Source: Chloroflexota bacterium
GTDB lineage: Bacteria; Chloroflexota; Dehalococcoidia; Lucifugimonadales; UBA3495
Reading direction: 5' to 3'
Assembly: GCA_027623675.1 (NCBI GenBank)
Contig: JAQBVF010000020.1
Location: 12,440-76,439 of the forward strand
DNA length: 64,000 bases
Position numbers and translations under genes: made by a program. Each line of letters opens with the position of its first letter. The first letter of the stretch is position 1. The notes under the pieces are model-generated. The model worked only from the letters and a program-made list of their open reading frames with translations. It made no database searches and was not told the origin of the DNA. Below are positions 1 through 64,000 of this stretch, one piece after another.

Positions 1-1
1 C

Positions 2-283
2 AACCCCTACGCGGCGCCGATGCAGGCCAAGAGCCTGGCGGGACAGCCGCCCGCCTTGGTGATCACCGCCGAGTTCGATCCGCTGAGGGACGAGGGCGAG
101 GCCTACGCCAAGCGTCTGCAAGAGGCCGGGGTCGCCACCACCAGCACCCGTTACGACGGCGTCATTCACGGTTTCTTTAGCATGGGAGCAGTGGTGGACA
201 AAGGCCGGCAGGCGGTGGACGAAGCGTCCGCCGCGCTTCGGAGCGCCTTCTCCCGCGCTGGATCACCCAGCGCCGCCGACTAA
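2..283 (+). CDS. Alpha/beta hydrolase (HSL-family esterase/lipase), C-terminal part, 5' truncated by window
   Basis: [21 protein letters not shown] and HGFF carry the catalytic Asp/His motifs of HSL-type esterases; the frame is open to the window edge. Confidence 0.9.
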
Positions 284-316
284 CAACCCCCATACCGGGA
301 CCTACCGGTCAGCGAG

Positions 317-354
317 AAAGAAGGCCGCCGCGATCTTACGGCGGCCTTCTTTTT
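317..354. terminator. Bidirectional intrinsic terminator
   Basis: aaagaaggccgccg / cggcggccttcttt inverted repeat with T-tract between convergent genes. Confidence 0.8.
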
Positions 355-374
355 ATCAAGCCGGCGCGGGTGAC

Positions 375-1142
375 CTAGATCATCCGGGAGCCGCCGTCGA
401 CCACTAGAGTCTGTCCAGTCATGAAATCGCTGTCCGGCGAGAGCAGGAAAACCACCGACCCGACCAGGTCGGCGGGCGTCTGGTCCCGCTTGATCGACCG
501 GGCGCCCAGCCGCCGAGGGTTATTCGCTAAGAATTCCCGGGTCGGCTCATCCGTGCTCATAGTGAACCCGGGCGCGATGGCGTTGACGTTGATGTTGTGA
601 CTGCCCAATTCCCGGGCCAGCGACCTGGTGAGTCCGATCAGGCCCGCTTTGGAGGTGACGTAATGGGCTGCAAAGTTGCCGCCGTAGTAGATGGTGCTGG
701 AAGAGATATTGACGATCTTGCCGGCCCGTTCCAACTTCATGAAAGGCACTACCGACCGGCAGCAGAGAAAGGCCCCGCGCAGGTTCACCGACATCATCCG
801 GTCCCATTCGTCCAAAGGGATCTGCTCAAAGGCCACCCGGGCCATAACCTGGGGCCGTTGATAGAAGGCCGCGTTGTTTACCAAGCCGTCGACCCGGCCA
901 AAACGGTCCACCGTACCCCGGACCAACCTCTCGACGTCCGACACCTCTGAGACGTCGGTCCGGATCGAGACCACTTGCTTACCGCCAGCCACCATTGACG
1001 CGGCCAATGCTTGCCCGGCGGGTTCGTCCACGTCCGCGATAATCACCTGGGCCCCTTCTTCAGCCAGGGATTCGACATAGGTACGCCCGATCCCATTGGC
1101 GCCGCCGGTCACGATGATGACCTTGCCCGTTAGCCGGTCCAT
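375..1142 (-). CDS. Short-chain dehydrogenase/reductase (FabG-like)
   Basis: TGGANGIG, NNAA and YVTSK motifs; start placed at MDRLTGKV. Confidence 0.92.
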   Translation of the reverse strand: MDRLTGKVIIVTGGANGIGRTYVESLAEEGAQVIIADVDEPAGQALAASMVAGGKQVVSIRTDVSEVSDVERLVRGTVDRFGRVDGLVNNAAFYQRPQVMARVAFEQIPLDEWDRMMSVNLRGAFLCCRSVVPFMKLERAGKIVNISSSTIYYGGNFAAHYVTSKAGLIGLTRSLARELGSHNINVNAIAPGFTMSTDEPTREFLANNPRRLGARSIKRDQTPADLVGSVVFLLSPDSDFMTGQTLVVDGGSRMI

Positions 1143-1489
1143 AACTTTGCTCCCCTGCCAGGTGATTTTCGGGTGATTTATTACGGGTGATTTGATAAGG
1201 AATGCTCCCGCCTCGCCCGTTGACCGGGCGGGTCCTTGATATTGAAACACCCAAAAGTTGTTATGACCGACATGATTCGGAAGGATGGTCCCAGCTTTTG
1301 GTCTGGGTTAATGCCAGAATCCTGCCCATTATAGCAACCGATTGAATCGTAAACGCAGGTGTATCCGGCGATAGCAAGAAAGTTTATGTGAATACGGTCC
1401 GGTGCCGGGCTGGTCAAATCCGCAGAGATGCGTGCTACACTAACCCGCATTAAGCTGGGCAACATCATTTGGCTCCGTAGAGGTGCCCC

Positions 1490-2099
1490 ATGACCACAAC
1501 ATCGGCTGTCAGCGTCACCGTTTGGTACGACTACACTTGACCCTACTGTTACGTCGGCCTGGGTAGGCTCGACATGTTGGCCAAGGAGTTGTCATTCCAG
1601 GTTGAGCGGAAGCCGTACCTGTTGCGGTCCGAACGCCCCCCCGGAGGGCGAACCTCGCCGCCTGTTTGACGGAGAAACGGAAACCGACCTGAACCCCGAG
1701 ATGCAGGAGAGAGCTAGAGGCGTGAGTTTGACCATGCGCCGCCCGCGGTGGTCGCCCAACACCCTGCGCGCCCACGAGGCCACGGCGTACGCCAAGGAAC
1801 AGGGGAAGGACGACCGCTTCCACCATCTTGCCGCCGCGGCCTACTGGGAAAATGGGGCCGATATCAATGACTTGAACGTACTGAAGGGCGTCGTCGAGGC
1901 CGCTGGCATGGACTGGCCGGACCTGGCCCCACGCATCGAATCCGGCCAGTACCGTGATGCGGTCATTCGCGATTACGAAGCGGCCAAGGAGTTGGGAGTG
2001 AGCGGCACCCCCACCTACTTGATCGGCGGCGAACTCCACCGGGGCGACGTTAGCATCGACGAATTGCGCGGCGCGATAAGCGCAGCCTCCTCTGATTAA
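1490..2099 (+). CDS. DsbA/FrnE-family oxidoreductase, putative selenoprotein (U-P-Y-C), with +1 frameshift near 1626-1628
   Basis: GAGGTG SD, ATG at 1490, MTTTSAVSVTVWYDYT-TGA(1538-1540)-PYCYVG...KPYLLR, then continuation in the +1 frame PNAPPEG...GVSGTPTYLIG; joined product about 202 aa. Confidence 0.8.
1553..1573 (+). promoter_or_regulatory. Putative bacterial SECIS hairpin of the DsbA gene
   Basis: GTCG-GCCT-GGGT-AGGC-T-CGAC stem-loop starting 12 nt after the TGA, with a G-rich apical loop. Confidence 0.65.
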
Positions 2100-2132
2100 C
2101 CCAGCCAGGGCCGGGCTTGGACGATATTGCTC

Positions 2133-3308
2133 GTGACTCTTGATTCCACGGTGCTCGTCATTGGGGCGGGTATCTTCGGGCTGACCGCGGCGTTGGAGCT
2201 GCGGCAGCGGGGCCATCAGGTGACAGTGGCCGACCCTGGACCGGTGCCCCACCCTTTGGCGGCGTCCAATGATATTAGCCGCATGGTTCGCATGGACTAC
2301 GGCGCCGACGGCCTCTATTCTTCGCTGGGCGCGGAGGCCATCGAGGGCTGGCGCCGCTGGAATGCCCAATGGGGCCGGGAGCTTTACCACGAAGACGGCT
2401 TCCTGCTGATGACCAGCGTGCCCATGGTCCCCGGTGAGTTCGAGCAGGACTCTTTCAGCCTGCTTACCGGCCGGGGCTTCCCCTTGGAGCGCCTGCCTGC
2501 CGGCGGTTTGGCGCAAAGGCATCCCCACTGGAACTCCGAGCGCTACATCGACGGTTATTTCAACCCCAGGGCCGGTTGGGCCGAAGCCGGTGAGGTCGTC
2601 GCCAGCCTGGCCAAGGACGCCGCCAGCGCTGGGGTGTCTATCGTCACCGGATTCCAAGCCGTAAGGCTGCTGCAAGAGGGCGGCCGGGTTACAGGGGCAG
2701 TATCTTCGGACAATGCCGAACTCCGGTCCGACCAGGTGGTGGTTGCGGCCGGGGTGTGGACCACCGCATTGCTGCCCGAACTGGCAGACCGCATGTGGCC
2801 GGTGGGACAACCGGTCTTCTACTTCAAGCCGCCAAACGCCAACAGCTACCGGGCGCCGTCATTTCCACCCTGGGGCGCGGACATCCCCCGCAGCGGCTGG
2901 TACGGCTTTCCAGCCAACGCAGACGGCGTGATCAAGATGGCCAATCACGGGCCGGGCAGGCGGGTCAAGGCTGATGCACAGAGGGTGATAATCGCCTCGG
3001 AAGAAGCCTACTGCCGGGCTTTCCTGGCCGAGTCACTGCCACTGCTGGCTTCTCTTCCCATGCACGGCAGCAAGCTGTGCCTCTACTGCGACACCTGGGA
3101 CGGCGACTTCTGGATCGGCCGTGATCCGGAGCGGCAGGGCCTGGTGGTGGCGACCGGGGGCAGTGGGCACGCCTTCAAGTTCGCCCCGGTGCTGGGCGGG
3201 CTGGCCGCCGATGCGCTGGAAGGGGTGGAGAACGATTACAGCCAGCGGTTCGCTTGGCGTCCCCTCGGCCAGATCAAGAGCGAGGCTATCCGCTACGACG
3301 GCGGATAG
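2133..3308 (+). CDS. FAD-dependent oxidoreductase (sarcosine oxidase / fructosyl-amino acid oxidase-like)
   Basis: VIGAGIFG dinucleotide-binding motif, ASNDISRMVR, CLYCDT, GGSGHAFKFAP. Confidence 0.88.
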   Translation: MTLDSTVLVIGAGIFGLTAALELRQRGHQVTVADPGPVPHPLAASNDISRMVRMDYGADGLYSSLGAEAIEGWRRWNAQWGRELYHEDGFLLMTSVPMVPGEFEQDSFSLLTGRGFPLERLPAGGLAQRHPHWNSERYIDGYFNPRAGWAEAGEVVASLAKDAASAGVSIVTGFQAVRLLQEGGRVTGAVSSDNAELRSDQVVVAAGVWTTALLPELADRMWPVGQPVFYFKPPNANSYRAPSFPPWGADIPRSGWYGFPANADGVIKMANHGPGRRVKADAQRVIIASEEAYCRAFLAESLPLLASLPMHGSKLCLYCDTWDGDFWIGRDPERQGLVVATGGSGHAFKFAPVLGGLAADALEGVENDYSQRFAWRPLGQIKSEAIRYDGG

Positions 3309-3337
3309 GTCTTCGGCCCCGGATTGGGCGGACTTTT

Positions 3338-4417
3338 CTATTTTAGAGCGGCGGCTGGAAGTTCCTGGAGCCGGGGATTAACCTCTTTGGCAAAGAGCCG
3401 CATGCTCTTCTCAACCTCATCGTAGGGCATCCCGCCGAAGCTGAAAGCCGCCAGGAATGAGTCGGCGCCGGTCCTTGCCCGCGTGTCCATGATCTTCTGG
3501 TAACACTGCTCCGGCGTGCCCCATACCTGTAGGTCAAGGAAGAAGTCCTTCACGTCCTGGTCGCCGTACTGGTCGATCTTCTCGGTGAACTTCCCGTAGT
3601 ATTCGTAGCCCTTGGTCGTCTTCAGATGGTCGCTGTGGAATTCGTAATGGTCCATTATCGATTCCCAGTATTCCCCGACGTACTCCGTGGCCATCGCCCG
3701 CGCCACGTCTTCGTCCTCGTGACAGAAGGTGAAGCCGACAACGATAGGCGGCGGGGCCGGTGAGCCGTTGACCTCTTGGAATATCTCCCGGTACGACTTC
3801 AACTCTGACTCTACTTCGCTCCAGGGCTTCTGGGGGATGATCAGCATGCCCAGCCCCAACTGGGCCAAGGCCAAAGAGGACTCGGGAGACACGGCGGCGG
3901 CGTAGGTCCGGCCCCGGAAACTCTTGAACGGCTTGGGGCGGATGTCCACCCTGGACTGCTTGATGAACTCCCCGTCCAGTTCCGCCACGCCTTCATCCAA
4001 GGCCTGGACCAACATCTTGGCGCCTTCCGCGAACCTGGTGCGTGATTCGGCCATGTTTACGTTGAAGCCTTCGAACTCCACGCGGCCCAAGCCGCGGCCC
4101 ACGCCGACCACCGCCCGGCCTCCGCTGAGATGGTCCAAAACCGAGAATTGCTCGGCGATCCTCACCGGGTTGTGCCACGGCAGCACGACCACCATGCTGC
4201 CAAGCTGGACCTTTTCCGTGCGCCCGGCCATGTAAGAAAGGAACTGCAGAACGTCGGGGCACATGGTGTAGTCGGTGAAGTGGTGCTCCACTCCCCAGAT
4301 GGACTGGAACCCCAGGGGCTCCGCCAGGTCGGCCAGGCGCAGCTCGTTCTGGTAGACCTCCAGGTCGGTGCGGGACCGGAGGCGGTTCTGGAAGAAGATC
4401 GACGATCCGACGTGCAT
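3338..4417 (-). CDS. LLM-class flavin-dependent monooxygenase (luciferase-like)
   Basis: AEPLGFQSIWGVEHHF, LPWHNPVRIAEQ, DHLSGGR..GVGRG motifs. Confidence 0.92.
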   Translation of the reverse strand: MHVGSSIFFQNRLRSRTDLEVYQNELRLADLAEPLGFQSIWGVEHHFTDYTMCPDVLQFLSYMAGRTEKVQLGSMVVVLPWHNPVRIAEQFSVLDHLSGGRAVVGVGRGLGRVEFEGFNVNMAESRTRFAEGAKMLVQALDEGVAELDGEFIKQSRVDIRPKPFKSFRGRTYAAAVSPESSLALAQLGLGMLIIPQKPWSEVESELKSYREIFQEVNGSPAPPPIVVGFTFCHEDEDVARAMATEYVGEYWESIMDHYEFHSDHLKTTKGYEYYGKFTEKIDQYGDQDVKDFFLDLQVWGTPEQCYQKIMDTRARTGADSFLAAFSFGGMPYDEVEKSMRLFAKEVNPRLQELPAAALK

Positions 4418-4511
4418 CAGGTGACTCCAGCGGCCATTACGGAATGGGGGCGAATTGCCATCGTGAGTTGCGACTCAGTCTACAGTTCCGGGTCTTGGTC
4501 CGTCCACCGAT

Positions 4512-4539
4512 AAAAAAACGGCAGGGTACTGCCCTGCCG
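4512..4539 (-). terminator. Intrinsic terminator after heme-binding protein gene
   Basis: cggcaggg/ccctgccg hairpin with an A7 tract on + (U-tract on -). Confidence 0.75.
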
Positions 4540-4575
4540 CTTCTACGTTTGACCTATCGTCCGTGTGCCTGGAAT

Positions 4576-4992
4576 CTAAGCGCTTTCGGAGAAACCGCCG
4601 GCGACGATGCCTGCCCGGCTGCAATCCTCGTCTTCTTGAGCGGTGCCGCCGCTGCCACCGACAGCGCCGACGAGCTCGCCGTTCTTAAAGACCGGCAGCG
4701 CGCCCTGGCCGGGAATCATGTGGCCGCCCTCCATGGCCATGAACGCCCGGAAGATGGGGGCCTGGGAGTTTTCGGTCAGCTTGCCGCTGGCGGTCCCAAA
4801 ACTGGCCGCCGCCACCGCCTTGCCACGGGACACGGCTGGGGTGCGCCAGGGGGCCCCGTCCATCTTGAACATGGTGATCAGGTCACCCCGCGGGTCGACC
4901 ACCGAGATGCTCATCTTAACCCCTAACTCTATGACCTTGGCCTTGGCCCCGGCCAAAATAGCTTCGGCTTCCGCAAGTGTCAATGTAGCCAA
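4576..4992 (-). CDS. GlcG/HbpS-family heme-binding protein
   Basis: ISVVDPRGDL..MDGA, GKAVAAA, GALPV..GELVGAVGGSGGT..EDE; TTG start behind a GGAGG SD. Confidence 0.88.
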   Translation of the reverse strand: MATLTLAEAEAILAGAKAKVIELGVKMSISVVDPRGDLITMFKMDGAPWRTPAVSRGKAVAAASFGTASGKLTENSQAPIFRAFMAMEGGHMIPGQGALPVFKNGELVGAVGGSGGTAQEDEDCSRAGIVAGGFSESA

Positions 4993-5111
4993 AATGCCAC
5001 CTCCATAAATTGGGCTCTCTTGGAATCGCGTGTTCCGGGAGTCACGCGTATAGGCGCGACCACCGGGCAACATTGTAGGTGACAGGTAGGTTTGGGGAAA
5101 GAGGGGTAACT

Positions 5112-5149
5112 AAAAACGGGGAGGTTTTGTCATTCGAAGCCTCCCCGTT
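5112..5149 (-). terminator. Intrinsic terminator of the cohesin/dockerin operon
   Basis: aacggggagg...cctccccgtt hairpin with A-tract on +. Confidence 0.75.
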
Positions 5150-5190
5150 GCGCCATGGGTCAGATCAGGTTTAATGAATCGGCCAGCTGC

Positions 5191-5841
5191 CTACTGGAAT
5201 GTCACGATTGGCGACAGCGGGGCCAGGTCACCACCGTTGAATTGCCCTGGAGTGGTCTTGGTGAGGATATCCACCAGAGTGCTTGCGTTGAAGGCGGAGA
5301 TGCTTTCTAAACCCAGGGGCATGGTGCCGGCAGCGCCCTCCCGCAGTTTGAACCTGACCACGGCCACGGGACCGCTTCCGGTCATGCCGTCCACGTCGAT
5401 TATCCCGGCCCAGAGGCGGCCCGGTCCCGGCGAACTGGAGTCGATGAGGGCCTTTCCGGCCAGCGTTCCCCGCTCCAATTGGGCGAATTCCAACTTGGCC
5501 GGGTCAAATGTCAGTATGAACTCCAAACTACCCACATTGCTGGCCCGGGTGGCCAGGATGGGCACGGAGATCATCTTGGGGGTCGCGACCACCACTGGAT
5601 CAGGCGCCGCCGTGGCCGTGGGAGCTGCCCTTGGGGTTGCCGTTGGCTTGCCGACCGCCGCCGGTGTGGGGGTCGAAGACCCGCCCACCCGGTCCGGGCC
5701 GCCGTCGCTGCCGCCACCTCCGCCGAGAACTCCCACGGCGAACAGGAGGCCGATCAACAGCCCTACTCCGGCGATCGACCCAACCACCCATTTCCAACTG
5801 GAGGCTAATCCAATGAACGCAACTTCCAACAACCAGCGCAT
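5191..5841 (-). CDS. Membrane-anchored cohesin-domain protein
   Basis: N-terminal hydrophobic helix, Gly and Pro/Thr/Ala linker, then ISVPI..ASNVGSLEFILTFDPAKLEF..G..GSGPVAVVRFKL, a cohesin-like beta-sandwich pattern. Confidence 0.78.
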   Translation of the reverse strand: MRWLLEVAFIGLASSWKWVVGSIAGVGLLIGLLFAVGVLGGGGGSDGGPDRVGGSSTPTPAAVGKPTATPRAAPTATAAPDPVVVATPKMISVPILATRASNVGSLEFILTFDPAKLEFAQLERGTLAGKALIDSSSPGPGRLWAGIIDVDGMTGSGPVAVVRFKLREGAAGTMPLGLESISAFNASTLVDILTKTTPGQFNGGDLAPLSPIVTFQ

Positions 5842-5896
5842 CTGCTGCTCCCCTAACTCGGCCGAGCCATGTTTGAGATTATCCGGGCATCTTTTA

Positions 5897-8773
5897 TCAT
5901 AATGGGCGCGCCATGTTTAAGATTATCCGCGCATCTTCAACAGTAACTTTGCCGTCATCGTTGACGTCTAGCGATAGGTCTGGCGTCAATAGGTTGGACG
6001 CCATCTTCAGGGCCATCAGAGCGTCCATCGCGGTGATCAGGCTGTCCCCTCCGCCGTCGCCCTGTATCTTGGTGCCCACCTTGAAGTCGGCGCCAACCAA
6101 CTCCACCGCCAACGGGCCGCTGGCAGAGTGGTTCACCAAGGCATCGGACAGTGTTATCGGGCTGACAGCCCCCTCGGAGCCAATGACCTGGAATTGCACC
6201 ACGGCGGCCGTCCCTCCAGGTCCGTCGCCCTGGGTTAGGGCAAAGCCGAACCTGACCTGTCCCCGGGTATCTGTGTCGTAGCTGAATGAGTTTGGATTCA
6301 TCCTGGACCCACGTTCCACCGCGACCACCCTCAGAGAATCGGGGTCGTAATTCATGGTGAATCCCATGCTGGTGATTCCTTCGGCCTGGTTCAACTCCAC
6401 CGGCACCCGCACGATGCTGCCGGTGGGCGACACCCGAGATTTGAGGACCAAGGCTGTGCCGCTTGGGGTGACGACCTTGGGCTGAGGTTCCGTGGCGGGC
6501 GGCTCGGGAGTCGGTTTCGTGACCTTGGGAGCAACCGGCCTGGCATCGCTCTCACGGTTCACAGTTATGTGATAGGTCCCCACGGCTTTGGCCACCCTGC
6601 CGGAGGCTGAGACGGCCAGGGTGTACCAACCGGTCGCCGGGGCCTTCCATTCCAGGGATTGGTCCAGCCCGAAGTTGGAGGTGCTGAACCCGGCGGCCTG
6701 GTTCTCCACCGAGAACCGCACGCCTTCAGCGGTGCCCAAGGTTACGTCTACGGTGTACTTAGTTCCCGCATCGGCAGGGAAACGGAAGTAGTCATAGTCG
6801 TTGGCCGGGCTGATGGCCCCGGCGATGGCGTTGCCAAAGCCGATGCGCGTGCCCTCCTCGGGCAGATCACTGTGCCGGTCTTGCAGCGTGGTGTCGGGCG
6901 TGATCTTGAGCGAGTAGGTGCCGGTGGGTTCCGCCGCCTTCGGCGAGGCTGAAACCTTTACGAAGTAGGTCGCCGAGTTTGAGGCGGTCCAGCGGACGAT
7001 ATTACTCTCCCCAAAATTTCTGGCGCCGGCTTCCGGGATGCCGTCCAGGTTGGTTACTTCCAGTGAGACCGAAGTTGCTGATCCGTAGGTCAGGTCAAAT
7101 TCGTATTCCACGCCCCGCTCGGCGGGGAAGGAGAAGTAATCCAGGTCGGATTTAGGACTGATAGCCCCTTGGTAGATGGTGCCGAAGCTGACCGGGGTGC
7201 CGCTTGCGGCTGTGTCCAGATGCCGGTCTTCCAGGCTGGTGTTCGCCGTAACCGTCAACGAATAGGTGCCGATGCCCTGGGATGCCTGCGGGGAATAAGA
7301 CACCACCACATAGAATGTTCCCGTGCTAGCCGCGGTCCAACCCAAGGCGGTGCCCAACCCGTTGGTGCTGCTCAATGTGTCACCGGCGGCGTTCTCGATC
7401 GAGATGACAGCGCCGTTGGCGGTGATCAGGTCCATGCTCACCGAATAGTTGACTCCCCGTTCCGTTGGGAAGGAGAAATAGTCGCGGTCGGTCTCCGGGC
7501 TGATGGCGCCCTGATTGGCGCTGCCAAAGCTGATGGCCGAAGCCAGGGCCGGAATCTCGCCGTGATGGTCCTGCAGCGTGGTGTCGCTGCTCAGGTTCAG
7601 CGAGTAGGTGCCAATAACATTCGGGACCTGAGGCGAGGCCGAAACTACTGCCAGATAGCTGCCGCTGGCCGGCGCAAGCCACTCCAGGCTGGTCCCCACG
7701 CCACCGTTGGAGGCCAGGCTGATCTCGTCGGTGTTAAGGATGGTCAATTCGACGCCGTCTGCGCTGCCCAGCGACACGTCGAGCATATACTTCACGCCGC
7801 GCAGGGCCGGGAACGAGAAGTAGTCCCGGTCGTCGGCGGGGCTGATGGACCCCTGGTGGGCATTGCCGAAGCTGATCACCGTTGCTCCGGCGATGGTCTG
7901 GGAATGCTGGTCCATGAGGTTAGTTTCGGCGTTCAGCTTGATCGCGTAGGTGCCGTTGGAGTCCCGCACCCGGCTGGTGCCGGTAACCGAGATGTAATAG
8001 GTATTGTCGCTGGGAGCGATCCAATCCAGGGTGTTGCCGATGCCGTCGCTGGTCTTTTCCAAGCCGTCGAAGGGAGACCGGATGGCAATCTCGACGCCCT
8101 CTGAGGTGCCCAGATCAACCTCCACGTTGTACCTCACGCCGCGCCGTGCCTGAAACGAGAAGTAATCGTAGTCGTCGCCGCCGTCCACGGTGTTGGCCAG
8201 CTTGGGCTGGTTGCTCCAAGGGCTGATGGCTCCTTGGTAGATGTTGCCCGGCGATATCTGGGTGGCCCCGTTCCGGCCTTCGGAATGGCGGTCAATGAAA
8301 CGCGTGTCCTCAAATCCGCTTAGTGTGTAATCACCGAGGTAGAAGGAGTCGTCGAAGTTGTTGATGGTGCCCGACACTTCTACGTAATAGGTGTCGGTGG
8401 TGCGGGCGGTCCAATTTACGGTCTTCCGGCCGCCTTCGATGCTCAAGTCCTGACCCGGAGACCCGCCGTTGCCTCGGGCTAGAGAATTAATGATGGCGAT
8501 ATTGGCGGCCACCACCGTGGTCTCGTCCAAAACAAAGGTATATTGGACACCGCGCTGGGCCTGGAAGGAGAAATAGTCAACGTCGAAGAGGATGTCAGAT
8601 GGGTCGATTACCCCGGCGACGGCGCCAGCGCCGATCTTGATGCTGGTTGAAGTGAACCGGTAATCGCCGTGGTCGTCGTCGGCGTAGGCAGGGTATTGGC
8701 TGGAGAAGAAAGCCGCCACAATGATCGTTAGCAGCACCAGCGTCATCGTCAGCAGATGTGTTGATTTACGCAT
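5897..8773 (-). CDS. Secreted protein with six ~120-aa PPC-like repeats, Pro-rich linker, cohesin and C-terminal dockerin
   Basis: Signal peptide ending AYA; six DxH...G(A)I(S)P..DYF(S)F.A..G..Y...W.A...YY..V..GTY repeats; VRVPVEL..GITSMGFTMNYDPDSL cohesin pattern; GDGGGDSLITAMDAL and DVNDDGKVTVEDAR dockerin duplicated loops. Confidence 0.82.
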   Translation of the reverse strand: MRKSTHLLTMTLVLLTIIVAAFFSSQYPAYADDDHGDYRFTSTSIKIGAGAVAGVIDPSDILFDVDYFSFQAQRGVQYTFVLDETTVVAANIAIINSLARGNGGSPGQDLSIEGGRKTVNWTARTTDTYYVEVSGTINNFDDSFYLGDYTLSGFEDTRFIDRHSEGRNGATQISPGNIYQGAISPWSNQPKLANTVDGGDDYDYFSFQARRGVRYNVEVDLGTSEGVEIAIRSPFDGLEKTSDGIGNTLDWIAPSDNTYYISVTGTSRVRDSNGTYAIKLNAETNLMDQHSQTIAGATVISFGNAHQGSISPADDRDYFSFPALRGVKYMLDVSLGSADGVELTILNTDEISLASNGGVGTSLEWLAPASGSYLAVVSASPQVPNVIGTYSLNLSSDTTLQDHHGEIPALASAISFGSANQGAISPETDRDYFSFPTERGVNYSVSMDLITANGAVISIENAAGDTLSSTNGLGTALGWTAASTGTFYVVVSYSPQASQGIGTYSLTVTANTSLEDRHLDTAASGTPVSFGTIYQGAISPKSDLDYFSFPAERGVEYEFDLTYGSATSVSLEVTNLDGIPEAGARNFGESNIVRWTASNSATYFVKVSASPKAAEPTGTYSLKITPDTTLQDRHSDLPEEGTRIGFGNAIAGAISPANDYDYFRFPADAGTKYTVDVTLGTAEGVRFSVENQAAGFSTSNFGLDQSLEWKAPATGWYTLAVSASGRVAKAVGTYHITVNRESDARPVAPKVTKPTPEPPATEPQPKVVTPSGTALVLKSRVSPTGSIVRVPVELNQAEGITSMGFTMNYDPDSLRVVAVERGSRMNPNSFSYDTDTRGQVRFGFALTQGDGPGGTAAVVQFQVIGSEGAVSPITLSDALVNHSASGPLAVELVGADFKVGTKIQGDGGGDSLITAMDALMALKMASNLLTPDLSLDVNDDGKVTVEDARIILNMARPL

Positions 8774-8929
8774 ACCCCTACTCCCTTCCTCCGCCACCTC
8801 GCGCTCACCACGGGGGCTGCTCCACGGTCATCTTTGGACACGCGGGACCGAATGAGCGGGCGTCCGCACACTCCCGCAGACGCGGTCAGGAGAGCAGACG
8901 TTCCGCTGTTAGCATTGAAATTTGGTTGC

Positions 8930-8959
8930 ATTTTAAGATTAATATTAAATTATAGTCAA
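8930..8959 (-). promoter_or_regulatory. Putative sigma70-type promoter of the cohesin/dockerin operon
   Basis: TTGACT-N18-TAAAAT on the minus strand within a strongly AT-rich patch about 155 nt upstream of the ATG. Confidence 0.45.
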
Positions 8960-9057
8960 TTGAATACGACACCAGATAACACGATAATCACGCGCCACCA
9001 CAAGAATGGCGAAGGATGATTGGAAGGTATTGGCGTCTGGCGGCGGGGGTGAACCGG

Positions 9058-10578
9058 TCAGGGCGCGTAGATGTCCGTTTGGGGGTAAAAAGCGTACCAG
9101 CCGAACCAGTATGCCTCCCGGCTGGGCAGCCGGTCCAAGGACCGGGCGGCGCCGTCCAGGCTGACCAGAGCGTCGTCCTCAGCCCGCCATTCCACGCCAT
9201 CCTCGTCGGTCACAACCATCATCCGGCCCGGCCCGGTCCGGGCCGGAGTGAACACATGGTTACCCCGGCCGTAGGCCCTAACCCCGCCGCCGGACCCAGG
9301 CGATAGGACGACCACGTTCTGGCCGCCCAATTCGTCGTTGAGCGCGGTTGGCGAGGCGAATACCGACAGTGGGTACGCCCTGGCTTCATCGCCGACAACG
9401 AGGCCAAAAACCGGTTCTTTGGTTTCCAACTCGGCGCTGCGCAGCGGGACCGGGAACATGGTCGTTGTCTGGTTGCGGTAGGCGAAGTAAGCGGAGTCGT
9501 TCTGGGACTCGGGGGAATAACTTTCTGCCGGATACCTGCCGGTTTCCGCGTTCAAGACGGTGGTGTCCGGGTGTTCCGCCACCCAGTCGGCCCAAAACGT
9601 GAGGGTCATGGGCAGCACCTCCAGTTCCAAGCCGCTGCCGACCAGCGGGCCAACCGCGGGCACGCCCCGAAATTGCTGCCACAGCGTCTCCGTCTTGCGG
9701 TCGTACATCAGTTTGTTGCTGCGGTAGAGGAAGCCGGAGGTGCCGAACTCCACCCTTTCGCCGTTGATCTCCGTGGAATACACGATTCCAGAGCCGCAGA
9801 GGGTTCAATAAGCCAGGGCGAAGGGCACGCCTCCCAGGATGTCGTTGGCCATCTCGTGACGGTTCAAGATGCGTAGTGGATAGGCCCGGTGCTCGCCGTT
9901 GATGGACACTCCGAAGACCCGGTCGCCCGGGAGCAGGTAATCGGCGTCTTCCGCAGAGACCACGGGTGGGTCGCTCAGGTCGGGGATGCCGTCCTTGGCC
10001 ACACCTCCCCAAACGATCTCTTCCAGCCGGATATCCGATCTCACGCCGTCATAGATGAAGCCGCCCAGACCGGGGTCCACGATGGCGTATAACCGGCCCT
10101 TCCATCCGGCGAACCCCGGCGGCGGCCGTACCTGAGGGTTGTTGCCCAGCCACTCGACCCACCACTGCCACTCATTCTGCTCTGGCGGGAAGACCATCAC
10201 GTCTTCCGGCGGCACGTTGTCTTTGAGCCGGGACAGGAAGGAGGTCATGTTGATGATGGCTTCATCGTCGTTCTGAAAGCGGAGGAACTCCAGCAGCACC
10301 GGGATGTAGGTCTGGTTCCCGGAATAAGCCATCTTGCGGGCGACCTTGGCCAGGGGCAGCTCCAGGGAGGCCAGCATCAACCCGGTAGGGTCGTCGGGCA
10401 GTCCGGTCAGGTCCACCTCTCCGGGCATCGGCTCGATGGGTATCACGGCCCCGGGCCCGGATGTGGCCGGGACGGGCGTGCCGCCTCCGCCCGGCGAACA
10501 GGCCGCCACCAAAAGCGCCGCAGCCGTCGCCGCCAGCCAGACTGGCCGCCGATGTTTTGGCTTATGAGACAACCGCAA
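9058..10578 (-). CDS. DUF3179-domain lipoprotein, putative selenoprotein (U-T-L-C)
   Basis: ORFs 9805..11088 and 9058..9783 are in one frame joined by TGA at 9805-9807: HEMANDILGGVPFALAY-U-TLCGSG..FGTSGFLYRSNKLMYDR. Lipobox LVAAC; probable TTG start at 10578 (or 10572). Confidence 0.85.
9769..9793 (-). promoter_or_regulatory. Putative bacterial SECIS hairpin of the DUF3179 gene
   Basis: CTC-TGGAAT-CGTGT-ATTCCA-CG-GAG stem-loop starting 11 nt after the TGA, with GU in the loop. Confidence 0.65.
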
Positions 10579-10706
10579 TGGGCCGGACCTCTCTAAGCGT
10601 TCAGCTTTGGGGCTGCACCGGGAGGATACGAGTCGTGACGCCGGGCGCCCGATACGTTTGTTCGATGCATGGGGCGGTGAAAGGATGCGCCTGGTCGGGG
10701 GCGGTA

Positions 10707-11885
10707 CTACTGGGACTCGCGGAATAACTCGCGGCCGATGAGCATGCGGCGTATCTCGCTGGTGCCGGCGCCGATCTCGTACAGTTTGGCGTCCCGCAAC
10801 AGGCGGCCGGTGGGCGACTCGTTGACGTAGCCGATGCCGCCCAGGGTTTGCACGGCTTGCAGGGCGGTCTGCGTGGCCTGTTCGGCACTGAAGAGCAGGC
10901 AACCGGCGGCGTCTTTGCGGCTGCTCTCGCCCCGGTCGGCAGCCCGGGCCACGGCGTAGACGTAGGACTGGCACGCGGAGATGGCGGTGTACATATCGGC
11001 CAACTTGGCCTGGACCAACTGGAACTCTCCGATGGGCTGGCCGAATTGTTCGCGTTGGTGGACGTAGGGCAAAACCGCGTCCAAACATGATTGCATGATG
11101 CCCAGTGGGCCGCCGGCCAGCACCAGCCGCTCGAAGTCCAGGCCGCTCATCAGCACCCGGACACCGTGGTCAACCTCGCCCAGCACGTTCTCCTCGGGCA
11201 CCTCGCAGTCCTGAAAGACCAACTCGGACGTGCTTGAGCCGCGCATCCCGAGCTTGTTCAGCTTGGGCGACGCCCGGAACCCGGCAAACGCCTTCTCGAC
11301 GAGAAAGGCGGTTATGCCGTGGGAGCCGGCCTGGGGGTTGGTCTTGCCGTAGACCACCAGAGTGTCGGCTTCGGGTCCGTTGGTGATCCACATCTTGCTG
11401 CCGTTCAGAACGTAGCGGCCGCCCTTCTTCTCGGCGCGGAGGGCCATGCTGATCACGTCGGAGCCGGCCTCAGCCTCGCTCATCGCCAGCGCGCCGACAT
11501 GCTCCCCGGATATCAACTTGGGCAGATAACGCCGTTTCTGGCCGTCGTTGCCGTTGCGGAAGATCTGGTTGACGCACAGGTTGGAGTGGGCGCCGTAGCT
11601 CAGGCCCACGCTGGCCGACCCGCGGGAAATCTCCTCCATGGCGATGGTGTGGGCCAGATAGCCAAGGCCCGCGCCGCCGTACTCCTCGGAGACGGTGATG
11701 CCCAAAAGCCCCAACTCGCCCAGCTTGGGCCACAGGTCCCGGGGAAATTGGTCGGTCTGGTCGATCTCCGCGGCTCTGGGTGCGATCTCCTGAAAGGAGA
11801 AACTTCGCACCGTATCCCGGATGATGTCGATGGTCTCACCCAGCGAGTGGTCCAAAGCGCTGTACAGCGGCCGTCGGGATGTCAT
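10707..11885 (-). CDS. ivd: Isovaleryl-CoA dehydrogenase
   Basis: [73 protein letters not shown]. Confidence 0.93.
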
Positions 11886-11911
11886 GGGCTCGTCTCCCTG
11901 AGGGCGGGGTT

Positions 11912-13312
11912 TTACGGCGTGCGCCGGTCGATTATACGGCGGGCCTTGAACTGGGTGCGTTCGAACTCGCCGGCCGGTTTCAACTCAACCGCCACGCTGA
12001 CACCGATGGCCCGGCGCAGCTCTCCGGTGAACCGTTCCCGGAGCGGCGCCAACGCCGCAGGATCGAATTCTTGGCCGGCGAACGCGTTGCCCAGGACCTC
12101 GGCTTGGACGGTGAGGCGGTCCATCTGGCCCGGTTCCCGCTCCAATACCAGCCGGAACTCGCCGCCGAACTCGTCCATACCCCGGAGTATGTCTTCGATG
12201 CGCGAGGGAAAAACGTTCTGCCCCCGGACGATGATCATGTCGTCCACCCGCCCGTAGATGCCCGACACCAGGGTGGGATAGGTGCGGCCGCAGGGGCAGT
12301 CCACCATGTCCCAGCGGGCGATGTCCCCCGACCAGTAGCGGATCATGGGCTGGGAGGTGCGTTCGGTGTGCGAGTAGATGGGCACGCCTTCCTCTCCCAT
12401 CGGCAGCACCAGCTTGGACTGAGGGTCGACCAACTCGGTGTAGACGATGTCTTGCCACAGATGCATACCGCCTGCCAGGTGGCGGCAGCCCGAATTGCTC
12501 ATCCAGGGCGTCATCTCGGCCATGCTGCCCTGGTCCACGACGTAGCAGCCGAAGGTCTCCTCGATCAGACGGCGGGTGGCTGGGACGCTGGCCCCCGGCT
12601 CCCCGGAGAAGAACATGAACCTAAAGGCGAAGTCCTCTTTGGGGTCCAGCCCCATCTGGCGGGCGGTCTCGGCCAGGTAGAGGGCGTAGGAGGGCGTGGC
12701 GTAGAGCACGGATGGCTTCACCATCGCCGACCACTCGACCGCGCGCTCGGTCTGTCCCGGAGCGCCGCTGCCGAAGGGGAAACAGGCTGCTCCCAGCCGT
12801 TCCGCGCCGACCAACGCGCCCCAACTGCCAACGTAAAGGCTGAAGACAGCGGCCACCATGACCGTGTCGTTGGCACGCAAACCCGCGCCCCAGAGGATGC
12901 GGGCATGGGCCTCCGCGATGCGGTCCCAGTCGTCCTTGCCCACGCCAAACACGGTGGGGCGGCCGGTGGTGCCCGATGTGCCGTGCACCCGGAAGATATC
13001 TTCCGGCGGGATGCAGAGGAACCGGCCGTAGGGCGGGTGGTCCACCTGTTCCTGGCGGATGTTCTCTTTGGTCAGGATGGGCAGTTGGGCGAACTCTTCC
13101 AGGCTGGCCAGGTTGGCCGGGTCCACGGGCGCGTCCCGGTAGAACTCCTGGTAGAAGCCCGAATTTTGGAAGGCGTAACGCACCTGGGCTTGCAGCTTGG
13201 CCAATATGTGCCGGTCCCGCTCGCCGGGCGGCATGGTCTCCAGGTCGGGCGACCAGTATTCCTGGTCCGGGCTGGGGTGGTAGCTGTCAGGGTATTTGGG
13301 GGGCCATTCCAT
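11912..13312 (-). CDS. Phenylacetate-CoA ligase-family acyl-CoA ligase (2-hydroxyisobutyrate-CoA ligase HCL-like)
   Basis: [56 protein letters not shown]; lies beside the mutase subunits. Confidence 0.85.
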
Positions 13313-13378
13313 AGGTGCAGTCTCTTGCCCAGGGATGGGTAGCCAAGCCTGGTTTTCTAGTCTTGTTGGGGTACGGGG

Positions 13379-13807
13379 TTATGCCTGTGGCGCGGACCGG
13401 CCCCGGCTCACCTGTTGGATGATGAAATCGGTCATGCTGGTGGTATAGCTGCCAACCGGGAAGACTCCTTGAACGCCCATCTTTTCCAACGGTTCCACGT
13501 CGTCTTCCGGGATGGTGCCGCCGACCATCAGCAGAACGTCGCCGGCGATGCCTCTTTCTTTGAGGGCGTTGATCAGCCGGGGTATCAGACGCATGTGCGC
13601 CCCGGAGAGGATGCTGATGCCCACGACGTCCACGTCTTCTTGCAGGGCGGTCTGGGCTACCTGGTCCGGCGTGACCCGCATGCCCATGTAGACCACCTCC
13701 ATCCCGGCGTCCCGCATGGCCCTGGCGATGACCTTGATGCCCCGGTCATGTCCGTCCAAGCCCAACTTGGCCAAGAGGACTTTTATGTTGGCGGTCTGAG
13801 AGACCAA
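13379..13807 (-). CDS. Acyl-CoA mutase small, cobalamin-binding subunit (HcmB/IcmB-like)
   Basis: [10 protein letters not shown] (DxHxxG) and SILSGAH..VGGTIP motifs. Confidence 0.93.
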
Positions 13808-13810
13808 GGC

Positions 13811-14062
13811 TCAGGCAGCTTCCCGGTCAGAGTAGGAGACGATAGAGACCTCGGTCTGAAGGGCTTTCAGCCGGGTCAGCAGAGTTGTGAGTTGATCGGT
13901 GACCTTGCCGGACACAAATGGTTCATGGCAGCTACGGCAACTCTCGGCCGGAACATCTTTAACCACGACCACCGTGCCTTCGAAAACGAAGGGCACTGCG
14001 GAAACGCCGTCTTTCAGCCGTCCACCGCACAATAGGCAGGTTTTAAGATCTTCTGATACCAA
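13811..14062 (-). CDS. YgiT-type zinc-finger protein (MqsA N-terminal-like)
   Basis: CLLCGG...VVVKDVPAESCRSCHE pattern, 83 aa, tightly packed between the mutase subunits. Confidence 0.8.
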   Translation of the reverse strand: MVSEDLKTCLLCGGRLKDGVSAVPFVFEGTVVVVKDVPAESCRSCHEPFVSGKVTDQLTTLLTRLKALQTEVSIVSYSDREAA

Positions 14063-14064
14063 GT

Positions 14065-15684
14065 CTAAAACACCCCTGGGTCCACGTACTCGCCGTAGAC
14101 TTCGCGCAAAGTATCGAGGATCTCGCCCTCGGTGGCCAGGGCGGTAACCGCCTCCAGCACCGGCGGCATCAGGTTCTTGTCGTCGTGGGCGGACTGCTTC
14201 AACGAAGCGAGGGCAGACTTAACGTCGGCGGCGCTGCGACCCCCCTTGGTCTCGGCCAGCCGGCCCTTCTGCCATTCCTCTTCTTCTGGGTCGAACTGGA
14301 ACAGTTCCAGTTTCTGTTGGTTCTCCGATCGGTACTGGTTCAGGCCCACGACTACCTGAGCGCCGCTCTCGATTCTGAGTTGGTATTCGTAGGCCGATCG
14401 GGCGATCTCCATCTCGATGTACCCGGTGTCGATGGCCTGGAGCATGCCGTCCTTGAGCGAGCCGTTGCCCATCTCTTTTATCTTGTTGATGTAGACCCAG
14501 GCCCCCTCCTCCATGTTGTCGGTCAGGCTTTCCACGAAATACGACCCGCCCAGGGGGTCCACCGTCCCGGCCACTCCCGACTCGTGGGCCAGGATCAACT
14601 GAGTGGCCAGGGACATGCGCATGGCTTCCTCTGATGGGATGTCGAAGGCTTCATCGAAACCGCTGACGTGGAGCGATTGGGTGCCGCCCAAGACCGCGGC
14701 CAACGCCTGCAAAGTGCCGCGGGCGATGTTGTTCTGCGGGTCCTGCCGCATCAGGGTGGAGCCAAGGGTCTGGGTGTGGAACCGCAGCCGCATGGACTCG
14801 GGCTGTTGGGCCTGGTACCGGTGCTTCATGATGCGCGCCCACATGCGCCGCGCCGCCCGGTATTTGGCCACCTCTTCGAATACGTCGTTGTGGCAGCCGA
14901 AGAAGAACGACAGCCGGGGGGCGAAGCTGTCCACCGGCAGTCCCCGTTCCAAGGCCGATTCCACATAGGCCATGCCCTGGGCGATGGTGAAGGCCAACTC
15001 CTGCACGGCGTCGGATCCGCTCTCGCGGATGTGGTAGCCGGAGATGGAGATGGTGTACCAGTTGGGCACGTGGTTGGTGCAGAATTCCACGATGTCGGTG
15101 GTCAGCTTCAGGGAAGGACCCGGCCCCAGAGCAAAGGTCTTTTGGCCGTGGAACTCTTTCAACGAGTCGTTCTGGACGGTGCCCCGAAGCGCGCCCCAGT
15201 CCACCCCCCGTTTCTGGGCCACTGACAGGAACATGCCCATCAGCACGATGGCGGGGTGGTTGATGGTCAGGGACACGCTGACTTTGTCCAATGGTATGTC
15301 CAAGAACAGGTCGTCAATGTCGCGGACCGAGTCGATTGCCACGCCCAGCCGCCCAACTTCTCCCTCGGCAAGTTCGTGGTCCGAGTCGTAGCCGGTCAGA
15401 GTGGGGTGGTCGAAGTCGGTGCTGATGCCGTTCTGGCCGTGTTCCAGCAGGAACCGGTAGCGTTCGTTGGTGGCCTGCGCCGTCCCGAAGCCGGCGATCT
15501 GACGCCGGGTCCACAGCCGCCCTTGGTACATGTTGGGATAGGGCCCGCGGGTGAATGGGAATTCGCCGGGCTGGCCCAGGTCGCGGGCGAAGTCGTTTCC
15601 GGCGATGTCGGCCGGCGTGTACACGGGCTTCACCTCCAGCCCCGACAGACTGCGGTTCGGTTGTACCTCTGATTGGTCGGCCAT
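14065..15684 (-). CDS. B12-dependent acyl-CoA mutase large subunit, 2-hydroxyisobutyryl-CoA mutase (HcmA)-like
   Basis: PGEFPFTRGPYPNMY..WTRRQIAGFG, GISTDFD, QNDSLKEFHGQK, ISGYHI, HTQT, LGGTQSLH; start at MADQSEV. Confidence 0.88.
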   Translation of the reverse strand: MADQSEVQPNRSLSGLEVKPVYTPADIAGNDFARDLGQPGEFPFTRGPYPNMYQGRLWTRRQIAGFGTAQATNERYRFLLEHGQNGISTDFDHPTLTGYDSDHELAEGEVGRLGVAIDSVRDIDDLFLDIPLDKVSVSLTINHPAIVLMGMFLSVAQKRGVDWGALRGTVQNDSLKEFHGQKTFALGPGPSLKLTTDIVEFCTNHVPNWYTISISGYHIRESGSDAVQELAFTIAQGMAYVESALERGLPVDSFAPRLSFFFGCHNDVFEEVAKYRAARRMWARIMKHRYQAQQPESMRLRFHTQTLGSTLMRQDPQNNIARGTLQALAAVLGGTQSLHVSGFDEAFDIPSEEAMRMSLATQLILAHESGVAGTVDPLGGSYFVESLTDNMEEGAWVYINKIKEMGNGSLKDGMLQAIDTGYIEMEIARSAYEYQLRIESGAQVVVGLNQYRSENQQKLELFQFDPEEEEWQKGRLAETKGGRSAADVKSALASLKQSAHDDKNLMPPVLEAVTALATEGEILDTLREVYGEYVDPGVF

Positions 15685-15751
15685 CGTATCTATCCATTGC
15701 GCAGGGGTCCCGGTTGACGGAGACCCCTGCAGTGTTGCTCGATTGCTGGCT

Positions 15752-16630
15752 TTACCCGATGCGGACGTACTTGTCCACGCTCTTCCCGGCGCCCAGGGAC
15801 AGGTACAGGTCGCCGTGGGCATCGACCCAAGAACCGTGGGCCGAGATGCACTCGAACCGCTCCAGCACCTTGCCGTCGCCGTCCAGCACGCTCATCTGGG
15901 CCGGGTGGGTGTCGTCGGGCCGCTCGCTGGTGTAGAAGATGCCCTCGCTGTCTTGAGAGATGTCCAGGGGACGCTGCATGTCGGTCCACATGGTCACATA
16001 CTCACCGTCGGGAGAGAACACCTGCACCCGGCTGTTCTCACGGTCGCAGAGATATATCTGCCCGTCCTGGCCCACGATCAGGCTGTGGGGCAGGTGGAAC
16101 TGGTTGGGGCCGCCCTTGCCCGGCTCGCCCCAGGATGAGATCAGGTCGCCGGCCGCCGAGAACCGGTGGACTCGGGCGTTGCGGTAGCCGTCGGATATAT
16201 AAAGGTCGCCGTTGGGGGCGGGGACCATCTCGGTCACGTAGTTGAACGGGCCTGCCGACCTGGGGCAAACATCGCCGGCCTTCTCGCAGCCGGTGTCCGA
16301 GTACTCGCCCTTGGTGCCGATGGACAGCATGGGTTTGCCGTCCAGGGTGGTCTTCATGGCGATGGAGCCTTCGCGGTCGGTGAGGTAGGCGATATCGTCC
16401 TGGATGAAGATGCCATGGGGGTCGTCGAACATCCCGTCACCCCAAGAACTCAGGAAGTTGCCCTCCCGGTCAAAGACCAACACCGGTGGGTTGGTGCGCT
16501 GGAAGACGTAGACCCGGTCCTGGGAGTCGGTGGCCACTGCGCTTGCGGTGCCCATCGCCTGGCCCGCGGGCATCTTTGCCCAGTTGGGGATGTATTCATA
16601 GGTGTATTTGCCGCTTCCTACCTTGGCCAT
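15752..16630 (-). CDS. NHL-repeat six-bladed beta-propeller (PAL-like) protein
   Basis: DDPHGI, YISDGYRNARVHRFS, FHLPHSL, CDRENSRVQVF repeats. Confidence 0.85.
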   Translation of the reverse strand: MAKVGSGKYTYEYIPNWAKMPAGQAMGTASAVATDSQDRVYVFQRTNPPVLVFDREGNFLSSWGDGMFDDPHGIFIQDDIAYLTDREGSIAMKTTLDGKPMLSIGTKGEYSDTGCEKAGDVCPRSAGPFNYVTEMVPAPNGDLYISDGYRNARVHRFSAAGDLISSWGEPGKGGPNQFHLPHSLIVGQDGQIYLCDRENSRVQVFSPDGEYVTMWTDMQRPLDISQDSEGIFYTSERPDDTHPAQMSVLDGDGKVLERFECISAHGSWVDAHGDLYLSLGAGKSVDKYVRIG

Positions 16631-16821
16631 GGTGGGTTCCCTCCTGCCAACGAAAATGAAATTTCTGTACCGCGGCTCCGGGCGGGCATGGGCGCACGCC
16701 TGGCAACCGTCACAATACTACCACAGGCAGGGCTGGCCCCAATACCGGGCGCTTGAATTTGTGCTGTCCGGCCACATAATCTAAACTGGCCGGAGGACTT
16801 GGCCAGTTGTTGGAGGTTTCC

Positions 16822-17673
16822 ATGCCCGGACTAGAAGGAAAAATAGCTTTGATCACCGGCGCCGGCGGCATGCGCGGCGTGGGCCGGGCCACGGTTATGA
16901 AACTGGCCGGGCAGGGGGCGGATATCGCCCTTTCCGACGTGCATCGGGAGGTATCTGACCTGCCGCCCGCTGAGGTCAGGAACGAATGGGGCGGCATCGA
17001 CACCGTGTCCCAAGAGGTCCAAGCCCTGGGCCGGAGCGCTCTGCCGATCTACTGCGACCTTTCCGACCCCGACCAGATCGAGCGGATGGTGGAACAGACC
17101 ATCGCCAAGTTCGGCCGGATCGACATCCTGGTCAACAACGCCCGGGCCATCATCGGCAAGGACAAGGTGCCGGTAACCGAGCTGGACAAAGAGGTCTGGG
17201 ACCACTTTCTGTCCATCAACACCACCGCCGTGTTTCTGGCCACCAAGTTCGTGGCCCGGCACATGATCGACGCGGGCAACGGCGGCCGCATCATCAACAT
17301 CGCTTCCAATGCCGGCAAGCAGGCCAGCGCCAATGGGGCCGCCTACTCGGCATCAAAGTTCGCCGTCATCGGGTTGACCCAAGCCACGGCCATGGACCTG
17401 GCGCCCTATAACATCACCGCCAACTCGGTCTGCCCCGGCCCGATCAACACCGACCGCATGAGTTACTGGGAGCGGGACCAGGCTGCTGAAAGGGGCATCA
17501 CACAGGAGGAATTCCGCAGTCAGATCGTGGAGAATTCCGGCCAAAACACCCCGCTTGGCCGCATCGCCGAAGCTCAAGACGTGGCCAACATGGTGGCCTT
17601 CCTGGCGGGCGAGGACGCCTCGTTCATCACCGGCCAGGCCTACAACGTGAACGGCGGCCAACTCTTCCATTAG
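16822..17673 (+). CDS. Short-chain dehydrogenase/reductase
   Basis: TGAGGMRGVG, DILVNNA, YSASK, VCPG motifs. Confidence 0.92.
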   Translation: MPGLEGKIALITGAGGMRGVGRATVMKLAGQGADIALSDVHREVSDLPPAEVRNEWGGIDTVSQEVQALGRSALPIYCDLSDPDQIERMVEQTIAKFGRIDILVNNARAIIGKDKVPVTELDKEVWDHFLSINTTAVFLATKFVARHMIDAGNGGRIINIASNAGKQASANGAAYSASKFAVIGLTQATAMDLAPYNITANSVCPGPINTDRMSYWERDQAAERGITQEEFRSQIVENSGQNTPLGRIAEAQDVANMVAFLAGEDASFITGQAYNVNGGQLFH

Positions 17674-17896
17674 GCCGGGTCATTATTACTAACCGCGACT
17701 CCGAATCGATCGTTTCCAGCGCCAAGGCCTGCTGGGTCGAGGCCGCCGATGCCCGCAAGAGAGGCTCGGCCTGCATCGGCGCGGGTAAACCGTCAGCCTG
17801 ATTCGATACAAGCGGTTGCTGAAACGCGACCAAAATTAAACTAATGGGATACCGGACCGTAACGGCCGCGGGACCCAAGAATACACTTAGGAGACT

Positions 17897-18655
17897 ATGA
17901 CACCAGAAAACAATAACGATCTTTTCATCGAGGAATACACCGCCGAGTTCGTCGGCCGCTGGGACGAGCTGATCGATTGGGACCGGCGCCGCCAGGCTGA
18001 GGGTGGGTTCTTCGAGCGGATACTCAAGGAGAACGGCGCGACGTCGGTACTGGACATCGCCTGCGGCACGGGCTATCACACGATTACGCTGCAACTGAAC
18101 GGCTTCGATGTCACCGGCTCTGACGGCTCCGCCAACATGGTCGCCAAGGCCAAGGAGAACGCCGAAATCTCCGGATTGCCGGGCCTACGCCTGCTCGAAG
18201 CTGAATGGACCTCCCTTTCGGCCACGTTCCCCGGCGAGAAGTTCGACGCCGTCGTCTGCCTGGGCAACGCCTTCACGCACCTGTTCGACGACGACCAACG
18301 GCGGCTAGCTCTGAGCGAGATTCATGGCCTGCTGAACGAAGGTGGCGTGGCGGTGATCGACCACCGCAACTACGACACCATGCTGGACAAGGGCTTCTCC
18401 AGCAAGCACCAGTCCTACTACCTGGGCGAGACGGTGGACGTTAAGCCCGAGTCGGTCAGCGAGGAATTGGTCCGAATCCAATACTCCTACTCCGACGGGT
18501 CGGTGCACCACCTCACGTTGTGCCCCATCCGGCAGGAATACTTCAGCGGTCTGCTCCGCGAGACCGGTTTCCGCGACGTGGTCCGGTACGGAGATTTTCA
18601 GGCTGATTACGGCTTGTACGAACCCGACTTCATCATACAGGTGGCGAAGAAGTAA
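17897..18655 (+). CDS. Glycine/sarcosine N-methyltransferase (GSMT-like)
   Basis: FVGRWDELIDW, VLDIACGTG, CLGNAFTHLF, DHRNYD, YGDF..PDFIIQVA match the halophile GSMT pattern. Confidence 0.85.
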   Translation: MTPENNNDLFIEEYTAEFVGRWDELIDWDRRRQAEGGFFERILKENGATSVLDIACGTGYHTITLQLNGFDVTGSDGSANMVAKAKENAEISGLPGLRLLEAEWTSLSATFPGEKFDAVVCLGNAFTHLFDDDQRRLALSEIHGLLNEGGVAVIDHRNYDTMLDKGFSSKHQSYYLGETVDVKPESVSEELVRIQYSYSDGSVHHLTLCPIRQEYFSGLLRETGFRDVVRYGDFQADYGLYEPDFIIQVAKK

Positions 18656-18787
18656 CCGACGAAGCCAGAGTCACCTTCCGCACCATTAAAGTGGGAACCA
18701 TCGCTCCCACGGACGGCGCCAGCATCGGCCCAGATGCCCGGGGACCAGGTCCGGCGCCGCCGACGGCTAGAACGGCCGGTTGAAACG

Positions 18788-18823
18788 AAACCACCGGCCC
18801 TGGTTGTTACCGGGCCGGTGGTT
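18788..18823. terminator. Probable terminator between convergent genes
   Basis: aaccaccggccc / gggccggtggtt inverted repeat. Confidence 0.6.
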
Positions 18824-18851
18824 CTGATGCCGATCATATTTGGCGCCGAGA

Positions 18852-19892
18852 CTACCGGTTCAACAGTTTCTTGACCGTTGTGATGACTCGCGTCTCGTTG
18901 GGCATGTACTCGTTCTCCATGGCCCGGCTGTAGGGCACCGGAGTGTGGGGCGCGGTCACCCGGGAAGGGGGTGCGTCCAGGTAATCGAACACTTCTTCCG
19001 CCACCCGCGAGCAGATCTCGGAGGCCATGCTGCAAACCGGGGTGTCCTCGTCCACGACGACCAACCGGTGGGTCCGTTGGACCGACGAGTTGATGTGATC
19101 GTAATCGATGGGGGAGACGCTTAGCAGGTCAATCACTTCGCAGCTGATCCCCTCTTTGGCCAATTCCTCGGCGGCGGCGGTGGCGACCCAGGTCATCTTG
19201 GAGATGCCAACCAGGGTGACATCGCTTCCTTCCCTCACGGTCCGGGCTTTGCCGAGAGGCAGCACGTATGGTTCCTCAGGCACTGGGCCGGAGATCCCGT
19301 ACAGGCCCTTGTGCTCAAAGAAGACCACGGGGTCGTCATCGCGGATGCTTGCGGCCAGCAGGCCCTTGGCGGTGTAGGCGTCGGACGGCGCCACGCCCTT
19401 TAGGCCGGGGATGTGGCTGAAGATGGAGTAGTAGGACTCGGAGTGCTGGGCCGCAGCCCCGAACCCGGCGCCGATGCGGGTCATCATGGTGAACGGCACC
19501 TTGACCTGGCCGCCGAACATGTAGCGCATCTTGGCGGCGTTGTTGACCAACTGGTCCATGCACACACCGATAAAGTCGATGAACATCAACTCGGCCACGG
19601 CCCGCAGTCCCGTGGACGATGCGCCGATCGCCGCTCCAATGAACGCGGCTTCTGACAAAGGCGTGTCCAACACCCGTTCTTTGCCGAATTGCTGTATCAG
19701 GCCCACGGTTGTCCGGAATGGTCCGCCCCAAGCGTCTTCTACGCCTTGGTCCTGACGGCCCGCGCCACCGGCGATTTCCTCGCCCATGATGATCACGTTC
19801 TCGTCGCGTTCCATCTCCTGGCGAAGGCATTCGTTGATGGCCTCACGGAACTGGATCTCCCTAGTCCCGGTTGTCTGCATCGTCGTGGTCAT
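18852..19892 (-). CDS. TPP-dependent 2-oxoacid/acetoin dehydrogenase E1 beta subunit
   Basis: RVLDTPLSE, AELMFIDF, AAQHS, DDPVVFFEHK. Confidence 0.92.
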   Translation of the reverse strand: MTTTMQTTGTREIQFREAINECLRQEMERDENVIIMGEEIAGGAGRQDQGVEDAWGGPFRTTVGLIQQFGKERVLDTPLSEAAFIGAAIGASSTGLRAVAELMFIDFIGVCMDQLVNNAAKMRYMFGGQVKVPFTMMTRIGAGFGAAAQHSESYYSIFSHIPGLKGVAPSDAYTAKGLLAASIRDDDPVVFFEHKGLYGISGPVPEEPYVLPLGKARTVREGSDVTLVGISKMTWVATAAAEELAKEGISCEVIDLLSVSPIDYDHINSSVQRTHRLVVVDEDTPVCSMASEICSRVAEEVFDYLDAPPSRVTAPHTPVPYSRAMENEYMPNETRVITTVKKLLNR

Positions 19893-19971
19893 CTTTGTCT
19901 CCTTGGCCGCCCGGGTCCGGGTATCTCCGAAGCTGGGCGTTGGTTGGTTGAGATGCTGGTGGCGCTGAGGG

Positions 19972-20979
19972 CTAGACCGCCATGTTTACGCCGCGTTTCA
20001 TCATTTCCTTGGGGTAATCAACATACACGTCGTCATACAGTTCCACCGGCTGAGGCAGAGGGCTTGCGTCGGCGAACTTCACCGCCTCTTCCATGAGGGC
20101 TTCGGCGTCCGCGTCCATCTGGTCCAGTTCTTCGGCCGTGATGTCGCCTTGGGGGATGATCGTGTTTCGGAAGTGCATCAAGGGGTCACGAGCGCGCCAG
20201 TGGTCCTCCTCTTCCTTGGAGCGGTAGGTTAGAGGATTGTCGAACACCGTGTGGCCGTAGTACCGGTAGGTGGCGCACTCGATCAAGCTCGGGCCGTCGC
20301 CTGCCCTGCTCCTGGCCACCGCTTGGGCCGTCGCGTCGTACACGGCGAAGACGTCCATGCCGTCCACGTGTATCCCGGGCATGTCGTATCCCGCTGCCCG
20401 GTCGGCCACGTGGGTGGTGGACACACCGTACTCGCTGGGAGTCGACATGGCGTAGCCGTTGTTCTCGCAGAGAAAGATTACCGGCAGCTTCCAGATCGAG
20501 GCCAAGTTCATGGACTCGTGAAGCACGCCCTGGCTGGATGCCCCGTCGCCGAAAAAGGCCACTGCCACCCGGTTAAGCTTCTTTACCTTGGAGGTCAAGG
20601 CCGCGCCCAGGGCCAAAGGTATGCTGGCTCCCACGACGCCGTTGGTGCCCAACATGCCCTTGCTCATGTCTGAGATGTGCATGGACCCGCCCTTGCCCTT
20701 GTTGGGGCCGGTGGAGCGGCCGAAGAGCTCGGCCATCATCAGCTTGGGGTCGACGCCCTTGGCGATGCAGTGGCCATGGCCACGGTGGGTGCTGCCGATA
20801 TAGTCTTCGTTGGTGAGGTTGGCGCAGACTCCGGTGGCCACCGCCTCTTGCCCCGCGGAGGAATGGACCGAGGCCGACATGCCCCGCTGTCCCGTTTCCG
20901 GGATGCCCCGTTCCTCAAAATGGCGGATGGTCGTCATGGTTTTATAGAGATTGAGCAGACCAGCGCGGTCAAGATCCAT
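19972..20979 (-). CDS. TPP-dependent 2-oxoacid/acetoin dehydrogenase E1 alpha subunit
   Basis: GQEA, STHRGHGH, GKGGSMH, FFGDGA..CENNGY, TYRYYGH; start MDLDRAG behind GGAGG. Confidence 0.92.
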   Translation of the reverse strand: MDLDRAGLLNLYKTMTTIRHFEERGIPETGQRGMSASVHSSAGQEAVATGVCANLTNEDYIGSTHRGHGHCIAKGVDPKLMMAELFGRSTGPNKGKGGSMHISDMSKGMLGTNGVVGASIPLALGAALTSKVKKLNRVAVAFFGDGASSQGVLHESMNLASIWKLPVIFLCENNGYAMSTPSEYGVSTTHVADRAAGYDMPGIHVDGMDVFAVYDATAQAVARSRAGDGPSLIECATYRYYGHTVFDNPLTYRSKEEEDHWRARDPLMHFRNTIIPQGDITAEELDQMDADAEALMEEAVKFADASPLPQPVELYDDVYVDYPKEMMKRGVNMAV

Positions 20980-21111
20980 GGTTCCTCCTATGCCGTGCCT
21001 GGAGATGCCTGGCAATCCGTGAGCGCCAAGTGGATTAGGCACAATACTAGCATGCCGCCGATGGTTGTCAATACGAACCAGGCATGGAGCAGATGGAGGC
21101 GATGGAAGGGG

Positions 21112-21963
21112 TTATCCGGCGGCCCCAGTCACCGAAACTGCGTCGCCCTCGCCAGCTTCCAGCAGCAGCGCCGCGTTGCCGTTGGGCAGGGCAATCTCCA
21201 GGTATCCGTGACTGCCCACCAGCGCTATCAGGCGTTCAGATCCGTGTCCCTTATCGCCCCGGGAAACTTCGTTAAAGGTGCCGCTGAGCCCGTTAATCGT
21301 CCGGCTTCTGATCCGCACCTCCACTTGTGCGCCTCTGGAGAAGTGTTCTGCTGGGATGTTGGTGATCAGGTTCCCGTAGGTGTCCCTGAAGATGATCTCG
21401 CCTATGATCCGGCCGCCCTCCTTCGCCGGATATGGCATGGGCAGGAAGAAGAGACTGTCGATAACGTCGCCCAGGTCTTCAGGCGCAACGCCCAGGGAGA
21501 GGTGGGACGCTACCGGAGTGAACACGTCCCGGCCGTGGAAGGTCTGGCTAACCGGATGACGCCAGTACCTGGTGTCGGTGAGATGCACCGCGGTCAGCTC
21601 GGGTGGCAGTTTCACGAAGTTGGAAACCACTGGTGTGGAAGGCAGGTAGGCGGCCATCACCCCGCTGAGCAGGCCATTGTCGGGAGCCACGTAACGGCCC
21701 CACGGCGTGGACAGCATCACTGGACGGCGTGGGGTGCCGACCCCGGGGTCGACGACCGCGACGTGGATGGCGTCTTGGGGGAAAAACCGGTTATTGACAC
21801 CCAGAACGAAGGAGCCATGGAGGATGTTCTGAGGCATGATCTGGTGGGTCAGGTCGATCATGCGAAGGTCCGGGTTGATGGCGAGCGCCACGCCCTTCAT
21901 AACTCCGGCGTAGGCGTCGGATAAACCGAAGTCTGTGGTGAAGACCAGCAGTGGCGATGTCAT
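21112..21963 (-). CDS. SAM hydroxide adenosyltransferase (DUF62 family)
   Basis: TTDFG, VVDPGVG, APDNG, TFHGRDVF, GNLITN. Confidence 0.9.
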   Translation of the reverse strand: MTSPLLVFTTDFGLSDAYAGVMKGVALAINPDLRMIDLTHQIMPQNILHGSFVLGVNNRFFPQDAIHVAVVDPGVGTPRRPVMLSTPWGRYVAPDNGLLSGVMAAYLPSTPVVSNFVKLPPELTAVHLTDTRYWRHPVSQTFHGRDVFTPVASHLSLGVAPEDLGDVIDSLFFLPMPYPAKEGGRIIGEIIFRDTYGNLITNIPAEHFSRGAQVEVRIRSRTINGLSGTFNEVSRGDKGHGSERLIALVGSHGYLEIALPNGNAALLLEAGEGDAVSVTGAAG

Positions 21964-21992
21964 GCCGGGATTCGGCGAGGGGCCGCTTCGGT

Positions 21993-22208
21993 CTAACCGA
22001 CGCGGACGCTGATGATTGAGATTACTACGAAGGTCACCGCCAAGCCGACGGTGAACTGGAAGAGAGTCTTCTCCAGGCCGCGGCGCGTGCGGATGGTTGA
22101 AGATGCCGAGCCGAAGAGCCCGCCGCCTCCCTCTTTGACCTGGGCCAGAATCACAACCACCAGCAATACGGACACCAGTAGTTGGATCACGTTCATGAAA
22201 TCGCTCAT
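21993..22208 (-). CDS. secG: Preprotein translocase subunit SecG
   Basis: Two TM helices with Q..GGGGLFG and RRGLEK.L..T. Confidence 0.9.
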   Translation of the reverse strand: MSDFMNVIQLLVSVLLVVVILAQVKEGGGGLFGSASSTIRTRRGLEKTLFQFTVGLAVTFVVISIISVRVG

Positions 22209-22266
22209 GGGCTAACCTCGGCGGACCGCATCCGCCTGCTTAATAGTCCCCACCGGTCCGGGACTT

Positions 22267-23736
22267 TTATTTCCCCGCGTCTAAGGCCTCGACCACCAGT
22301 TCGTTAACCAAGTCGGGCTTGGCCTGGCCTTTGGTGAGCTTCATCACCTGGCCCACCAGAAACTTGGCGGCGCTTTCCTTGCCGCTGTTGTAATCGGCCA
22401 CGGCCTGGGGGTTGGCTTGGATGGCTTGGCCAACCGCCGACTTGACCGCCGACGAATCGCTTATCTGAGTATAGCCCTTCTCCTGGATTATGTGTGAGGG
22501 AGAATCTCCGGAATCGAAGGATTCTTCCAGTACCGTCTTGGCCATGGACACGCTGACAGCGTCCTGGTCCACCAGGCTGATCAGCTCGGCCAGGTGCTCC
22601 GGGGATACCGGGGACTCGTTGATCTCAAGATTCTTTAGATTCAGCAACCTGGTCAGGTCGCCCAGTATCCAGTTGCTCACGTTCTTGGCGAACCTGCCGC
22701 TCTCCGGCCCGCCAGATGACTTAAGGCTGTTGGTCTTCTCATAGAAATCGGCCATGGCCTTGGAGCCGGTCAGCAGCCGGGCATCGTACTCTGGCAGCCC
22801 GTATTGCTGGGTGAACCGGGTCAGCCGCTGGGCGGCTAATTCGGGGATCCGGGAACGGATCTCCTCGATCCAATCGCCTGCCACGACGAGGGGCGGCAGG
22901 TCGGGCTCGGGAAAGTAGCGGTAGTCGTGGGCCTCTTCCTTGCTGCGCTGGGAGTAAGTGACGCTGCGTTCCTCGGACCACCCGCGGGTCTCCTGGACCA
23001 CCCGCTCGCCGGAGTCCAGGATCCTGCGCTGCCGCTCTTGTTCGTGGTTCAGGGCCATGAACACCGAGCGCAGGCTGTTCATGTTCTTGATCTCGGCCTT
23101 GGTGCCGTACGCTTCCTGGCCCACGGGCCGGAGGCTGATGTTGGCGTCGCAACGGAAGCTGCCGTCCTGGGCGTTGGCAGTGGAGACGCCCAGGTACTGG
23201 ATGATTGAGTGCAGACTCGTCAGGTAGGCGCGGGCCTCCTCTGGAGTCCGCATGTCGGGATGGCTGACAACCTCCATGAGGGGCACACCAGAGCGGTTCA
23301 CGTCCACCAGGCTGTGGGCGTCGGCTCCACCGTTCACGTGCTGGAGTTTGGAGACATCCTCCTCCAGGTGCACTCGCTCCACCCGCACTCTCCGGTCCTG
23401 GCCGTCGGCTGTGATATCCAGGTGGCCGTTCATGGCCAGGGGCATGTCGTACTGGGATATCTGATACCCCTTCATCAGGTCGGGGTAAGGGTAGTTCTTG
23501 CGGTCGAACTTGGTCAGGTTCGGAATATCACAGCCCAAGGCCAGTCCGGTCATGATGGTGAATTCGACGGCCTTCTTGTTGATCACGGGTAGTGCGCCGG
23601 GCAGCCCGAGGCATACCGGACAGACCCTGCTGTTGACCGGCGCGTTCTGATAGTCGGCCCGGCAAGAGCAGAACATCTTGCTCTGGGTCAGCAGTTGAAC
23701 GTGGACCTCAAGTCCTATTACTGTTTCGTATTCCAT
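22267..23736 (-). CDS. gatB: Asp-tRNA(Asn)/Glu-tRNA(Gln) amidotransferase subunit B
   Basis: IGLEVHVQL, FDRKNYPYPD..KGYQISQ, HLEED, YRYFPEPDL. Confidence 0.97.
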   Translation of the reverse strand: MEYETVIGLEVHVQLLTQSKMFCSCRADYQNAPVNSRVCPVCLGLPGALPVINKKAVEFTIMTGLALGCDIPNLTKFDRKNYPYPDLMKGYQISQYDMPLAMNGHLDITADGQDRRVRVERVHLEEDVSKLQHVNGGADAHSLVDVNRSGVPLMEVVSHPDMRTPEEARAYLTSLHSIIQYLGVSTANAQDGSFRCDANISLRPVGQEAYGTKAEIKNMNSLRSVFMALNHEQERQRRILDSGERVVQETRGWSEERSVTYSQRSKEEAHDYRYFPEPDLPPLVVAGDWIEEIRSRIPELAAQRLTRFTQQYGLPEYDARLLTGSKAMADFYEKTNSLKSSGGPESGRFAKNVSNWILGDLTRLLNLKNLEINESPVSPEHLAELISLVDQDAVSVSMAKTVLEESFDSGDSPSHIIQEKGYTQISDSSAVKSAVGQAIQANPQAVADYNSGKESAAKFLVGQVMKLTKGQAKPDLVNELVVEALDAGK

Positions 23737-23844
23737 GGCTTATCGGGATTATCGGGGGTTCGTTGGCGTGTCGAAATCAGGCGCGATGTGCGTCTGCGAT
23801 CCAGTATATCAGGCGCATATTTTGGTAACAACGACGCCCGGCGG

Positions 23845-24738
23845 CTAGGAGCCTAGGCCGTTGCTCCGGAGCATCTCTTGCGCGGTGGTGCCGATGTCGG
23901 CGGGGGTGGGGATGATCCAGGCGCCGGCGTCCTTGAGCGCGGCGATCTTGTACTCGGCGGTGGCGCTCACCCCGGTGATGATGGCTCCGGCGTGCCCCAT
24001 ACGCTTGCCGGACGGGGCGGAAGCACCCACCACCAGAGCGGCAATAGGCTTGCTGAAGTCAGATTTGATGAAGGCCGCGGCGTCTTGTTCCATGGTCCCG
24101 CCGATCTCGCCGATCATGACCACGGCGTCGGTGCCGGGGTCGGCATCGAAGAGCGCCAGAACGTCGGCGAAATTGGTCCCGATGATCGGGTCGCCGCCGA
24201 TGCCCACGCAGCTTGACTGGCCCAGCCCCAACGTCGTGAGCTGCCCCACGGCTTCGTAGGTTAGGGTGCCGCTGCGGGAGAGCACACCCACTCGGCCCGG
24301 CAGGTGGATGGCGCCGGGCATGATGCCTATCTTGCACTTGGCGCCAGGGTTGATCAGACCGGGGCAGTTGGGACCGATGAGCCGCGTTGGCCGGTCCCGT
24401 ACATAACGGTAGACCTTGACCATGTCTTGCACCGGGATGCCCTCGGTGATGCAGGCGATCAAGGGTATGCCCGCGTCGGCGGACTCGGTGATCGCGTCGG
24501 GCGCGAATGGCGGCGGCACGAAGATCAGCGACATATTGGCTTGGGTCTGGGCCACGGCTTCCTCGACCGAGTCGAACACTGGAACAGTGTCCTCAAACAT
24601 GGTCCCGCCCCGCCCAGGGGTCACTCCGGCAACCACGTTGGTCCCGTAGGCCATGCAGGCCCGAGCGTGAAAGCTGCCCTCCCGTCCGGTTATGCCCTGC
24701 ACCAATACCCGTGTGTTTTCGTCGACCAATACGCCCAT
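23845..24738 (-). CDS. sucD: Succinyl-CoA ligase alpha subunit
   Basis: [33 protein letters not shown]. Confidence 0.97.
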
Positions 24739-24777
24739 CAGGCTCTATCTCCAGCCCCAACCCGGCTCGATTCAGGA

Positions 24778-25935
24778 TTAAATATTCAGTTGCTTAATGG
24801 CGTCGGCGGCTTCGGTCAGCGTGTCGGCGAATACCACCGGCAGCCCCGAGGCGCCCAAGATCTCTTTGCCCTCGGCCACGTTGGTGCCCAGCATCCTAAC
24901 CACCAACGGGATGGTCGACCCGGTCTCCTTGTAGGCCAGCACGATGCCTTCGCCGGCGATGTCGCAGCGCAATATTCCGCCGAAGATGTTGACCAGGACC
25001 CGCCGGACTTTCGCGTCGGAGAGAATGATCTTCACCGCGCTGGAGACTTTCTCTGGGGTGGCCCCACCGCCCACGTCCAGGAAGTTGGCGGGGGCCGCGC
25101 CGGCCGCGGTGGTCACGTCCAGGGTGGCCATTGCCAGGCCCGCCCCATTGACTAAGCACCCCACGTCGCCGTCCAGGTTTACATAAGCGATGTCCAGGTC
25201 GGCCGCCTGCGCTTCCAACGGGTCTTCCTGATTCACGTCCCGGTACACCATCAGGCCGGGGTGGCGGAACATGGCGTCGTCGTCCAGGTTGATCTTGGCG
25301 TCCAGCGCCACGACCCGGTCGTCGCCGGTGACGATCAGCGGGTTGACCTCAACTAGGGAGCAGTCGTTCTCGACGAAGACCTGGTGCAGGGCGGTCAACA
25401 CCTTGGCGGCGCTGCCGGCCACGGTGGGTCCCAGGCCCAACCGGCGCACCAACCGCCTGGTCTGAAAGGGCATCAGCCCAAGCAATGGGTCCACCGGCTC
25501 GGTGTGGATGTCTTCGGGGTTATTGGCGGCGACCTCTTCAATGTCCATGCCGCCTTGAGTGCTGACCAGAAGGACGGGGCCCCGGTGGCCGCGGTCGATG
25601 GTCAATGCAACGTAGAGTTCATTCTTGATGTCGGCCAGTTCTTCGATGAGGAGCTTTTCCACCGGCGCTCCCTCGGGTCCCGTCTGCGGCGTGACCAGGG
25701 TTGAAGCTAGCATGCTCCGGGCGGCCTCTTCGGCCTCCTCCGGGCTGCGGACCAGCTTCACCCCTCCCGATTTGCCCCGGCCGCCGGCGTGGATCTGGGC
25801 TTTAACCACTGATCGGCCGCCCAGTTCTTGCGTCGCCGCCTTGGCCTCGGCCGGGGTGGTGGCGACTATGCCCCGAGGCACCGGAATGCCGTAGCGGGCG
25901 AATACTTCTTTAGCTTGAAATTCGTGAATGTTCAT
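24778..25935 (-). CDS. sucC: Succinyl-CoA ligase beta subunit
   Basis: MNIHEFQAK, KAQIHAGGRGK, NGAGLAMAT, ANFLDVGG, NIFGGI. Confidence 0.97.
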   Translation of the reverse strand: MNIHEFQAKEVFARYGIPVPRGIVATTPAEAKAATQELGGRSVVKAQIHAGGRGKSGGVKLVRSPEEAEEAARSMLASTLVTPQTGPEGAPVEKLLIEELADIKNELYVALTIDRGHRGPVLLVSTQGGMDIEEVAANNPEDIHTEPVDPLLGLMPFQTRRLVRRLGLGPTVAGSAAKVLTALHQVFVENDCSLVEVNPLIVTGDDRVVALDAKINLDDDAMFRHPGLMVYRDVNQEDPLEAQAADLDIAYVNLDGDVGCLVNGAGLAMATLDVTTAAGAAPANFLDVGGGATPEKVSSAVKIILSDAKVRRVLVNIFGGILRCDIAGEGIVLAYKETGSTIPLVVRMLGTNVAEGKEILGASGLPVVFADTLTEAADAIKQLNI

Positions 25936-26226
25936 CGTCGTCCTTGGTGGCGCAGACCTTTAGGTTTTGGGATCCAGGCCGGGAAAACAGGCGGGTAAAC
26001 CAAGCTGGTAAACCAAACGGTAACGGGCCGTGCGCCAGGCGTTCGTAAAATGTAGGCGATTTTGCTGCGCCCGTCAACGCGCTTGCGCCCGTGTCCGGTG
26101 GACAAACCGGGCGCGCCGTACCATAATCCCGCGCAAATCTCAGCGTGGGTAACTCTGGCGAACGGTGGCCGGAGTTTACCGGCAAGAGAGTACCAACCAA
26201 AGGATCCAAGATATTTAGGAGGAGCC

Positions 26227-27081
26227 ATGGTCCGCTACAACAAGGTTATTGAGTTATTGGAGCAGGACAAGCCGGTATTCTGTTCCGGCCTGGTCTGGAA
26301 CGGCAACCTGGATGACATGACTTTTGTGGGCGACGCCGACTACGACATGGTCATCGTTGAGATGGAACACCAAGGTTTCAGCTTCAACGATCTGCGGACC
26401 ATGCTCCAGTTCCTGATGAACCGCAAGAAAGTGGTAGGGAGCGGCTCGCTGCAAGCTGACCCGGCGCCCTTCGTTAGGGTGCCGCCAAATTTCAGGGAGC
26501 GGAACCAGTGGGTGCTGAAGCAGGCTCTGGACGCCGGCGTTTACGGGTTGGTCCTGCCCCACCTGAACAATGTGGATGACGCCCAGGCAGCGGTGGTCGC
26601 CGCCCGCTACCCGCAGGTGCCCGGCGTGGCCGATTTCGAGCCGCAGGGCGAGCGCGGCTGGTGGTACCGCATCGCTCCCCGCTATTGGGGCCTGACTCCC
26701 GCTGAGTACTACGACGCCGCCGATCTTTGGCCGTTGGACCCGGAGGGCAACATGCTCTTGGTCGGCATCATTGAGGAGCCGGACGGAGTGAAGAATGTGC
26801 GGGACATCCTGCGTGAGGTCAAGGGTATCGGCGCCATCTGGGCCGGCCCCGGCGATATGTCGGTGGCCATGGGGCACAAGGGAAACGCGAATCACCCCGA
26901 CGTGCAGGCCAACCTGCTAACGATACTGGACGCCTGCAAGGAATTTGGGGTGCCCTGCGCCACCGGCTGCACTGCCGAAGAGGTGCCGATGCGCCTGGAA
27001 CAGGGCTTCCGGATAATAATAACGTCCCCCGAAAAGACCACTAGGGGTCTGGACGAGGGACGTCGTATCTCCGGTCGTTAG
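26227..27081 (+). CDS. HpcH/HpaI aldolase / citrate lyase family protein
   Basis: VEMEH, PFVRVP, LDAGVYG, IIEE..GV, GPGDMS; start MVRYNK behind AGGAG. Confidence 0.85.
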   Translation: MVRYNKVIELLEQDKPVFCSGLVWNGNLDDMTFVGDADYDMVIVEMEHQGFSFNDLRTMLQFLMNRKKVVGSGSLQADPAPFVRVPPNFRERNQWVLKQALDAGVYGLVLPHLNNVDDAQAAVVAARYPQVPGVADFEPQGERGWWYRIAPRYWGLTPAEYYDAADLWPLDPEGNMLLVGIIEEPDGVKNVRDILREVKGIGAIWAGPGDMSVAMGHKGNANHPDVQANLLTILDACKEFGVPCATGCTAEEVPMRLEQGFRIIITSPEKTTRGLDEGRRISGR

Positions 27082-27099
27082 GGTCGCTGGAACCCTGGG

Positions 27100-28086
27100 C
27101 TATTTAGTGCCAGACGCGCCAGTTCCGGCGGTGTCACTGGAGCCCTGGCCGGGACTCTGCAAGAACTTGAAGATATCAGCCTCCGAGGACAGAACGACCG
27201 TCGTCCGCTGGTTCAAGAACTTCTTGTAGGCTTCTAGGCTCCTCTGGAACGAGAAGAAGTCTGGGTCCTTGTTCAGAGACTCGGCCAGGATAGCGATGGC
27301 CTGGGCTTCACCGTCACCTCGTAGGCGGCTGGCGTCCCTGTCGGCCGCCGCTAGGATAACCTCAACCTCTCGGTCAGCCGCCGCCCGCCGGGTCCGGGCT
27401 TCTCTCTCACCCTCGGCACGCAACCGGCGGGATATCTTCTCCCGGTCTGACCGCATGCGCTCAAATATTCTTCCGGCCACTTCCTGTGGGAAATCAGCCC
27501 GTTTGATTCGGATGTCGACCATCTCGACGCCGAATGGAGGGTTTTCCTTGGCCAGGTTAGCTTGGACCGCCGCGATCACTTCCTGTAGCAGTTCGGTCCG
27601 GGAGTTGGTGGCACGGACTCGGGTGTTGCCCTCGGCGTCCGTCACAGGATCACCCGACTTGTCCAATTCGACGATGCCGCCGATGATCTGTTCACGGCTG
27701 CGTTCGGCAACCTTGGCGCGCAGGGATGAGTTGATCCTTTGGGCCAGCACCCGTCGCGCGTTTTCTTCGGTGTTCAGGGTCTGGAGGAACGCGCGTGGGT
27801 CGCTGATCCGGAACCGGCCGTAAACATCGATTTCCAAGATGTTGATGTCGCGGTCCAAGAACCGCTCGGTCGGAGCGTCGAGCCGCAGCAGCCGCTTGTC
27901 GTAGTTGGTGACTTTGTCCACACCGAACGGCGCCTTCCAAGAGAGGCCTGGGGTTGTGCGGACCGCCCGCACATCGCCGAAGCGGGTGACCACCACCTGT
28001 TCGGTTTCATCCACCACATAGGCGCTGGTGGTTAAGGTTATTAGAGCCAGGATTACAATTACCCCGGATATTATCAGGTTCCTCAT
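27100..28086 (-). CDS. hflC: FtsH protease modulator HflC
   Basis: N-terminal TM, SPFH domain, DIRIKRADFP..IFERMRSDR, RGDGEA, PDFFSFQRSLEAY. Confidence 0.93.
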   Translation of the reverse strand: MRNLIISGVIVILALITLTTSAYVVDETEQVVVTRFGDVRAVRTTPGLSWKAPFGVDKVTNYDKRLLRLDAPTERFLDRDINILEIDVYGRFRISDPRAFLQTLNTEENARRVLAQRINSSLRAKVAERSREQIIGGIVELDKSGDPVTDAEGNTRVRATNSRTELLQEVIAAVQANLAKENPPFGVEMVDIRIKRADFPQEVAGRIFERMRSDREKISRRLRAEGEREARTRRAAADREVEVILAAADRDASRLRGDGEAQAIAILAESLNKDPDFFSFQRSLEAYKKFLNQRTTVVLSSEADIFKFLQSPGQGSSDTAGTGASGTK

Positions 28087-28142
28087 GGAGACCCCTTTTA
28101 TTCCTTAGTTAACGGTCAAGTAATGGCGGGTTGCCAGTCAGG

Positions 28143-29840
28143 TTACGGTGCGGTTGGTCCGACCGGGACCGGAACGATCGCGCCGTCGCTGCCAAGTATC
28201 AACACAGTCTCCGCGTCTGGGGAAACGATTATCTTATTGATGCTGGGCAGGATGTCTTCCATCGCCTCAAGGTAGAGCCTCTCTTGGGTCACGAGGCTGG
28301 TGGCCGGGACAGCCAAGTCTTCTCGGTTCATGTATTGCACGGTGAACAGGTCTCCCGCGGCCAGCGTCTCGCCGGTTTGAACGCTCAAGGTCAGGATGTT
28401 CGTTGACGGGTCGAACCCAGACACCGAGATGTCGACGCCACTGGTCTTTCCACCGTCCGGTCCGTCAATAACTTTAATGTCTGAGAAGGAGATTCCGGTG
28501 GCCAGGTCGTTGTCACCGTCTGCGTTGTCCGCGTCCAAGGCCTTGTTGGTCAACCTAACGTTGAACGGTCCGGCGCCGGCGAACTGGGGTATCGCCAGAT
28601 CCTCATTGCCCAGATAGGCGATGGAGAATCTCTCTCCGATGGTCAGGTTGCCGGATTGCGCGGCGAAAGCCGTTGAGAAGCCGCAGATTTGGGTGGCGTC
28701 TGTCGCCGCCACATCCCGGGCGGTGAAGGCGCATTGGGGCGCTCCAATCACGGTTACGCCGGCAACCAGGATGTCGAACCCGTCACCGTCTATGTCAGGG
28801 GCCGAGATTATCGACACGTCGGAGAGCCCGATTCCCGTGGTCGGGTCGTTGTCGCCGTCGGCGTTATCCGAGTCTTGAAGCACGTTCTCCAGGGTTACGG
28901 AGCGGTCGTTGAATTGGCCCAAGATGGCCAGGAACCGGTCGGCTTCACCTTGGGCCCTCTCGATACGGGCCCTTTTGAAAGCCTCTGCCGGCTGAATGAT
29001 CTGTTCGGCGCGGCCCCTGGCTTCGGGGATCACCTGGTTCTCGTAAGCCTGGGCTTGGTTGGTGGCTGTAACCTTGTCTTGGCGGGCCTGAAGCACATCG
29101 TTGAAGGCGGCCTGCACCTCAGCGGGAGCTTCCACTTTCTGCAGTTCCACGCTGACGATATTCAAGCCGGTGTCGTAGCTGTCGAGGATCTCCTGCAATT
29201 TCGACCGGGCGTCCACTTCCAGGTTGACGCGCTGCTCTGCCAGAACTTCGGCGAGAGATCTCTGGCCGACCACCAACCGCAGGGCCGCTTCAGTGGCATC
29301 TTTCAATGTCCGGCCGTCGGGTCGGCCAGCGGGAATGTTCCGCTGTGACCCGGCATCCTCACCGGGATCGGACACCCGGAACAGGTATTTGGCCAGGTCC
29401 TTGATGTCGTACTGGATCACCATCTGTACGTCGATGATGTTCAGGTCCCCGCTGATCATCTGGGCCTCGCCCGGCACGGGAGTGTCGGCCACGCCGTCGC
29501 CGCTGCGGAATCCAATTTCCAGGCGGCGGACCAAGTCGGTCTTCACGATATCTTTCTTGCCGATCGGCCCGGGCCACCACCAGTGCAGTCCGTTTTGGGT
29601 CACCGGTGTTTCCTGGGCGCTACCGAACAGGCGGAGCACCGCTTTCTCGCCGGGGCTGGTGGTGTAGATCCCAGTCGCCAGCCAGATCACTGCGATCAGG
29701 CCGACAACCAAAACCGCAGCCAGCCCGACTCCACCGCCTCCCAATCGTTGGGAGATTCGCCCGATGGAATCGCGCACATTTGTCATGATTTGTTCGAGAT
29801 CTAATTCGGGCCTATTTGGTCCGCCGCCGGGTTGATACAT
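28143..29840 (-). CDS. hflK: FtsH protease modulator HflK with a ~200-aa internal duplicated insert
   Basis: TM, MISGDLNII, VQAAFNDV, YENQVIPEARG, AQGEADRF ... VTQERLYLEAME; 565 aa. Confidence 0.9.
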   Translation of the reverse strand: MYQPGGGPNRPELDLEQIMTNVRDSIGRISQRLGGGGVGLAAVLVVGLIAVIWLATGIYTTSPGEKAVLRLFGSAQETPVTQNGLHWWWPGPIGKKDIVKTDLVRRLEIGFRSGDGVADTPVPGEAQMISGDLNIIDVQMVIQYDIKDLAKYLFRVSDPGEDAGSQRNIPAGRPDGRTLKDATEAALRLVVGQRSLAEVLAEQRVNLEVDARSKLQEILDSYDTGLNIVSVELQKVEAPAEVQAAFNDVLQARQDKVTATNQAQAYENQVIPEARGRAEQIIQPAEAFKRARIERAQGEADRFLAILGQFNDRSVTLENVLQDSDNADGDNDPTTGIGLSDVSIISAPDIDGDGFDILVAGVTVIGAPQCAFTARDVAATDATQICGFSTAFAAQSGNLTIGERFSIAYLGNEDLAIPQFAGAGPFNVRLTNKALDADNADGDNDLATGISFSDIKVIDGPDGGKTSGVDISVSGFDPSTNILTLSVQTGETLAAGDLFTVQYMNREDLAVPATSLVTQERLYLEAMEDILPSINKIIVSPDAETVLILGSDGAIVPVPVGPTAP

Positions 29841-30214
29841 GTTCTTCTATTCCTTTATTCCTTTTGCCTACGCTGTTTTGCACGGCGCCGGGGAGTCCAA
29901 TTTGGCTGGCGCCAGGTGATTCTTAAACGTATGTGACTTATTATCTGGTTGGCCTTGTAGATTCTAACATTTAGCTGGCCGCCAAACTACAGGACAGTCC
30001 CTCAGTATGATGCACTACGTCGTCATTACGTTTTTCGGTTCGGTATGGACTGCGCCCGTCAGACCGAGAGAAATTTGCGCTGTAATCAGGCGTGGCCCAG
30101 CCTGCGCCGACCTCTCTGCCGGGGTATAATGTTGCGGCACGGAGACCCGGCAGGCTGGCGCCGGGCGAGGCCAAACGAAACCCGCCAAATCTATCTCATC
30201 AAAGGACCAGGCAG

Positions 30215-30478
30215 ATGACGACAACCGGTCTGGAAGTAATCCCCGGCAACGACATGACTCGGATCAAGGCTGTGTGCGAGCACCAGCGAGGCCTGATCTA
30301 TGTGGTACCGGCAGAGCGAAGTTGGGTCTGCGACAGCGAGAGCATCCCCGCTCACGCTCTGGCTGGTTTCTTTCGAGAGTTGGGCGCCCTGGAAAACCCA
30401 GCGGTGGAGGGTCTGATGCAGCAATGGGGCATCTACTACCGGCAACTGCCCCAAGAGCAGCCTGACCAGGCAGGCTGA
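30215..30478 (+). CDS. Hypothetical protein (87 aa)
   Basis: ATG at 30215 behind AAGGA, protein-like composition, followed by a bidirectional terminator. Confidence 0.7.
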   Translation: MTTTGLEVIPGNDMTRIKAVCEHQRGLIYVVPAERSWVCDSESIPAHALAGFFRELGALENPAVEGLMQQWGIYYRQLPQEQPDQAG

Positions 30479-30595
30479 GCCTGGACCAATGACCTGTGGA
30501 AGGCGGGGTTGGGTCTGGACCTAATGGCCTCGCGAAAACTTAGACACCCTGCTCATTGGTTTTTGCCGCGCCACGTTTGGTAATACTCGATCTTG

Positions 30596-30639
30596 AAAAT
30601 AAAAAGGGGCGGAATCTTAATCCCGCCCCTTTTATTTTT
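30596..30639. terminator. Bidirectional intrinsic terminator
   Basis: aaaaggggcgg / ccgcccctttt with A and T tracts on both sides. Confidence 0.85.
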
Positions 30640-30668
30640 CTGCCTTGTCTGGCAATCGCCGCCGCGTG

Positions 30669-32918
30669 CTAACTTGGCTCGGCTTCGCCGGCGGCGGATG
30701 TCAGCGTTGGCGCCGGAGTGGGCGCGGAAGATTGTGACAGCGCCGGTGTTAGCGCCGGTCCCGCGTTAGCCGGGTCTGGGTTGGCGTTATGGGTGGGCGG
30801 CGTCTCCGGCGGCGTAGGCGGTGTTGCCGGCTCTCCGCCAAGGTCGTCATCGGCGTTGAACAGCCGGTTCATAGCCTCGCCCGATACCGTTTCGTACTCG
30901 ATGAGGTATTCAGCCAATCTGATCAATTTCGGCTTGTGGGTAGTGATTACACGCACAGCCTGGTCATAGGCCTCGTTAATCAGTTCACTTACCGCGTGGT
31001 CGATCTCCCGGGTGATAGATTCGCCGTAGTCCTTCTCCTCACCCATATCCCGGCCTAGGAACACCATTTCCTGGACCTTGCCGAAAGTCCGGGGCGCTCC
31101 CAGTCCATCCAGGCTATGGGAAACCTTGACGGTGATAGTGACCGGCGGCAATCCCTTTTCGATCAGTCCGTCGCTAAACTCAGCCAGTTGGAAATCATCT
31201 TCCTTGCGGGATCTGAATTGGGCCCCGTCAGTCATGGTGACCAAAAGGTCGTTGCCGTAGACTTCGATCTGGGCGATCTCCCCAACCCGCGCCTTTCGGA
31301 AGACATCGCTGATGGGCATCTCTTCGTAGGATTTGGCGCTGAACATGCCATAGCGCTTGACCATGCCCAGGGCCAGCTTGGTGGCTTGCTCTAGGTCGTT
31401 GCTGGCGCCGGTTGTAACTTCGTCGAAGATGATCTGCTCTGCGACCCGTCCGCCCATGGTGACCGCCATCCGGTCGGCGAACTGGTTCTTGGTCCACAGG
31501 TACCGGTCTTCCTCGGGAACCAAAGAGGTATGTCCGCCCATCTGCCCACGGGCGACGATGGATATCTTGTGCACCGGATCGGCGTGTTCCATGCCCCAGG
31601 CCACGAGAGCGTGCCCAGCTTCGTGGTAAGCAGTCATCTCTTTTTCTCTAGGGTTGATGACTCGGTTCTTGCGCTGTGGCCCGGCGATCACACGGTCGAC
31701 CGCCTCTTCAAAGTCTGCCATGAATATCTGTTTCTTGTTGCCGCGGGCTGCCATGATGGCCGCTTCATTGATCAGGTTGGAAAGCTCTGCTCCGCTGAAC
31801 CCAGGCGTTTCCTTGGCCAGGGAGTCGAACGTAACTTCAGGGGCCAAGGGCTTGCCTGCGGCGTGGACCTTCAAGATAGCCTTGCGTCCTTCGATGTCGG
31901 GCAGGTCCATGGTCACGCGCCGGTCGAAACGTCCTGGACGCAACAGGGCCGGGTCCAGGATGTCGGGCCGGTTGGTGGCGGCGATGACGATGATGTTGGT
32001 ATTGGTCTCGAAGCCGTCCATCTCGACCAATATCTGGTTCAGGGTCTGCTCCCGCTCGTCATGCCCGCCGCCAAGACCAGCGCCACGGTGACGGCCGACG
32101 GCGTCAATCTCATCAACGAACACGATACAAGGGGCGTTGCGTTTGGCCTGCTCGAACAGGTCGCGCACCCGGGCCGCGCCGACGCCGACAAACATCTCAA
32201 CGAATTCGGATCCGCTGATGTGGAAGAAGGGCACGCCGGCTTCGCCGGCCACGGCCCTGGCCATCAATGTCTTACCGGTGCCGGGCGAGCCGACCAGCAG
32301 CACGCCTTTGGGTATGCGTGCACCCAGGGCAAGGAACCGCTCCGGGAACTTGAGGAATTCGACAACTTCGGAGAGTTCCTCTTTGGCCTCTTCAACCCCT
32401 GCCACGTCGGCGAACGAAACCGTGGGACGGTTGAAGGGCATCATCTTGGCGCGGCTGCGGCCAAAGCTCATGGTCTGATTGTTGCCGCCCTGTGCCTGAC
32501 GCATCATGAACAGAATCAGCCCGCCGAAGAAGATTAGAGGCAGGAAATTAAGCATGAGGCCGAAGAAACTGCTGAGGCCGCTCGAGCCTTTGAAGACCAC
32601 CTGCACGCCAGACGGCGGGCCGATCTGCACTCCGCTCTGGACCAGCAGTCCTAGAACGTCGGTGTCGGGGCCGATCCGGCTGGTGAACCGGTCGGCGCCA
32701 GCGGTGTTGGTGCTTCTGGGGAATACTGTAAGCTTCCGGCCATCGATGACAATCTCGCGAATGTCGTTGTTCTTGGCCATGGCCACAACCGTGGTCAGAG
32801 GCTCTTCGCTGCGGGCACCGAAGCTGGGCAACAACGTGTAGAAAATCACAATCACCCCGATGATAATCATCAGGTACACGAAGCTGTTGCGAAGCCACCG
32901 GTTATTACCCATGTTCAC
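30669..32918 (-). CDS. ftsH: ATP-dependent zinc metalloprotease FtsH with an inserted domain in the M41 region
   Basis: Two TMs, GSPGTGKT Walker A, VFVDEID Walker [31 protein letters not shown]. Confidence 0.97.
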
Positions 32919-33371
32919 CCCTTTTTCCTTTGTTTTAGACCTTAATTCCAGCCTACGACGCAGCCCGCAGACCCACCAACCTAATCTTATCGGAGTAGCA
33001 CTGATAATGCAAAAACCTAATCCTATTCATACGAGTGAATCCCATGCCTAGATACCCCGGCGGCCACTGATTAACGATTCACCCCCGAGGCCCGGGACAG
33101 GTCGTGGTATCCAGGTCGTTCCATCAGGGTAGGCCCGTGCTTGAGGTTGTTTAAGATTAGATGTGCAGATGCGTGCAACTTATTATAGAATCTGTCTGCG
33201 GATGGGACATCCATAGCCTAGCGTCAGGAATCCACCTATCTGTCATACGCATCTGATTGGGATATGGATCGGGGTGAGGGCGGCTGGTCCGCATCTAAGG
33301 ACCCGGTCCGGATGTTGATGGGGACGGCTAAATTAGCCAAAATCAAGAATTAATAGCAAATGGAGGGAGTA

Positions 33372-34214
33372 ATGGCAGATTACGCACATCCCGAATCTCT
33401 GGTCAGCACCGATTGGCTAGCCGAACATGGCAATGACGCCAACGTCTCTTTGGTGGAGGTAGATGTAGATACATCTTCCTACGCCAGCGGCCATATCGCG
33501 GGAGCGGTGGGTTGGAACTGGCAGTCGCAGTTGCAGCAGACGGTCCGCCGAGACCTGATTAGTAAAGAAGAATTGGAGAGTCTGCTCGGCGCGGCCGGTA
33601 TCGACAACGGCACCACTGTCGTCCTCTACGGCGATAACAACAACTGGTTTGCCGCCTGGGCCTTTTGGCAACTGAAATATTACGGTCACGACGACGTCAA
33701 ACTGATGAACGGCGGCCGGGCCAAATGGGAGGCTGAGGGCAAACCGCTCACCACCGACGCTGTGAATCCCACCGCCAAGTCTTACCAGGCAAAGTCCCCC
33801 AACGAAGACATCCGGGCCTATCGCGACCAGATCCTGAGCAAGGTCGCCGCGGGCAATATCTCGCTGGTCGACGTGCGCGCTCCGGCCGAGTACAGTGGCG
33901 AGCTTCTGGCCCCCGAGAACCTGCCCCAGGAGGGCGCCCAGCGGGGCGGCCACATCCCCAGCGCGGCGAACGTGCCTTGGGGCCAGGCGGTGGCCGAGGA
34001 TGGCACGTTCAAGTCAGCCGATGACCTTCAGGCGCTGTATGGCGGCAAGGGCATCGACGGCAGCAAGGAGACCATCGCTTACTGCCGAATCGGCGAGCGT
34101 TCCTCCCACACTTGGTTCGTGCTGACCCAGCTCTTGGGCCATAGCAATGTCCGCAACTACGATGGCTCCTGGACCGAATGGGGCAGTATCGTAGGAGCGC
34201 CCATCGAGAAGTAA
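33372..34214 (+). CDS. Two-domain rhodanese / thiosulfate sulfurtransferase
   Basis: LVSTDWL, GHIAGA, RGGHIP, YCRIGER, YDGSWTEWG. Confidence 0.94.
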   Translation: MADYAHPESLVSTDWLAEHGNDANVSLVEVDVDTSSYASGHIAGAVGWNWQSQLQQTVRRDLISKEELESLLGAAGIDNGTTVVLYGDNNNWFAAWAFWQLKYYGHDDVKLMNGGRAKWEAEGKPLTTDAVNPTAKSYQAKSPNEDIRAYRDQILSKVAAGNISLVDVRAPAEYSGELLAPENLPQEGAQRGGHIPSAANVPWGQAVAEDGTFKSADDLQALYGGKGIDGSKETIAYCRIGERSSHTWFVLTQLLGHSNVRNYDGSWTEWGSIVGAPIEK

Positions 34215-34250
34215 AGGCGAAAAAGGTTCTCGCGATAGCGTATTCGAGCT

Positions 34251-34280
34251 AAAAAGGGCTGCATCAACGCAGCCCTTTTT
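34251..34280. terminator. Bidirectional intrinsic terminator
   Basis: aaaaagggctgc / gcagcccttttt. Confidence 0.85.
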
Positions 34281-34320
34281 GCTTGGCATTGGAATCGGAT
34301 GGCCAGGGGAAAGTATGCGG

Positions 34321-34758
34321 CTAGAGATTTCGGCGTATCTGATCGGCGGTTCCGATCAACTCTTCATCAGATTGACCGGTCTTTGGGAACTCGAACTCCC
34401 AGATGCTTAGCCTGGGATGAGGGTCGGTCGAATGGCGAACGATCAGGTGCCAATGGAGGTGAGGGGTGGCGTTGCCGAGGAGTGCATGATTCAATTTCAG
34501 GCCGGGAAAGGTCTTCTCCAACGCGGTGGCGACGCGGGCGGCATCGTCCATGAACCGGCGCTGCAGCTCGCTGGTCAAGTGGTGCAGCTCCTTCACGTGG
34601 TCCCGAAAAACCAAGATGGTCGAACCACGGAAGAACTGCCAATCGCGGTTTAGGACAGCTGTGCAAACGTCCAGTTCGGCAATCTTGTTTGGGTACTGGC
34701 CCTCCCTTTCGGTGAATATCGCGTCCTGGCACATGGAACAATCGTTGTCGTTTGTCAT
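34321..34758 (-). CDS. HIT-family hydrolase
   Basis: CSMC N-terminus and LGNATPHLHWHL histidine triad. Confidence 0.9.
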   Translation of the reverse strand: MTNDNDCSMCQDAIFTEREGQYPNKIAELDVCTAVLNRDWQFFRGSTILVFRDHVKELHHLTSELQRRFMDDAARVATALEKTFPGLKLNHALLGNATPHLHWHLIVRHSTDPHPRLSIWEFEFPKTGQSDEELIGTADQIRRNL

Positions 34759-34994
34759 CGCTACCTCGCCGGCATCGACCGGGGAAAATCAGAGTGCGTC
34801 CCAATGGAATGTCGACGCTGCATGGACCGGCCGACGGGCATGACCGACCCCGCTGGGCCCGTCCGGCGCCTCCGGAACTTTTCACGCCACTAATCATGAT
34901 GCGGCCACCTGCGGCTCAAGCAAGCGGGTTTGGAAAATCCTGTCGACTATGGAAAGGATTGCCTTATGTTGCCCCATTGAGACGCCTGGCCGCG

Positions 34995-35522
34995 TCATAT
35001 TTGAGGATACGACCCGTCCTCTAGGGGGCCGGACTCGACCCGGGCAGCGATCCAAGGCTCAATCTTTCGCCGGTACCAAGGCTCCCACAATGGCCTGAGG
35101 GGAAATGAGCTTGGCAGGTTCTTGTAGGAACGCTCCGGAGAGATACCTGGAGCGATCTTCTTGGCATCGAATCTGACCCATGCCCGGTATGTGATGAAGT
35201 AACCGAGGGGAGACAGCCGGTTGTGGAAGTGGTCAGTCGCCACGTGACCCAGATGAGCCGCGACGGCAGCCAAGAATATGGGATGGTAATAGGAGAAGAC
35301 CAGTAATAAAAGACCGATAATCGAGTATTCCCAGCCGTGGAATAGAACTAGGATCTGGTTTGGCTTCCGCCGTATCCACCACTGGTAATAATCTACAAGA
35401 TGGTCGATATCCACCGCCACGCCCACTCCGACGGCAACCGCCCCTGCCAGTGGTGAACCGGTCCCGGCCCAAACGGACGCGCCAATGACCGTGGAGATGG
35501 CCGTATGGCCCAAAGGTCCCAT
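34995..35522 (-). CDS. Hypothetical membrane protein (possible metal-binding hydrolase-like)
   Basis: Hydrophobic helices with GH, DIDH, FHGWE and HVATD motifs; start uncertain (35522 or 35531). Confidence 0.65.
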   Translation of the reverse strand: MGPLGHTAISTVIGASVWAGTGSPLAGAVAVGVGVAVDIDHLVDYYQWWIRRKPNQILVLFHGWEYSIIGLLLLVFSYYHPIFLAAVAAHLGHVATDHFHNRLSPLGYFITYRAWVRFDAKKIAPGISPERSYKNLPSSFPLRPLWEPWYRRKIEPWIAARVESGPLEDGSYPQI

Positions 35523-35720
35523 GCGCCACATGATACGCGAGGACCAGGACTGAGAACCAGCCTACGGAGACGCCGTAGCGCCGATATTCGGTTCGCGCCA
35601 TTGCCCGGTCGTTATGTTGAAGGAATGGCCCCCGAGGGCTTATACGTCCGGTCCCGTTGGGCCATCACTTCGGCCCCATGGTGACTCTTGCGTATCATGG
35701 GACCCGCTTAAACTCAACAT

Positions 35721-36005
35721 ATGAGTACATCGACGATTTTCTTTCCACATAACTCGGTCCCTTCGGTGGCGGTCCCTTCGGTAGTCCAAGCTGGGTTTTG
35801 GGAGCGGTTTCCCGCATACATCGGAGTATTTATCGGAGTCGTCATATCCGGCCTAGCCGTGGTGATGCTGCTGGGGTTCACCTTTCCGATTCTTGCGGCG
35901 CTCACCGTGGTCCAAAAGACCAAAAGGGCCGTGCTGACCATCGCCGAACAAGGCCGGGGTTTTCCGAGGCTTGGCGTTAATCATCTGCCGAACCGGGCAA
36001 AATGA
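35721..36005 (+). CDS. Hypothetical small membrane protein
   Basis: 94-aa ORF with a long hydrophobic segment followed by basic residues. Confidence 0.5.
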   Translation: MSTSTIFFPHNSVPSVAVPSVVQAGFWERFPAYIGVFIGVVISGLAVVMLLGFTFPILAALTVVQKTKRAVLTIAEQGRGFPRLGVNHLPNRAK

Positions 36006-36014
36006 TTCGCCATT

Positions 36015-36282
36015 AGTCATCCCGGAGTTTCATCGTGGGCAGCACGCTACCGGGCAGATGCCGTCATTCCGGCGAAGGTCGAAATAACAGTCGTGCCGAG
36101 CAACCACACTCGCTATCTGTCATTCTGATCCTTCCGCAGAAGGAGAAGAATCTCTTTGCTTGACTTCGAGGTTGCTACCGTTCCGCAGGGCCGGCAGTTG
36201 GTCTCCCATCAGCGACGAGATTCCTCTCTTCGCTCGGAATGACACAGGCGGCGGAATCCACCCACCAAACTCCGGGATGACT
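36015..36282. repeat. MITE/REPIN-like nested inverted-repeat element
   Basis: Perfect 16-bp terminal IR agtcatcccggagttt / aaactccgggatgact enclosing tgtcattc..gaatctc and gagattc..gaatgaca. Confidence 0.65.
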
Positions 36283-36623
36283 CATGTTTATTGCCACATA
36301 CCTTAACGAGGATCGTTCAATCATATAAGGTCCAAAAGCAGCCTGCTGTCACTCGCTTCCGCTCCCCCTTTCTAACCGCCCCGGATAAACTCTCATGGGT
36401 AGCATGAGGGTGATTTTTCTCAGCTATTCTCCGCTATCCGACCGGGCTCATGGCGCGTCCAACAAACCTCAGACGCCCGCCGATATTCCCGTCAGCTTTC
36501 AGTGTTCGGCTCCTCTGATCAATCGGCTTGGCCCATGACCGTCCGTGTTGGTTCAGCGCTGTGAACCACCGAATCAGGTGAATTCCTGGTGGTCCCCGAT
36601 CTCAAAGCGCGGTTCCGGCTTCC

Positions 36624-36683
36624 GTAACAAAGGATTAACAATCTGGAAACATTCGTGTAACAGTTACGAAACCGTCTGGAAAT
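36624..36683 (+). promoter_or_regulatory. Phased 11-bp direct repeats (GlnR-box-like) upstream of first amtB
   Basis: GTAAC-n6-TTAAC-n6-GAAAC-n6-GTAAC-n6-GAAAC-n6-GAAAT. Confidence 0.72.
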
Positions 36684-36715
36684 ATACGGCGCTTAGACTA
36701 CCTTCCGAAACCTAG

Positions 36716-36766
36716 TGGGATTAGCCATTTGGGATTAGCCATTTGGGATTAGCCATTTGGGATTAG
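36716..36766 (+). repeat. 14-bp tandem repeat (tgggattagccatt x3 plus a 9-nt partial copy)
   Basis: Three perfect copies plus tgggattag running into the AGGAGG SD of amtB. Confidence 0.95.
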
Positions 36767-36775
36767 GAGGAACCA

Positions 36776-38143
36776 ATGTTAGTCGAGACAGCGCCTCTGT
36801 CCGGGGCCGGACAATCGAATGGGGCACGGTTGCTGCGACGGTCTCTGCCCTTCGTCATCGCCGGGTTGGTGGCCGTGTCGCTCATCGCGGCGTACAACGT
36901 AGCATTTGCCCAGGACATCACTTCCGACGCGGATAAATTGGACCAGGAGGCCAACATCATCTGGATGTTGGGCGCGTTCTTGGTCTTCTTCATGCAGGCG
37001 GGGTTCGCTTTCCTTGGCGCCGGTCTGATCCGGGCCAAGAACACCACCAACTACATGACCAAGAGCTTCATGGACTTCGCCATCGCGTCGTTGTCTTTCT
37101 GGGCCTTTGGTTTCGCGTTGATGTGGGGAACATCGGCCGCCGGAATTGCCGGCAACACCAACTATTTCCTGACCGACGCGGCTGACGGACAGACATATGT
37201 CGACTTTGTTTTCCAGATGGTCTTTGCCGGGACCGCCGCCACCATCGTGGCTGGTGCGGTGGCCGAGCGGACAAAAACCCAAGCCTACCTGGCTTATAGC
37301 TTCATCATCGGCGCGATCATCTACCCGCTGTACGGCCACTGGGTCTGGGGCGGTGGCTGGTTGGGTTCCCTGAGCGAGATCGACCTTCCTGCGGCGGCCG
37401 ACTACGCCGGTTCCGGTGTTGTGCACGCCGTGGGTGGCTTCGTCGCTCTGGCGGGCGCGGTTGTCGTGGGCCCACGGACCGGCAAGTTCAACGCTGACGG
37501 CACCTCCAATGTGATTTCAGGGCATAACGTGCCCTACGTGGTGATCGGAACGTTCATCCTGTTCTTCGGTTGGTTCGGGTTCAACATCAACACCGGCGAC
37601 TCCATCGGTCTGAACGCCATCAACACCCTGTTGGCCGGCGCAACCGGCGCGGTGGTCGCCCTGTACATCCAATTGATCCGGACCGGCAAGACCGACATCC
37701 TGATGGCCTGTAACGGCGCATTGGCCGGTCTGGTAGGCATCACCGCCCCGGTGGCGTTCGTGGAGCCGTGGTCCGCGGTGGTCATCGGCGCCATAGCCGC
37801 GCCGATCATGATGGGCTCATTGATATTGATCGAACGGGTTCTCAAGATTGACGACCCGGTCGGCGCTATCTCCGTCCATGGGGTGACCGGACTATGGGGC
37901 CTGTTGGCGGTGGGAATATTCGCCAACGGCAACAACGGTGTTGTCGGCCTCGTGGAAGGAGAGGTCAAGCAGCTCCTCTCCCAGTTGATCAGCATGGGGG
38001 TGGTGTTGGCCTGGGGCCTGGTTACCGGCTTCGCCCTCTTCCTGCTGCTCAAATTCACCATGGGCGTCCGCGCCACTCCGGAAGAAGAGATGGAAGGGCT
38101 GGACATTGCAGAGCATTCTCTGCCCGCCTACGGCGACGACTAA
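36776..38143 (+). CDS. amtB: Ammonium transporter
   Basis: FFMQAGFAFL, FQMVFA, GAVAER, DYAGSGVVH, WFGFN, DDPVGAISVHG; N-terminal signal-like helix. Confidence 0.95.
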   Translation: MLVETAPLSGAGQSNGARLLRRSLPFVIAGLVAVSLIAAYNVAFAQDITSDADKLDQEANIIWMLGAFLVFFMQAGFAFLGAGLIRAKNTTNYMTKSFMDFAIASLSFWAFGFALMWGTSAAGIAGNTNYFLTDAADGQTYVDFVFQMVFAGTAATIVAGAVAERTKTQAYLAYSFIIGAIIYPLYGHWVWGGGWLGSLSEIDLPAAADYAGSGVVHAVGGFVALAGAVVVGPRTGKFNADGTSNVISGHNVPYVVIGTFILFFGWFGFNINTGDSIGLNAINTLLAGATGAVVALYIQLIRTGKTDILMACNGALAGLVGITAPVAFVEPWSAVVIGAIAAPIMMGSLILIERVLKIDDPVGAISVHGVTGLWGLLAVGIFANGNNGVVGLVEGEVKQLLSQLISMGVVLAWGLVTGFALFLLLKFTMGVRATPEEEMEGLDIAEHSLPAYGDD

Positions 38144-38177
38144 CACTCAGGTTAGTCCAACAGCCTTGACCGGAGAT

Positions 38178-38213
38178 GCCGCTAGGGGGGTCCGTCGTTC
38201 CCCTAGCGGCTTT
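38178..38213 (+). terminator. Intrinsic terminator after first amtB
   Basis: gccgctagggg / cccctagcggc followed by ttt. Confidence 0.7.
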
Positions 38214-38271
38214 CCGGCGTCTTAAGCAGCGTGAAATCTAACATCGCGGTTGGCCGGATGTTTGGCCGGAT

Positions 38272-38309
38272 GTAACAAACATTTAACAACTTGGCAAATT
38301 TTCTGTAAC
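38272..38309 (+). promoter_or_regulatory. Phased 11-bp direct repeats (GlnR-box-like) upstream of the small ORF and second amtB
   Basis: GTAAC-n6-TTAAC-n6-GCAAA-n6-GTAAC, same phasing as 36624-36683. Confidence 0.65.
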
Positions 38310-38355
38310 AACTCGGACGCAAACTAGACCTAACACTAAATCGGAGGAAAGACCA

Positions 38356-38439
38356 ATGATTGCAATCGTTGCAGCAGGGGCATTTGTGGGGCTGTTCGGG
38401 ATGTGGGTGGTTCTTCCTCGGATGTTCCTCCGCAAGTAA
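38356..38439 (+). CDS. 27-aa single-helix membrane peptide (below the ORF-track cutoff)
   Basis: GGAGGAAAGACCAATG start context; MIAIVAAGAFVGLFGMWVVLPRMFLRK*. Confidence 0.7.
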   Translation: MIAIVAAGAFVGLFGMWVVLPRMFLRK

Positions 38440-38598
38440 TTCCGGCACAGGTGATTCCTGAGTCATCGGCGCAGGCACGGGTCCGCCCTGGCGCCGGCGC
38501 ACCAAACAATACGTCAGGCCAGACAATCCATGCTAGCCGCTCCGGCGATGGCCTGGATTGTTTATTGTCTAAAGAAAAACGACGGCGGTGAAATAGGA

Positions 38599-39807
38599 AT
38601 GGATACGGGAGATACAGCTTGGATCCTGGCGGCCTCAGCGCTAGTGCTGCTGATGACGCCCGGAGTAGCATTTTTCTACGGTGGTCTGGTCCGTAAGAAG
38701 AACATCGTCTCAACCATCATGTACAGCTTCGTGAGCATGGGGCTGGTTGGGGTAGTATGGGTCCTCTGGGGCTACAGTTTGGCATTCGGCCCGGATGTGG
38801 GCGGGTTCATCGGAAACCTGGAGTGGTTCGGCCTGAAAGGTGTTTCGGCCGATGCCCCCGGCCCCTACTCAGACACGATTCCGCATCAGGCGTTCATGAT
38901 CTTCCAGGCCATGTTCGCCATCATCACCCCGGCCTTGGTTACTGGCGCATTCGCCGAGCGCATGAAATTTGGCGCTCTCTGCATCTTCATCGTTCTATGG
39001 GTGACCCTCGTCTATGCTCCGCTGGCCCACTGGGTCTGGGGCGGCGGGTGGCTGGGCGACGTTGGCGCGCTGGACTTCGCCGGCGGCACGGTGGTCCACA
39101 TCAGCGCTGGTGTTGGCGCTCTGGCCGCGGCCCTGATCATAGGCCGCAGGATCGGGTTCCTGGAACAGCCCATGGGACCGGCCAACGTGCCGATGGTGGT
39201 TCTGGGCGCCGGCCTGCTGTGGTTCGGCTGGTTCGGCTTCAACGCCGGTAGCAGCCTATCAGCCGACGGTGTGGCAACCAACGCATTCGTGGTGACCAAC
39301 ACCGCCGCGGCCGCAGCCATGATGGCTTGGTTGATGATGTCGTGGCTGATCGACAAGAAACCCAGCGCGGTGGGCGCGGCTTCCGGAGCGGTGGCGGGCC
39401 TGGTGGCCATCACGCCTGCAGCCGGCTTCGTCGGTCCCATGCCGGCATTGGTCATCGGCTTTGGCGCGGGCGTATTCTGCTACAGCATGGTCAAGTTGCT
39501 GCTTCGCCTCAGGGTAGACGACGCGCTGGCGGTGTTTGGCGTCCACGGCATCGGTGGCGTTTGGGGTGCGCTGGCCACCGGTCTCTTCGTTGGGGTGGGC
39601 TACTCGGCGCTGGGTGACGGCGTCAGCCGTGGGGAGCAGGTCGTTGACCAGTTGATCGGCATCGGAGCGGCCGCCGGTTGGTCGTTCGTGGTGACTGGGG
39701 CCATCATGTTGGCCTTGAAATACACCATCGGGATCAGCGCCGACGAGGAGAGTGAGGGCGCAGGCCTGGATATCTCCGAACACGGTGAGGCGGCCTACGA
39801 GCCTTAG
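38599..39807 (+). CDS. amtB: Ammonium transporter
   Basis: MDTGDTAW, MTPGVAFFYGG, FQAMFA, DFAGGTVVH, WFGWFGFN, DDALAVFGVHG. Confidence 0.96.
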   Translation: MDTGDTAWILAASALVLLMTPGVAFFYGGLVRKKNIVSTIMYSFVSMGLVGVVWVLWGYSLAFGPDVGGFIGNLEWFGLKGVSADAPGPYSDTIPHQAFMIFQAMFAIITPALVTGAFAERMKFGALCIFIVLWVTLVYAPLAHWVWGGGWLGDVGALDFAGGTVVHISAGVGALAAALIIGRRIGFLEQPMGPANVPMVVLGAGLLWFGWFGFNAGSSLSADGVATNAFVVTNTAAAAAMMAWLMMSWLIDKKPSAVGAASGAVAGLVAITPAAGFVGPMPALVIGFGAGVFCYSMVKLLLRLRVDDALAVFGVHGIGGVWGALATGLFVGVGYSALGDGVSRGEQVVDQLIGIGAAAGWSFVVTGAIMLALKYTIGISADEESEGAGLDISEHGEAAYEP

Positions 39808-39836
39808 CCGCCCGCTGGTTTCCAAGGGGGACGTCG

Positions 39837-39882
39837 AATGGGCAGTGTTGGCAAGACCGGTCAACACTGCCCATTATTTTTT
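39837..39882 (+). terminator. Intrinsic terminator after second amtB
   Basis: aatgggcagtgttg / caacactgcccatt followed by a T-tract. Confidence 0.85.
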
Positions 39883-40009
39883 GAGGCGAGCGGCCGATCA
39901 CGACGACGTGGCTGTGGTAAAGCCGGTATACTTAATCCCAGAAGGCGATCAGATTGCGGGGACGCCGGCGGTAGCCGTCGGCCCGACTATCGAAGGACTG
40001 GTCTATAGG

Positions 40010-41353
40010 ATGAGCATGGACTCAGAGCGGGCTGCGGAGCGAGACTTCGTGGTGCGCACCGCCCGGGAGAATGACGTTAAGTTCATTCGATTGTGGTTCA
40101 CCGACATTCTGGGCCATCTGAAGGGATTCGCGATCACCGTGGAGGACCTGGAAGACGCCATCATGCATGGTGTGGGCTTCGACGGGGCCGCTATCGAAGG
40201 CTTCGCCCGCATCGATGAAAGCGACATGCGCGCCTTTCCCGACCCGACAACGTTCACCATCCTCCCCTGGCGTCCTCGGCAGAATGCCGTGGCCCGGATG
40301 TTTTGCGACATACGCACCCCGGCCGGCGAATCGTTCATCGGCGACCCTCGCTACGCTCTGAAACGTAACCTGGAACGCCTGGCCCGAAGCGGGTACACCT
40401 ACTACGTGGGTCCCGAATTGGAATTTTTCTATCTAAAGGATTCTGTATCGGCCGAGCCGCTGGACCAGCAGGGCTATTACGACCAGGTTTCCAGCCATCC
40501 GGCGGCGAACCTGCGCCGGGACACGGTCTTGAATCTGGCCGACATGGGGATACCGGTTAAGTACTCCCACCACGAGGGCGCCCCCAGCCAGCACGAGATC
40601 GACCTGCAATACACCGATGCACTGACCATGGCCGACAACGTGATGACCGCCAAGCTGGTCATCAAAGAACTGGCCCAATTGCAGTCGGCCTACGCCACGT
40701 TCATGCCCAAGCCGATCTCGGGGATGAACGGGTCTGGCATGCACATACACCAGTCGCTGTTCCAGGGTGACAAGAACACTTTCTTTGACCCCGATGATGA
40801 ACACCACCTGTCGCTGACGGGCAAACGGTTCATCGCCGGTCTGTTGCACCACGCCCCGGAGATCACCCTCGTAACCAACCAATGGGTCAACTCTTACAAA
40901 CGCTTGGTTCCCGGGTTCGAGGCCCCGGCGTTCATATCTTGGGCCCACGTGAGCCGTTCCGACCTGGTCCGCGTCCCCGCCCACAAGCCCGGCTACGAGA
41001 GCTCCATGCGCGTTGAATACCGCGCTCCGGACCCGGCCTGCAATCCATATCTGGCATTCAGCGTAATGTTGGCGGCCGGCTTCAAGGGCATCGAGCAGGA
41101 ATACCCGGTGCCGCCCGCGGTGGAAGGCAACGTGTTCGCAATGTCGGCGGAAGAGCGCGCGGCCAAGGGAATCAGATCCCTGCCCGGCAGTCTGGGCGAG
41201 GCGATCGCGTTGGCTGAAGGCAGTGAGTTGCTCAAGGAGGCGTTGGGCGAACATATCGTCCGCAGCGTCATCCAGAACAAGACCATGGAGTGGAACGAAT
41301 ACCGGGCCACCGTGACCGACTACGAGACATCGAGGTATCTGCCGATCCTCTAG
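40010..41353 (+). CDS. glnA: Glutamine synthetase type I (alpha-type)
   Basis: FIRLWFTDILG, FDG..IEGF, GPELEFF, HHE.APSQHEI, ATFMPKP..NGSGMH, NSYKRLVPG, RVEYR.PD..CNPY. Confidence 0.94.
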   Translation: MSMDSERAAERDFVVRTARENDVKFIRLWFTDILGHLKGFAITVEDLEDAIMHGVGFDGAAIEGFARIDESDMRAFPDPTTFTILPWRPRQNAVARMFCDIRTPAGESFIGDPRYALKRNLERLARSGYTYYVGPELEFFYLKDSVSAEPLDQQGYYDQVSSHPAANLRRDTVLNLADMGIPVKYSHHEGAPSQHEIDLQYTDALTMADNVMTAKLVIKELAQLQSAYATFMPKPISGMNGSGMHIHQSLFQGDKNTFFDPDDEHHLSLTGKRFIAGLLHHAPEITLVTNQWVNSYKRLVPGFEAPAFISWAHVSRSDLVRVPAHKPGYESSMRVEYRAPDPACNPYLAFSVMLAAGFKGIEQEYPVPPAVEGNVFAMSAEERAAKGIRSLPGSLGEAIALAEGSELLKEALGEHIVRSVIQNKTMEWNEYRATVTDYETSRYLPIL

Positions 41354-41397
41354 CGGTTGTCACTCGGATGACCAGGCGGAACGTGGTTGGTCTTTGC

Positions 41398-43359
41398 TTA
41401 CTTGGCCGGCGAGACCTCGAGGGTGTATCCGGCTTGTTCCCGGGTCTTTTCGGCCAGCAAACCCACGGCTACCACCAGCCGCTCACCGTCTTTTAGCGTG
41501 GGGAGTGCCAACACCCCGAAGTTGTCCGCATTCAGCGGCATCTGCCGCACCACGGGCGCATCCCCAATGGTAATCACCTGGACCTGGAAATTCTGACGCA
41601 CCACGTTGTCGGTGAACTCAAACCCCGAGGCATTCCAACCTGTGTCTTCACCCGTGATTCCCGCTGCCTCGATGGTTAGGCCGCGGAAGCAGGCCCCGCT
41701 TCCGTTGATGGCATCGTCGGTTATATATTGCAGCCGCACCAAGATGTCTCGGCCCGCGTATGCGGTCAGGTCGATCGATTCCTCGACCCAACCACCGCTG
41801 TGGCCGGTGTAGCCGGGGCCGAACCCGCTGCCGATGGGGTTCTCTTGTGAGGTCGCGCTGGTTTCAAATATCCGCCAGGTATGTCCGCCGTCCACCGACA
41901 CTTCGACGTAAGCGTAATCCCAGTCCTTTTCGATCTCGAACCAGACCTCGTACCGCAATGCGGCCTCTTCTCCGGCCGGCAGGCTGACCCGGCGGGCCAA
42001 AGTGGAATCGATGGAATCGCCCGAGTTGCTCCACCAACAGCCTGCGCCCACGTCGATGGGCAGCAATGGCGTTGTGGCCGGACCCTGAAAGGACAGGGAT
42101 GAGCCCTCGGGGACCAACTTTAATTCGGTATATTCCACCCCGTACTGCGACAACCGTGACTCAAACTGACCAGACCCGTCGATTTTTCTGGATATATCTG
42201 CCCCGGCGCTCATGTCGGCGTAGCCCAAGATGCCAGCTCCGTCGATAATGTTGGCGGCCGCCCACTCCCGGAACACATCATCGAACCGCGCATCATAGCC
42301 GAGAGCGGCCAGGTAGCCGTTGATGCCCGCGATCCCGTCTTCCGGCTGGGCCAACAGGCGCTTGAGGCTGTCGCGGCCGCCGTAGTGCTCGGTCAAGAAG
42401 TGCATGAACAGAGACGCCGCGCCGTAGTTGCCGATGCTTCCGACGGACGAGAGCGGCCAGTGGACCAAAGACGTGGTTGGGTCACTTAGGTATTGACCGA
42501 CCGAGAAGCGGGAATCGAAGGCGATGCTGCTGGATAGCTCAGCCAGTCCCTCATTGACCCAGGTGTCCTCTGAGTTGTCGGCATTCCAGTGGATCGCATG
42601 CTGAAGTTCATGGGCTAGGACCTGGTCGTAGTTCGCGGCGCCCGGCGGAACGCTAACCGCGTTGACGTAGATCATCTCGCGCTCGTTGCTTCTGGGCCTG
42701 ACTGCGGCGGGATATTCGTCGGTGGAACTGAAATATCCGGCCACGCCCCTGATGCTCGCGTTCAGAATGTTTAGGTGAGGGTCATTGTCGATGCCTGGGC
42801 TCCATTCGGAGCCAAATACCTGGGTGACCGCCGGGTAGGTGTTTTCTTCAAACAGCGCCGCGGACCGTTCCAACCGCTCGCGGTCGATGTCCAGACCATA
42901 TTCAACGTACCAATAGGCGCGAGGAGTGACTAGGACCAGCTCGAAATCGCTCTGATAGGCCCTGGGATTGGCCAGGTCCACCAGCCAAAATGTATCGGTC
43001 CGCCCCGCCTCTAATGGGACGCCGGACCCAGATGGTGTCCTGGAGATGCTGCCGCTGCCGGGCACGAGTTCTTCGGTCAGCCGGAACAGGTCCCGGTCGG
43101 GGGCATCGCTGAATTGAAGAGCGGGGCCTGCCTCGGCCGGGGTTGACGGGACCGCCGGCTGCGGCCCTGATGTGGGCGAAACGGCAATAGTTGGGAGATT
43201 TTGGTCCGGTGTGTCGGTGGCAGGAGGAGAGGCGGTCTCGGTGAATCCGGCGCTTGGGGTCATGACGGTCGCAGCTTCACGGGACTGACCGGTACAAGCG
43301 GCAAGGCCCGCGGCGGCGAGAAGGATGGCGATGCAGATCAGGTATCTGGTTTTCGGCAT
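41398..43359 (-). CDS. Lipoprotein zinc metallopeptidase (immune inhibitor A / M6-M30-like)
   Basis: Lipobox LAAC, AHELQH..W(V)NEGLAE, WDYAYVEVSVDGG and LQYITDD cleaved-adhesin-like domain. Confidence 0.8.
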   Translation of the reverse strand: MPKTRYLICIAILLAAAGLAACTGQSREAATVMTPSAGFTETASPPATDTPDQNLPTIAVSPTSGPQPAVPSTPAEAGPALQFSDAPDRDLFRLTEELVPGSGSISRTPSGSGVPLEAGRTDTFWLVDLANPRAYQSDFELVLVTPRAYWYVEYGLDIDRERLERSAALFEENTYPAVTQVFGSEWSPGIDNDPHLNILNASIRGVAGYFSSTDEYPAAVRPRSNEREMIYVNAVSVPPGAANYDQVLAHELQHAIHWNADNSEDTWVNEGLAELSSSIAFDSRFSVGQYLSDPTTSLVHWPLSSVGSIGNYGAASLFMHFLTEHYGGRDSLKRLLAQPEDGIAGINGYLAALGYDARFDDVFREWAAANIIDGAGILGYADMSAGADISRKIDGSGQFESRLSQYGVEYTELKLVPEGSSLSFQGPATTPLLPIDVGAGCWWSNSGDSIDSTLARRVSLPAGEEAALRYEVWFEIEKDWDYAYVEVSVDGGHTWRIFETSATSQENPIGSGFGPGYTGHSGGWVEESIDLTAYAGRDILVRLQYITDDAINGSGACFRGLTIEAAGITGEDTGWNASGFEFTDNVVRQNFQVQVITIGDAPVVRQMPLNADNFGVLALPTLKDGERLVVAVGLLAEKTREQAGYTLEVSPAK

Positions 43360-43405
43360 GCTCGGCAGGTGCAACGAAAATGGGTGAGTTAGCGGGCGTT
43401 GGGGA

Positions 43406-43975
43406 TTAATTTCCTATCACGTTAAAGCGGTTCATGGCGACGTCTATGTTCTCTTCCAACATGCATTGTACTGCGGCGGCCGCATCCTGGATCGCCTGGG
43501 CGATGAGCGGCTCTTCTTCTTTGGTGAACCGGCCCAGCACATGGGGTATGTTTTCGCCGGCCTGGCCCGGCTGGCCAACCCCGATTCGCAGACGTGGAAA
43601 TTCTTCTGATTGTACGGATGCGATGATGGATCGGATGCCGTTGTGCCCCGCGTGACTGCCGCCCGTGCGGAGCCTGATCCGGCCAACTGGCAAGGCCATT
43701 TCGTCGTAGACCACCAGTAGGTCTGAAGGGCGTCCGCCGAACCGGGCCAACAGATATTCGATCCCTTCACCGCTGTTGTTCATGAAGGTGCGTGGTTTCG
43801 CCAGCACCACATCGTGCCCGGCGATCCGCCCCTGGCCCAGGATGGCCTTTTCGCGCCGGTCGTTCAAGCGTATATCCGACTGTTTGGCGACCAGGTCAAT
43901 GAACCGGAACCCCACGTTGTGCCGAGTCGAAGCGTAACGTGTGCCGGGATTGCCCAGGCCGACGATGAGGAGCAT
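43406..43975 (-). CDS. pth: Peptidyl-tRNA hydrolase
   Basis: IVGLGNPG..Y..TRHNVG, KPRTFMNNSG, GHNGIRS, RLRIGVG. Confidence 0.96.
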   Translation of the reverse strand: MLLIVGLGNPGTRYASTRHNVGFRFIDLVAKQSDIRLNDRREKAILGQGRIAGHDVVLAKPRTFMNNSGEGIEYLLARFGGRPSDLLVVYDEMALPVGRIRLRTGGSHAGHNGIRSIIASVQSEEFPRLRIGVGQPGQAGENIPHVLGRFTKEEEPLIAQAIQDAAAAVQCMLEENIDVAMNRFNVIGN

Positions 43976-43977
43976 GT

Positions 43978-48077
<4,100 letters not shown>

Positions 48078-48414
48078 TTATAGTGAATTACCTGGCTGAG
48101 CACGATTATAATATATTCCCACCGTAGGTTCTCTCTAGAGGCGTCATCCTTATGTGGACTCCGTCCAACTGAGGATGACGCCCCGTCCACACCGGAGATT
48201 CTTCCATAACCGCACACGTCGCGGCCTCGATCCGAGATCGGATGCTGAACGATCACGGTTTCGACGTAGATACCGGAGATTGCTTACCCACAGGGGAAAC
48301 GAATCGATACTAATTTCGCGCTCTGGCATCACGAGACAAGTCAGAGATACCAAACTCCCGGGGACTGGATCGAGGTTATGATTCCTCCAATAGCGAAGAT
48401 AACAAGGAGCCGGA

Positions 48415-49584
48415 ATGGAAGTCGCTAGCCGTATGTTGCATCTGGGCACCGACGGAGCTTTCGAGATGTTAGCCCAGGCTCAGGCACTAGAATCCCAGGG
48501 TAAAGAGATCATCCATCTGGAGATTGGCGATCCCGACTTCCCAACTCCAAGGCACATCGTAGAGGCTGGCATGCAAGCGCTTCGCGACGGCATGACCCAT
48601 TACAGCGCGACGGCCGGAATGCCGGAATTGCGGGAGGCGATCGCGTTAAACAGCCGCGAAATCCGGGGGGGAGACACTGAACCGGGCAATGTGGTGGTGA
48701 CGCCTGGGACCAAACCCTTGGTGCTATACCTGCTGCTTGCCCTGGCCGGACCCGGGGTTGAGATCATCTATCCAGACCCGGGAAACCCCGTATACGAGTC
48801 GCTGATTAGATTTGCCGGGGCCTCTCCAGTGCCGGTCCAACTCCTGGAGAAAAATGGCTACCATCCAGATCTTGATGCCTTAGCCGGATCGATCACCGAC
48901 AAAACTCGGGTCATGATTCTCAATTCCCCCGGTGATCCCTGCGGTTCAGTCCTGACCAAGCAAGAATCGGAAGCCATCGCAAGCCTGGTGCTGAAGCATC
49001 CTGAGCTGTACGTGTTGTCCGATGAGACTTACAAGGACACTCTCTACGCCGGGGAGCATCACAGCATCTCGTCCATACCAGGGATGCGGGAACGGACGAT
49101 CGTTCTAGACGGTTTCTCCAAGAATTACGCCATGGCTGGGTGGCGCTTGGGGTACGGGATACTACCGGAAGAACTGGTGGCCCCCGTGGTTAAACTGGCT
49201 AACAACCACATCTCTTGCACGGCCACATTCACCCAACACGCAGGCGTGGCTGCGTTGGAGGGCCCTCAAGATTGCTTGCACGAAATGACCGCTGAATTCG
49301 CCAACCGGCGGCGGTTGATTGTGGATGGCTTAAAAAGCATCCCTGGCGTTGACTGCCCGGAGCCTGAAGGGGCGTTCTACGTCTTTCCAAGCGTCAAGAA
49401 TACTGGGATGACCAGCACAGAATTCCAAAACCGAGCTTTGAATGAGGCCGGAGTCGCGCTGCTCTCGGGTGCGGGTTTCGGCGACTTGGGCGAGGGTTAC
49501 GTTCGGCTTTCTTACGCGAACTCTCAGGAAAACATAATCAGGGCTATCGACCAGCTTGACCGGTTCGTGCGGTCGTCCACCTGA
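48415..49584 (+). CDS. PLP-dependent aminotransferase class I/II
   Basis: IGDPDFPTP, LSDETY, GFSKNYAMAGWRLGY, VRLSYA. Confidence 0.93.
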   Translation: MEVASRMLHLGTDGAFEMLAQAQALESQGKEIIHLEIGDPDFPTPRHIVEAGMQALRDGMTHYSATAGMPELREAIALNSREIRGGDTEPGNVVVTPGTKPLVLYLLLALAGPGVEIIYPDPGNPVYESLIRFAGASPVPVQLLEKNGYHPDLDALAGSITDKTRVMILNSPGDPCGSVLTKQESEAIASLVLKHPELYVLSDETYKDTLYAGEHHSISSIPGMRERTIVLDGFSKNYAMAGWRLGYGILPEELVAPVVKLANNHISCTATFTQHAGVAALEGPQDCLHEMTAEFANRRRLIVDGLKSIPGVDCPEPEGAFYVFPSVKNTGMTSTEFQNRALNEAGVALLSGAGFGDLGEGYVRLSYANSQENIIRAIDQLDRFVRSST

Positions 49585-49646
49585 GGCGGCATGTTTGATG
49601 GCCGGGTTTCCTTCGGACTGGGTCTGTAAGCTTTCCCTGTCGGTAT

Positions 49647-50354
49647 CTACCTGCCTCTAGAATTCAGGTAGTTCTCCGCTCGGTGTAGGTCGTCAAAGGA
49701 ATCTATACCGATCCAGAATTTGTTGGATTTCACTCCCAATATCCGCGATCTGCGGGCCAGACCGGGGAAGGTATGCGTTTCATGGTCACCGATCTCAGGG
49801 AAATCATCGGCGACCCTCCCTTCCATCACGTATAGACCCGCGTTAACCCAATAGGGCAAATGAGGGCTGTCTTCAAAGTCCAGGATCTGGTCTTGGTGAT
49901 CCATCTGTATCACGCTATAGGGGCTAACAAATGGAACCACCATCATGGTCACCAGATGCGAAGGATTCTTTTTGGTCCGCTCGTCGTGACGCCGTAGCAA
50001 CGTCATCAACGGTTCTTCGGTGATGGTGTCGCCATTGGTGACTACGATGGGAGCGGTCGCATCAGTTACGACGGATAGTCCTTTCTTGACGGCTCCTCCT
50101 CTGCCCAGAGGCGAATCTTCAACGCTGTAATGGGCTCGAATCCCAAATGCCTGGCCATCTTGAAAGTGGTCTCGAACCGATTGCCAGCGGTATCCAACCA
50201 GGAATACCACCTCTGTAACTCCGCCGTCTCTGAGCCATTCCACCTGGTATTCCAGGACCGGACGGCCATTTAGAGGCGCCATCGGTTTCGGAATATTGTC
50301 CGTAAGTGGGCGAAGCCGTTCGCCCCGCCCCCCCGCTAATATCAAACCAAACAA
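49647..50354 (-). CDS. Sugar-phosphate nucleotidyltransferase family protein
   Basis: ILAGGRGERLRPLT..PKP, PLGRGG, NGD. Confidence 0.9.
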   Translation of the reverse strand: MFGLILAGGRGERLRPLTDNIPKPMAPLNGRPVLEYQVEWLRDGGVTEVVFLVGYRWQSVRDHFQDGQAFGIRAHYSVEDSPLGRGGAVKKGLSVVTDATAPIVVTNGDTITEEPLMTLLRRHDERTKKNPSHLVTMMVVPFVSPYSVIQMDHQDQILDFEDSPHLPYWVNAGLYVMEGRVADDFPEIGDHETHTFPGLARRSRILGVKSNKFWIGIDSFDDLHRAENYLNSRGR

Positions 50355-50597
50355 ATTTCACCTTGCTTCAACCGCATTGGGCGGACCACTTCGATTGGCT
50401 CATCTGACATTACCCCGAAGTTAGTAACGTTGACCAGCGGACCTGTCCGGCAACCGCTGCAACGACCTCTTCCGGCGGTTTTCCGGCCCGGCATCACTGA
50501 GTCCCCACTTCGACATCCCATTCTAGCGGAGGGCTTTACTCTCCAGCGATGCTGGTTCTGGGGTAGGCCGGAGCCGATTTTATAGCCACCGGTATTC

Positions 50598-50634
50598 AAA
50601 AAGATAAGGCCAGCGGTCTGACCGCTGGCCTTAT
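50598..50634 (-). terminator. Probable intrinsic terminator
   Basis: ataaggccagcggt / accgctggccttat palindrome with A-tract on +. Confidence 0.65.
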
Positions 50635-50686
50635 GAAACCTGTTGCCGTGTCTATTTACAGGCCGGGGGGGTCATCTGACTCTCGA

Positions 50687-53600
50687 TCAGTCGAAATGCG
50701 TGACCGCGTTCAGGGTGAAAAACCCCGCGTTACGGTAGTCCAGCGGAGGGGCCCGCAACCCGCTGATTGACTTGGCGGTCTCAAAGTCGGCCAATGACTG
50801 TTCTTGTTTTCCAAGGACGTGGTACAGGACTCCCCGGTTCGTAAAGTACGTGGCGTTTCCCGGGTCTAGTCGGATCGCTGTATCGAAATCGGTTAAGGCA
50901 GACTCGAATTCCTGGAAGGTTGCGTAGGCCTTGGCGCGTGTGTAATAGAAATTTGGCGTGTCCGGCTTGATCCGGATCGCTTCGCCTATCTCCGAAAACG
51001 CCTTATCGTACTCGCCAAAATAGGCGTAAATCTCACCACGGTCGGCGTAATGCTGTGGGCTCGGAAGTTTTAGTCCCTCAGACATATCTAGGACTTCCCG
51101 CGCGGACTCTTTCGCCTCCAACCGAGCGAGAATCTCGGCGCGAATCAAGTATGCCAAGCCAAGGTCCGGGTCCAACAAACTCGCATTTTCCGCAAGCGCT
51201 AGACCCTCCGTCAGGTTTCCAGCCGACGACTGATATTCGGCGTAATAAGCGTTGATCAGCGCATTTTGAGGAGAGCGCCTAAGCGCGGAAGCCAGGTCTG
51301 ACCGGGAGTTTCGGCCGACGATGAACCCTCCCCGGATAGTGATGTCATTCTTGAAAGCCACGAAACCTAGGGTCGCCAGCACTTCATCCATGGAGAAGCC
51401 AAGGCTATAACTTTTCTCGATGTCGTTGAAGGCAAGTGCTCCTTCTCCCGTGGCGAAGTAAGCAAGTCCCCGATAAAAGAGTGCGATCGCGTCCTCAGGG
51501 TTTTGCCTGATCTGTTCGGTGAAATAATCCACGTCGGATTCAACCCCGAGACTCGCGTGGATCTCGCGAATCAGATTGACTGCCGGCGGCGTCCCCCCTG
51601 TGGGGTAATTTATAGCGAGGCCACGTTTGAGCGTTGCGATCGCTTCTTCGTACCGTCCAAGTCCCTCCAACGCCCGTCCCTTGAGGTAGTAGGTGGGGAT
51701 CGCTAGATCTATATCGCCGGTGATCGCCAAAGAAAAGTTCAATTGGGTCAAAGCTTCTTCGTATAGGCCAACGTCTATCTGAGATTCAGCCAAGTCGTTT
51801 CGGACCGGCCATGCGTTGGGGACCATGCTGACCGCGATTGAATATAATTCTCGAGCCGCGTCATTCAACTGCAGATTGAATGCAGAGTTCGCGGCGGCGA
51901 TCCGGGCGCGATAGTTGAACGGCTGCATTTCGATAGATTCCAGGTTGGATTGCAAACTCTGGTTGGCCAGGCATACCTCATAGGGCAGGTCCACCTGCCG
52001 GCTGCATCCGGGCTCGGTGAACAAGTCGGGTTGCAGTTGATAGTTCAGGTACACCTGCGCCCGGTTGTTGTAGTAATTGGGAACACCGGGAGCCAATGCG
52101 ATGGCTTTATCAAGCTGCACCACGGTGCTATCAAGATCGCCGTCCCGAAAATATTCCAGGGCTTGGCCCTCGGCGACGGATGCTCGAACGGAATTGATGC
52201 TCTTCTGCCAAGTTACAACACCGATCCCACCGGCCAACCAGGCGACGATCGCCAATCTGAACATCAAGCCGGCGGCGCCGGACTGGGCTGATGAGGCGGA
52301 CGCCGTCCTGCGCCGGTTTCTGCGGCCCTCGCGACGAGTATTCGGAGGGGGTGCGTCGGGCACTGAGTCCTCCCGCACGCTCTCGAATCTCACCAAGGCC
52401 GCGAACACCCCGAACAAGACCCAGAGAACGGTCAGGTCAGAGACTTTTGCCACCCCGACCATCATTTCCAAAAAGCGCCCTGCGATTACGGCTGCCAACC
52501 CGAAAAGTACCAGTTGGTATACCGGGTTGGCCGTGCGCCGCCGCCGCAGTAAATGATGCCCGGCTACCCCAAATACTGTCGCGAACAGCGCCAGGGCAGC
52601 CACTCCGCCGAATATGCCTTGCTCGACCGTCTGGTGTATGAAGAAGTTGTGGGCATTGTCCGGTTCCAACGGCAGAAAGTTAAATTCATCAGGCGGGCTT
52701 TCTAGAAGATAGGTATACCTGAATAGGTCCGGCCCGTAGCCAACCAGCGGCCTTAGCCAACGAAAATGAAGCTCATCAAATTCGAACCAAGGGCGGTGTT
52801 TGATCAGCTCCCACGACACTTTCCAGTGGGTACCCCTGCCACCGATGAATCCACCCAGAACATCGGTCTTGATCGATCCGATCCTTTGGGTGAGTTGGGC
52901 GGCCGTTGAGCCGGAGTCTCCTCCTCCGCCGGAGGATTCGGCTGCCCCTCTATTCGCCAAGGCGGAGGGACCGATAACCACCGCGCCTGCTATCACAACC
53001 GCCGCTCCCAATGCCACGATCAATACGGTTGCCCGCGCGAACCGCCGGATGACGAGCAGCGTTACGTAGGCGCCGGCCAGGCCTAGTAACATGATGACGG
53101 CGCCCAGCCACGGGCCGGCATTGACGATGCTTACGTTCCCTTGCAGGTGCAGAAACCCGGCCAGGAGAATGCCGGCAAGGCCCACGATCAAGCTTGTTCG
53201 TATCAGCGTTCTTAGCCCCATTGAGACGGCAATAAGGCCTAGAAAGACGACTATCGCCAACACCGCTCCGCCCCAAGGGCCCCTAGAGAAGGTGAACATC
53301 AAACCCAGGAGCTGAACGCTCAATATCAGGGCCCAAAGGGCTGTGGCGACCGTGTCCTTTTCCAACTGCCCCAATCTTCGCAACGGACCCAGATCAGCCC
53401 AGTTCTCATGGTGGAGATTTATCACGGCAACCATGATGGTTACGGGGATCGTCATGGCCAAGACCGCCCCCGCGAAGATGGTGTTGCCCATGAAAATGGT
53501 GACCCGTGCCGATCCTCCGCCTGTTTCTTCCGTGAGGCCTAAAAAGTCGTTGCCGTAATGCTGCATCACGCCATAGGAGCCGACCACAACGCCCATCAGA

Positions 53601-54163
53601 ACCACCACCCCCAGTAACCGGCCCAGTTGCGCGGGAGTTCGTAGGTGGGTTGCCATCACCGAGAACAAAACTCCGTAGGAGGCTACGGTATAAAGGGCAT
53701 ATCCATCCTGCCCAGGAATCTCGCCCCAGAGACTGTTGATGGGCGAGCCCGAGAGCGCCGTGCTCAGCAGCGTGGAACCGAAAAATAACCCAGCGGCGAA
53801 CACCAACCAATGTATCGGGTGGACGTTCAACCAATTCTTGAGGCCGGCAGCGACCCGGAACGGATGAAGTTTTCTGGCTAGATCGCCGGGCGATGAGGCG
53901 GTGAATGAGCCTTGGAACGCACCGCCTTTGATGGCCCATTCCAAGGCCCATAGCAGGGCGATCAACCCAGCCAGGGTCCGCAGCAGAGCGACCTTGGGCA
54001 CTTCTACATAGGCTATCTGGGCCTCGGAAACGGCGTAATCCTGGCCCAGGAACACCAGCGGCACAAGCAACACCGCCGAAAGCCATAGACTTTCCAGTCC
54101 CAAACTGATCCGCGGCAACAGCGAAGCGCCCGTCGAGGGAGATGTTGAAGTTGAAGTCGTCAA
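50687..54163 (-). CDS. O-antigen ligase-like membrane protein fused to TPR repeats
   Basis: Multiple TMs, GN, TFSRGPW, GYGPD.F, AHN..E.G motifs; C-terminal TPR array. Confidence 0.85.
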   Translation of the reverse strand: MTTSTSTSPSTGASLLPRISLGLESLWLSAVLLVPLVFLGQDYAVSEAQIAYVEVPKVALLRTLAGLIALLWALEWAIKGGAFQGSFTASSPGDLARKLHPFRVAAGLKNWLNVHPIHWLVFAAGLFFGSTLLSTALSGSPINSLWGEIPGQDGYALYTVASYGVLFSVMATHLRTPAQLGRLLGVVVLMGVVVGSYGVMQHYGNDFLGLTEETGGGSARVTIFMGNTIFAGAVLAMTIPVTIMVAVINLHHENWADLGPLRRLGQLEKDTVATALWALILSVQLLGLMFTFSRGPWGGAVLAIVVFLGLIAVSMGLRTLIRTSLIVGLAGILLAGFLHLQGNVSIVNAGPWLGAVIMLLGLAGAYVTLLVIRRFARATVLIVALGAAVVIAGAVVIGPSALANRGAAESSGGGGDSGSTAAQLTQRIGSIKTDVLGGFIGGRGTHWKVSWELIKHRPWFEFDELHFRWLRPLVGYGPDLFRYTYLLESPPDEFNFLPLEPDNAHNFFIHQTVEQGIFGGVAALALFATVFGVAGHHLLRRRRTANPVYQLVLFGLAAVIAGRFLEMMVGVAKVSDLTVLWVLFGVFAALVRFESVREDSVPDAPPPNTRREGRRNRRRTASASSAQSGAAGLMFRLAIVAWLAGGIGVVTWQKSINSVRASVAEGQALEYFRDGDLDSTVVQLDKAIALAPGVPNYYNNRAQVYLNYQLQPDLFTEPGCSRQVDLPYEVCLANQSLQSNLESIEMQPFNYRARIAAANSAFNLQLNDAARELYSIAVSMVPNAWPVRNDLAESQIDVGLYEEALTQLNFSLAITGDIDLAIPTYYLKGRALEGLGRYEEAIATLKRGLAINYPTGGTPPAVNLIREIHASLGVESDVDYFTEQIRQNPEDAIALFYRGLAYFATGEGALAFNDIEKSYSLGFSMDEVLATLGFVAFKNDITIRGGFIVGRNSRSDLASALRRSPQNALINAYYAEYQSSAGNLTEGLALAENASLLDPDLGLAYLIRAEILARLEAKESAREVLDMSEGLKLPSPQHYADRGEIYAYFGEYDKAFSEIGEAIRIKPDTPNFYYTRAKAYATFQEFESALTDFDTAIRLDPGNATYFTNRGVLYHVLGKQEQSLADFETAKSISGLRAPPLDYRNAGFFTLNAVTHFD

Positions 54164-54318
54164 ATTAACGTTTGGTTCTCGGTCTGCCGCAGAGATTCTC
54201 TATTCTGGCCGACGAGGCGAGAACGGAAATGGCCACTCACAGATTGAGCGGCCATTGGATGGCAGATTCACAAACGGGGATCGAGCTTTGATGCCAAACC
54301 GTGTTTGCGGTATACGCT

Positions 54319-55104
54319 CTATCGATCGTCATTTTCCGTGTCCGTAGGCGTGGGTTCGGAATTTTCGCCGGTCGCTTCCGGTGCCGCGGATTTTGACTTG
54401 TAGAGACCCGCCAGCTTGGTCTTGCCCGACCGATGGTCCCAGCGCGCAATCACCGTGTTCCACACCGACAACGAGATTAACCAGGCATCCAGGAATGGGC
54501 TTCTCCTCTGGATGTACTCCATATCGTAGCGGAATTTGGTGTACGGGTCGTCGCTCTTGTCATAGATCTGGGCTAGTCCAGTTAGCCCCGGCCTTACCTG
54601 AAGCCGCTTTTCAAACCCCGGGATGAGTTCTTCCAGAGAGCGCTGCTCGTCCACCCCCAATGCTCTGGGTCCGACGAAGCTCATCTTGCCTTGCCAGATG
54701 CTGATGATCTCGGGAAGTTCGTCCAGCGCTGTCCTCCGGAGGATCCGGCCGACACGGGTGATTCTTGGATCGTGGTCGGTTGTCCATGCGGGCCCTTGAT
54801 TTTCCGCGTCTACAATCATGGTCCGGAATTTTATGACCCTGAACGAGACACCGTTCAGGCCCATTCGCTGTTGCTTGTAAAACACTGGGCCGCGGTCACC
54901 CAGCCAAATAAGAAGGGGAATAACGGTCCATAACACCAGCCACAGGGGCAGCAGAAGGATGTGGGAGGAGATTAATACCGATAGATCGAACCAACGCTTG
55001 TAGGCGCTTTGCTTGGTCCGGTGGCGGGGGTTTTGGTCTTCGGGCCGCCCGATGCCGGGGTCGGTTACTTGGCCCCCCGTGCGGTGGTGTTCAGGTTCAC
55101 TCAA
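54319..55104 (-). CDS. Bacterial sugar transferase (initiating phosphoglycosyltransferase)
   Basis: KRWFD, KFRTM, DPRITRVG..LR..LDELP, MSFVGPR, RPGLTGLAQ. Confidence 0.92.
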   Translation of the reverse strand: MSEPEHHRTGGQVTDPGIGRPEDQNPRHRTKQSAYKRWFDLSVLISSHILLLPLWLVLWTVIPLLIWLGDRGPVFYKQQRMGLNGVSFRVIKFRTMIVDAENQGPAWTTDHDPRITRVGRILRRTALDELPEIISIWQGKMSFVGPRALGVDEQRSLEELIPGFEKRLQVRPGLTGLAQIYDKSDDPYTKFRYDMEYIQRRSPFLDAWLISLSVWNTVIARWDHRSGKTKLAGLYKSKSAAPEATGENSEPTPTDTENDDR

Positions 55105-55229
55105 TGGGTCTCTCCGGCGCCGCTAGCTCCGTCAGAGTGACCGGCCGTGGCCACCGAGATCGATCAAATGGGCCTTTTGGGCGCCCGGCCCTACCAGATG
55201 GCTTAATGGGAAGCGACGAACGGACCAGA

Positions 55230-56216
55230 TCAAAGCGAGGCAACCGCGGATATCCTGTGCTCTTTGACCAGTTCGTTCTCGATCCAGTGGTAGACCTCGG
55301 TCAGCCCATCTTCCAGGCTGACCAGCGGCTCCCAATCCAATGCGGTGTAGACCTTGGTGTTGTCACTGTTCCGGCCTCTCACACCCTGGGGTCCGGTAAG
55401 ATTGTGCCGCTTGACCAGTTTCTTGCCGGCGATCTCGCAGACCAGATCAACCAGGCCGTTTATGGTGATCAGTCGAGAAGTGCCCAAGTTCAACGGGCCG
55501 CGATCGTTTGACGCCACCAACCGCCATACGCCCTCGACACAGTCGTTGATGTGCATAAATGACCGTGTCTGCTCCCCGTCGCCCCAGACTTCGATCTCTC
55601 CTCCGTCCGGAGTCAACGCCACCTTTCGGCAGATTGCCGCCGGAGCTTTTTCCCGTCCGCCGTCGTAGGTGCCCAAGGGCCCGTAGACATTGTGAAACCG
55701 GGCAACCCGGGTCTCCAACCCGTGGTCTACCGCGTAATATTGGCAGAGCTTTTCCGTGAAGAGCTTTTCCCACCCGTAACCTTCGTCGGGATCATATGGG
55801 TGGGCGTCTTCCTCACGCAGCGGGGTTACGTCGGCGCCGCTTTGGAGCGCCTGAGGGTAGATACAGGCTGAACTGGAGAAGAAGAGCTTCTGTACCCCGT
55901 TGATGCGGCTGGCTTCCAGCAGGTGGGTGCTGATCAATACGTTATTGCCGGCGGAGTCGGCGTGATGGTAATTGATGTATCCGATCCCGCCCATGTCGGC
56001 GGCCAGGTGATAAACTTCGTCGATCTGCCGGGTGGCGATCAAGCAGTTGTCCCAGCGGCGAAGGTCCAACACCTCAAATTCATCGGCTTTGGAGGGTTCG
56101 TACTCCGGCATCTTCTGGTCCACGCCTCGGACCCAATACCCTTTGGCAACAAGGTAGTTCACCATATGGTGTCCGATGAAGCCGCCAGCTCCCGCGACCA
56201 AAGCACGCTTTGCCAT
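55230..56216 (-). CDS. NAD-dependent epimerase (GDP-mannose 3,5-epimerase-like)
   Basis: GAGGFIG, AADMGG, SSACIYP, YGWEK, RFHNVYGP..GGREKAPAA.CRK. Confidence 0.88.
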   Translation of the reverse strand: MAKRALVAGAGGFIGHHMVNYLVAKGYWVRGVDQKMPEYEPSKADEFEVLDLRRWDNCLIATRQIDEVYHLAADMGGIGYINYHHADSAGNNVLISTHLLEASRINGVQKLFFSSSACIYPQALQSGADVTPLREEDAHPYDPDEGYGWEKLFTEKLCQYYAVDHGLETRVARFHNVYGPLGTYDGGREKAPAAICRKVALTPDGGEIEVWGDGEQTRSFMHINDCVEGVWRLVASNDRGPLNLGTSRLITINGLVDLVCEIAGKKLVKRHNLTGPQGVRGRNSDNTKVYTALDWEPLVSLEDGLTEVYHWIENELVKEHRISAVASL

Positions 56217-56357
56217 TAAAGTCCTCCCCAGGGTCTGCTACTCATAATTGTTGGAAGATCCATGAGATTCCAGGATGATGGCAACCCAACCGCCTCCGGA
56301 CCCCGGCCAGGATCGGGACTCGGACCCGGACATCGGACCCGAGCCGGTGCTGGTTGC

Positions 56358-57158
56358 CTAATTGAATTTTCTTAGACCGGTGATCTCCAGTGCGACCAGT
56401 CCGATGAATTGGGGGGCATCGACGAAAACCCGTTTCCAGATTCTTTTGGGCTCACTGATCAGCCGCCACAACCATTCGAACCCCATATTCTGGACCCATT
56501 CCGGCCCGCGGCTGATCTCCCCGCTGACGAACTTGAAAGCGGCGCCGGCACCGATCGCGACCGGAACGTTCAACTGGGCGCGGTGGTCGAAGATCCACCG
56601 TTCTTGCTTCGGCATACCCAAGCCAACCCAGAGCACATCCGGGGCTGCCCGGTTGATTTCTTCCAGATCGGCAGCGTCTTCATCAGGAGTCAGCGCCCGG
56701 AAGGGCGGGGAGCGGTGTCCAACTATCTTCAGGTCCGGATAGGCTTCCTTGAGTTTGGTTTCCAATGATTGTAGGACCGTTTCTTCGTCGCCGTAGAAAT
56801 AACTGCTGTAGCCGTTTTCACTGGCCGAGCGGGCGAACTCCCAGATGACGTTCGGCCCGGTGTTCTTCTTGGCAATCTTGAACCCTCGCAGGCGGGCCAG
56901 CAGCACCATCAAGATACCGTCAGGGGCGAACAGGTCCACCGATTCAAATACGCGGCGGAGTCCGCTGTCTCGATGGGCCTCCATGACCCCGTGCATGCCG
57001 CTATTCACGATGTGGTGGCAGACTTCCCGGTCGTGTTCGATCCAGTACTCGATGCGGGAAACGACCTGCGGAATCTCCACCAGGTGGACCGTAGTGCCAA
57101 GCACCCGGAACGAGGGGGTTTCAGAAGATGTTTCAGACGAGGTTTCACTTGTAATCAT
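56358..57158 (-). CDS. WecB/TagA/CpsF glycosyltransferase
   Basis: PDG, GP, PPFR, WVGLGMPKQE, GAAF, EWLWRL..EPKR.W.R. Confidence 0.92.
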   Translation of the reverse strand: MITSETSSETSSETPSFRVLGTTVHLVEIPQVVSRIEYWIEHDREVCHHIVNSGMHGVMEAHRDSGLRRVFESVDLFAPDGILMVLLARLRGFKIAKKNTGPNVIWEFARSASENGYSSYFYGDEETVLQSLETKLKEAYPDLKIVGHRSPPFRALTPDEDAADLEEINRAAPDVLWVGLGMPKQERWIFDHRAQLNVPVAIGAGAAFKFVSGEISRGPEWVQNMGFEWLWRLISEPKRIWKRVFVDAPQFIGLVALEITGLRKFN

Positions 57159-57193
57159 GGGTCTGGTGCATGGCCGTTCGGCCGATGGTTGTT

Positions 57194-58111
57194 CTAATTC
57201 TCGTAAGATTCCCACATGCGTTTGAGTCCTTCATACAAAGACACTCTTGGCTCCCAGTCGATCGTTCGAGTAACCTTGCTGATGTCCGCCCGGATCGCGG
57301 TGGGCGAGTAGTTGATGTTCTGCTCCAAGTCAGTGTATTCGACGTCATTGCGGCCGGAGACGCTGATCGCTTGCTGTGCCATATCGGAGATGGAGACCAT
57401 CTCGCCGGACCCGATGTTGAAAACATCATTCGCGGCTTCGGGCGTCACGGCCAGTCGAAGCACTGCGTCGATGCAGTCATCCACGAAGAGCATGTCCCGG
57501 TAGACGGCGCCGTTCCTCACAACGACTTTATTCTCTTCGATGATCTGCCGGAGGATCTGAGGGATGATGTACATCGGGAGCTGACCGGGACCGAATACAT
57601 TGAAGAAACGAACGACGGTATGGTCCACCTGCTGACGATTGGAATGGAATTTAAGTACCGCCTCGCCGATGGTTTTCGACAGAGCATAGGTGGAGGACTG
57701 GTCCAGTTCGCCATCTTCACTTATCGGCTCCGTGGAAGCCCGATAGATCAGCGCCGTCGACGGGAAGAGTATCCGTTTCGAGATCTTAACGTGGTTCATC
57801 AGATTAACGGTGCCAAGCACGTTTGTCTCGTAGGTCTCGAGAGGGTATTTCTCCGCGTAGCCGGCGTTGGTGACGGCTGCCAGGTGAATCAGGAAATCCG
57901 CTTCGTATTCCTGGTTCAAGTGACGCAGGTCGGCCCATTCGAATTCAACGTTTGAGAAGTGCTTGGTGGGTTGGACGCGGTCGATGACCAGGGTTTGAGC
58001 CTTGAGTTCGCTGAGCCGTCTGACCATATTGTGTCCGATAAAGCCCGACGCTCCCGTAACGATGACACGGGCGCCGGCAAACTCGGAATCTAGAAACGCT
58101 GGCTTATTAAT
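57194..58111 (-). CDS. NAD-dependent epimerase/dehydratase with probable ATT start codon
   Basis: The Rossmann motif VTGASGFIG lies upstream of the first ATG; an in-frame ATT at 58111 is 6 nt behind GGAGG; HLAA, YALSK, RFFNVFGP. Confidence 0.85.
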   Translation of the reverse strand: MNKPAFLDSEFAGARVIVTGASGFIGHNMVRRLSELKAQTLVIDRVQPTKHFSNVEFEWADLRHLNQEYEADFLIHLAAVTNAGYAEKYPLETYETNVLGTVNLMNHVKISKRILFPSTALIYRASTEPISEDGELDQSSTYALSKTIGEAVLKFHSNRQQVDHTVVRFFNVFGPGQLPMYIIPQILRQIIEENKVVVRNGAVYRDMLFVDDCIDAVLRLAVTPEAANDVFNIGSGEMVSISDMAQQAISVSGRNDVEYTDLEQNINYSPTAIRADISKVTRTIDWEPRVSLYEGLKRMWESYEN

Positions 58112-59369
58112 CGATTACCTCCGGTTCTGGGACCGGGATGATGAATTTGCCTTTGTATCCCATCGCCCGGTAGTTTCGCATTATGTGGCTGGCCATGTTC
58201 CAAGACAGAATCATGGCGTAGTCGGGTGCGTCCTCAAAAACCCGGTCTTCGTGAATGACCGGGATGCGGACGCCAGGAACGACTGTCCCCACCTTTAGTT
58301 CGTTTACTTCAGAGATGTAATCCATCAAGTCCGGAGTGATTCCGTAAAAATTGAGCAGAGTTGACGCCTTCATGGGCGCACCCACGCCGATCACCCGCTT
58401 GCCGTCTGCCTTGAGATCGACCAGCAGGGACAGCAACCGTGATTTGTTGCGGACCAGGGTGTTCTTCATCTCGATCAACGACTGTGGAACGTCTACCTCA
58501 TCCTCTTGTGCTAGGACGTCGGCCAAGCGTTCCGAAGGGGGCTCTCGACTGATCTTGGCGTAATTCAGGATCGAACCACCATAGAAATCGGTGATTTCGG
58601 CATCGAATACGAATAGTCCGTGCTGCTCCAAGACCTGTGCCAGCGAGTGCATGGTGAAATAGCGCAAGTGCTCATGGTAGATCGTGTCGAACTCGAAATT
58701 CCGTATCAATTCGATCAGCCAATGACAGGAATTTATGAAGACCGAATCTTCATCCATCAGGCCCCGGAGTTCGTCCAGAAATTCACCGATGTTGTCCGTG
58801 TGAGCCAGGACGTTCATGGCGATGATTAGCTTAATCTTTGAGCCCGGTGGGAGCTGCTCTTTGATTAATCTTGCCGAGCCGGCGCCAAAGAACCGGTCGA
58901 TGGTTGGCACGCTCGCTTCTGCCGCCAGGGAAGCCGCCTGTGGCGAGCCCTCCACTCCAAGCACGGTGACCCCGTACGCCTGCAACGCCTTCAAGAAAGT
59001 GCCGTCGTTGGACCCCATTTCGACCACGACGTCGCCGGGGGACAGGTCGAACTGGGCGGCATACTGCTGGGCCAGCGCGGTGTAATAATCCACCAGAGTC
59101 TTGCTGGAGCCGGTAAGATAGGTGTACTGCTCGCCGAATGTGCTCTCCGTCGGCATTACATACCCAAGTTGGGCCAGCGAACATCGTTTACAGAAATAGA
59201 CGCACAGGGGATAAAACGTGCTGGGCAACGGCGCCTCGGCGCTGGGCAAGAAATCGTTACAAAGTGGTTGGTAGCCCAAGTCAAGTAGACGCTCGATTCC
59301 AGGTCTGTTGCACACCTGGCACCTTAGACCTGTGTCCACTGCGGTGGATACGTCTAATTCGAGGGTCAT
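58107..59369 (-). CDS. NDP-sugar C-methyltransferase (zinc-binding class I SAM MTase)
   Basis: CQVC..LDLGYQPL..CKRCSL.QL, EMGSNDG, NVLAH, FDTIYHEH.Y, GA..K, LSWN. Confidence 0.88.
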   Translation of the reverse strand: MTLELDVSTAVDTGLRCQVCNRPGIERLLDLGYQPLCNDFLPSAEAPLPSTFYPLCVYFCKRCSLAQLGYVMPTESTFGEQYTYLTGSSKTLVDYYTALAQQYAAQFDLSPGDVVVEMGSNDGTFLKALQAYGVTVLGVEGSPQAASLAAEASVPTIDRFFGAGSARLIKEQLPPGSKIKLIIAMNVLAHTDNIGEFLDELRGLMDEDSVFINSCHWLIELIRNFEFDTIYHEHLRYFTMHSLAQVLEQHGLFVFDAEITDFYGGSILNYAKISREPPSERLADVLAQEDEVDVPQSLIEMKNTLVRNKSRLLSLLVDLKADGKRVIGVGAPMKASTLLNFYGITPDLMDYISEVNELKVGTVVPGVRIPVIHEDRVFEDAPDYAMILSWNMASHIMRNYRAMGYKGKFIIPVPEPEVID

Positions 59370-59587
59370 TTGGAGGCCTCAATAATAATCAAAAGAAGTG
59401 GGAGGTAATCTCCTAGAAAATGGCGGAGGCGCCCGCGGCAGATCCGTTGGCCTGACCAGTCCGCCGGAGGGATCGGCAATTTCCTCCCTGGCGCAACCAG
59501 GCACCACGTGAAGCTATCATAAACTACAGAACATGGTTAATGCCACGGCAAGAATGGGATGGTTCGGTCATTATTTCCGAGTTTTCT

Positions 59588-61117
59588 TTATGCCGGTGAT
59601 TCAACGTTGGCATCCCCGGAATCGGTCACCATCGACAGGTACAGAACGATCGGCGCCAGTAGCAGCAGGTCAATTCCAAAGAAGGCGCCGGTTGACTCGG
59701 GAATAGACCTGATTGAAAAGAAAGCCAACATCCCCCCCGCAAGCACGATCCGAGTGCGGTGCCCCTTTGAATAACCGCCCAGCCCCCGAAGCGCTTTCAA
59801 CAGAAGCAGCCAGGCCAGGATGACTCCGGTCAGCAGTGCCAGTGTGCCCAATGCCCCAGTTTGAATCAGTGCGTGGATGAAGGAATTGTGGGTGTGAGCG
59901 TTCAACAATATTCGGTCTGCGTTGAATCCATACCCGATCAAAGGAGACTTCTTAACCAGAGATAGAGCGTCGACCCAAACTTCGGTCCGGCCGCTGAAGC
60001 TAACCAAGGGTACGGATACTTCGTCGGCCGATTCAGCCGGACTTATCGGTTCGGACGAATCTCCTGGTTCCGCCGTCGCGGTTGGGTCTGGGGCGCTCAC
60101 GGCAACGGTTGGGCCTGGAGAAACCTTCGGAGGGAGCGAGGCCGGCGCTTCTGTTTGGATGGGGGCCTGCGTTGGTATCTGAGTGGGTGTTTGGACGACG
60201 GTTATTGGGGTGTCGGTATCATTCGGCTTGGGTGTGCCGCTTGAGGAATTGATGCCAAAGCAATCTCTCAATAGTGCGCCGCTGTCGCCGTTGGCGGCCC
60301 AAAAAAGGGAAATGGCGAGTACCAACACGCCCAGTCCGATCAAGATCGGTTTTCGGCCTCCGTACAGGGCGGCCATCATTACCGACGCGACTGCAAAAGA
60401 TACAAATGCGGTGCGGGCCCCGCTGCTGACTAACAGCATCAGAGTCGCCAACAAGATGAGGCACCACACTAGACGCCAGCGGCCATGGGCGATTCCAGCT
60501 ATCGCAACCAGAGAGGCGACCGCCGCGTATCTCCCCACTCCGGTCGATCTAAGGACACCGGAGGTTTCGGTGAACCAGGCGTTGCCAAATGAGCATTGCG
60601 CTAAGATTTCTGGATGCAGGACCGCATCCAGAAGGTCTAGCTTGATGAAGGCGAATGCAACGAGCGCCACCGCGGCCAAAACCATCACCAACGAGGTGAT
60701 GTCCAGGGTGCGGCGAGCCCTTTCTAGGGCGCCAGAACCGGAGCCGATCGTCCATAGGACCAGGGGGACGGCGATATAAGACCCGGCCCAATACAGAGAT
60801 TGTGAACGGTCAACGGAATTGAGCGTGGCGATGAGCCCGACAGCCGCGAAGAGGAAGACAAAGCCCAGGGGACCGGTGAACAACCGGCGGTTGGTGTTTC
60901 GCTTCCAGGCAAAGATCGCCAGGGCCAGGACGCTGATCCCTGCCGCGATGAATGGCAGCAGCCCCCGAAAACCGTGAACGAAATCGATGATCCGGTCGGG
61001 GTGAAGGACGCCTTGGATGCTTCCGGGGGAGATGCTGAGCCAGAGTGCGAGCCAGAGAGCCAGGGGGAGCCATCCCCTTGCCGTGGCGGCCAGATCAAGT
61101 TGTCTGATCGGGATCAA
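59588..61117 (-). CDS. O-antigen ligase / Wzy-like polymerase
   Basis: Many TMs, SGART, SGR..W, PLIGYG, HTHNS; GTGA/ATGA-type overlap with the upstream gene. Confidence 0.82.
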   Translation of the reverse strand: MIPIRQLDLAATARGWLPLALWLALWLSISPGSIQGVLHPDRIIDFVHGFRGLLPFIAAGISVLALAIFAWKRNTNRRLFTGPLGFVFLFAAVGLIATLNSVDRSQSLYWAGSYIAVPLVLWTIGSGSGALERARRTLDITSLVMVLAAVALVAFAFIKLDLLDAVLHPEILAQCSFGNAWFTETSGVLRSTGVGRYAAVASLVAIAGIAHGRWRLVWCLILLATLMLLVSSGARTAFVSFAVASVMMAALYGGRKPILIGLGVLVLAISLFWAANGDSGALLRDCFGINSSSGTPKPNDTDTPITVVQTPTQIPTQAPIQTEAPASLPPKVSPGPTVAVSAPDPTATAEPGDSSEPISPAESADEVSVPLVSFSGRTEVWVDALSLVKKSPLIGYGFNADRILLNAHTHNSFIHALIQTGALGTLALLTGVILAWLLLLKALRGLGGYSKGHRTRIVLAGGMLAFFSIRSIPESTGAFFGIDLLLLAPIVLYLSMVTDSGDANVESPA

Positions 61118-62385
61118 TCGGCCCTAGCCGCTTCGCCTGGGAGCAATACACGGTCGTAGAGTTTCTTCAGCCGTTCGCCTAATCGGTCCCACAGATAGAA
61201 CTCTTCAGCCCGTTTCCGGGCTGCCTCGCCCAATTCCGATCTTCGCTCAGCGTTCGAGTATAGGTCTTCCAGAGCGCTGGCGATCTCGTTGACCGCCTGA
61301 TCGGGCGATATGGGAGTGATCTTGACGCCGCACTCCTGGTTGATATGCATACCGGGTCCCCCGGAATCCAAGCAGATCACCGGCTTGCCCATCCCCATCG
61401 CCTCCACCACCACGGTCCCTCCGCCGTCTCTAAGGCTGGGGAACAAAAAAATGTCACAGGCCCCCATCTTGGATAGCAATCGCGCGTGTGGAAGCTCGCC
61501 GAGGAAATGAATCTGATCGGATACCCCGGACGATTCGGCCATGCTCTCCAATCGCTTCTGCTCCGGACCACTGCCGATGATGGAAAGCTCTGCGTCGGGG
61601 TGGTGGAGAGCGAACGTTTGAAACCCGCGGATAGCGATCGCGAAACCTTTGACGCGAATCAGCGATCCAGCCGTAAGCACCTGGAATGTCTCATTGGCTG
61701 AGCCCGGTTGGCGCGAGGACAACTCTTGGGGCGAGATTCCGCTCACGGGGAAAAGCTCGGTTTTCGACGGCCACCGTTTCGATGCTTCGAGTTCCGCTTC
61801 GTTGTTGCAGACCAGAATCGCTTGCGCTCTAGACTGGCCTTTCACGAAAACCGGTTCATGACGGAATACCCACTGGCTTACTGACCGGACCTTTTCCCAT
61901 ACCCGGCCTCCCACTGGGTATTCGGCCTCAAAGCCCTTTGGTGTGCGGTGGCTGCCACCGCCGGGGCCTCTGACGTAGGGCACGGGAAGGAACGCCCCGA
62001 TGAAGCTGCCCATCCAATCGTTGGCGTAGGTAACGTGGTGAAACAGGTCGAAGTGGACCTGCCGGTGCAATCGGCGGGCGGCGAACCAGGCGAGGACCTG
62101 CCATATCAGATAATAGAACTGATGGGTCCCCTGAAACCGGAGGAAGAATCTCATCCACGAGGGCATCCCAACGTAATGGATGTGAAGGTTCTCAAGGCCA
62201 GACTCCCGGACTCCCTCTTCAACGCTGGCCCGGTCTTCTGAATTGGTGAGTGCCCAGACCTCGTTGTAACGGGCGATCTGTGCCAGCATGTTCCAGCCCA
62301 AAAGGTCTTCACCGCCGGTGAATCCAGGTTTCCCAGGCGGACAGCAGGTGAACGCGCAAGCCAATATCTTGGGACGGGGCATCAT
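61114..62385 (-). CDS. Glycosyltransferase family 4
   Basis: GSLIRVKG, FLFPSLRDGGGTVVVEAM..GKPVI. Confidence 0.92.
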   Translation of the reverse strand: MMPRPKILACAFTCCPPGKPGFTGGEDLLGWNMLAQIARYNEVWALTNSEDRASVEEGVRESGLENLHIHYVGMPSWMRFFLRFQGTHQFYYLIWQVLAWFAARRLHRQVHFDLFHHVTYANDWMGSFIGAFLPVPYVRGPGGGSHRTPKGFEAEYPVGGRVWEKVRSVSQWVFRHEPVFVKGQSRAQAILVCNNEAELEASKRWPSKTELFPVSGISPQELSSRQPGSANETFQVLTAGSLIRVKGFAIAIRGFQTFALHHPDAELSIIGSGPEQKRLESMAESSGVSDQIHFLGELPHARLLSKMGACDIFLFPSLRDGGGTVVVEAMGMGKPVICLDSGGPGMHINQECGVKITPISPDQAVNEIASALEDLYSNAERRSELGEAARKRAEEFYLWDRLGERLKKLYDRVLLPGEAARAD

Positions 62386-63275
62386 CGACAGCAGTAAAGA
62401 TTAACGGAATCTTGCGACGCATATAGCCGATCGATGAGAGGCGTGATTTCGTGGTCTAGCAAATTCGCCATTTCCGTCCCGGGTTGGACCGGGCAGAGAG
62501 AGAAGCCTTTTGATCGAATCAAGTTGAGCAATTCAGCAGGCTCGACCTGAGCGCTTTTCAGCAATGCCGGATTGAGTTCGACGATAAGCTTTATGTCGCG
62601 GCACCCATCTAACAGCGCCTCCATGCCTTTAAAAACGTCTAATTCGGCTCCTTCCACGTCCATTTTGACCAGATCGACGGTTGGTGACCCTTGCGAAATC
62701 CAATATTCGTCGACCGTTGTTGTAGCGATCGGCACGCTCCCCTTCTGCGGCAGGTCCTGACGGTAGATGCTGTGCCTTCCGTTATCCAGACCGCTGATGA
62801 ATAGGTCCCTGACGCCGGAGTCAGCGGCGGCCCCTTGGTTGATGGCCGTGATCGTTGTGTAGGCATTTTCTTCGACGTTCTTAGTCAGCAGAGAATAATT
62901 GTCTGGGTCCGGTTCGAAGGAATGCACCCTGCCTGTGGGGCCGGCCAATTTGGCGGCCAGTAAAGAATAATATCCGACGTGGGCGCCGATATCGAAGATG
63001 GTCATCCCGGGTCTGACCAGCCTTTCGAATAGCTGAGTGGTTTCTTCTTCATACTGGCCCATGGCCATGCGGATAGGAGGATATTTGCCCTCCGTGGCCA
63101 GAAACATGCGGTGGCCTTGGACCATAACCGCTGCGTCCGGTCTAGTGGAGATCCGAAAGAGGAACCTCCCCGCGGTTGGTCCCAGAAGGGCGCGGATAGG
63201 ACGGGCTACCCCGGTCGCCGAGGCGGCCCGGCGGGACAGATTGAATAGATGAAACGCGAATGTCTGTATTGACAT
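62382..63275 (-). CDS. FkbM-family methyltransferase
   Basis: DIGAHVGYYS, FEPD, KMDVEGAE. Confidence 0.92.
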   Translation of the reverse strand: MSIQTFAFHLFNLSRRAASATGVARPIRALLGPTAGRFLFRISTRPDAAVMVQGHRMFLATEGKYPPIRMAMGQYEEETTQLFERLVRPGMTIFDIGAHVGYYSLLAAKLAGPTGRVHSFEPDPDNYSLLTKNVEENAYTTITAINQGAAADSGVRDLFISGLDNGRHSIYRQDLPQKGSVPIATTTVDEYWISQGSPTVDLVKMDVEGAELDVFKGMEALLDGCRDIKLIVELNPALLKSAQVEPAELLNLIRSKGFSLCPVQPGTEMANLLDHEITPLIDRLYASQDSVNLYCCR

Positions 63276-63281
63276 AAAGGA

Positions 63282-64000
63282 TCAAGGCACGCGGGAATCG
63301 TGTTCTTTTTCTAATTGGATCACCGTATCAAGATAATCGACCAACGGGTCCGCCAGGTTACGGTCCGTCCATTTTTTGATCAACTCGTAGGAATTTTCTC
63401 CCATCTTGATCCGTTCCTCTTTCGGCAGGCCGGTTAACTTGGAGACGCTTTCTGCCATCGCCTGAACGTTTCCCGCCGGAAAGACATACCCATTCTCACC
63501 GTGAATCAACAGGTCTACTCCGGCTCCCACTTGGTCGGAGACGACGACGGGCAGAGAGAAACAAAGGGCTTCGTTCACGACGATTCCCCATGTCTCCTTG
63601 TATGAAGGCAGCACTAAACAATCGGCCATGGCATAGAACTTTCCAATCTCATTTCGAGACTGAAAGCCCATGAAATGGACGGACTCTATGCCGTTGTTGG
63701 CGATATAGTCTTGCATTCTCCGTTTTAAACGACCGTCTCCCACCACCAATAACGCTTTCTTGGGGTGGTCCACATCCTTGTAGGCCTGCAGCATCTCCAT
63801 GGAGCCTTTCTCTGGGCTGAGCCGCCCGCAATAGAGAATGACCACGGCGTCTTCCGGTAGACCGTACTGCCGGCGCAGTTCAGAACGTTGCTCCAAGAGC
63901 CCCGGCGACGCCTCGATCAAGTCGGAATATCCCCATGAATAGGCAAAACGGACCAGTCTTCTGGCTGGCACCTCAAAGTGGGAGTAAAATTCCCGGTTCG
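63282..64000 (-). CDS. Glycosyltransferase family 4, 5' truncated by window
   Basis: YCGRL..EKG, VLPS..ETWGIVVNEA..LPVVVS. Confidence 0.9.
   Translation of the reverse strand, partial: NREFYSHFEVPARRLVRFAYSWGYSDLIEASPGLLEQRSELRRQYGLPEDAVVILYCGRLSPEKGSMEMLQAYKDVDHPKKALLVVGDGRLKRRMQDYIANNGIESVHFMGFQSRNEIGKFYAMADCLVLPSYKETWGIVVNEALCFSLPVVVSDQVGAGVDLLIHGENGYVFPAGNVQAMAESVSKLTGLPKEERIKMGENSYELIKKWTDRNLADPLVDYLDTVIQLEKEHDSRVP

Follow-up and report, generated by a model that had tools for sequence, protein, structure and literature searches.

A conserved pair of genes was found in the window, the whole stretch of 64,000 nucleotides that was analysed. In the preferred explanation, the predicted membrane-anchored cohesin of the small protein (cohesin B) likely captures the dockerin of the large protein and thereby displays its six PPC repeats, while the cohesin within the large protein (cohesin A) serves, with modest confidence, as a rigid spacer. 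What is established is which domains are present and in what order, that the two genes are adjacent and conserved, and that the two cohesin faces differ in conservation.

A conserved two-gene locus

The pair had been described from sequence as a two-gene unit, and this description holds. Both open reading frames lie on the minus strand in the same orientation, separated by 55 bp. Judged from its ORF, Pfam and homologues (47-79% identical), the large gene P0001 (5897..8773, minus strand; 958 aa) is predicted to encode a secreted protein with six PPC repeats, a linker, cohesin A and a dockerin. The small gene P0002 (5191..5841, minus strand; 216 aa) is predicted from ORF, Pfam, relatives' loci and alignment to encode a membrane-anchored cohesin. 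Among 60 relatives, the 22 that have the small gene are also those that have the dockerin. The two are adjacent in 22/22, and the chromosomal position of the pair is the same across six genera. In two of the 22 relatives (G006, G012) the small gene is in two pieces, which may reflect assembly error or decay. Named Dehalococcoidia and Chloroflexota MAGs are among the closest loci, in agreement with the SAR202/Dehalococcoidia placement proposed earlier.

The promoter-like patch noticed upstream corresponds to a sigma70-like site (8930..8959, minus strand; 10/12 match) inside an AT-rich, partly palindromic block conserved in 6/8 aligned upstream regions; the promoter scan returned 4 such sites vs 1.4 +/- 1.0 in shuffles. 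The proposed downstream terminator fared less evenly. A hairpin with a 10-bp stem, a 15-nt loop and a U tract behind it does fold at 5112..5149 (minus strand), and hairpins of differing sequence lie at the same place in 5/6 aligned loci, as judged by eye. However, the folding z-score of the 91-nt stretch that holds it was just -1.61, and the hairpin was absent from the list of the terminator scan, which missed it because of the 15-nt loop. The GC content of the pair (0.60-0.63) resembles that of its flanks, promoter excepted, and HbpS lies downstream in 12/13 loci examined; a reading of the pair as a foreign island was rejected on these two grounds.

As had been stated earlier, no glycoside hydrolase lies nearby, that is, among the 13 neighbouring ORFs scanned (1-16.6 kb), and a search of the genome, which is 91% complete, with PF00150 was negative. 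The combination that defines a cellulosome, a multi-cohesin scaffoldin with many dockerin-bearing glycoside hydrolases, was not found in this genome. It holds two dockerin candidates and five cohesin matches in four genes. The second, different dockerin gene lies on C39, was barely seen by Pfam (E 0.08; PDB dockerin match E 0.003), differs from the P0001 dockerin in its recognition residues and adjoins a gene of its own that encodes two cohesins plus an anchor at the C-terminus. This second gene could not be seen in the earlier reading. In 19/22 carrier genomes a single dockerin is seen, which leaves poor support for the idea that the pair recruits other dockerin proteins. A second Pfam dockerin match occurs in 3/22 carriers, in one of which a single gene is probably represented on two contigs, and extra cohesin genes occur in just 2/22. 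Because a single dockerin and a pair of cohesins are all that is seen in 17/22 carriers, no further ligand for cohesin B is apparent.

Domain architecture of the two proteins

The large protein begins with a Sec-type signal peptide (residues 1-31; 8681..8773, minus strand), read by eye from a basic n-region, hydrophobic core and A-x-A site, and this pattern recurs in loci L009-L014. Six PPC or collagen-binding-domain-like beta-sandwich repeats follow (residues ~32-742; 6548..8680, minus strand), assigned by Pfam, motifs, repeat alignment and Atlas. They start at D-x-H motifs at residues 33, 161, 288, 402, 516 and 632, and their identity to repeat 6 is 29-46%. PF04151 (PPC) scored 37.9 bits on the whole protein vs a cut-off of 25.9, the Atlas feature matches at 0.95 are PPC clusters, and in the PDB the repeat profile best matched the collagen-binding domains of ColG/ColH (E 4e-5 to 1e-2). 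A Pro/Thr/Glu-rich linker, evident in the sequence, spans residues ~743-772 (6458..6547, minus strand). The secreted protein with six repeats and a linker in the sequence-only reading is accordingly upheld as a predicted six-PPC protein with a signal peptide.

Cohesin A (residues ~773-900; 6074..6457, minus strand) is type I-like and complete in its fold, and its binding face is remodelled, as seen by PF00963, the model and the face alignment. PF00963 gave 55.8 bits on residues 775-882 vs a cut-off of 24.1. The model (pLDDT 91.3) matched 2XDH with Z 17.9 and rmsd 2.4 over 136 aligned residues; it aligns from chain residue ~2-4 and so has the nine strands of the type, N-terminal strand 1 among them. 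Cohesin A is present in all 6 genera. The type I-like dockerin (residues 905-958; 5900..6061, minus strand), recognized by Pfam, alignments and model helices, directly abuts it with only ~4 residues between, and the cohesin A-dockerin dyad was modelled confidently as a unit (pTM 0.83), its strand-1 Arg being kept in 95/119 dyads. Both domains had been placed correctly before, at ~6080-6455 and ~5900-6062.

A Pfam check of the three domains was borne out for both cohesins, which exceed their cut-off, but not for the window dockerin, whose 15.9-19.7 bits against PF00404 fall under the cut-off of 22.9 although 21/22 orthologous dockerins score over it. This is due to a rare Asp-to-Gly change at position 3 of the first Ca loop, where 35/35 database homologues and 21/21 orthologues from the loci have Asp or Asn. 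The Gly is the same in contigs of 2/2 sequencing runs, from which this DNA possibly stems, so sequencing error is unsupported as its origin. The family alignment displays two Ca-binding loop-helix repeats with invariant Ca-loop aspartates, and the model has long helices at 915-925 and 945-954. At recognition positions 10/11, one repeat has A-L and the other I/P/V-D/E. A strict dockerin-loop regex over 27,035 open frames retrieved P0001 only; it is insensitive, as it missed the C39 dockerin.

The small protein is predicted, in line with the earlier reading, to be a membrane-anchored partner with a Pro/Thr-containing stalk and a cohesin. Its N-terminal helix with a hydrophobic membrane anchor (residues ~1-39; 5725..5841, minus strand) was identified by sequence and alignment, with a helix at 2-35 in the model, and is followed by a Gly/Pro/Thr/Ala stalk that varies in length in the alignment (5575..5724, minus strand; pLDDT < 50). 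Cohesin B (residues ~90-216; 5194..5574, minus strand), defined by PF00963, 2XDH alignment and face alignment, scored 29.9 bits vs 24.1 on residues 91-201, covering profile positions 16-137, and matched residues 17-155 of 2XDH with Z 13.9 and rmsd 2.0 over 112 aligned residues. Aligned to type I rows it begins at the second strand, strand 1 being missing. An extra C-terminal strand is conserved but modelled at low confidence (pLDDT ~47-55); it may replace strand 1, and cohesin B may be circularly permuted. In a strand-1 profile comparison, a weak test with low scores, the C-terminal strand was among the top three windows in 25/27 rows. A search of longer proteins with cohesin B gave 16 weak multi-domain matches and, as weak evidence, no fused form.

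Binding faces and the roles of the two cohesins

Residues G104, S105, E107, W144, D149 and L189 of cohesin B are each found in 21/21 paired loci. The counterpart of E107 in the strand-3 motif of CipA is Asp, and cohesin D39 (CipA numbering) contacts the dockerin loop according to PMC4728124. Cohesin B is also identical to 2XDH at the strand-3 G-S, strand-5 L-x-D and strand-6 G-I-x-D motifs. At the invariant columns of cohesin B, cohesin A has T15/S4/N2, S18 (3 others), G18/E3, R19 (2 others), V8/S7/A4/L1/E1 and eight different residues. It carries T/G/S/L/H where 2XDH has G/N/D/D/D, so that the 2XDH-type face is not kept. Its residues S802, R841, G843, T874 and S876 are nevertheless somewhat conserved.

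In cohesin B, conservation was 0.73 on the face and 0.54 in the remaining surface columns (p=0.007, or p=0.037 when each genus contributes a single locus); the corresponding values of cohesin A were 0.57 and 0.48 (p=0.09, or 0.068). The sample was 21 loci, 15 from one genus, and the p-values are not blind, as the 17 face positions were picked by homology and strand alternation after the conservation table had been viewed. Per genome the two cohesins share 1-4/17 face residues, vs 20-34% overall identity.

As judged from sequence, the dockerin is likely anchored on cohesin B, because the latter keeps its invariant binding-face residues; the anchoring of the large protein by the small one, proposed earlier, gains support from this face and from the strict pairing. 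Co-occurrence in 22/60 relatives, adjacency in 22/22 and the analogy of AfDoc75 with AfCoh76 also count for it. Since the face residues are replaced in cohesin A and only 1-4/17 are common to both, a rigid spacer is more likely than a self-polymerising socket, and is held with modest confidence. Overall conservation is 0.54 for cohesin A and 0.58 for cohesin B, a closeness that a pure spacer need not show.

According to the anchoring explanation, Sec would export both proteins; P0001 would be cleaved, and P0002 would stay attached through the anchor at its N-terminus, its C-terminus lying outside the cell. Ca2+ would bring about folding of the dockerin and, probably, of the PPC repeats, and the dockerin would bind cohesin B one-to-one, probably in a single orientation because its repeats differ at recognition positions 10/11. 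The cohesin A-dockerin dyad could form a stiff base, comparable to the X module of type II dockerins, and the PPC array would point outwards to bind an extracellular polymer or surface. The membrane anchor fits a cell without a detected penicillin-binding protein; PF00905 found no match in the genome. Against the explanation as a whole stand the lost Ca ligand of the window dockerin, the small gene in two pieces in G006 and G012, and the use of the A. fulgidus dockerin with the cohesin of its own protein.

The foremost alternative, which appears doubtful, is an anchored self-stacking filament, in which a first copy docked on cohesin B would offer its cohesin A to the dockerin of a second copy, and so on. 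This would yield a Ca-dependent, PPC-decorated stalk of variable length, and the unlike dockerin halves could serve B and A separately. It is favoured by the retention of cohesin A as a complete fold in 6 genera even though 19/22 carriers have no second dockerin, and by the gap of ~4 residues, which would make cis binding of the dockerin to cohesin A unlikely. As precedents, designer cellulosomes make use of A. fulgidus cohesin 2375 and dockerin 2375 as partners (PMC3520109), and ScaH-Doc binds the cohesin of ScaH itself and works as a spacer of variable length (PMC5301203, PMC12270676, PMC12484212). However, cohesin B and 2XDH both have an acidic residue at position 39 and at position 86 as well as an aromatic-Asp pair in strand 8, all of which cohesin A lacks, and the faces differ; the head-to-tail polymerisation suggested by the sequence-only reading is thus weakly supported.

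Covariation bears on the same question. The dyad set comprised 119 of the best 150 representatives (Neff 52; quick tree only). Face residue 804 with dockerin position 945 (z 4.4) and 841 with 942 (z 4.3) are among the top inter-domain pairs, as self-stacking would have it, but face-by-recognition covariation among the 119 dyads was null (p=0.79) and the top pairs are clade- or gap-driven, the 804 signal tracking clades; 31/32 G39 rows fall within one 41-row clade of the quick tree. Position 39 is D/E in 22/22, N in 26/29 and G in 17/17 rows of other clades and varies in the 17-row clade with the SAR202 PPC proteins (8 G, 3 D/E, 6 other). In its full form, a head-to-tail, Ca-dependent, PPC-bristling surface filament of P0001 rooted on a circularly permuted membrane cohesin through one asymmetric dual-specificity dockerin is unlikely; if true, peptidoglycan-less SAR202 would have made a pilus-like appendage out of cellulosome parts.

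It is quite improbable that the pair acts as a ScaC-like adaptor that switches specificity, the dockerin sitting on cohesin B and cohesin A binding a different partner, be it a divergent dockerin such as that of C39, another cell's dockerin or a non-dockerin protein. The moderately conserved face of cohesin A, unlike that of B, is compatible with this, and hidden clients are possible since Pfam barely detects the C39 dockerin; yet the latter has its own adjacent two-cohesin, C-terminally anchored partner, and extra cohesin genes or second Pfam dockerin matches are confined to 2/22 and 3/22 carriers. Least probable by our assessment is that the pair provides no anchoring, the large protein being released or held otherwise and the genes merely co-operonic or the copy decaying: the weak Pfam score and loop-1 Gly of the window dockerin and the strand-1-less cohesin B with its poorly modelled C-terminal part would suit it, but co-occurrence and adjacency in 22/22, the invariant cohesin B face and the invariant Ca-loop aspartates of the family argue against it.

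Significance and relation to known systems

According to PMC10444878, SAR202 bacteria are abundant in the ocean, isolates lack peptidoglycan genes and the make-up of their outer layer is unknown; the pair is a named candidate SAR202 surface adhesin. A literature search, with most subscription papers outside it, gave among the matches listed no report of a cohesin-dockerin pair in Dehalococcoidia/SAR202. As a minimal closed system of one dockerin and two cohesins, the pair offers a clean test case for non-cellulosomal cohesin-dockerin function, and it may yield an orthogonal binding pair that is new as well as a cohesin whose strands are unusually ordered. A new principle would follow only if polymerisation were shown.

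Several known systems resemble parts of the pair. The PPC likeness to the clostridial collagenases ColG/ColH (PF04151) covers the N-terminal acidic segment and D-x-D-Y-F motif, whereas P0001 has six PPC copies and no peptidase domain; with E 4e-5 at best, the similarity is too low to imply collagen binding. The uncharacterised C-terminal dyads (119 of the best 150 representatives) display the same abutting cohesin and dockerin with the same dockerin signature; 72/119 keep D or N at position 39, and their cargo (54 scanned) includes LamG (8), PPC (6), carboxypeptidase-regulatory-like (4), FecR (3), and TSP3, F5/8 and PKD (2 each). Ruminococcus flavefaciens ScaH on its anchor ScaE (PDB 8AJY) is likewise a cohesin-dockerin protein on a cell-surface cohesin. 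As ScaH is an already published self-stacking adaptor, the novelty of self-stacking had been overrated. Nevertheless, ScaH and ScaE are type III modules of a cellulosome, whereas the window pair has a type I-like fold, no cellulase and unlike faces; chain C of 8AJY ranked 50 (Z 11.9) against the cohesin A model.

The closest likeness is to the non-cellulosomal pair ORF2375/ORF2376 of A. fulgidus, tandem genes in which a cohesin abuts a C-terminal dockerin and a cohesin protein follows. AfDoc75 binds AfCoh76, the cohesin of the neighbouring gene, according to PMC9705933. 2XDH is the ORF2375 cohesin, because a hand translation of the cloning primers in PMC3520109 agrees with both ends of 2xdh_A and overlaps with the beginning of the dockerin. 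The window pair differs in its bacterial host, its six-PPC cargo, the loss from its in-protein cohesin of face residues that 2XDH keeps, and a partner cohesin on a membrane stalk and without strand 1. The kinship that had been proposed is nonetheless supported: the gene order, a cohesin-dockerin protein and then a cohesin protein, is the same in the window and in 22/22 carriers, and 2XDH is the best sequence match and the best or tied-best structure match for both cohesins.

A conserved cohesin–dockerin gene pair

The two co-oriented genes claimed by the sequence-only reading were recovered as a minus-strand pair separated by 55 bp, P0001 (8773-5897, 958 aa) and P0002 (5841-5191, 216 aa). P0001 comprises an N-terminal signal peptide recognized by eye, six repeats of ~115 residues each, a Pro/Thr linker, a cohesin (Coh-A, residues ~773-900) and a C-terminal dockerin (905-958), and P0002 begins with a hydrophobic helix, from which a Gly/Pro/Thr stalk leads to a second cohesin (Coh-B, residues ~90-216). 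Both proposed cohesins matched PF00963, at 55.8 bits in P0001 and 29.9 bits in P0002. The dockerin call held in part: the window copy scores 15.9 bits against PF00404, below the cut-off of 22.9, but the dockerin of 21/22 orthologues passes. Its low score is due to a Gly that occupies the third position of Ca loop 1, where Asp or Asn is found in 35/35 homologues and 21/21 orthologues. Letters at the dockerin are identical in contigs from 2/2 sequencing runs, which are possibly the source of this DNA.

The suggested promoter-like patch was borne out by a sigma70-like site (8959-8930, minus strand) inside a near-palindromic AT-rich block (8920-8960, minus strand). Upstream-region alignment indicated that this block, which overlaps the promoter and may be a regulator site, is kept in 6/8 upstream regions, the six genomes being members of the genus or closely related to it. 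As for the suggested terminator, a hairpin and U tract do lie 3' of the P0002 gene, but the hairpin was not picked up by the terminator scan. The 13 neighboring ORFs that were scanned have metabolic or redox functions and contain no glycoside hydrolase domain, in agreement with the earlier claim.

The nearest named loci belong to Dehalococcoidia and Chloroflexota MAGs. Among 60 relatives, strong P0002 matches were present in 17/19 same-genus genomes, 5/17 genomes of other genera of the family and 0/24 of other families; five more genomes gave weak matches only (E 3e-5 to 9e-4). The dockerin was found in the same 22 relatives, and the two genes adjoin in all of them (22/22). An HbpS-like gene lies downstream of the pair in 12/13 loci and GC of the pair resembles its flanks, therefore the pair has been vertically kept. 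One dockerin by Pfam was detected in 19/22 carriers, exactly two cohesins in 19/22 and both in 17/22, these genomes being 78-96% complete and divergent dockerins being able to escape Pfam. The pair is real and conserved, and is uncharacterized in this lineage; among the publications listed by our literature searches, none dealt with it in SAR202. The P0002 gene is split in two pieces in 2/22 carriers (L033 in G006 and L046 in G012), by assembly error or decay. Repeat number varies, since P0001 orthologues of 1091-1097 aa (L011:404-3697, L012:5968-9261, L013:2532-5807) appear one repeat longer.

Cohesin folds and the probable dockerin receptor

The AlphaFold model of P0001 residues 770-958, built with 56 sequences, reached pLDDT 91.3 and pTM 0.83. 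Its top structural matches are type I-like cohesins, Archaeoglobus fulgidus 2XDH being first (Z 17.9, rmsd 2.4, 136 aligned). Differences of up to 1 Z were treated as ties in this ranking. The P0002 model is weaker (pLDDT 68) and also matches 2XDH best (E 1.8e-8; Z 13.9, rmsd 2.0, 112 aligned), so structure comparison upheld both cohesin assignments. The P0001 repeats are PPC domains, and their best PDB matches, collagen-binding domains of collagenases, indicate fold, not ligand.

In Coh-B (5194-5574, minus strand), strand 1 appears to be missing, and an additional, conserved strand that includes an invariant Pro is found at the C-terminus; the alignment of Coh-B to solved cohesins starts only at the second strand. 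Circular permutation or strand exchange is possible, because in the sequence residues 197-204 show the strand-9 pattern (best-scoring window in 25/27 rows) and are followed by one further conserved strand, whereas the model, at low confidence, seats the last strand in the strand-9 slot.

Judged from its sequence, Coh-B is probably the receptor for the dockerin. Cohesin D39, the equivalent of Coh-B E107, touches the dockerin (PMC4728124). Residues G104, S105, E107, W144, D149 and L189 of Coh-B are invariant over 21 paired loci, and their aligned counterparts in CipA and 2XDH lie on the binding strands. For 17 face positions not chosen blind, in loci mostly of one genus, conservation is 0.73 vs 0.54 for the remaining surface in Coh-B (p=0.007) and, weakly, 0.57 vs 0.48 in Coh-A (p=0.09). 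The two faces have 1-4 of 17 residues in common per genome. Coh-A carries Gly at position 39 in 18/21 loci, while its position 86 is occupied by any of five residues (CipA numbering). In the tree of dyads (a cohesin directly abutting a C-terminal dockerin), position 39 varies within the clade that includes the SAR202 PPC proteins and is stable elsewhere. Across 119 dyads, covariation between the cohesin face and the recognition positions of the dockerin gave no overall signal (p=0.79), and the strongest pairs seem to follow clades or gaps. Coh-A would thus most likely be a rigid spacer.

Self-polymerization of the large protein, in which its dockerin would bind Coh-A, is unlikely given this divergent face. 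Against the spacer reading, overall conservation of Coh-A is close to that of Coh-B (0.54 vs 0.58), no other client for Coh-A is visible in most genomes, and self-binding has precedents; self-polymerization, if real, would follow a known principle. Glu is retained at Coh-A position 39 in the L011/L012/L013 lineage, which would by this residue be the best candidate for self-binding.

Neighboring genes and other loci

Upstream of the pair, a minus-strand DUF3179 gene (9058-10461) forms a single frame, continuous except for one in-frame TGA. Since this TGA stands in a stop-x-x-Cys motif and selA is present in the genome, the gene probably encodes a selenoprotein; a search for a SECIS fold yielded nothing convincing (z 0.38). 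A small minus-strand ORF (13811-14062) between mutase and B12-binding genes weakly matched an MqsA-type zinc ribbon (E 5e-4).

The same genome encodes a second, unrelated cohesin–dockerin pair on another contig (L008:8872-12341, i.e., G000:C39 about 50870-54340, minus strand). Its first protein (583 aa) has an N-terminal domain without Pfam match, a cohesin and an atypical C-terminal dockerin, and its second (569 aa) combines two cohesins with a membrane anchor at the C-terminus. Further cohesin genes occur in the relatives G005, G008 and G016. The abutting dyad is frequent as a C-terminal tag. It was seen in 119 of the 150 best representatives, and the 54 members chosen for scanning carry cargo of the lectin, adhesion or Ig type. 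At L015:1000-9277 (Dehalococcoidia), an array of three large Pro/Thr-stalked proteins shares a 'W..DG' repeat of helical type, and PPC-like domains form the C-terminal end of two of the three; nothing in the array matched the cohesins of P0001 or P0002.

Comparison with known systems

SAR202 isolates are described as monoderm and without peptidoglycan genes, with an outer layer seen (PMC10444878); PF00905 had no match in this genome. Cohesins and dockerins are also known to occur widely outside cellulosomes, where their roles are unclear (PMC9012536). In Ruminococcus flavefaciens, ScaH is reported to bind the cohesin that it carries itself and is described as a variable-length spacer (PMC5301203, PMC12270676, PMC12484212). 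The layout of A. fulgidus ORF2375/2376 is identical to that of P0001/P0002. AfDoc75 binds AfCoh76 (PMC9705933), and designer cellulosomes have used it as the partner of cohesin 2375 (PMC3520109); the primer ends given in the latter paper match 2XDH, which is therefore the ORF2375 cohesin. The accessible part of PMC6394049 adds nothing further on specificity. P0001 and P0002 are predicted to function as the Archaeoglobus pair does, or as a minimal one-cargo anchoring scaffoldin. Because the Coh-A face is remodeled and the strand order of Coh-B appears unusual, the pair is a variant of known systems.
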